Shown here piece by piece: positions 1-20,000 of a DNA stretch of 20,000 bases. Under the pieces are notes generated by a model that did not search any database, was not told the origin of the DNA, and worked only from the letters and a program-made list of their open reading frames with translations. Position numbers and translations under genes: made by a program. The first letter of the stretch is position 1. Each line of letters begins with the position of its first letter. The stretch is from Stramenopiles sp. TOSAG23-3 (lineage: Eukaryota): NCBI GenBank assembly GCA_900128585.1, contig LT642151.1, positions 48,437 to 68,436 on the forward strand. The letters are read 5' to 3'.

Positions 1-1866
1 GATCGAGTACTCAGGTTCTTCGCACCCTTTGGGCACCATATGAAAGGACACGTTAAGTCCGGTGCGAACCTTTACCATCGTCTCGTCCACATTGGGCCCC
101 GGGGTATGGACGCGCACAACGGCAAGGTTGTTCAGGCATATCCCCTGTACTAAATCGTGGATCTCTGAAGGAAAATAACCCTTGCTGCCACTACCGTCGC
201 TGATGCAAGCCTTGAAGGAATCGATCGCTTGGCTCCACTGCCTTAAGGCAGCATGAATACTCCCTTTCAACAGATGAAGTTCTCGCGATTTCAAAAGGTC
301 GGGGCTTGGAGAGCTGTGCAAAAATTGCTCCGCGGTGCTCAAGGTGTCTAGGACTTTCTTCACTGCGAAACTGCCCTCTTCAACTTGGACCATGGCCAGG
401 GTTGCGTAGCATTCCCAGCAGCGATCGTCAATCCATACAGAGCGTTGGGCGACTTCGATGGCTTCGTCTACCTTTCCAGCAAACAAAAGAAATCGTGCAA
501 ACTTACTATACGTTCGAGCGTCCTGATTCTTCACGCGGATGACGGAGCGCATGTGGAGAGCGGCGGCCACGGGGCTATTTCTCCTGGACAACACGTCCGC
601 CAATTTCTCCTCCACGGTTGCAACGCTGCCTGGTTCTATTTGGGCGTTCGCGCCCTCCGAGTACAGTTCAAGGAGCTGGATCAGGTACACCTTTGCAGCT
701 TTGTCGTTGCCCTGTTGCACCAGGACGTCGGCCATCAGCGCAAGTGATTGCTTCCTGGCCCCCAGGTCGCTTTGCTCGGACGACAAGAGAACCGCCTTTT
801 GCGAGTGGGAGTGGGCTTCCTTGTACCGCTGCTCCTTCGCAAACAGCACGCCCAGTTTCAAATGCGCTTTCAGCAGTTTATCATTAAGCCACGTGGCCTG
901 CTGATAGTGCGATATTGCCCGCGAGATAATTCGAAAAATTTCGGACGTGTCGGCCTGTTGGCTGTACTGCGACAGCAGTTGCGCGTGCTTGTCGTGGCAG
1001 TCCCCGAGCGAGAGCTGTATCGTCGCCGACTTGGGCGCCATCCGGGTGGCCTTTTCTAAATTTTTCGTCCCCTCTTCCCAATTTTCTGCAAAGCACAAGA
1101 GGTTTCCGAGGCGGACGTACATGGTCACGTCGACTGCGCTGGGCGCCATGCTCCCAATGCCATTTTTAAGGATCGACGTCGCCAAACCGACGTTGTTGTC
1201 GTTTACTGCGCACTCCGCCAGGCCCAAGACCGATACGCCCAGCAGCCCCTCCTCGACCTTCCCGTCCTTGGTTTCGGCAGACTTGTAATATTTGCACGCC
1301 TCGGTCTTCTCCCCCATGAGCGACAGGGTATGGCCTGTTAAAACATCAAGACTGCTCAGCCTATCGTTTTTGCTGACAGCTTTCAGAAACGCGTCCCGGG
1401 CTTTCCCCAGCGTTTCTGTGTGCTTCTGGGTGACGTTGGCCGGCAGAGCCTTTAGGTACGAGAAGCCTAGCTTGCAGTGCCCCTCTGCCATATTCGGCAC
1501 CAACAGGGACACCACCTTGAAATACTTGACTGCACTATGGTACTCGGACGACGCCAATGACTGGGCCCCCTTCTCCCAATTTTCCAACGCGCGTTCGAGG
1601 CGGCCCTCTTCCTCCACTATTCGACGAGCCTGCTCGTAGGAATGTGTTTGGCTATTCGCCACGTTGACCCCGCTGGGCACACTGGAGAGTTTGGCCATTT
1701 GTTCTTTGATATACAGCCCGCCACCGTCGCACGCACGCAAAACGTGCGTGCCTACAAGACTCTGAGGTGCAACATGCCCCGATAGAAAGGCGAGAACAAT
1801 CGCGCCAAATGCAGCACGGAGCCCAAACAACCCCCTACCACCAAAAAAGACCTGCCGTGTCGCCAT
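1..1866 (-). CDS. TPR-repeat protein with predicted N-terminal signal peptide/anchor; 3'-partial (continues beyond position 1)
   Basis: Manual translation from ATG at 1866 is open to the window edge (622 codons, no stop, hence absent from the ORF track). Begins MATRQVFFGGRGLFGLRAAFGAIVLAFLSG (basic then hydrophobic). TPR-like helical pairs: AEGHCKLGFSYL, MYVRLGNLLCFAENWEEGTKNLEKATRMAP, AHLKLGVLFAKEQRYKEAHSHSQKAVLL, YSKFARFLLFAGKVDEAIEVAQRSVWID, LHLLKGSIHAALRQWSQAIDSFKACI. The + strand ORFs at 306-1639 are its antisense shadows. Confidence 0.88.
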   Translation of the reverse strand, partial: MATRQVFFGGRGLFGLRAAFGAIVLAFLSGHVAPQSLVGTHVLRACDGGGLYIKEQMAKLSSVPSGVNVANSQTHSYEQARRIVEEEGRLERALENWEKGAQSLASSEYHSAVKYFKVVSLLVPNMAEGHCKLGFSYLKALPANVTQKHTETLGKARDAFLKAVSKNDRLSSLDVLTGHTLSLMGEKTEACKYYKSAETKDGKVEEGLLGVSVLGLAECAVNDNNVGLATSILKNGIGSMAPSAVDVTMYVRLGNLLCFAENWEEGTKNLEKATRMAPKSATIQLSLGDCHDKHAQLLSQYSQQADTSEIFRIISRAISHYQQATWLNDKLLKAHLKLGVLFAKEQRYKEAHSHSQKAVLLSSEQSDLGARKQSLALMADVLVQQGNDKAAKVYLIQLLELYSEGANAQIEPGSVATVEEKLADVLSRRNSPVAAALHMRSVIRVKNQDARTYSKFARFLLFAGKVDEAIEVAQRSVWIDDRCWECYATLAMVQVEEGSFAVKKVLDTLSTAEQFLHSSPSPDLLKSRELHLLKGSIHAALRQWSQAIDSFKACISDGSGSKGYFPSEIHDLVQGICLNNLAVVRVHTPGPNVDETMVKVRTGLNVSFHMVPKGCEEPEYSI

Positions 1867-2269
1867 AGTTACGCACGAACTTGTTTGCGCGCTTTCCCCC
1901 GTGCTTGGCCGTGCACTCACCACTGCACTGCTTCTCGTTTGACACACTTGGTACCCGTAAGGAGCGAATATGTTACAACTAAAACCACTCTCTTGTATTC
2001 CGATGCGTACGCAACCGGCTTTGTTGGCGTTGATTAAACTATTCGTCTTTCTACACTCTACATTATCTTTTTAATTATTTACGTTTGCTTGTACCTAAAA
2101 CTATTGCAAACATAAACATCAAATTTTCCTCACAATCCATCCATCTTCTAATTTTTTTATTTTTTTAGACCGACGACCATTGGTGGTACTTGGTACAGTA
2201 GTATAATAATAACTAATAATAACTGACCTTATAATCATCATCTATCTCCTGACGTATTTAACAACTAAT

Positions 2270-2334
2270 AGAAGAAGAAAGAAAGAAGAAAGAAAGAAAG
2301 AGAAGAAAGAAAGAAAGAGAAGAAAGAAAGAAAA
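2270..2334. repeat. (GAAA)/(GAA) purine microsatellite
   Basis: Uninterrupted purine tract gaagaagaaagaaagaagaaagaaagaaagagaagaaag... seen directly. Confidence 0.9.
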
Positions 2335-3586
2335 TTATGATGATCATCGATCATTAAATTATATATCTTTCTTTTCTTTTAAAGTATATTATAGATAGGG
2401 TTATTATAAATGAAAGTATATTTATTTGTTATGTTTATGTGTATTATTAATTCTTTATTTATAATGTAAATATGTTTTAATTATAAATTATATAGGTAAT
2501 GTTTATGTTTTCAAATCGTTCTTTTTCTTTTTTATGATGATGGACTCTCCAAGCTGGTTGATAGGGAGGGTATTAACCCAATGGTATTCATATGTACTTA
2601 GAAAGAGATAAGTTAAATCAGAAAAAATCCGCATCGCTTTTGTACCACATATATTGTACATATACTTGTACAGCATCAACTAAAAAAAGGGCCAATCAAA
2701 CCAAGTAAAAGAACAAGCACAAATTACTGTATTCAAAAAAACTCATACCTATCTAATTTTAGCCACGTAAAAATAAACAAGAGAGCCAAAGCTCTTCTTT
2801 GCGAATTTCTTCAATAGAATCTTATGTACGCTGTGTATATGTATTAATATACCATGAATTCGTTTTCTACTATTTTATTTAGAATATTATTTTGTGACGA
2901 CAAGCTAACTCTCCTAAATTATTATTTTTAAATTATTATCTTGGACGAGTGTGTCATCTATTTTCTTCGCAATTTATTTGATTGGTTCGTGCGAAAGAAG
3001 AAAGTTTTACGAAGTACGGTAAGCACTAAGGATTGTGTTGTGGATTTTCATATTTTGTTTTTGTTATAGGTTTTACATATATTTTTAGATTATTATATAC
3101 AGTGTACGTATATATATTAAATTATTATAAATGGAATCTTAAAGATGCGGATTCTCATATCCTCCTCACTGCCTTAAAATTCTTGTTTGTATTTTTGCTT
3201 AGCTGAGTCGAGACGTGTAACGTAACGGCGTTTCTTTTGCTGAAATCGAAGGAGGAGTTTATTTTTTATAATAATATTTATACGTGGGGGCAGCAGAGGA
3301 GGAAGTATAAAGTTTAGTTGAAGTCTAGAGCTGTACTACTGGTACAGTACATGAAGTAGTAATTATACGACTATATCGATGACAATAATATGGTGGGGAA
3401 GGCGGGCGGCGGGGGGGTTAAAAAAAGATTAATATAAAAATAACAAATATATTTTAAGTTTTAAGTTATTAACAATCCAAGAAGATAACATTTTGTAAGG
3501 GAAAAATAGTTTTGCCATAATTGTTAGCAAACGTTACATGGGAGGTTTCCACGGCAAGGTAAGAAGAATTTTAGTTTGAGGCAAAC

Positions 3587-5464
3587 ATGTGGACAAAACA
3601 ATCGCCGACGAGGAAACGGGGAAGGCGACGGTCCACGAAAACAATTCCAAAGGTGCGGACGGATGCATCAAACGTACTTGGTGAAAGGACATTGAGCTGC
3701 AAAAAAATACCTCGGTCGCCATCGTGTACAACTTCACCAACCATCTCTCCTCCTCCCCTAAAACTGTCCCCTTCCCATTCGGTTAGTACATCGTTCTGGA
3801 CGTCTCCAAGGTTGCAAAACTCGCCGCGTCGACCCGAAGTCAACCATGTAGACGGGGACAATGCGCCGAGCAACAAGTCGCCATTAAAGGCCCGAAGGGT
3901 CGTCTCGGTGAAGAAACTGTTGGCACAAGATCAACCCAACAACCAGCAAGAGCAGGGCAGTGAGCCTGGACAAAAGGCAACTTTGGGCAACGAGAAACGC
4001 AACGAGCAACGCAACGAGAAACGCCGGTCGTCCATTCACCTATTGCAGGCAGGCGCAGACGGCGCCCACAAGGAAGGAAATTCCCATGTTCACGTTCTGA
4101 AGGAGAAATTAATGCATAAAATGGCCACCCTGGCGATGGATGACGACGAAGCAGTTCACACTGCAAATGTAGAATTGAGCATGCTAGACGTGCACGACCT
4201 GATCTCTACGCTAGCAGAGTTTGAGTCTATGCTGTCCATGGGGAACGTTCATGTGGACGACTTCGACGATGTCAGCACAAAAGAAATTATTGGAGAGTAC
4301 TCCCCTAGTACTAAATCAAACAAGACGTTCGCGATGCGGAAATGGGGAAAAGCGTTAAAGAGCATTTCAAACAAAATACACCCCGACAAGAGAAAAGACC
4401 ACGTTCAGTTTTTCAAATCGCTAAAAGTCCTCAAGGTGCCGGCCAGCACCATCAAAACTGCCCTAGGCCTTTTGCAAGATTTTGGAAAATGGCATTTAGA
4501 CATTCTAGAACTTGGCGAAATATGCGGTAAAGAGACGTTTGCTTTCTTGGCACATTTGGTCTGTCAGAGCCTCCCGTTGGATCTAGACTCCATCAATGTA
4601 GACCCAGAGGTCCTGCACAACTACATGGAGGCGATTGCAAGGCATTACCGTGAAGACAACCCGTACCACAATGCGCTGCATGGCGCAGACGTTGGGCATG
4701 CCGTGTTTCATTTTTTGACAGTCGAACATTGGGACGAATTCATGAAGCCCCTCGAGGTGTTTAGCTGTGTTATGGCCGGGTTCTTGCACGACTGTGGTCA
4801 CCCAGGCGTGAACAACGCTTACCTCGTCAACACATCTCACATGCTGGCACTGCGGTACCATGATCGCTCGCCATTAGAAAACATGCATGCGGCGATAGCA
4901 ATGGAGACTTTGAAAGAGGATGGGTGCAATTTTATGGCCACCATGACGCGGGGGAGCAGGAAAACGTTTCGTAGTATTCTAATTGAAACCATCCTTGGGA
5001 CCGACAACGCGCTGCACTTCGACCACATCATGAGACTGCAAGATAACTTGATGAAAGGCCATCAGAAAGACAACCCCTTTACAGTGGGCGACGAGGGCAG
5101 TCGAATGTTTATTCTGCAGCTGCTCCTGCATTTGTGCGATTTGTCCAACCCTGCGAAACCATTGTCAACTTATTTGCAGTGGTGCGACCTCGTAATGGCA
5201 GAATTTCACATGCTTGGAGACAAAGAGAAAGAAGCCGGGTTGCCCGTGGGACATATTTTTAAAAGGGAGACCCCTTTGCACGATGTGCAAATTGGGTTTG
5301 TAAAGTATTTGGTGAATCCGTTCTACTTAGAGATGAACAAAATTGGCGGCGTTGACCTGAAAACACAACTTTCGTGTATAGACATTAACCTTAAGTACTT
5401 TCAGGACATCAAGAAGCTAAAGGAGGAAGAGGAAAAGAAGGAGAACGACGCAAAGAAGGAGTAA
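3587..5464 (+). CDS. Class I 3',5'-cyclic nucleotide phosphodiesterase (PDEase_I, HD fold)
   Basis: 625-aa ORF with NPYHNALHGADV, the HD signature LHDCGHPGVNN, YHDRSPLENMH, ILGTD, HLCDLSNP, W..LVMAEF..GDKEK and the invariant Gln in QIGF. N-terminal ~250 aa is S/P/K-rich and probably disordered. True start uncertain (see finding at 3538). Confidence 0.96.
   Translation: MWTKQSPTRKRGRRRSTKTIPKVRTDASNVLGERTLSCKKIPRSPSCTTSPTISPPPLKLSPSHSVSTSFWTSPRLQNSPRRPEVNHVDGDNAPSNKSPLKARRVVSVKKLLAQDQPNNQQEQGSEPGQKATLGNEKRNEQRNEKRRSSIHLLQAGADGAHKEGNSHVHVLKEKLMHKMATLAMDDDEAVHTANVELSMLDVHDLISTLAEFESMLSMGNVHVDDFDDVSTKEIIGEYSPSTKSNKTFAMRKWGKALKSISNKIHPDKRKDHVQFFKSLKVLKVPASTIKTALGLLQDFGKWHLDILELGEICGKETFAFLAHLVCQSLPLDLDSINVDPEVLHNYMEAIARHYREDNPYHNALHGADVGHAVFHFLTVEHWDEFMKPLEVFSCVMAGFLHDCGHPGVNNAYLVNTSHMLALRYHDRSPLENMHAAIAMETLKEDGCNFMATMTRGSRKTFRSILIETILGTDNALHFDHIMRLQDNLMKGHQKDNPFTVGDEGSRMFILQLLLHLCDLSNPAKPLSTYLQWCDLVMAEFHMLGDKEKEAGLPVGHIFKRETPLHDVQIGFVKYLVNPFYLEMNKIGGVDLKTQLSCIDINLKYFQDIKKLKEEEEKKENDAKKE
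3989..4024 (+). repeat. Coding 12-nt tandem repeat x3 (NEKR-NEQR-NEKR) within the PDE
   Basis: aacgagaaacgc aacgagcaacgc aacgagaaacgc seen directly. Confidence 0.85.
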
Positions 5465-5525
5465 GAGAAGGATAATATGCATACACGAAAGCACAAACTA
5501 ACATAGTGTGCACAAACAGTATCAT

Positions 5526-5761
5526 AGCCACAATTTTCTTGTTTTAATGTAAAACAGCCAATTTTTTGTTTTTAAACGTAACCTCTAATTGGACAAAAGC
5601 TGAGTAGATTCATTTTCGCGGTATTATAAAATGAGGAAAAGCTAAATTTTAATTTCTGTGTCTAAATAAAAAAAAAACAAGAAAATTGGCTGTTAGGATT
5701 AGGGTATATGAGGAAGCTAAATTTAATTATACTTAAATAACAGCCAATTATTTTTGTTTTT
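5526..5761. repeat. Cluster of direct and inverted copies of an AACAGCCAATTTT(C)TTGT motif in the convergent spacer
   Basis: Copies at 5526 (degenerate), 5553-5572 (+), 5677-5695 (reverse complement) and 5738-5761 (+); also a TGAGGAA(AA)GCTAAATTT direct repeat at ~5632 and ~5709. Confidence 0.75.
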
Positions 5762-5840
5762 ATAAGTTTTTTCGTCATTTTAGCCTGTTATTAATAATAT
5801 TTCATGTAAAATATCATTGGTAAAGAAAACAGTGTAATCT

Positions 5841-8800
5841 TTATTCAATCATCGGCATGTACGGCTGGGCATACAATGCAGCGTCCGCTTCGTCTTTCAG
5901 CCCTTTCAACCACTCCTTTCGCTCAAAATGATCCTGTATAATGCCCTCATCGTCGCTTTCTGTGCCTGGAAGCGCTTCCACACCAAGCCCTGAAACTGCT
6001 TCCCCCGCCGCCAATGCCTCTTCTCGGATGCAATGGTTGTACACTTTTTCGTACGTGACTTGATCTTTCTGCACCTTATTCACCAATTTTCCGACGAGTT
6101 CTGCACTTTTCTGTGGGTGAAGCAAGTCATGAAGGCCAGGAGAAGACAACTTAACCGCAGACTGGTACATGTTTTCGCTTTGTATGGATTTCAATGCCGA
6201 TGCATCGATGTGCCCACGGCCATCTCTGTCGAAAACCTGAACAAAAAGGCGCACCGACCGTGCAATGAGATTTGGAAGCTCAATGTGTGCACACTCGCGG
6301 ACGCCCTCCCACGGGCTTTCAATAGTTTCGATCCCTTTTCGAGTACGCTTCAACTTGCATGCATCGTACAGCGTAAACATAGCGGCGAACAAACGTTTTT
6401 GCAAAGCATTCGCAAGCGATTCAAAGCGATTGATAAGGTTTCTGATTCCAAGCGCTATGTTATCTTTATGCACAGCATCTTTTTTTCGTAAGACGACGAC
6501 CTTTTCGAAATCGACCAACAAGCAGCGGATATTAGGCTTAAAATCGTCTGCATCATATGCTATTAACAAGCTCGACCCAAAAAAGTCCATGTTGTTATGT
6601 TTTGATTGTAGTGATTCAAGCCGCGTCTTTAACGTTGAAACGATTTCTCTCAGCAGATCTATGCGAACGATTGTTTTGCTGGAACCTAGCGTCAGGAAAT
6701 GCTCAAAAGAGCAGTCAGTCTCGTCGTCTGCGCCAATATCAACAAACTGCTCAAAGTCAGGGTTCCACATGCGCATGCCTACCAGTTCGTATGCATCACC
6801 CAGTCCTAATTTTTTTCCTTGCTTGTCAGAGCCTATCTTTACGTCCATTATACAAGGGCTCGAGAAACCTTTTGAAATATTTTCTATACTAACGTACTTG
6901 ACAGCGTGATGATAGCAAATGCCACCAAATCTTGGAATAATCCTTCTAATAGCAGTGTTTGTTGCCGCCATGTGCTCGTAAAACGCTTCCTCCACCTCGG
7001 TTGTGTGCTTGCCGATGAATCGATCGGTCTTGTTCGGCCAAACAAAGCGCACACTCCCGTCCACCGTCTTTTCCTTACCCCCAATGCGATCAATGTACTC
7101 CCGGCTGACGTTATCATTTCGCGATACCTTCCCGCTTCCTTGCTTCTGTCTAACCAGGTACTTTTCGTTCAAGCCGCATAAAAATACTCGAAGTTCGTCC
7201 TGGCTGATTTCGTCCATGGAAGCGGTGCACTTTACGGGCAATATGGTCAAAGTTGACCAGTACCATTCGGGCTCCAGAAGAACCCTAGCCGTTGCACAGA
7301 GTTCAAGCTTTTCCTTAACAATGGGATCGGTTACGTAATGGATTATGTTCACCTTCTTTGTGGGCGCATACTTGTGCAAATCCAACTTTTCAACACGCAT
7401 GATGGTGTACAAATTGTTCAGTGCCTGATTCAAATCGTACTCTGGGCTTGCTCTTGGGTATTGTTTCACGTCCGTTCGAAGCTTGACGTGCCCCCATCCC
7501 GCGCACAGACCGGCACAATAAATGACCATTTCGTCGTAGGTAATTTTGATTTCTATCGCATCTAGTGCTTCCTCCAGCGTTTGGCCCTCTGGCAGTACGT
7601 AGGAATGTGACGCGAGTTTCTTTGATTCCAAGGCCAGCAGAGTCTGCTTCAAACAAAGGAAAAGATCACGGTCCTGCTCCCGCAGCTGAAGAATAGGCGT
7701 TAAGGTTGCAATTTCAGACAAAGCATAAGGCTCGTCCAGCTTGTCAATTATTGATTGCAAGGGTACAGGCGCATCTTTTGAAAACCCAGAAATATCATAA
7801 AATGCGTCCAAAGTAGCAGAAATTTCTTTCAGCATTTTCATCGCTTCCTTCACGTTCAAAACTACTGAATTCTGGGCTGCCACGACACCGCTGCAAAACC
7901 CACGAACTTCTTCGAACGTGACAAAGCCATCGTTGTCGGTATCGATAGCCATTAACGTTGCCCAGAATGCGCGGGGTTTTAGCAGAGGTTGTAGTGGGGC
8001 GCATTTGCGAATTATGTCTCGAATATTGTCTTTGTGCAAACCATGCATCAAATCAACTTTTGTTATTTTACGCTCTGCCCCGTGGCCCATGGCCTCGAAC
8101 AATTCCATCAGTATGGACTTTAAATCGTTGTGCACGTCTTTTTGAGCTTCCCTGTTCTCTAAATCAAAATCAGATTCTTCCAGGGCGCTCATAGCCAAAT
8201 CGCTCTTGACGGCAATGTCTTTGCTCGCGTCCATTGAGTACATGCCTGTACAGAACATACGCAACTCCTGAAAATCTACGCTTCCGTCATGGTTTGTGTC
8301 CATTGCATTAAAAGTTTCCTTGTAAGTCCGGGGGTGCAAAAGGGGTTTGAGAGGGGGGCACTCATTTATCATTTCGCTCACGGCGGGTTTACCTAGCGAC
8401 ATCATGATGTCTTTTTTTGAGATTTTCCCTTGCCCATGCTTGTCAATTGTGTCGAACAACTCCTGCAGCGAATTTTCCAATTCCCGAACGTCGCTGTAAA
8501 CATTTGCAAAGTGCTTCTTGCGCTCCTGGGTCCGCTTAACAGCAATCGCCCGCTCTTGACGACCGCGGGCTATGTGCTGGATTTTGGCCGCCGCGTTCTT
8601 TTGTTTTACTAGCATTTGTCGGTCTGCCTTGCCACGTTGGAGTTTTTGGATCTTCGTCGCAGCAAGGGCTCGCTGCTCTTCTTCAAGTGCTTCCGTGTCG
8701 TCCTGATCAGTTTCCATAATGTCGTTGATGTGGCTCAAAACATCGTCGTCTCCAGGTTTAATTTCCGAGGCATCTGTAATTGAAACTTGCACACGGCGAA

Positions 8801-11800
8801 GCGATTTTTCTCTTCGCTTTTCAAGTAGCAGTTCCCGCCTCGTCATTTGACTAACGGGCTTGTTGCGCTTTGCAACCTTTTCCTCCATCTCAAGCCGGTC
8901 GCTGTCCTTGAGCGCTTTCAAAGCTTGTTGGTGGGCCATTTCGGCCTCGATCCTCATTTCCTCCTCTCGCTCCTTCAGTTTTGCCACCTTTGCTTCCTCA
9001 ATACGCCGCTCCTCTTCTAAAGCCTTGTCCCGAGCTTCCTGTATCTGCCGTTCTTCCTCTTCTTTTTCGGCCAATAACTTTTCTGCAGCCATTTTTGCAT
9101 CGTGCTCCTCTTTCCTACGATTTTCTTCAAATTCACGCTGCGCGCGAGCCTCGTCATCAGCGACTTCTTTGGCTTCCTTAACCTTTAACTGAGCCCGTCG
9201 CTTCGCAATTTCCGCTTCCTGTGCTTCAAGCTTTGCAGCGTGTGCTTCTTCATCCGCTAGTTTTTCCATGGCGCGTGCTTCCTCCTCTTCTTTGTGGTAC
9301 AGGTCCAGCGCATTCTCTGCGTCTCTCTCCGCCTTCTCCGCGTTCTTCAACGACTCGTGAGCACGCTGCCTCGACAACCGGGCTTCCCGCTCCTCTTTCT
9401 CTAAAATTGCTCGCGCGTACTCACTAGTGTCACCGCGCCTTTCCATGTCCTCCCGGGCACGGGTGGCCTCTTCTTCCTCCGCAGCGGCTTCTTTGAGCGC
9501 CACCTCAGCTTCCCGGCGTGCTATTCCTGCAAACCGAGCTTTTTCTTGGGCTATCTTTTTTGCCCTGTCGGCTTCGATTCTCTCCTTAAGGGCAAGGGCG
9601 GCATCTTTTTCTGCAAGGGCAATGGCAGCCTCAGCTTCCTTCTGTTCTTTCAGGGCCTCCGCGGTGGCTTCATCTAGTTCATCGTTGCCTTCTCCGAACG
9701 ATCCAGTGGGGGCCGCCATTCCTATAGACGCCCATTTTTCACGAAAGTGTTCGTCCGATGCCGTAACGGCTTCTAGGACCCAGTCGCAGAGGGGGGCAAA
9801 TGCGCAGTATTTTTCATCTTCCACCAATGTCTCGGGAGAAAAACGAGGGTGGTGGGTCACACGCTGCAACCGATGAAGGGTTTCCTCGGTGACGCTGGTA
9901 GCGTTAAACTTTCGTAAGCGATCACGAAATTCGGGCTCATTCACAATACGTTGCGCCACCAACCACGTAGGGTTTTCTCCGACAAGCATGCACACCGACC
10001 CCAATATTCGCATTATCAACGGCGGGGGCTTTGGCCCATCCGCCGTGCACAGGGCAGCGATGGCCCGCTCGTCGAGTTGATCGAACGTCGCGCTTTTCAC
10101 GGGAACCGCCCGGCCAGGGACGCCAATATCTGAGCTTGGAGTCTTTACCATTGCCCGAAGTCGCCTTGCCTGCTCCGCTTGCTGCCGTTGCTTTGCTCTC
10201 ATCAGCCATGGCTGAGGCCCGGTGGACTTTTCGGGAGACGGGACGGGAATGGACGGCGTGCTGATTTCTTTCTGAGGGGCCTTCGGCGATTTTTTCTTGA
10301 GAATTTGTACTGCCCCTGGCTTGTCCAATTCCAATTTTAACGTTTTGTCCAGGGACGGGACCGGTGATAACTTCTGTTTTAACGGCGACTTGCCGGTCTT
10401 CTTCTTCTTCTTTGCTGAACCGGCCTGCAACTTCTTCGCGTGTCGTCCCTTTTGCTTTTCCCTCTCTATCCTCTCTTTCTCGATGACCGCAAGCTCTTGG
10501 TATTTGATGTACCCTGATGAGCGGTGGTCAAGCTCTTGAAGCAGCACGTTTCGCTCGTTTTCGGACCCTGAGAACCCTACTGCCACGAGCGCGTCAGAAA
10601 AGTCGTCCCTACTGACAACACCGCGCTTTTCACCGTCCCGTTTCATGCACTCGGCCAGCAGTCCCGTGATTTTGGAGTCTACAATTTTGCCCAGCTCTTT
10701 GAACCCAGCCTCTGCCTCCAACGCTTCCCGGCTCTTCACCGCCCCGCTTCGGACGGCGGCGTTGACGGCGACACGGGCACGCTGGGCGTCGAGCGTGTCG
10801 GGCTTTTCGAACCCACCCCCAGTGCGCTTGACGGAGGTGTCGTTTTTTTTCTTTTTTGGTGCTCCAACGTACGTGCCATCGTCCCCTTCGCTATTTAAAT
10901 CTTGCCGGGGCCTCATCTCGTACTCGTTGCCGTTCCACGGCGGCCGCTCCCTCAAAACGTCCTTTTTCTTTTTTCTCCTTGAACGCTTCTTGCGCTGGGT
11001 GCCGTTCGAAAAAGTACTATTTTCTTTCAGCGTTGGCAACGGGCCGGACGACGGGAGGACAATACTGCGCTCTGCCAATTCTCCCGGCGATATGGACGTG
11101 CTCGGCGGGGGGCTCCCGCCGACTTTAGGGCTGTTGCTTCCCGAGCTGCTCGTGGGCGAAAATTGGCGGCGGCTGTTGTTCGGGTTTTCAATCTCTTCTT
11201 TCCACCCCATGTTCTGCGCGACGTTTGGGGGCACCAGCCACTTCGGAACGCTTTGCTTTTCATCTTTCTTCTTTCCCCAAACTTCGTAGTGGGCATCGTC
11301 GCTTTTGATCATCTGTTGCGTGTACGGTGTCTTCATCAGCTTCTTGAGCTTTTTCGTAACCGCCCTCCTCTTCCTCCTCCTGTGCCTGCTTTCCCCAAAA
11401 GACGCAGTGGACATTCCTGCGGAGCTGGCGATACTGGATAAACTATCCGGGGCGTCTATCCCCCCCGCGCCCAGGGCGAGCAGGCTGGCCCCTTGGCGAG
11501 CCCTCGCTTTGTTCTGCAATAGGACAGCCCGCTCTTCCAAAAGTTTTGATTTTTCCGTCTCGATGGACGACAGCAAGTGTGCCTTTCGTTCCATCTCTTT
11601 CACCAGGGCGCGGTTCTTCCTTATCTTCTCGCGCTGCCACTCATTAAACGCGTTCACGGCCGCTTGTCGCTTGGCTTCCTTCTCGGCCAAGTCCTGCTTC
11701 GACGTGTCCGGCTTCTTCCCTTTTTTTTTCTGCAGCACTTGCTTCTCCTTGTTCCATACCTTCCAGCGCTCTTCTGCGTCCTTCTTCCGGTTTGCCCGTT

Positions 11801-12071
11801 TCCGGGCCTTCGCGGCCCTCTCCTCCTCGGTCTCCGGGACGGTCGTCATGGACATTGGCAAACGGCCGGTGCTGGACCGTGATATCTTCGATTTCTTCAG
11901 CTTTGCGTTCCATGTCTTTGCCATTTCCTTTGTGACTGTATTGTTCTTGATTTTCTGTTTCAGCGATAGATCTGTCTTTATCTTTCCACGCTTTCTTCGC
12001 GGGACGAGCAGCCGCTCTGCCCACTTGTCGTTTGGCTTTAACGACTTTTCAACTAACCCGAGGTACGCCAT
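5841..12071 (-). CDS. Giant multidomain protein: EF-hands + dynein MTBD-like domain + charged coiled coil + 2 IQ motifs + EF-hand repeats + inositol polyphosphate kinase (IPK) domain
   Basis: Single open frame; first ATG at 12071 gives 2076 aa (the track starts at a TTG, 12110). EF loops DGEKRGVVSRDD and DHRSSGYIKYQE (~10490-10680); MTBD-like segment (~9765-10095); E/K/A/R helix (~8880-9680); IQKLQRG and IQHIARG (~8545-8670); EF loops DKHGQGKISKKD, DTNHDGSVDFQE, DTDNDGFVTFEE; IPK motifs PCIMDVKIG (6831-6857), SSLL (6564-6575), VDF (6507-6515). Confidence 0.9.
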   Translation of the reverse strand: MAYLGLVEKSLKPNDKWAERLLVPRRKRGKIKTDLSLKQKIKNNTVTKEMAKTWNAKLKKSKISRSSTGRLPMSMTTVPETEEERAAKARKRANRKKDAEERWKVWNKEKQVLQKKKGKKPDTSKQDLAEKEAKRQAAVNAFNEWQREKIRKNRALVKEMERKAHLLSSIETEKSKLLEERAVLLQNKARARQGASLLALGAGGIDAPDSLSSIASSAGMSTASFGESRHRRRKRRAVTKKLKKLMKTPYTQQMIKSDDAHYEVWGKKKDEKQSVPKWLVPPNVAQNMGWKEEIENPNNSRRQFSPTSSSGSNSPKVGGSPPPSTSISPGELAERSIVLPSSGPLPTLKENSTFSNGTQRKKRSRRKKKKDVLRERPPWNGNEYEMRPRQDLNSEGDDGTYVGAPKKKKNDTSVKRTGGGFEKPDTLDAQRARVAVNAAVRSGAVKSREALEAEAGFKELGKIVDSKITGLLAECMKRDGEKRGVVSRDDFSDALVAVGFSGSENERNVLLQELDHRSSGYIKYQELAVIEKERIEREKQKGRHAKKLQAGSAKKKKKTGKSPLKQKLSPVPSLDKTLKLELDKPGAVQILKKKSPKAPQKEISTPSIPVPSPEKSTGPQPWLMRAKQRQQAEQARRLRAMVKTPSSDIGVPGRAVPVKSATFDQLDERAIAALCTADGPKPPPLIMRILGSVCMLVGENPTWLVAQRIVNEPEFRDRLRKFNATSVTEETLHRLQRVTHHPRFSPETLVEDEKYCAFAPLCDWVLEAVTASDEHFREKWASIGMAAPTGSFGEGNDELDEATAEALKEQKEAEAAIALAEKDAALALKERIEADRAKKIAQEKARFAGIARREAEVALKEAAAEEEEATRAREDMERRGDTSEYARAILEKEEREARLSRQRAHESLKNAEKAERDAENALDLYHKEEEEARAMEKLADEEAHAAKLEAQEAEIAKRRAQLKVKEAKEVADDEARAQREFEENRRKEEHDAKMAAEKLLAEKEEEERQIQEARDKALEEERRIEEAKVAKLKEREEEMRIEAEMAHQQALKALKDSDRLEMEEKVAKRNKPVSQMTRRELLLEKRREKSLRRVQVSITDASEIKPGDDDVLSHINDIMETDQDDTEALEEEQRALAATKIQKLQRGKADRQMLVKQKNAAAKIQHIARGRQERAIAVKRTQERKKHFANVYSDVRELENSLQELFDTIDKHGQGKISKKDIMMSLGKPAVSEMINECPPLKPLLHPRTYKETFNAMDTNHDGSVDFQELRMFCTGMYSMDASKDIAVKSDLAMSALEESDFDLENREAQKDVHNDLKSILMELFEAMGHGAERKITKVDLMHGLHKDNIRDIIRKCAPLQPLLKPRAFWATLMAIDTDNDGFVTFEEVRGFCSGVVAAQNSVVLNVKEAMKMLKEISATLDAFYDISGFSKDAPVPLQSIIDKLDEPYALSEIATLTPILQLREQDRDLFLCLKQTLLALESKKLASHSYVLPEGQTLEEALDAIEIKITYDEMVIYCAGLCAGWGHVKLRTDVKQYPRASPEYDLNQALNNLYTIMRVEKLDLHKYAPTKKVNIIHYVTDPIVKEKLELCATARVLLEPEWYWSTLTILPVKCTASMDEISQDELRVFLCGLNEKYLVRQKQGSGKVSRNDNVSREYIDRIGGKEKTVDGSVRFVWPNKTDRFIGKHTTEVEEAFYEHMAATNTAIRRIIPRFGGICYHHAVKYVSIENISKGFSSPCIMDVKIGSDKQGKKLGLGDAYELVGMRMWNPDFEQFVDIGADDETDCSFEHFLTLGSSKTIVRIDLLREIVSTLKTRLESLQSKHNNMDFFGSSLLIAYDADDFKPNIRCLLVDFEKVVVLRKKDAVHKDNIALGIRNLINRFESLANALQKRLFAAMFTLYDACKLKRTRKGIETIESPWEGVRECAHIELPNLIARSVRLFVQVFDRDGRGHIDASALKSIQSENMYQSAVKLSSPGLHDLLHPQKSAELVGKLVNKVQKDQVTYEKVYNHCIREEALAAGEAVSGLGVEALPGTESDDEGIIQDHFERKEWLKGLKDEADAALYAQPYMPMIE

Positions 12072-12621
12072 TATTCCTGACCCGATGTACCCACTGCGTG
12101 CGACGCACAATGTCGGAGGAGATAGAATTCAAAGGCAAGAGGGAACAACAAAGACGGGATTGTTCCGGTTTGTACAAAACAATATGGTGTCTATAAAATG
12201 TGTACCTCTTTTTACTAAAATAGTCTTTGGTTGATCAATAATTCTTGTGGGGGAGCATATTTGTAGTCAATATGTTTCAGCGGATAAAATAGTTCTCGTA
12301 CTTCTTCTTCTTCGCTAAAAATTATTATTATTATTATAATAAAAAAAAATAATAAAAAAAGAAAGATGATGATGATGTTGCCATGTTATGTGTAAAGCTT
12401 TATGATGAAATATTTTATAACGGTGGGATTGGATTGTTGTTGGAGGGGGAAGGAAGGAAGGGAAGGAAGGGGGTGATTTGTTTTTGTTTTGGGATTTCAT
12501 TCTTCTCAGATTTCACAGGAAGAATAGTGTGTATAAATTTATGTTAATAAAATAGATAGGGTTAATAATGTATTATAAGTATATTTTCATGTATACTATT
12601 CATTTTATAAATATGGGAATC

Positions 12622-12635
12622 GGGGGGGGGGGGGG
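12622..12635. repeat. Poly-G tract (G14)
   Basis: Fourteen consecutive G in an AT-rich spacer. Confidence 0.9.
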
Positions 12636-12880
12636 TAATAATATTTTCTTTTTCTCTTCTATCGCTCTCTGTCCTTATTCACCTGTAGAATGCACATAAT
12701 TAAACCGATGCTATGCAATGTATATTTGGGTATTTACATAGTATTACATAGAAATATCATGAAATAATATCGAGATAGCAAGCGTACATTTCAAAATACC
12801 CGTCATATCATTGAATGCTATGATGACCTATTTTAAAAATGGGACCAACGGCTTTCCTTTTTTCCTTTCCTTTCCCACAC

Positions 12881-12917
12881 AAACAAAAACAAAAACAAAA
12901 ACAAAAACAAAAACAAA
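12881..12917. repeat. (AAAAAC)n hexanucleotide microsatellite, about 6 units
   Basis: aaacaaaaacaaaaacaaaaacaaaaacaaaaacaaa seen directly; accounts for TKTKTK in ORF 12811-13023. Confidence 0.9.
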
Positions 12918-13353
12918 TATCAATACAAGTATATTAATACTACTTATATATGTATTCTTATTATATATTAAAACCTATTTATTTATCTTTAAAAGAAGGA
13001 AAGATGATTTTCTCTTTCTATAAAATTAAAACTAGAAGTGGGGGGGAGGGCTGGTGTTGTTTTTGTTTGTTTGTAATAATACAGGCTTGTATTATGGTAT
13101 AATATAATACGTACGTCAGAAACAGAGAATAGGTAGGAAGAGAATAATGGAAGTAAATAGGATTGAGAAATTTTTAAATGGATGAAGAAACTAATTGCAA
13201 GATTGGTCAATTAATCGATTCAGATATGTACTACGTGAACATGGTTATAAAGGTGAAAAGTTATCCGTGCGTTTACGTGCCATTTGAAACGAAACCAGTC
13301 AGTAGACAAATTAAGAAAGTTTAATTGCTATAAATTACTTTAAATTGTTTAAG

Positions 13354-13692
13354 ATGAAGTTCACTCTTTTCATTGCGTTAGTATTTGCCTTAGTTGCCGC
13401 CGCCCTCGGTGCAGACGTCCGAACGGAAGAACCAGCAGCAACTGGTGGTGCCACCGGCGGCGCCACTGGTTTTGATGGATCGATCTTGGAACCAACCGAA
13501 CGATCCAAAGAGATCGAGCGTAAACGAGGAGGTAGTACTATCAAGCCAAAGCCCACTTGCAATGGCCAATACGGAAAACCATGCACCCGCAACACCGAGT
13601 GCCCATGCACAAACTTCTGCTACTTCGCCACTGAAACCACTATTGGCCAAGGTAAATGCGAGATGTACGACCGCAAGAAACACAGTGCCTAA
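13354..13692 (+). CDS. Small secreted cysteine-rich prepropeptide (knottin-like)
   Basis: ATG at 13354 (track uses TTG 13345), 112 aa. Clear signal peptide MKFTLFIALVFALVAAALG, A/T/G/E-rich pro-region, basic site ERKR, then six Cys spaced C-x7-C-x5-C-x-C-x3-C-x12-C. GC content steps up at the ATG like the other genes. Confidence 0.85.
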   Translation: MKFTLFIALVFALVAAALGADVRTEEPAATGGATGGATGFDGSILEPTERSKEIERKRGGSTIKPKPTCNGQYGKPCTRNTECPCTNFCYFATETTIGQGKCEMYDRKKHSA

Positions 13693-14495
13693 TTGTGCGA
13701 TGAATGTGGAATGCACAGTTACGTAGAAGCAATCAGACCGAAAAATGCTTAAGCATAGTCACAACGGATAGGATTCAGGTTTGCTAGAATAGACACCCTT
13801 GTTTTACTTGTACACTAAATATGTTTGCAATAAGTATTTTCTTGTCACCAACAAACGCAACACACTTTTAGATAAAAAAATCCCCCTCTACGCATACCTG
13901 GGCAACGAACCGTTTCGTGCACATGAACCACTCCGTTGTGCCACGTCAAACTCGAACCCTCCCTGGCATAGCATCACCATCGTCCTCGCCTTTTCTTTCC
14001 ATCAACATTCTTTCGGAGCATTTCAATTGTTCCTTCGGTCCCAAGAGCAAGAATAGTGTAATTTTTTCTTCTCAAAAAGGGGACGATGGTCCTCCCGAAA
14101 GTGAACGTATTGTGTTTCATTACAAGTACAAATATTTATTAAATACCTATTAAAACAAACATTGTATAGAATAATTAAATAGTATTGAATTATAATAGAT
14201 AAGTTTATGTTATATACAAATATTATCTATCGAAAGTATACTGCATCTGTTATAATAAGAATCTTAAATTCTGAAGAGAAGAGTGCAAGAGCTGAACCCC
14301 GTGTTCCAATTAAATGTTTTTTTTTTTCATTTGCTTTCTTAGTTGTGGTATATAAAATTCATGAATTAATTTCCTTTTTACCGAGTGTTAAAGGAATGCG
14401 CGAACATCATTTCAACAGGTTCTTTCCTGCTAAATTGAACGAACTGGGATTTTACACTTTTCTTTCTCTGCGTTACAGATCGTGTCGTCATCATA

Positions 14496-16196
14496 ATGTC
14501 TGGAAATGGCGACTTCGAGGAGGAGTCTTATGGCACCCCCCTTCAAATTATATCCATCGATGAGGAAAATAGCAAATTCAAATTAAACGAGGTAGAACTT
14601 GAGCAGGTCATGGCGCGGGTGCCGAAGGGTATGAAGCTCTCTGTTGTCAGTATTGTAGGCGCTTTCCGCACCGGGAAGTCTTTCTTGCTAGATTTTTTCC
14701 TCAAGTACTTGCGCCTGCCGCAAACGAAGATTGGCCGCGAGGCTTGGAGCAACCTGTTTACCTCAAAATCTTCAAAGTTGGAAGGGAACTCCAACGAGAA
14801 GGTGTCCGAGGGTGACAAGAACAATGACAGCGGGTTTTCGTGGAGGAGTGGCACGGAGCGGAACACCATGGGAATATGGCTTTGGAGCAAACCGTTTGTC
14901 CGCAAGGTGAAAGAGACAGGGGAGTCCGTGGCAGTCCTGTTGGTAGACACCCAAGGAATCTTTGACAGTCGCCTGACCCAGATGATGGCGGCATCCATTT
15001 TTGGGCTAAGCACGCTGCTTTCGTCGTACCAGATATACAACGTGCAGAACAGGCTGCAAGAAGATCACTTGCAGCACTTGGCCCTGTTCACCGAGTACGG
15101 CCGGGTGACGTTGCGGGCCCAAGAGTCAAGCGGGGACAACAACAACAAGGCCAAGAAGGCGGGGACGGACGAGCAACCGTTCCAGGTCTTGCAATTTCTC
15201 GTGCGCGATTTTCAGTTCGAAAGCAAAGACCGGAGCGAGGACAAGATGACCGAGTACTTGCAAAATTTCTTGTCGGTCGAAGACCGGCAACAGAAAGACC
15301 TTCGCGAAATTCGTGAGCACATTCGCGATTCGTTCGAAAAGGTGAGCATTTTTCTCCTCCCTCACCCTGGCTTTGACGTCCCGGACCCAGAGTACGACGG
15401 CGAAGTCAGCAAAATTCGCGACGTGTTTCGAGAGATGCTCGAGCAGTACGTGCCGCTGGTGTTTAACAGGGAACTGCGGCCGAAGACGATCAACGGTAAC
15501 TTTATTACGTCAATGGAGTTCAAACATTTCATTCGCGCCTTCGTTAAGATTTTCGCTGATGGAAACGCGTTCCCGGAGCCGACCACCCTGTTGGCCGCCA
15601 CGGCAGAAGTGAACAACCGGTGTGCCAACGATGCCGCGTACGATAACTACGTGGCCGAGATGGACCAACTCTGCGGCCCTGGAAAGATGCACGTGCCCGA
15701 GCCGAAGTTGCTGTCGCACCACAACATTTGCCTCGACGCAGCGCTCTCAAAGTACAGGTCCAAGGCAACCCTCGGCAGCAGGTCAATGATTAAAAAGTTT
15801 GAGCTTGAGCTGACACAGAAGATAACGAAAAAGAAGAACGAGTACGTGTCCATAAACTCGGACAGAGACCCGTACAAGAATTTAGAATTTTACGTGCTTC
15901 CCGCAATGATATGCGTCTCTGCGTATTTCGTATCCATGGTCGGCGGGTGGGTGTGCTGGACGCCGCAGACCCCAGAGTTCGATTTTGAAATCGCCGACGT
16001 CTGCCAGCGTGGTATCAATCTGGTCAATTTTGTGTACGGTGGAATTTTTTGGTTTTTCATGGTAATGTTTGCTGTTATGGGCCGGCAAGCATGGGACAGG
16101 ATCCAACTCATTCTCCAAGCAAACGGGATGATGGTGCGCGTTGGTGGCGCCGCAACCGAATCGGACCCTGTCGGAACGAAATTGAAGAGCGACTAA
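14496..16196 (+). CDS. ATL: Atlastin-type (GBP family) ER membrane-fusion GTPase
   Basis: 566 aa. P-loop GAFRTGKSFLLD, G2 FSWRSGTERNTMGIWLWS, G3 LLVDTQGIFD, FLVRD (the atlastin RD motif), FLLPHPG, helical middle domain, two C-terminal hydrophobic segments (~15888-15953 and ~16020-16082), C-terminal KLKSD (KxKxx ER retrieval signal). Confidence 0.93.
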   Translation: MSGNGDFEEESYGTPLQIISIDEENSKFKLNEVELEQVMARVPKGMKLSVVSIVGAFRTGKSFLLDFFLKYLRLPQTKIGREAWSNLFTSKSSKLEGNSNEKVSEGDKNNDSGFSWRSGTERNTMGIWLWSKPFVRKVKETGESVAVLLVDTQGIFDSRLTQMMAASIFGLSTLLSSYQIYNVQNRLQEDHLQHLALFTEYGRVTLRAQESSGDNNNKAKKAGTDEQPFQVLQFLVRDFQFESKDRSEDKMTEYLQNFLSVEDRQQKDLREIREHIRDSFEKVSIFLLPHPGFDVPDPEYDGEVSKIRDVFREMLEQYVPLVFNRELRPKTINGNFITSMEFKHFIRAFVKIFADGNAFPEPTTLLAATAEVNNRCANDAAYDNYVAEMDQLCGPGKMHVPEPKLLSHHNICLDAALSKYRSKATLGSRSMIKKFELELTQKITKKKNEYVSINSDRDPYKNLEFYVLPAMICVSAYFVSMVGGWVCWTPQTPEFDFEIADVCQRGINLVNFVYGGIFWFFMVMFAVMGRQAWDRIQLILQANGMMVRVGGAATESDPVGTKLKSD

Positions 16197-16217
16197 TTGG
16201 TGCTCATAAGATTAAAG

Positions 16218-16240
16218 ACAAGAAAATTGGCTGTTATTTA
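16218..16240. repeat. Dispersed copy of the ACAAGAAAATTGGCTGTTA motif
   Basis: 16218-16236 is identical over 19 nt to 5677-5695; 16225-16240 is the exact reverse complement of 5734-5749. Confidence 0.8.
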
Positions 16241-16336
16241 ATTAATTAAAATTAATGTATTGCGAACTGAAATCTACTAAACATTTGAGGTTTACATTCC
16301 TTCATGTACTGCGAAGTTATAATGATAAATCCACAT

Positions 16337-17278
16337 TTACTTTTGTGCTACGATATAACGATAAGTGCTTGTTTTTATCACAACATCACCATTTTCATCA
16401 ATCATTCCATGATTTGTGATCGCATCACGCATTGCATTCGCAGCTGTACCAAACACGTCATCGCCATGTTTCCCACCTTCTTGTAATCCAACCAAAGATG
16501 GATTGACTGGAATGAGACAAGTTTTGATTGTATCTTCATTGTCAAATGCACCAAGATTAATATCAATTAATGCTGTTTCATTATGACGTCCAAGAGTTTT
16601 AAAACCAGCATCTGCAAGGGAAGTATTTACAAGATCTGGATCTTTAAGACTTAAAGGATTAATTGGTGGTGGTGGTGGAGCTTCACCCAATACCTTTGTC
16701 ATTGTTTCTCCGAGCAATGGCAATATGTAAAATTCTTCCCATACTGTACCAACCAACAAACCACCATCACGCAAAACGGTATGAATTTCATTCAAGCTAC
16801 CAGGTAAATCTTCTGTAAACATAAGAGCAAATTGAGCAGTCACAAGGTCAACAGGTCGTTGTGTCACTGGACTAAAATCATTAAGGTCCATTACTCCAGT
16901 GGTCACACGATCACCGACACCAGCGTCTGCAATTCTGTCTTCTGCAAGTGTTAACATAGCTTCTGCACCATCTGTTAAAAAAACATTTGCCTCTGGAAAT
17001 CCACGAGCAAGTGTAAGCGCTGGTTCTCCTGGCCCAGATGCAATATCCACTATATGGTTAATAGGTTCTCCACCGGTCAATTGTCGTGTCTCTTTTACAA
17101 TTTCTTCCGTCTTGTTCCAAGCACTTTCTGCTTGATTAAAAAAATTAAGATACAATCTTGCCATATCACCATCAAACGTTGTTGCCATGGCACGTGTACT
17201 TGTACTAGTTAAAATATTATTATTATGACTACTACGTTTCATTGTTGAACGTATAGCTACATTCATTGCATTCATCAT
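16337..17278 (-). CDS. Class I SAM-dependent methyltransferase (UbiE/Methyltransf_11/25-like) with possible mitochondrial presequence
   Basis: 313 aa. Motif I IVDIASGPGEP, acidic residue after strand 2 (LTDGAEAML), GVMD, VDLVTAQFALMF, EIHTVLRDGGLLVGTVW. N-terminal ~30 aa rich in R/S/T/N/M with no acidic residues. Confidence 0.9.
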   Translation of the reverse strand: MMNAMNVAIRSTMKRSSHNNNILTSTSTRAMATTFDGDMARLYLNFFNQAESAWNKTEEIVKETRQLTGGEPINHIVDIASGPGEPALTLARGFPEANVFLTDGAEAMLTLAEDRIADAGVGDRVTTGVMDLNDFSPVTQRPVDLVTAQFALMFTEDLPGSLNEIHTVLRDGGLLVGTVWEEFYILPLLGETMTKVLGEAPPPPPINPLSLKDPDLVNTSLADAGFKTLGRHNETALIDINLGAFDNEDTIKTCLIPVNPSLVGLQEGGKHGDDVFGTAANAMRDAITNHGMIDENGDVVIKTSTYRYIVAQK

Positions 17279-17582
17279 TTTTTATTGTTGTTGTTATAAT
17301 TTCTTAATTGTTTGTTTTATAGCAGTTCTGAATTGGGTTTTCACGTAGAAAAAGGGAGAAAGAAATGAACAAGTGCCACATCAATTCACTCACTCGGAGG
17401 TGGTTCGAGTAAACAACTTGGGTTTGGTATTACATCAATATTGTATTATACTTTGGACGATTATTAGCTGATGTGAAAAAAAAAAGGTGTGATCTCCAAC
17501 TACTTTGAGATCCCCTGTTGTATTATTTCAATTATTCAACGAATGGATAGAATTTCTTTCCTTCTTCCTTTCCCCTCTCCCC

Positions 17583-17774
17583 TCTTCTTCTTCTATTCTA
17601 TCTTTTCTTCTTCTTCTTCTTCTTCTTCTTCTTCTTCTTCTTCTTCTTCTTCTTTCTTCTTCTTTCTTCTTCTTCTTTCTTCTTCTTCTTCTTCTTCTTC
17701 TTCTTCTTCTTTCTTCTTCTTCTTTTTCTTCTTTCTTCTATCTTTTCTCTTCTTTCTTTCTTCTTCTTCTTCTT

Positions 17775-17804
<30 letters not shown>
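17583..17804. repeat. Compound (TTC)n/(TTTC) pyrimidine microsatellite, about 220 bp
   Basis: Long TTC arrays broken by TTTC units and two copies of TTCTATCTTTTC; produces the spurious poly-S/L/F ORFs. Confidence 0.95.
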
Positions 17805-17807
<3 letters not shown>

Positions 17808-18375
17808 ATTTATTAGATTATTTCCCTTACTTAGTAGAGTAGAGTATTCTATTGTATTTTAAAATAGCTATTTCATGTTTATAATAATAATATATTAGTC
17901 TATATATGACACAGCATCAAAATAACAATTTTTCTTTTTTTCTTTTTTTTTCTTTTTTTCTTCTTCTTCTACCAAAGAGTATCTTGGTATCTTTCTTTCT
18001 GGTAATAAATAGCTGATGATGAAAAAAAAAAGATTACAAAATAATAAGCCACAATTAAGGTTTGTGTCTATCTAGATTTATTAATATCGTATTGAGGATA
18101 CGTTCTTTCGGGATTATTATATACCGGTCCTCCCTTATTAGCAAACCATTAACTCCAAGTCAACAACAACAACATCCGATTCTTTATTATTCCGAAGAAG
18201 AGGGGGGGCAAGCTACCTGGGTACCTCAATCAATTGTTGCTTTATCGTCATTTGTGTATATATATTGCGCGGGTACATAATTATTTAAATTGAAAAAGAG
18301 GAAATAAATTTCGTAAATATATTAATACTCAGAGTGTCGATTTTAAAACGTACAACGATCAAACGAACGAACGAT

Positions 18376-19509
18376 ATGAAACGTGCAACGTTTTGCAGTG
18401 TGATGTTAGCCGCGTGCACGGCCGCTGGAGCCGCGGGGCTCAATGAAGTCAGTATTTCCAGCCCCCAGCTGGAGCTGGTTGCCGACTTTGGTTGGGAACA
18501 CCAACCCACAGGAATTGCTGTATCTTCAAGCGGCAGAACCTTTGTAAGCTTCCCTCGCTGGTTTACCAACTTTACTGGCCCGTCGGTCGCCGAAGTGAAG
18601 GACGGCCTCCTGTTTCCGTACCCAAACAATGATTTGAACTCGTGGACCGCTGGCGAGGACGGTTCGTCAAAGTTTGTCTGCGTCCAGAGTGTATTTATTG
18701 ACCATTTGGACCAAATGTGGATTCTCGACCCGGGAAACGCGTACTTGGGCACCGCTATTGTTGACGGCCTCCTACCCAACATCACAAAGGATGCACCGAA
18801 GCTCATGCGGGTAGACTTAAAGTCTGATAAAATTGTCCAAACTATCCACTTCGACGAAACCGCAGCGCCGGTCCACTCCTACCTGAACGACGTGAGAATC
18901 AGCGTGGATGGCAATTTTGCTTTTCTCTCGGATTCGAACATGGGGGGCATCAAAGTGGTCGATTTAAAGGCCGGGACGACCCGCGTTTTGCTCGGAGACC
19001 ACCCATCGACCCACTCGGAACCAAACACGGTCCCAGTCGTGGAAGGGCAGCCCATGTTGCTACCGAACGGATCCCCGGCGGCATTTCAATCCGATGGAAT
19101 TGCAGTGATCGGTGAGGAGCTGTACTACCATGCCGTCACGGCCCGGACACTGTACAAAATCAGCGTTGGTTTGCTCACCGATGCTTCCAAGACCAAGATG
19201 GAAGTCGAAGCTGGTGTTACCAAAGTAGCGGTGTCTGGCATGCCAGACGGAATGGTGACTTGCGGCGACATCAAGTCCGGGTCGCTGTACATGACTGCCG
19301 TGGAAAAGGACGGTGTTGACTACCTATCCAATGATGGGTACAATCGCGTGCTCCCCTTCATTTCCAACGAATTGTTGGAATGGCCGGATAGTCTTTCTTG
19401 CACGTCAACGCACCTGTACATCACTGCGTCGCAGGTCAACACTGCGCCGTTTATCAAAGATGCCCGGCCAAGGCGCAACCCCTACCAACTTTACCGTGTC
19501 GCCTTTTAA
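18376..19509 (+). CDS. Yellow / major royal jelly protein (MRJP) family secreted beta-propeller
   Basis: ATG at 18376 (track uses GTG 18334), 377 aa. Signal peptide MKRATFCSVMLAACTAAGAAG; family motifs PTGIAVSSSGRTFVSFPRW, PYPN, FVCVQSVFID..DQMWILDPG, PKLMRVDL, SYLNDVRI, AFLSDS, DGIA, WPDS. Confidence 0.88.
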   Translation: MKRATFCSVMLAACTAAGAAGLNEVSISSPQLELVADFGWEHQPTGIAVSSSGRTFVSFPRWFTNFTGPSVAEVKDGLLFPYPNNDLNSWTAGEDGSSKFVCVQSVFIDHLDQMWILDPGNAYLGTAIVDGLLPNITKDAPKLMRVDLKSDKIVQTIHFDETAAPVHSYLNDVRISVDGNFAFLSDSNMGGIKVVDLKAGTTRVLLGDHPSTHSEPNTVPVVEGQPMLLPNGSPAAFQSDGIAVIGEELYYHAVTARTLYKISVGLLTDASKTKMEVEAGVTKVAVSGMPDGMVTCGDIKSGSLYMTAVEKDGVDYLSNDGYNRVLPFISNELLEWPDSLSCTSTHLYITASQVNTAPFIKDARPRRNPYQLYRVAF

Positions 19510-20000
19510 AGACGGCACGAACTTTAAAAAAAAATAATACACACCACGGAAACGTGATGTTTAATACTTGATGTATTAGTGTATTAATAAGAATAGCGTC
19601 TAAAAAATACTAAAAAATACTAAAATTAAATAGATACTTCGTACTATTTTTAAAAACAGATCTTTCTTTATATCAAGGAACGCTGTGTCCTTGGCCGTGA
19701 CTGTTTTGCGTTGGATGCATGGCCCCTCTTCCTTTTCTTGGCATAATTAATTCTTTATGAGATATGGGCCATTATTTTGTTTTTATCTCAAAATATCATG
19801 TAGAATATAACTTAAACATTTTACTATTTGTTTTTCATGTATAACTTTATACCATTGGTAATTCGTAAGAGTAAAAAAAACAAATTGTATAGTATGTTTT
19901 AAGACTCTCATTTTAAATCAAATATTACTACTTCAAATCCAACCCTAATCCTATCTCGATTTTTTAATTTGATTTTTTAATTTCTTAATTTCGTTTCGTC

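Follow-up and report, generated by a model that had tools for sequence, protein, structure and literature searches.

On the minus strand of the window (the entire stretch of 20,000 nucleotides of marine protist DNA analysed here), a single open reading frame appears, on balance, to encode one multidomain inositol polyphosphate kinase set within a long cytoskeletal scaffold, docked by a dynein microtubule-binding domain (MTBD)-like module and responsive to Ca2+. EF-hands, MTBD-like module, charged helix, IQ-pattern matches and IPK domain, all named in an earlier sequence-only reading of the frame, were all present. The architecture is real and conserved and is without a description in the literature searched; the earlier reading knew of no such protein, and our search found no publication on an IPK domain combined with EF-hands and a dynein MTBD-like module. 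The features are listed below, with invariant columns referring to the orthologue alignment.

5841..12071, minus strand: whole ORF, 2076 aa plus stop codon; identical protein P0003 (100%) and four further orthologue clusters
10722..12071, minus strand: residues 1–450, basic, partly low-complexity N-terminal region with short conserved blocks KW..LL.PRRKR and RPPWNGNEYEMRPR; net charge +54, pI 10.5; 33% invariant columns
10482..10721, minus strand: residues 451–530, first EF-hand pair; PF13833 E 7.4e-11 at 483–527
10212..10481, minus strand: residues 531–620, basic K/P/S-rich linker; net charge +16; 10% invariant
10146..10211, minus strand: residues 621–642, conserved basic helix ahead of the MTBD, W..RA.QRQ.AEQ.RR.RA; helix in AF2; 55% invariant
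9702..10100, minus strand: residues 658–790, dynein MTBD-like module of six short helices and a short C-terminal helix, no flap or stalk; PDB phmmer E 4.2e-10 (DNAH6), PF12777 22.5 bits; 68% invariant
9174..9683, minus strand: residues 797–966, two long, highly conserved helices broken at RGDT 879–882; AF2 pLDDT ~90, break at model residues 266–269; 59% invariant
8877..9173, minus strand: residues 967–1065, E/K/R-rich, spacer-like, poorly conserved extension of the second helix; 16% invariant; D+E 34%, K+R 23%
8619..8651, minus strand: residues 1141–1151, IQ motif 1, IQKLQRGKADR; pattern match, Pfam IQ sub-threshold
8550..8582, minus strand: residues 1164–1174, IQ motif 2, IQHIARGRQER; pattern match
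8238..8486, minus strand: residues 1196–1278, EF-hand-pair unit 1, canonical loop DTNHDGSVDFQE at 1258; PF13499 E 2e-18
7881..8132, minus strand: residues 1314–1397, EF-hand-pair unit 2, canonical loop DTDNDGFVTFEE at 1377; Pfam, unit profile and loop pattern
7170..7436, minus strand: residues 1546–1634, degenerate EF-pair-like unit immediately ahead of the kinase; unit HMM iE 4.6e-9
6402..7109, minus strand: residues 1655–1890, IPK catalytic domain; PF03770 E 7e-15, best PDB match Entamoeba IP6KA E 1.4e-6, motifs in 5/5 orthologues
6831–6857, minus strand: PCIMDVKIG (PxxxDxKxG), residue 1739; motif search
6564–6575, minus strand: SSLL, residue 1833; motif search
6507–6515, minus strand: VDF, residue 1853; motif search
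6030..6236, minus strand: residues 1946–2014, weak EF-pair-like unit C-terminal to the kinase; iE 0.1 here and 6e-5 in P0005, PF13405 E 0.11

By sequence comparison, residues ~658–790 are a true homologue of the microtubule-binding domain of dynein heavy chains. In phmmer searches of the PDB the module matched DNAH6 (8j07, E 4.2e-10) and the dynein-c MTBD (2rr7, E 4.9e-9); every one of the best 31 rows was a dynein chain, either MTBD or heavy chain, and nothing outside dynein appeared before a row at E 1.7. PF12777 was not reported in the scan of the whole protein. When residues 640–800 were scanned alone it scored 22.5 bits (E 6.5e-5, profile positions 142–208 of 344), just below the Pfam cut-off of 24 bits, so that the module proposed earlier was supported by the structural database but fell short of the Pfam threshold. 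The module aligns with dynein from the end of CC1 through H1–H6, and its hydrophobic signature in H2–H6 matches DNAH6 over the full length. Both it and DNAH6 lack the H2–H3 flap, with a 14-residue gap relative to 2rr7, and an acidic stretch, EDEKY, lies ahead of H6. The AF2 model of this part reached a pLDDT of only 45–55, and a Foldseek search with this low-confidence model yielded nothing significant, its top match being 2rr7 at E 0.08.

A dynein heavy chain has an AAA+ ring and a long antiparallel CC1/CC2 stalk, whereas the window protein has neither; no component of the motor ring (AAA_6 to AAA_9, Dynein_heavy) was matched in Pfam at E ≤ 1, and identity as a dynein heavy chain was ruled out on these grounds. 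In dynein the CC1/CC2 stalk controls microtubule affinity. The module described here is preceded by a P/K-rich linker and followed by a disordered, low-confidence linker or loop, and its flanks are basic (net charge +54, +16 and +5). No other part of the protein is as conserved: its invariant columns amount to 68%, against 39% for the IPK domain and 10% for the linker of residues 531–620, a distribution that fits a highly conserved partner such as tubulin. Because of the homology to the dynein MTBD and this very high conservation, the module is predicted to bind microtubules.

The nearest relatives of the module were unnamed non-dynein proteins (E 1e-18 to 1e-10), which ranked above every hit confirmed as dynein. 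These contain 2–5 tandem free MTBD modules, or an MTBD together with WD40, TPR/STAND, IQ or EF-hand domains (free or tandem examples are P0010, P0017, P0022, P0016, P0030, P0039 and P0048). Their PF12777 matches were limited to the globular part, and dynein AAA domains were absent. P0048 combines the module with an EF-hand unit of the query's type and P0039 combines it with IQ repeats; an IPK domain occurred in none of the 75 MTBD-module proteins scanned. Most of the free or tandem proteins string together 2–5 modules, in contrast to the single module of the window protein. The module of the window protein belongs to this broader, unnamed group of MTBD proteins outside the dyneins; no description of a dynein MTBD outside dyneins was found in the literature searched. 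If free modules bind microtubules, they would constitute a novel class of microtubule-associated protein and supply a minimal, stalk-free MTBD for biophysics.

Downstream of the module a charged helix of ~270 aa had been proposed. The region is indeed charged and helical in AF2 (D+E 28–34%, K+R 21–23%), but it is made up of two helices, 797–879 and 884–1060, with the RGDT break between them, and its first ~170 residues are highly conserved. Residues 797–966, which had no PDB or Pfam match, probably form an antiparallel hairpin in the model.

The consensus of the IQ motif is IQxxxRGxxxR, and the query contains two exact matches to it, 23 residues apart. The strict form was present in 4/5 orthologues, and P0004 kept just one loose match. 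Among 2000 shuffles of the whole protein, one strict match arose in 2 and two arose in none. The Pfam IQ profile (PF00612) gave 13.4 bits on the query (E 0.068), below its cut-off of 20.3, and matched 3/4 orthologues at E ≤ 1 (best E 0.008). Both motifs of the earlier reading thus fit the consensus exactly, but without reaching the Pfam score. Directly after the two IQ-pattern helices comes a calmodulin-like pair of EF-hand units. The EF-hand repeats were borne out as units of 84 aa, three in number (1196–1278, 1314–1397 and 1546–1634) with a weak fourth (1946–2014); the unit HMM was built without the 1546–1634 copy. The loops at 1258 and 1377 fit the PROSITE-type EF-loop pattern and are found at aligned places in 5/5 orthologues. 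Because of these two canonical loops and the two IQ-pattern matches below the Pfam threshold, the kinase may be gated by Ca2+/calmodulin.

The IPK domain was confirmed together with the motifs claimed for it. PF03770 scored 55.8 bits on the query against a cut-off of 22.2, and was matched by 4/4 aligned orthologues. PxxxDxKxG, SSLL and VDF occur once each in the query; 5/5 orthologues preserve P...D.K.G, SS[LIV]L and [ILV]DF, PxxxDxKxG with one match per protein. Further invariant positions of the kinase region include K1688, E1694, F1697, Y1698, E1699, E1730, N1731 and G1765-M1766-R1767. The predicted model of the domain, with a mean pLDDT of 51, was too poor to use. The best solved match was IP6KA of Entamoeba histolytica (PDB 4o4b, 4o4c, 4o4d and 8omi; E 1.4e-6), which covered both lobes with its DLKIG and SSS..IDF aligned, the query SSLL and VDF lying on SSSVL and IDF; IPMK matched in the N-lobe only (E 1.4e-3). 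The match to the ITPKA catalytic domain was weak, partial and likewise N-lobe only (residues 65–108 of a 260-aa piece, E 7e-4), and membership of the IP3 3-kinase subfamily was rejected. Just 90 residues separate the Asp of DxKxG from SSLL, compared with the large helical InsP3-binding lobe of IP3 3-kinase, and the kinase core looks nearer to a small IP6K-type enzyme than to IP3 3-kinase. Entamoeba IP6KA differs in being a stand-alone enzyme of ~250 aa, and since identity to it is low, a shared substrate cannot be inferred.

It was considered whether the frame could be a gene-model artefact, in which neighbouring genes (MAP-like, and EF-hand/IPK) read through in frame or are transcribed separately. 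Contigs of the RNA library (≥95% identity) tile most of the ORF; in run X1 they covered 27 of the 30 bins, and no joint was listed within the ORF. No contig in the RNA library bridged the MTBD to the IPK domain (longest 1428 nt) or spanned the whole ORF, and gene calls among the orthologues are in part fragmentary (P0160, 632 aa). Nevertheless, we regard an artefact as very improbable: the frame runs for 6231 nt from its ATG with no internal stop; five orthologue clusters (46–55% identity, 2076–2299 aa) share the architecture in the same domain order, members other than the query measuring 2112, 2272, 2298 and 2274 aa; the 2274-aa protein belongs to the cluster of P0160 itself; and the inter-domain linkers keep their length and, in part, their sequence. 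An independent contig, L001 (7450 nt), carries one 2299-aa ORF matching query residues 5–2060, so that the single ORF of the earlier reading stands. The ATG of the frame is the start, because the N-terminus, MA...KPx(D/E)KWA(E/Q)xLLxPRRKR, lines up with the residues that open the orthologues.

With the protein accepted as one chain, its two ends could each be read differently. It might be a structural microtubule-associated protein whose IPK domain is catalytically dead or a mere inositol phosphate sensor, in keeping with the strong divergence of the kinase core, the lower conservation of this domain relative to the MTBD, and a DxKxG-to-SSLL segment that, counted from the alignment, falls 18 residues short of its counterpart in Entamoeba IP6KA. 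This is improbable: orthologues that share only 46–55% identity overall do not vary in any of the three signature motifs, in the hinge EN or in the N-lobe IGK/E..FYE block, as one would expect if the enzyme were active. We are less dismissive, though still doubtful, of a Ca2+-regulated IPK scaffold without microtubule binding, in which the MTBD-like fold would have been re-used for another partner or as a structural module and the basic N-terminus would target the protein elsewhere, such as the nucleus or membranes. The basic clusters RHRRRKRR and KKRSRRKKKK could equally be read as nuclear localisation signals, and the module is divergent, below the Pfam cut-off, stalk-free and acidic before H6, its free counterparts in other proteins having no literature that we found. 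Against this stand its rank as the most conserved segment, the H2–H6 signature that aligns with DNAH6 throughout, and its recurrence in tandem arrays and beside WD40 or IQ partners, which fits a generic lattice-binding role.

In the microtubule-docked kinase that we favour, the MTBD-like module would dock the protein on the microtubule lattice, aided by the basic N-terminal 640 residues through the acidic tubulin tails, while two helical parts, the conserved hairpin and the variable charged helix, would keep the C-terminal half off the lattice. The axoneme or basal body, raised in the earlier reading, would be a conjectural site. Ca2+ on the built-in EF units would alter kinase activity, directly or by way of the IQ helices, whose binding partner may be calmodulin or else the EF units of the protein itself. 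A rise in Ca2+ would then lead to inositol phosphates or pyrophosphates being made locally at microtubules. A more tentative extension, possible but not one we would press, is that in marine protist proteins the dynein MTBD escaped the motor and became a portable docking module; here it would fix a self-contained Ca2+ switch (IQ helices and calmodulin-like EF module) and an IPK on the microtubule lattice, and signals in the form of inositol phosphate or pyrophosphate would arise locally, in response to Ca2+, on microtubules of the flagellum, cortex or spindle.

Soluble inositol phosphates are commonly seen as diffusible messengers from small cytosolic or nuclear kinases. The layout of the window protein resembles that of the CDPKs of plants and alveolates, which place a kinase, a calmodulin-like module of four EF-hands and a helical junction in one chain; CDPKs differ in having a protein-kinase fold instead of an IPK, another domain order and no known cytoskeletal module. 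ITPKA, about a quarter of the size, shares a C-terminal IPK-superfamily catalytic domain and a cytoskeleton-targeting N-terminal part, but uses a short linear targeting motif in place of the fold of a dynein MTBD and lacks EF-hands of its own. Both F-actin and microtubules are partners of the IP3K-A N-terminus (PMC5884490, citing Lee et al. 2012), and ITPKA is regulated by Ca2+/calmodulin (PMC10500224). The window protein would seem to belong with such cytoskeleton-tethered IPK enzymes as a variant, and Ca2+-controlled inositol phosphate synthesis on the cytoskeleton is likely, judging from its domains. As far as the sources consulted go, the link between Ca2+, inositol phosphates and microtubule structures has so far been mainly that of Ipk1, concentrated at the zebrafish centrosome and basal body (PMC5221616), and of IP3K-A at the neuronal cytoskeleton (PMC5884490). 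If true, our reading would provide a natural case of inositol phosphate synthesis confined in space with its own Ca2+ sensors, and a handle on how Ca2+ and inositol phosphates are coupled with such microtubule structures as cilia, basal bodies and spindles.

As for the N-terminal part, the basic low-complexity region and the EF-hand pair read there earlier were both recovered. Residues 1–450 had no match in Pfam or PDB, and the basic helix of residues 621–642 was also found in a more distant fragment, P0011.

The ORF under study (5841..12071, minus strand) encodes 2076 aa counted from its ATG. Within the window, coding blocks with a G + C content of 0.45-0.56 were separated by A + T-rich spacers at about 0.3, and long intron-free ORFs were present. 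An in-frame TTG 13 codons upstream of the ATG was considered as start codon and rejected, as the orthologues begin at the ATG position. From this ATG onwards, the ORF and its orthologues share the N-terminal block MA...KP.(D/E)KWA..LL.PRRKR.

Besides a protein identical to the query, a homologue search yielded three orthologues (2112, 2272 and 2298 aa) with 54, 46 and 46% identity, respectively, over 98-99% of the queried region. The only further match was a dynein. The precomputed Pfam content of the orthologues equalled that of the window protein. A cluster look-up added a fifth orthologue cluster with a 2274-aa member, and located complete copies on numerous individual contigs (7-18 kb). 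One member, P0164, is a EukProt entry identical to the window protein. The clusters were named only as 'Ca2+-binding EF-hand superfamily protein' or by a EukProt gene number. In addition, an independent contig (L001, 7450 nt) contained a single 2299-aa ORF matching residues 5-2060. The single uninterrupted ORF described in the sequence-only reading was confirmed, with matching domains in L001 and the orthologues.

Part of the stretch was present in 20 of the 22 sequencing runs listed (13 recorded as RNA; 11 studies), and every run with an organism label was a marine, seawater or aquatic metagenome. Two of the matching runs were oligo-dT libraries. Contigs from four RNA runs tiled most of the ORF (27, 26, 16 and 19 of 30 bins), and the joint table for the RNA contigs had no entry inside it. 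The longest RNA contig was 1428 nt, so that the contigs do not prove one transcript, and RNA libraries may contain DNA. Contig cover was absent at 5300-5546 and 12216-12700 in all four runs; contigs cannot show transcript ends. Loose contig ends were found near 10395-10414, 11362-11381 and 9051, and one contig of RNA run X3 connected 10414 to 11364 with 6 foreign letters in between. The first two sites and the X3 joint coincide with K/R-rich codon runs (residues 553-557 and 231-237), and 9051 lies within the E-rich helix. Splicing inside the ORF was rejected as an explanation; given the codon runs, and a skip in X3 whose length is not a multiple of three, the loose ends and the joint were read as assembly breaks. 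An origin of the ORF as a fusion artefact is unlikely in view of the orthologues, the independent ORF on L001 and the tiling by RNA contigs.

Just downstream of the stop codon (5550-5750), RNA contigs of several runs diverged or carried small insertions, including a 106-nt skip at 5623-5730 with other letters in between. These differences may represent strain variation or alternative 3' ends.

In the whole-protein Pfam scan the IPK family (PF03770) was matched with an E value of 7e-15 (55.8 bits, cut-off 22.2). The motifs predicted from the sequence (PxxxDxKxG, SSLL and (I/V)DF) were all recovered: PCIMDVKIG (1739), SSLL (1833) and VDF (1853) occur once each and at aligned places in all five orthologues. 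Other invariant positions of the kinase region include K1688, E1694, F1697, Y1698, E1699, E1730, N1731 and G1765-M1766-R1767. The best solved relative was Entamoeba histolytica IP6KA (E 1.4e-6), which aligned over both lobes, whereas IP3K-A (E 7e-4) and IPMK (E 1.4e-3) aligned with the N-lobe only. In the alignment, 90 residues separate the D of DxKxG from SSLL, compared with 108 in Entamoeba IP6KA, which makes the inositol phosphate lobe very compact. The kinase core is assigned to the IPK superfamily and no subfamily is given. An AF2 model of residues 1626-2033 (4-row alignment) had a mean pLDDT of 51, too poor for a fold search.

The module resembling the dynein microtubule-binding domain (MTBD; residues 658-790) lies between a proline- and lysine-rich linker upstream and a low-confidence loop downstream. 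When residues 640-800 were used in a PDB sequence search, the best matches included the axonemal dynein heavy chain 6 of 8j07 (E 4.2e-10) and, at E 4.9e-9, the Chlamydomonas dynein-c MTBD solved by NMR (2rr7); the best 31 rows were all dynein MTBD or heavy-chain chains, and the first unrelated row had an E value of 1.7. The dynein homology suggested earlier therefore held, although the dynein 'MT' stalk family (PF12777), scanned with the same piece, stayed just under its cut-off (E 6.5e-5, 22.5 bits, cut-off 24) and was matched at profile positions 142-208 of 344 only. Since the PDB matches were exclusively dynein down to E 1.7 and PF12777 came near its cut-off, the MTBD homology is real. The alignment with dyneins spans the end of CC1 to H6, and the H2-H3 flap is absent. 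Dynein MTBDs touch the microtubule via H1, H3 and H6 and are called 'permanently primed' for binding in the part of the source available (PMC6629372). No AAA domain was detected in the window protein by the whole-protein Pfam scan. Net charge was dropped as a test of tubulin binding, as the values of 35 confirmed dynein MTBD domains lie between -8 and +9 (median -1) and the measure does not discriminate.

A HMMER search of 1.84 billion representative sequences, with residues 615-800 as query, returned 342 proteins at E<=1e-3, 19 of them at E<=1e-10. A Pfam scan was performed on 75 of the 150 matches listed (16 of the 19 best and a lower-ranked sample chosen by length). Dynein motor domains were present in 26 of these 75, and 30 contained two to five PF12777 stretches, covering the globular part only, with no dynein AAA domain. 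The proteins with tandem MTBDs include P0010, P0012-P0020, P0022, P0025, P0028, P0040, P0041, P0068 and P0130. Thirteen relatives had one PF12777 stretch, or a match without any stretch passing alone, and nothing else (e.g. P0023, P0024, P0051); several of these match the stalk profile over its full length and are possibly fragments of dyneins. No family was matched in P0009, and the scan of P0115, P0119 and P0136 gave nothing interpretable.

In other relatives the module was accompanied by a WD40 propeller (P0016), by DUF4062/AAA_16/TPR as in a STAND-like NTPase (P0030), or by an EF-hand unit similar to that of the window protein (P0048, 41 bits). Pfam found IQ alone in P0039, and phmmer and BLASTP identified three stretches in it that resemble the MTBD; IQ repeats are common to P0039 and the window protein. 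These four combinations suggest that the module is a portable docking domain. Among the scanned matches listed, non-dynein proteins ranked above all confirmed dyneins (first dynein E 1.6e-9). In a FastTree phylogeny of 164 MTBD stretches, the modules of the IPK family grouped as one clade with a support of 96; nothing further was resolved. The window protein belongs to this population of MTBD proteins outside the dyneins, which has not yet been given a name.

Invariant columns were counted over four aligned orthologues. The MTBD-like module had the highest proportion (68%), followed by the helical hairpin (59%), the basic helix N-terminal of the module (55%), EF units 1 and 2 (48-49%), the IQ segment (45%), the IPK domain (39%), the N-terminus (33%) and the linkers (5-22%). 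The docking module is thus constrained more strongly than the enzyme, which is compatible with, and not proof of, a conserved partner such as tubulin.

An AF2 model of residues 615-1120 (4-row alignment, mean pLDDT 70) contained helices at 797-879 and 884-1060, broken at RGDT, with a pLDDT of about 90 over roughly 804-994. The 'charged helix' of about 270 aa noted earlier is therefore long and helical as described, but consists of two helices, the first part of which is conserved. With 59% invariant columns in residues 797-966 against 16% in residues 967-1065, the former counts as conserved and is probably an antiparallel hairpin in the model, and the latter looks like a spacer, the sole such part of the helix region. 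The MTBD part was poorly modelled, and Foldseek against the PDB found nothing at E<=0.001 (best 2rr7, E 0.08); matches below significance for the helix region included long helical hairpins. Pfam and PDB sequence searches with the helical parts gave no match (hairpin, 0 at E<=0.1), nor did a PDB sequence search with the N-terminal 450 aa (0 at E<=0.1). In the ESM Atlas, residues 615-2076 had no usable match and residues 615-970 only leads scoring 0.82, which were not relied on; one was a cluster dominated by haptophytes, where 25% of the members carry PF12777.

The EF-hand pair and EF-type repeats seen in the sequence were supported by Pfam (PF13833 at 483-527, E 7e-11; PF13499, E 2e-18), and canonical Ca2+ loops at 1258 and 1377 are kept in 5/5 orthologues. 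Using an EF-pair HMM made from two clear 84-aa units of the window protein, a third unit, outside the training set, was detected at 1546-1634, directly N-terminal of the kinase (iE 4.6e-9). A weak unit followed C-terminally at 1946-2014 (iE 0.1 here, 6e-5 in orthologue P0005), so that the kinase is flanked on both sides by EF-type units. In three of the five orthologues (P0005, P0006 and P0206) an extra EF-hand-pair unit was observed at residues ~334-421, within the basic N-terminal part; it is missing from P0004 and from the window protein.

Two IQ helices directly precede a four-EF-hand, calmodulin-like block. The two proposed IQ motifs match IQxxxRGxxxR exactly at 1141 and 1164, but PF00612 on this piece remained below its cut-off (E 0.068, 13.4 bits, cut-off 20.3). 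The strict form is kept in 4/5 orthologues, the fifth having one loose match; in 2000 whole-protein shuffles, one strict match occurred in 2 and two loose matches in 0. A complex prediction for the IQ segment (1128-1190) with the EF units (1191-1400) scored 0.00 and bears neither way.

The literature search found no paper, among the matches listed, joining inositol polyphosphate kinase to dynein, MTBD or EF-hand. Queries for non-dynein MTBD proteins found no description (one unrelated paper) and PF12777 gave three unrelated papers only. IPK, EF-hand and diatom returned a single oomycete review, in the available part of which the EF-hands belong to PLC, not IPK. The protein family is real and conserved, its annotation is generic only, and its architecture was not found described. 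According to the portions available of the respective sources, IP3K-A binds F-actin and, by its N-terminus, microtubules (PMC5884490), and Ipk1 shows enrichment at the centrosome and the basal body and is required for ciliary beating (PMC5221616). In the window protein, the module and its basic flanks (+54, +16, +5) would dock the protein on microtubules, the EF/IQ block would confer Ca2+ control, and the kinase product would be formed locally. From its domains the protein is best classed with the cytoskeleton-tethered, Ca2+-regulated IPK enzymes, as a putative, previously undescribed form.

Other ORFs in the window were as follows.

1-1866, minus strand: TPR protein, extending past the window end
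13354-13692, plus strand: 112-aa ORF with a hydrophobic N-terminus and several cysteines (no Pfam match)
16337-17278, minus strand: class I methyltransferase ORF
18376-19509, plus strand: major royal jelly/yellow-family protein (PF03022, E 1.5e-16)

The neighbouring intron-free ORF at 3587-5464 (plus strand, 625 aa) encodes a class I 3',5'-cyclic nucleotide phosphodiesterase domain (PF00233, E 1e-66), preceded by a basic, low-complexity N-terminus. A 566-aa ORF at 14496-16196 (plus strand) contains a GTPase domain of the GBP/atlastin type (PF02263, E 7e-61) and, with its hydrophobic C-terminal stretches, is atlastin-like.
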